Source: a virus (taxonomy: Duplodnaviria; Heunggongvirae; Uroviricota; Caudoviricetes). From it: a stretch of DNA of 4,830 nt. Below are positions 1 to 4,830 of this stretch, in pieces (the stretch's first letter is position 1; every line of letters starts with the position of its first letter). The DNA is taken from IMG/VR virus record IMGVR_UViG_3300029107_000017. The stretch is one strand, 5' to 3'. Below the pieces are notes generated by a model. That model searched no databases and was not told where the DNA came from. It saw only the letters and a list, made by a program, of their open reading frames with translations. The position numbers and the translations under genes are program-made.

Positions 1-298
1 TATGGTCAACCTGACAACCCGGTGTCCTCAACGGGGAAGGAATAACCCCGCCATACTTACCGCCGCGCCATTTCGCGGAGTGCCACAACCGGAAGCGCAC
101 GGTCGAAGAAAATTTAACGACAGACTATCTATGAACCAGCAACCTCGCCGTGCGCTTTCGCGTTATGCTCTGACTTTTTATGGAAATACCCTTTCAGTAA
201 ACTGTCAGTGCCGGATGCTCACCCGTGTCCGGCGCACGTACTCCACCTTACCCGTGGAGAACTCCTTAATTACCAACCTTAGCTTCGTTGGTTAGCTA
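1..298 (-). other. Hairpin-rich non-coding region downstream of the ydfC-like gene; no supported ORF
   Basis: Seen in sequence: inverted repeats at 32-50 (CGGGG/CCCCG), 63-78 (CCGCG/CGCGG), 208-237 (GTGCCGGA/TCCGGC-G-CAC), 241-259 (CTCCAC/GTGGAG), 272-292 (ACCAAC/GTTGGT). No ATG-initiated ORF with an RBS on the - strand. In Qin-type prophages a long untranslated spacer precedes the dicF sRNA, but I could not find a DicF-like sequence in the window. Confidence 0.4.
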
Positions 299-517
299 TT
301 AACGCGGGTATGTAATTATTCTGGCAATGCTTAATGCCGCTGCTTTTTCCAGCCTGGTGATATCCTGCTCCAGAGCGGACAGATTTTCAGCCTGCTTAGC
401 CCTGGCTTCATTGGCCCATTTCAGATCCTGCGCTGCATTAATTTTCTGGCGCATCCACTCATAAAGTTCATCATCGGTATAGTCTGGCGCGATGATGATG
501 GGTTCTCGTTTCTGCAT
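299..517 (-). CDS. ydfC: Small prophage protein, YdfC-like (72 aa), unknown function
   Basis: ORF track 299..517 (-). ATG at 517 preceded by GAGGA with a 6-nt spacer. Third gene downstream of the DicA-like repressor; size (72 aa) and position match ydfC of the Qin dicB operon as I recall it. Confidence 0.7.
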   Translation of the reverse strand: MQKREPIIIAPDYTDDELYEWMRQKINAAQDLKWANEARAKQAENLSALEQDITRLEKAAALSIARIITYPR

Positions 518-546
518 ACTGATTCCTCGCGGTGATGTTTCGCTTA

Positions 547-675
547 TCAGCCGTTATATTTTGCCGAACTGGAAAGCGCCTGTTTAAACTCACTGAAGCT
601 GAGAGCTTCTTCGCCTTCGGCAAGGCCTTCGAAGTATTCTTCGTAAGCCTTTTCCATGATTGCGTCGAAATCCAT
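547..675 (-). CDS. ydfB: Small prophage protein, YdfB-like (42 aa), unknown function
   Basis: Not in the ORF track (below its length cutoff). My translation of the - strand: ATG at 675, MDFDAIMEKAYEEYFEGLAEGEEALSFSEFKQALSSSAKYNG, TGA at 547-549. The ATG sits 1 nt after the ydfA-like stop (TGAtATG); AGGTGAG lies upstream. Size and position match ydfB as recalled. Confidence 0.6.
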   Translation of the reverse strand: MDFDAIMEKAYEEYFEGLAEGEEALSFSEFKQALSSSAKYNG

Positions 676-676
676 A

Positions 677-832
677 TCACTCACCTGAATTTCTTTCCAG
701 CCAGCGACGCGCGCCAGTTTCGGTTTTAAACGTTTTGCTTTTGGTATACGTCATCGCGGTGAACGTGCCGTCCTGGTTGGGAAACACGCCGCACACCAGA
801 GATTCGTTGTTGCTAAGATCGATAGTATCCAT
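677..832 (-). CDS. ydfA: Small prophage protein, YdfA-like (51 aa), unknown function
   Basis: Within track ORF 677..886 (-), whose listed start is a GTG at 886. The internal ATG at 832 has GAGG 5 nt upstream and gives 51 aa (MDTIDLSNNESLV...RWLERNSGE), the size I recall for YdfA. Confidence 0.7.
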   Translation of the reverse strand: MDTIDLSNNESLVCGVFPNQDGTFTAMTYTKSKTFKTETGARRWLERNSGE

Positions 833-904
833 GCTGACCTCATTTCCCCTTAACGCCGGGGTAGCGGAACTGTTTGCTGAGAACACCGTGCGGTGTCTTG
901 ATGA

Positions 905-965
905 GTAGAATTTAGAATAACCTAAGAATGATGGTCAAGCTTTTTGTGTAGAAAAACCTAAGTTT
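905..965 (-). promoter_or_regulatory. Putative leftward promoter for the ydfA-like operon, flanked by two operator-like palindromes
   Basis: Read on the - strand: TTGACC (rc of 933-938), 18-nt spacer, TAAATT (rc of 909-914). Palindromes TTTAG-aataac-CTAAG (911-926) and TGTAG-aaaaac-CTAAG (947-962) bracket the -35. No transcript data. Confidence 0.4.
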
Positions 966-973
966 CTTGATGT

Positions 974-1010
974 AAAAAACACAAGTATTTGAAAGTTTGT
1001 GCTTTTTATT
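974..1010. terminator. Weak bidirectional terminator-like hairpin
   Basis: A6 (974-979), stem CACAA (980-984) / TTGTG (997-1001) with a 12-nt loop, then CTTTTTATT (1002-1010). AT-rich 5-bp stem, so predicted stability is low. Confidence 0.25.
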
Positions 1011-1036
1011 ACAGAGAGTGGCGAAAAAAAGAGGGG

Positions 1037-1444
1037 TTATTTATTTGCGCTTCTTTTGCGAGCTTTGAGTAGTTCTTCAAAAAGTTTGTTGAAATTCTCA
1101 ACTCGAGCACGCATCTCTGACAACAGAGCCTTTTGCTCTGACTCAGGCAGTGCGTCGAACAGTTGAAGCAACTCTTTTTGATCTTCTGTCAGATTGACTG
1201 GCTGATTATCTGGGATCGGTTCGCCTGGTTGCTTATCTTCATCTCCAAAAAGAAGCCAGGTCGGCGAGCACTGAAGCGCCTGGCTCAGTGCGAATAATCT
1301 CTTCCCCGCTGGCTGTGTTTCATCTCTTTCCCATTGAGAAATTGTTACGTGAGCCACTTTGACCAGCTTACCTAATGCGGCCTGAGACAGTTTTAATTTT
1401 TTACGCCTGTATAAGAGGCGAGCACCGAAGGTTTCGTTTTTCAT
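1037..1444 (-). CDS. dicA: DicA-like prophage repressor (XRE-family HTH, 135 aa, no peptidase domain)
   Basis: ORF track 1037..1444 (-). Same length as E. coli DicA (135 aa) and shares long motifs with it as I recall the sequence: SQWER, LFALS..LQCSPTW.LFGDEDKQP, LPESEQ, EMRARV.NFNKLFEELLKAR. Divergent from a Cro-like gene. Confidence 0.85.
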   Translation of the reverse strand: MKNETFGARLLYRRKKLKLSQAALGKLVKVAHVTISQWERDETQPAGKRLFALSQALQCSPTWLLFGDEDKQPGEPIPDNQPVNLTEDQKELLQLFDALPESEQKALLSEMRARVENFNKLFEELLKARKRSANK

Positions 1445-1520
1445 ATTAGGTAATTCTAATTTCTCTTGACTTAGGTTTCTCTACAATCTAGTTTCCTTAG
1501 GAAAATCTAAGGAGTTCGAT
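1445..1520. promoter_or_regulatory. Divergent promoter/operator region between the repressor and the Cro-like gene
   Basis: Three YTTAG-N6-CTAAR sites: ATTAG-gtaatt-CTAAT (1445-1460), CTTAG-gtttct-CTACA (1470-1485), CTTAG-gaaaat-CTAAG (1496-1511), centres about 25 bp apart. Rightward elements: TTGACT (1466-1471), TACAAT (1482-1487), TAAGGAG (1508-1514). Leftward: TAGAAT (rc of 1453-1458) 8 nt before the repressor ATG. Confidence 0.55.
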
Positions 1521-1748
1521 ATGTTGAAAATTGATGCTATAGCGTTTTTTGGCAGCAAAACAAAGCTTGCCAATGTCGCAGGAGTTAGGCTGGCAAGCGT
1601 TGCAGCATGGGGGGAACTGGTTCCTGAAGGTCGCGCGATGCGCCTGCAAGAGGCATCCGGCGGGGAACTTCAGTACGACCCCAAAGTTTATGACGAATAT
1701 CGTAAGGCAAAGCGGGTGGGGCGGTTGAACAATGAAAATCACCCCTGA
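1521..1748 (+). CDS. dicC: Cro/DicC-like small HTH regulator (75 aa)
   Basis: ORF track 1521..1748 (+). TAAGGAG SD with a 6-nt spacer before the ATG. HTH-like segment GSKTKLANVAGVRLASVAAW. Divergent from the DicA-like repressor, as dicC is in Qin. Confidence 0.8.
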   Translation: MLKIDAIAFFGSKTKLANVAGVRLASVAAWGELVPEGRAMRLQEASGGELQYDPKVYDEYRKAKRVGRLNNENHP

Positions 1749-2283
1749 ACAGGTTTGTGAGGCTCTAGATGCCTGGGTATGCCGACCAGGAATGACACAG
1801 GAGCAGGCGACGATATTAATCACGGAAGCATTCTGGGCTCTGAAAGAACGCCCGAACATCGATGTTCAACGCGTCACGTTTAATGATGGCGAGGTTGATC
1901 AACGGGCGCTGGGCGTTAACCGGGTGAAGATATTCGAACGCTGGAAAGCTATCGACACCAGGGATAAGCGGGAAAAATTCACGGCGCTGATTCCGGCAAT
2001 TATGGAGGCTATCCGGATCAGCGATTTCAGGTTGTATTGTGAAATTACTGACGGAAAAAGCATTACGTACATGATCGCCGGGTTAAACAAAGAATATGGC
2101 GATGTGGTGGAGTCCGGGCTGCTTTTTGCGGATCCATCTGTTGTGGAACGTGAGACTGACGAGCTTATAGAAAAAGCTATTGCTTTCAAGCATGCGTATC
2201 GTCAGCAATATCAATATTACTTTGCAGATAAACAAATGTCTGCCAGGGGTTCGTATGAGTATCGATGCACTACGATGGGCTAA
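1732..2283 (+). CDS. YdaT-family protein (183 aa), CII-like regulator or putative toxin
   Basis: ORF track 1732..2283 (+). Overlaps the Cro-like gene's 3' end by 17 nt. MKI... N-terminus and the segment KREKFTALIPAIMEAI resemble Rac YdaT (QREKIQKLIPAILAIL) as I recall it. Confidence 0.7.
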   Translation: MKITPEQVCEALDAWVCRPGMTQEQATILITEAFWALKERPNIDVQRVTFNDGEVDQRALGVNRVKIFERWKAIDTRDKREKFTALIPAIMEAIRISDFRLYCEITDGKSITYMIAGLNKEYGDVVESGLLFADPSVVERETDELIEKAIAFKHAYRQQYQYYFADKQMSARGSYEYRCTTMG

Positions 2284-3295
2284 AAAGGTGAAAACCGGCA
2301 GTTCATCCAGTAAGTCAGTATTGACCTGGCTTGCTGATATGTGCGGTGCCGATTTGTGTGCATACCCGTCTGTATCTGCACTGGCAGAAGTAACGGAACT
2401 GAACAAAAAGACTGTGCAGGACAGCTTACGATACCTGATGGAGATTGGGTTAATTGTTGATACCGGTGAGAGAAAAGGCCGAACAAAGCAAATCGTGGTG
2501 TACCGACTTATCGGTGTAGAAGAAAGCGTTGCCGAGCCTGAATACACCCAAAAACGGGAGTCTTTAAAGGTGAGTAAAATTGGTGCTGTTAATAAAAACA
2601 GTACCGAAAATGGTTATGTTTCAGCACAAAACAGACCCAAAAACGGAACTCTTAGCTGCATGGAAAATAACCAAAGACACCCAAATTTTCCATCAAAGAC
2701 ACCCAAAAACGGATCACGGAACCCAAAGGAATCCAAAGATCTAAACCCCACACATAACGCACGCGAGAGTGCTCCGACCAGTGAGCAGGAAGTTTTGTCG
2801 TTACAGGCAGCACCCCTTGTATTCCTGGATGGCCTGAGCGAACCCATCGGAAAATTTCCGATGACCGATAGCTGGTATCCGTCACGGGATTTTCGACGAC
2901 GGGCTGCGTTGTGGGGGATGGCTTTGCCGGAGACAGAATTTACACCTGCTGAACTTGCCGCCTTCCGGGACTACTGGGCAGCGGAGGGGAAAGTGTTTAC
3001 GCAGATTCAGTGGGAGCAGAAATTCGCCCGTCACGTAAATCACGTCAGGGCGCAGGTTAAACCAGTCAGCAAGGGGGTAAACCATGCAGCAGCACCAGGT
3101 GGCACCGCATCACGGGCAGTTCAGGAAATTCGGGCAGCACGTGAGCAGTGGGAACGTGAAAACGGATTTATCAGCGACGGAAACAGCCTGGAAGCTGTGG
3201 GAACTCATGGGGGAGGTTTATTCGAACCGCTGGACCCAGAAGAACGGGGCCGCACCTTCGAAGCTCTGGATTGCACAGATTGGTGCGATGACTGA
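2255..3295 (+). CDS. Replication initiation protein: N-terminal HTH domain fused to a DnaT-like C-terminal domain (O-like)
   Basis: Track ORF 2180..3295 begins at a TTG. The in-frame ATG at 2255 has AGGGG 5 nt upstream and is the likely start (346 aa). N-terminus matches phage HTH initiator proteins. Residues around GKFPMTDSWYPSRDFRRRAALWGMALPE...YWAAEGKVFTQIQWEQKFAR closely parallel the E. coli DnaT C-terminal region as I recall it. Confidence 0.8.
   Translation: MSIDALRWAKKVKTGSSSSKSVLTWLADMCGADLCAYPSVSALAEVTELNKKTVQDSLRYLMEIGLIVDTGERKGRTKQIVVYRLIGVEESVAEPEYTQKRESLKVSKIGAVNKNSTENGYVSAQNRPKNGTLSCMENNQRHPNFPSKTPKNGSRNPKESKDLNPTHNARESAPTSEQEVLSLQAAPLVFLDGLSEPIGKFPMTDSWYPSRDFRRRAALWGMALPETEFTPAELAAFRDYWAAEGKVFTQIQWEQKFARHVNHVRAQVKPVSKGVNHAAAPGGTASRAVQEIRAAREQWERENGFISDGNSLEAVGTHGGGLFEPLDPEERGRTFEALDCTDWCDD
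2544..2730. repeat. Phased ACCCAAA(AACGG) direct repeats inside the initiator gene; candidate origin iterons
   Basis: ACCCAAA at 2546, 2635, 2679, 2701, 2721; three copies extend to (A/G)ACCCAAAAACGG(A/G). Spacings 89, 44, 22, 20 bp are near multiples of two helical turns. AT-rich stretch at about 2562-2632. The repeats also encode a Pro/Lys/Asn-rich interdomain linker. Confidence 0.4.
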
Positions 3296-3749
3296 GCAGC
3301 AAATCCGACAGGTCTGCCGCCAGTGCATGGACCGCTGCCGGGCGGGTGAAACATGGCCTCCGGACCTGGCTGAGTTTGTGGCGCTGATTTCTGAAAGCGG
3401 AGCCAATCCATTCGGTCTGACGGTGGATGCCGTGATGGAGGAGTACCGTCGCTGGCGCAACGAGTCCTGGCGATACGACGGGAGCGATAAATACCCGTGG
3501 TCTCAGCCTGTGCTGTATCACATTTGCCTCGAGATGCGTTCAAAGGGGATTGAGCGGCAGATGACCGAAGGGGAGTTAAAACGGCTTGCAGAACGGCAGC
3601 TGACGAAATGGGCAAAGCATGTTAGTAACGGCCTGAGTGTTCCGCCTATCCGGCGACAACTGGCAGCACCCAAACGTCCTGCGGGACCAACGCCAATTGA
3701 GTTGCTGAAACAGGAATATGAACGCCGGAAAGCGGCTGGGTTTGTCTGA
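3084..3749 (+). CDS. Lambda P-like replication protein (helicase loader), 221 aa
   Basis: ORF track 3084..3749 (+). ATG at 3084 preceded by AGGGGG (3072-3077) with a 6-nt spacer. Central and C-terminal segments (WPPDLAEFVAL; YPWSQPVLYHICLEMRSKGIERQMTEGELKRLAERQL) parallel lambda P (FLPSPGQFVAWC; YPWKSNAHYWLVTNLYQNMRANALTDAELRRKAADEL) as I recall it. Confidence 0.8.
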   Translation: MQQHQVAPHHGQFRKFGQHVSSGNVKTDLSATETAWKLWELMGEVYSNRWTQKNGAAPSKLWIAQIGAMTEQQIRQVCRQCMDRCRAGETWPPDLAEFVALISESGANPFGLTVDAVMEEYRRWRNESWRYDGSDKYPWSQPVLYHICLEMRSKGIERQMTEGELKRLAERQLTKWAKHVSNGLSVPPIRRQLAAPKRPAGPTPIELLKQEYERRKAAGFV

Positions 3750-3781
3750 TTTGAGAAGTAATTTTTACCGGGAGGAAATTT

Positions 3782-4543
3782 ATGGAGACTGTTTTTGACG
3801 CACTGAAAGCGATGGGAAAAGCCACGTCGGTAGAGCTGGCTGCGCGACTTGATATCAGTCGTGAAGAAGTGCTGAACGAGCTGTGGGAACTGAAAAAGGC
3901 TGGCTTCGTTGATAAAAGCGTATACACCTGGCGTGTGGCTTATAACAACGTTCAGCAGGAACAGCCAGCGCCGGCAGAACTGTCGGAAGAAACCACCACG
4001 GCAACAGTCGCTAAAATTTCGGAGAGCGATTTAACTGCGACGATTGAACAACGTGGACCACAAACGGCGGATGAACTGGCTACGCTGTCCGGTACCACAT
4101 CCCGCAAAGTGGCTTCAACGCTGGCAATGGCAATCAGCAAAGGTCGTCTGATTCGTGTAAACCAGAACGGTAAATTTCGTTACTGCATACCGGGTGATAA
4201 TTTACCAGCCGAGCCGAAAGTTGAATCGGTAGCGGAAACCGATGGTAAAGCCTTTCCTCAGCCAGCAGGTGTTGCGTTACCAGTACAGGAAGTTGCAACA
4301 CAGGAATATATTAAAACAGAAACTGTGGCTGATATTGTGCAATCGTTGCCATCGTTTACTGAAACGCGAGCGGATGACCTGGTTTTACCATCGCTGCATA
4401 TGGCAAACCGCGAATTGCGTCGGGCGAAAAATCATGTCCAGAAGTGGGAGCGTGTCTGCGCCGCGCTGCGGGAACTGAACAAGCACCGGGATATTGTCCG
4501 ACAGATTGTCGATTCCTCCAGTCGTATTGTGTCGGAAAAGTGA
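3782..4543 (+). CDS. Prophage protein of unknown function with two winged-helix-like modules and a charged helical C-terminus (253 aa)
   Basis: ORF track 3782..4543 (+). GGGAGG (3770-3775) with a 6-nt spacer before the ATG. Residues about 4-51 and 84-135 share a G.T..EL....(S/T)R..V...L.....G pattern, suggesting an internal duplication. Confidence 0.8.
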
Positions 4544-4830
4544 TTGCCGGGGGCGCTTATGGCAAAAGTATTTACACAAGAAGAGCGGGAAAAATTAAGG
4601 GGCAGGTTGTTGAACTCGTGCGCCAGAGTGGGCGCGAGACGTTACGACAACTGGAAGCCAAGACAGGTGCGACAAGATATCTGATGAGCATTCTTGCCAG
4701 AGAGTTGGTTGCCAGTGGCGATGTATACAACTCTGGCTATGGGTTATTTCCCTCTGAACAGGCTCGTAAGGATTGGCAAAACGCCCGCAAAAAACTATCC
4801 AGGGCAAAGGTGAAAAAAACGGTTGTGGTT
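4540..4830 (+). CDS. Winged-helix-like protein paralogous to the upstream gene; partial (runs off the window), start ambiguous, possible frameshift
   Basis: The frame with codon starts at 4603, 4606... is open from 4378 to the window end and encodes ...[49 protein letters not shown].... The only start in that frame near the upstream stop is GTG 4540 (GTGA overlap, weak SD). A better-supported ATG at 4559 (GGGGG SD, N-terminus MAKVF like the paralog's METVF) is in another frame and stops at 4682-4684. Confidence 0.5.

What the first reader, a model, noticed from the sequence alone, without database searches (positions are those of the whole stretch)
3782..4830. Adjacent paralogous winged-helix-like genes of unknown function downstream of the replication genes
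The 253-aa protein carries two copies of a roughly 45-aa module and ends in a charged helical tail (residues about 196-253, ...[34 protein letters not shown]...). The next gene starts with a third copy of the module. I cannot assign a function from sequence. This position in lambdoid genomes often carries accessory, fitness or anti-defence genes.
Basis: partly seen in the sequence, partly recalled or inferred. Interest (0 to 1): 0.55.

Follow-up and report, generated by a model that had tools for sequence, protein, structure and literature searches.

The report
YdaW and Ren-like prophage genes

Summary
Bases 3782-4543 encode a 253-aa protein with two winged-helix (wHTH) domains at residues 1-52 and 80-135, two disordered linkers and a basic C-terminal helix at 205-252. 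The next gene begins with a third wHTH.

None of this is new. The 253-aa protein is a full-length Pfam DUF1627 / PHROG 630 member, named ydaW in phage Rac. The next gene is Pfam DUF977 / LygF and sits in the same PHROG as lambda Ren. Matches to the region occur in 4139 of 5426 complete E. coli genomes; 972 carry most of both genes together.

The three modules are related only at profile level (hhalign P between 1e-5 and 1e-9). Pairwise similarity is not significant, so they are not recent paralogues.

Family members carry one, two or three wHTH copies before the same C-terminal motif. WH1 is acidic; WH2 and the tail are basic.

YdaW is an optional cassette after replication or recE/recT genes. 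LygF takes lambda ren's position.

In this window LygF has lost one A from an A6 run, which breaks the ATG frame. A GTG that overlaps the ydaW stop keeps the frame open.

The most likely role is an accessory nucleic-acid-binding or counter-exclusion protein. This is inferred. Interest is low to moderate.

The parts
3770..3775 (+). Shine-Dalgarno sequence GGGAGG, 6 nt before the ATG of the ydaW-like gene
   Evidence: Read directly from the sequence.
3782..4543 (+). ydaW-family gene: 253 aa, Pfam DUF1627, PHROG 630
   Evidence: ORF. PF07789 at E 2.8e-96, 320 bits against a cutoff of 28.1. phrog_630 at E 1.1e-127 over residues 1-249. Annotated ydaW in phage Rac-SA53. dN/dS 0.35.
3782..3937 (+). 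WH1: winged helix 1 (residues 1-52), acidic
   Evidence: AF2 pLDDT 95-98 with H4-11, H16-23, H27-40, E43-46, E49-52. Sub-threshold TrmB/HTH_20/MarR hits. Net charge is negative in 84% of family members.
3938..4018 (+). Linker 1 (residues 53-79): variable and disordered
   Evidence: pLDDT 47-75. Length varies from 15 to 47 residues across the family. dN/dS 0.58.
4019..4186 (+). WH2: winged helix 2 (residues 80-135), basic; the likely nucleic-acid-binding module
   Evidence: AF2 pLDDT 91-97 with H81-91, H96-103, H107-119, E124-128, E131-135. Net charge is positive in 98% of the family: third helix +1.8, wing +3.4. Start of the Pfam DUF1627 model.
4187..4366 (+). Linker 2 (residues 136-195): acidic, Pro/Glu-rich and disordered. 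It ends in the conserved (I/L)PxFT motif.
   Evidence: pLDDT 53-68. Family mean charge -6.0. Alignment A2.
4367..4543 (+). Conserved basic C-terminal module (residues 196-253, helix 205-252) plus the stop codon. This is the invariant signature of the family.
   Evidence: AF2 helix H205-234/H236-252, pLDDT 90-96. Consensus R.DDL.IP....I..EIRRTK..L..LE..R.A.R...KH. It is present in variants with 1, 2 and 3 winged helices. No relative in the PDB.
4540..4830 (+). LygF / DUF977 / Ren-like gene, read from a GTG that overlaps the ydaW stop (GTGA). The frame is open to the window end. In identical contigs it continues to give 146 aa.
   Evidence: Translation. PF06163 at 36 bits against a cutoff of 22.1. 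phrog_142 at E 3.7e-21. A gene caller on the identical contig L097 calls 6759-7199, 146 aa.
4559..4684 (+). Canonical ATG start of LygF. In this window the frame is broken after about 12 codons and ends at TGA 4682-4684.
   Evidence: Translation. Intact relatives start [18 protein letters not shown].
4590..4594 (+). A5 run. The closest relatives (99.7% identical) have A6, so the difference is a single-base deletion.
   Evidence: Alignment with L098 and L099 and with JP538 and Rac-SA53. The same allele is in L096 and L097.
4591..4749 (+). Winged helix of LygF (the 'third module'): residues 12-64 of the intact protein
   Evidence: AF2 model of P0127: H7-24, H29-36, H40-53 and a hairpin, pLDDT 87-94. 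hhalign against WH2 gives probability 96%.
3288..3749 (+). Lambda-P-like replication gene directly upstream (context)
   Evidence: PF06992 at E 1.2e-16. A 153-aa CDS is called in the identical contig L096 and in JP538.
2255..3295 (+). O-like initiator with a DnaT domain (context)
   Evidence: PF17948 at E 7.3e-17. A 346-aa CDS is called in L096.

Best explanation
Shown. The region holds the last two genes of the early-right (pR) operon of a Rac-type lambdoid prophage of E. coli.

Gene 1 (3782-4543) is a full-length YdaW/DUF1627 protein. Its layout is an acidic winged helix (WH1), a linker, a basic winged helix (WH2), an acidic disordered spacer, and a conserved basic C-terminal helix.

Gene 2 (from 4540 or 4559) is LygF/DUF977. 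It resembles lambda Ren in sequence and occupies lambda ren's position. It has an N-terminal winged helix, a basic helix and the Ren C-terminal motif ECRxSxxMxRVLAxY.

YdaW is an optional cassette. It is inserted between the last replication or recombination gene and the Ren-like gene.

Inferred. Both are dispensable accessory proteins, made together with the replication proteins after induction.

YdaW most likely binds nucleic acid through WH2 and the basic tail. WH1 and the acidic spacer would contact a protein partner or mask the basic surfaces. The C-terminal helix probably drives oligomerisation.

Its role would not be replication itself. It would modulate or shield replication and recombination intermediates from host or prophage exclusion systems, as proposed for Ren against Rex.
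For: Identity. DUF1627 at E 2.8e-96 and phrog_630 at 1.1e-127. DUF977 and phrog_142 for gene 2. Annotated ydaW and lygF in phages Rac-SA53 and Rac. The window is 100% identical to E. coli contig GCA_022135225.1.

Link to Ren. Lambda Ren falls in phrog_142 at E 1.6e-41. BLASTP of LygF against Ren gives E 8e-7 on NIICSECRQSEVMQRVLAFY / NLVFKECRQSAAMKRVLAVY. In 43 of 83 LygF loci the gene lies directly after a replication initiator with no YdaW in between.

Architecture. AF2 models. Charge pattern conserved across 44 homologues. Family members carry 1, 2 or 3 winged helices before an invariant tail.

A functional gene. dN/dS is 0.25-0.37 in the folded parts.

Context of eight distant homologues. 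Five lie directly after replication modules of different types (O+P, initiator+DnaB, Phg_2220_C). Three lie directly after recE or recE-recT. Rac itself has the DnaC-like YdaV upstream.

Counter-defence lead. K-12 ydaW carries both winged helices, is 92% identical over residues 1-151 and lacks the tail. It was recovered as a blocker of the retron-Sen2 toxin RcaT (bioRxiv 10.1101/2020.06.22.160242). Lambda Ren interacted with Rex proteins in a two-hybrid assay and is described as likely involved in replication (bioRxiv 10.1101/2021.04.19.439022).
Against: No experiment addresses DNA binding, partners or phenotype for a full-length DUF1627 or DUF977 protein.

The retron result comes from an overexpression screen with a truncated protein and may be indirect.

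The fold matches are generic. No Foldseek hit reaches E 1e-3, and the best hits are tandem-winged-helix protein binders such as ScpB. DNA binding is therefore not established.

The Ren mechanism is itself unknown.

No PADLOC family specific to either protein matches: LygF has no hit, and YdaW has only weak hits of its first winged helix to HTH-bearing models. That library covers defence systems, not anti-defence proteins.

The frameshift allele of LygF in this very prophage shows the pair can be lost without obvious cost to a lysogen.
Confidence: 0.6

Rival explanations
1. YdaW is a conventional sequence-specific transcription factor. It would be a MarR/ArsR-like wHTH that dimerises through the C-terminal helix and regulates phage delayed-early (nin-region) genes or host genes.
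For: There are sub-threshold hits to TrmB, HTH_20, MarR, ArsR/SmtB and MntR. A survey of E. coli transcription factors of unknown function lists YdaW among them (PMC9308461). WH2 has a basic third helix and wing.
Against: All wHTH transcription-factor hits fall below the Pfam gathering scores. They fall on WH1, whose third helix is acidic in 80% of the family. No promoter-like site or inverted-repeat operator lies near the gene. The number of wHTH copies varies from 1 to 3, which is unusual for an operator-specific dimer. The flanking genes differ widely between homologues.
Confidence: 0.2
2. YdaW is a replication or recombination accessory factor that acts on the phage's own machinery. Examples would be tethering the initiator-loader complex to the origin or loading it. 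Under this reading it has no counter-defence role.
For: It lies immediately after replication genes in 5 of 8 distant contexts and after recE/recT in the other 3, often with overlapping or closely spaced start and stop codons. It lies in the same operon as the O-like and P-like genes here. The best fold hits are tandem-winged-helix adaptors such as ScpB.
Against: The upstream replication module differs in type between homologues: P-type loader, DnaB helicase, DnaC-like YdaV, Phg_2220_C. This argues against a specific phage partner. About half of the closely related prophages carry the same Ren-like gene directly after the initiator with no YdaW. YdaW is therefore not needed for replication.
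Confidence: 0.15
3. The genes are decaying prophage cargo with no current function.
For: LygF is frameshifted in this window. K-12 ydaW is truncated. Many truncated or chimeric ORFs exist in databases.
Against: Selection is purifying: dN/dS is 0.25-0.37 across 33 distinct alleles. The architecture is conserved down to about 25% identity. Matches are present in 4139 of 5426 E. coli genomes and in inducible phages. The rest of the frameshifted LygF ORF is intact and can still be read from an overlapping GTG.
Confidence: 0.05

Closest known systems
YdaW of the cryptic prophage Rac / Pfam DUF1627 (PF07789) / PHROG 630
   Same: Sequence family: 92% identity to K-12 YdaW over residues 1-151, and the full-length Pfam and PHROG models are matched. 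Same position after the replication genes. Same annotation in phage Rac-SA53.
   Different: K-12 YdaW is a truncated form (186 aa) that lacks the conserved C-terminal helix. The window protein is the intact 253-aa form. The Pfam model covers only WH2 to the tail (residues 88-242), so WH1 is not part of the curated domain.
Lambda Ren (PHROG 142 'Ren-like exclusion protein') and LygF / Pfam DUF977 (PF06163)
   Same: Gene 2 matches both models. It shares the N-terminal wHTH and the C-terminal ECRxSxxMxRVLAxY motif with Ren. Like ren, it follows the replication genes.
   Different: LygF is about 45 aa longer than Ren, with a basic helix and an extra segment between the wHTH and the C-terminal motif. 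The Rex-exclusion phenotype is known only for lambda ren (from general knowledge, not tested here). In this window the ATG frame is broken by a 1-nt deletion.
MarR/ArsR/TrmB-type winged-helix transcription regulators
   Same: The fold of each module (three helices and a beta hairpin). There are weak profile hits to WH1.
   Different: All scores are below the gathering thresholds. There is no dimerisation scaffold of the MarR or ArsR type. The third helix of WH1 is acidic. The modules are strung in tandem on disordered linkers.
Tandem winged-helix adaptor proteins (ScpB, ESCRT-II subunits, SelB C-terminus)
   Same: Two consecutive winged helices. These are the best Foldseek hits (ScpB 2z99 and 3w6j, E about 1e-3, probability 0.99).
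   Different: There is no sequence similarity (about 17% identity). In those proteins the two domains pack against each other, whereas here a disordered linker of about 27 residues separates them. Global TM scores are low (about 0.2-0.28). None of them has the C-terminal basic helix.

Membership tests
Pfam DUF1627 (PF07789) / YdaW | HMM score above the curated gathering threshold over the whole model | tested here: met
   320 bits against a cutoff of 28.1, E 2.8e-96, model positions 1-155 of 155 on residues 88-242.
Pfam DUF1627 (PF07789) / YdaW | Conserved C-terminal motif (I/L)PxFT...R.DDL.IP...EIRRTK..L..LE..R.A.R...KH | tested here: met
   Present at residues 190-235, [47 protein letters not shown]. 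It aligns with 43 homologues down to 19% identity.
PHROG 630 (full-length YdaW-like phage proteins) | End-to-end profile match | tested here: met
   E 1.1e-127, residues 1-249 on profile positions 1-252 of 253.
Pfam DUF977 (PF06163) / LygF | HMM score above the gathering threshold | tested here: met
   The window fragment scores 36 bits against a cutoff of 22.1 (E 8.8e-9). The intact JP538 orthologue scores 89.8 bits over model positions 1-131 of 134.
Pfam DUF977 (PF06163) / LygF | Intact reading frame from the canonical ATG | tested here: not met
   A single-A deletion (A5 against A6) at 4590-4594 ends the ATG frame at 4684. An alternative GTG at 4540 keeps a 146-aa ORF open in the identical contig L097. 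Whether that ORF is translated is unknown.
Lambda Ren family (PHROG 142) | Profile match, including the wHTH and the C-terminal ECRxS..M.RVLA.Y motif | tested here: met
   phrog_142 gives E 3.7e-21 for the window fragment, 5.7e-27 for the repaired N-terminus and 1.6e-41 for lambda Ren. The C-terminal motif lies beyond the window end. It is present in the identical contig L097 and matches Ren by BLASTP at E 8e-7.
Lambda Ren family (PHROG 142) | Gene immediately downstream of the replication genes in the pR operon | tested here: met
   It lies directly after a replication initiator in 43 of 83 loci, and after the inserted ydaW in 39 of 83, with constant spacing in nearly all. In lambda, ren follows P.
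Lambda Ren family (PHROG 142) | Confers resistance to Rex exclusion | not testable with these tools
   This needs plating of mutants on Rex+ lysogens.
MarR/ArsR/TrmB winged-helix transcription factors | Pfam score above the family gathering threshold | tested here: not met
   TrmB 24.5 against 25.6, HTH_20 22.0 against 27, MarR 15.7 against 24.6, NCBIfam ArsR/SmtB 22.3 against 55.
ScpB-type tandem winged-helix proteins | Significant structural superposition of both domains as one unit | tested here: not met
   Foldseek E 1.1e-3, TM 0.18-0.28, rmsd 11-16 Å over about 155 columns. The similarity is per domain only.

The most novel reading that the evidence does not exclude
YdaW and LygF could together form a modular 'Ren-type' counter-exclusion set. 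In this reading they are winged-helix proteins, co-expressed with the replication or recombination genes. They would coat or mimic the phage DNA-protein intermediates that trigger abortive-infection sensors such as Rex and retron toxin-antitoxin systems.

The variable number of wHTH copies and the acidic spacer would tune which sensor is blocked. This would give a function to two DUF families found in most E. coli genomes, and a mechanism for the ren phenotype.
Probability: 0.15. Interest if true: 0.6.

Novelty: already known. Interest (0 to 1): 0.25.

Why it matters
As a discovery it matters little. Both genes are exact or near-exact copies of catalogued prophage genes.

The useful residue is a sharper description of a very common protein of unknown function:
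- The Pfam DUF1627 model misses the N-terminal winged helix.
- The family is defined by its C-terminal helix, preceded by one to three winged helices.
- The two winged helices have opposite charge.
- The partner gene is a Ren homologue.

DUF1627/DUF977 matches occur in about three quarters of complete E. coli genomes. A truncated YdaW also scored as a retron-toxin blocker. A small set of experiments could therefore settle whether this is a widespread anti-exclusion module.

Tried and rejected
- Pairwise Smith-Waterman alignment of the modules against 2000 shuffles gave p 0.02-0.2. This is not significant, so recent duplication is rejected. No DNA-level repeat joins the modules.
- Sequence search of the PDB found nothing. 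This covered the whole YdaW protein, LygF and a profile of the C-terminal module. The best hit was MntR at E 0.2.
- Foldseek against the PDB returned only generic winged-helix hits for both models, none at E 1e-3 or better. The afdb50 library was not available.
- PADLOC defence models gave only weak hits to HTH-bearing models (CARF/Csa3/CasR and SWIM_XIII) for YdaW and none for LygF. NCBIfam has no specific family.
- Rfam found no RNA family in the window at E up to 0.1. No promoter-like or terminator-like site lies in 3600-4830. The two genes therefore appear to continue the pR transcript.
- The search for related loci with the 44-sequence alignment failed because no stretch was conserved enough.
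- A literature search for Ren was swamped by renin and geminivirus REn papers. Searches for ydaU, ydaV and racR found only work on the YdaS/YdaT toxins.
- The idea that the C-terminal helix is a further copy of the module was rejected: hhalign probability is below 1%.

Full report
**What the window is.** The 4830 bases are the immunity and replication region of a Rac-type lambdoid prophage.

| Coordinates | Strand | Gene |
|---|---|---|
| 1037-1444 | - | HTH_3 repressor |
| 1521-1748 | + | P22-Cro-like gene |
| 1732-2283 | + | YdaT-family gene |
| about 2255-3295 | + | O-like initiator with a DnaT domain |
| about 3288-3749 | + | lambda-P-like gene |

The window is 100% identical over its full length to a contig of E. 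coli assembly GCA_022135225.1 and to a metagenome scaffold.

**Checking the observation.**
- I ran AlphaFold2 on an alignment of 44 homologues with 19-71% identity. It gives two confident three-helix, two-strand domains at residues 1-52 and 80-135. It also gives two low-confidence linkers and a long C-terminal helix at 205-252, with mean pLDDT 81.6.
- The tail is basic, with net charge +5.
- The described anatomy is therefore real.

**Is the similarity between the modules more than chance?**
- Single sequences say no. Smith-Waterman scores are within 0.9-2.6 standard deviations of shuffles, and no DNA repeat joins the modules.
- Family profiles say yes. Module 1 against module 2 gives hhalign probability 95% and P 3.9e-8 over 53 columns. 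The C-terminal helix, used as a control, gives below 1%.
- These figures were not compared with unrelated winged-helix families, so they show membership of the same superfamily rather than a close relationship.

**The next gene.**
- In the frame of GTG 4540 the sequence reads ...[53 protein letters not shown]... to the window end.
- Intact relatives start at the ATG equivalent to 4559 ([18 protein letters not shown]...).
- The window has A5 at 4590-4594. Two prophages that are 99.7% identical have A6 there. The ATG frame therefore stops at 4684.
- The same allele is present in two independent assemblies. One gene caller dropped the gene. Another called a 146-aa ORF from the GTG that overlaps the ydaW stop codon (GTGA).
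- An AlphaFold2 model of a 98%-identical full-length relative shows an N-terminal winged helix (pLDDT about 90), then a basic helix at 67-83 and a poorly predicted C-terminus.
- The profile of this winged helix matches module 2 (probability 96%, P 2.7e-9) and module 1 (76%, P 2.2e-5).
- The 'third copy' is therefore real at fold and profile level.

**What the genes are.**
- Gene 1 is a full-length member of Pfam DUF1627 (E 2.8e-96) and PHROG 630 (E 1.1e-127). It is annotated ydaW in phages Rac-SA53 and Rac. It is 92% identical to K-12 YdaW over residues 1-151; the K-12 protein lacks the tail.
- Gene 2 is Pfam DUF977, also called LygF. It belongs to PHROG 142, 'Ren-like exclusion protein', the family that contains lambda Ren.
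- LygF and Ren share the C-terminal motif NIICSECRQSEVMQRVLAFY / NLVFKECRQSAAMKRVLAVY, with BLASTP E 8e-7.
- Matches to the region occur in 4139 of 5426 complete E. coli genomes. Most of both genes together occurs in 972.
- Neither family has a solved structure, and I found no functional study in the searchable literature.

**Family anatomy.**
- HMMER against 1.8 billion representative proteins found 183 relatives.
- The invariant part is the C-terminal module: (I/L)PxFT..R.DDL.IP...EIRRTK..L..LE..R.A.R...KH.
- That module is preceded by one winged helix (for example P0310, P0261, P0380), two (this protein) or three (P0367).
- In P0367 the third copy is a clear duplicate of module 2, with HMM E 1.8e-14. 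Module duplication has therefore happened in this family, but in another lineage.
- The charge pattern is conserved across the 44 aligned homologues:

| Part | Net charge across the family |
|---|---|
| WH1 | negative in 84% of members |
| WH2 | positive in 98% of members (third helix +1.8, wing +3.4) |
| Second linker | mean -6 |
| C-terminal helix | mean +6 |

- Pooled dN/dS is 0.25-0.37 in the folded parts and 0.58 in linker 1. This is pooled over pairs and is not corrected for phylogeny.

**Genomic context.**
- I examined 83 LygF loci: 80 from IMG/VR plus three annotated records.
- In 39 of them ydaW lies directly upstream, with the same 19-nt offset in nearly all.
- In 43 of them LygF directly follows a replication-initiator gene with no ydaW in between. 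One locus had too little upstream sequence to tell.
- YdaW is therefore an optional cassette, and LygF occupies the slot of lambda ren.
- For eight distant DUF1627 proteins, five lie directly after replication modules of different kinds: O+P, initiator+DnaB, Phg_2220_C and others.
- The other three lie directly after recE or recE-recT. In one of these a DUF977 gene is two genes away.
- The varied upstream partners argue against a dedicated phage partner. They favour DNA or a host factor as the target.

**Structure comparison.** Foldseek against the PDB gave no hit at E 1e-3 or better. The best hits are tandem-winged-helix adaptors (ScpB, ESCRT-II, SelB), followed by single ArsR/MarR/AspA-type winged helices. 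LygF gave only generic winged-helix hits. The fold assignment is secure, but it does not discriminate between functions.

**Functional leads from papers.**
- In a preprint on retron-Sen2, K-12 ydaW was among the prophage genes that blocked the RcaT toxin when expressed from a plasmid (10.1101/2020.06.22.160242). The K-12 protein is the two-winged-helix fragment.
- A preprint on lambda Rex describes ren as likely involved in replication. It reports two-hybrid interactions of Rex proteins with O and Ren (10.1101/2021.04.19.439022).
- DUF977 was noted as a winged-helix domain fused to some Fic proteins (PMC2686095).
- A survey lists YdaW among E. coli transcription factors of unknown function (PMC9308461).

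**Mechanism.**
- Shown: identity, architecture, purifying selection, optional-cassette status, and the position in the operon.
- Inferred: YdaW binds nucleic acid through WH2 and the basic tail. It uses the acidic WH1 and spacer for protein contact or self-masking, and it oligomerises through the C-terminal helix.
- Also inferred: it acts together with the Ren-like LygF as an accessory protein. The pair would modulate or shield replication and recombination intermediates, possibly against exclusion systems.
- Rivals: a conventional transcription factor (0.2), a replication or recombination accessory factor with no counter-defence role (0.15), and decaying cargo (0.05).

**Verdict.** The genes are ordinary and already catalogued, and only their function remains open. 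Novelty: already known. Interest: 0.25.

Noticed in passing
window 4540-4684, with the A5 run at 4590-4594: The LygF/DUF977 gene has lost one A from an A6 run, which breaks the ATG 4559 frame. A GTG at 4540 overlaps the ydaW stop (GTGA) and keeps a 146-aa ORF open. The same allele is in two independent assemblies (L096, L097), while 99.7%-identical prophages (L098, L099) are intact.
   Followed up: yes
window 2541-2719: About four direct repeats with the core ACACCCAAAAACGG lie inside the O-like initiator gene (families D1 and D6). They look like origin iterons, as in lambda O.
   Followed up: no
window 3084-3749 against 3288-3749: The longest ORF for the P-like gene (221 aa from ATG 3084) overlaps the O-like gene by about 210 nt. 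Gene callers on identical or near-identical contigs choose 140-180 aa starts: 153 aa in L096 and JP538, 140 aa in L097, 180 aa in L098 and L099.
   Followed up: partly
P0367 / L085:5001-5927: This DUF1627 variant has three winged helices, and the third is a duplicate of WH2. It again follows O-like and P-like genes. A 109-aa protein with a Pfam Rrf2 (HTH family) hit follows it; that protein belongs to PHROG 24072, not PHROG 142.
   Followed up: partly
L087:3550-4278, L089:5001-5756, L088:4298-5783: In some prophages the DUF1627 gene starts inside the end of recE, so the two ORFs overlap. In L088 the order is recE-recT-DUF977-ninX-DUF1627, so the two DUF families recur together in a recombination-module context.
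   Followed up: partly
L095:3253-3813 (E. coli K-12 ydaW): K-12 YdaW keeps both winged helices but lacks the conserved C-terminal helix. Published observations on 'ydaW' therefore concern a truncated protein.
   Followed up: yes
P0247 (339 aa) and P0256 (313 aa): These are chimeric ORFs. The N-terminus of a replication protein (replisome-organiser-like, or DUF1376/YdaU-like) is fused in frame to the C-terminal part of DUF1627. They are probably deletion derivatives in prophage remnants.
   Followed up: no
window 1732-2283: The 183-aa YdaT-family ORF is longer than the 140-151 aa of Rac-type YdaT proteins. Its start overlaps the cro-like gene and its end overlaps the O-like ORF.
   Followed up: no
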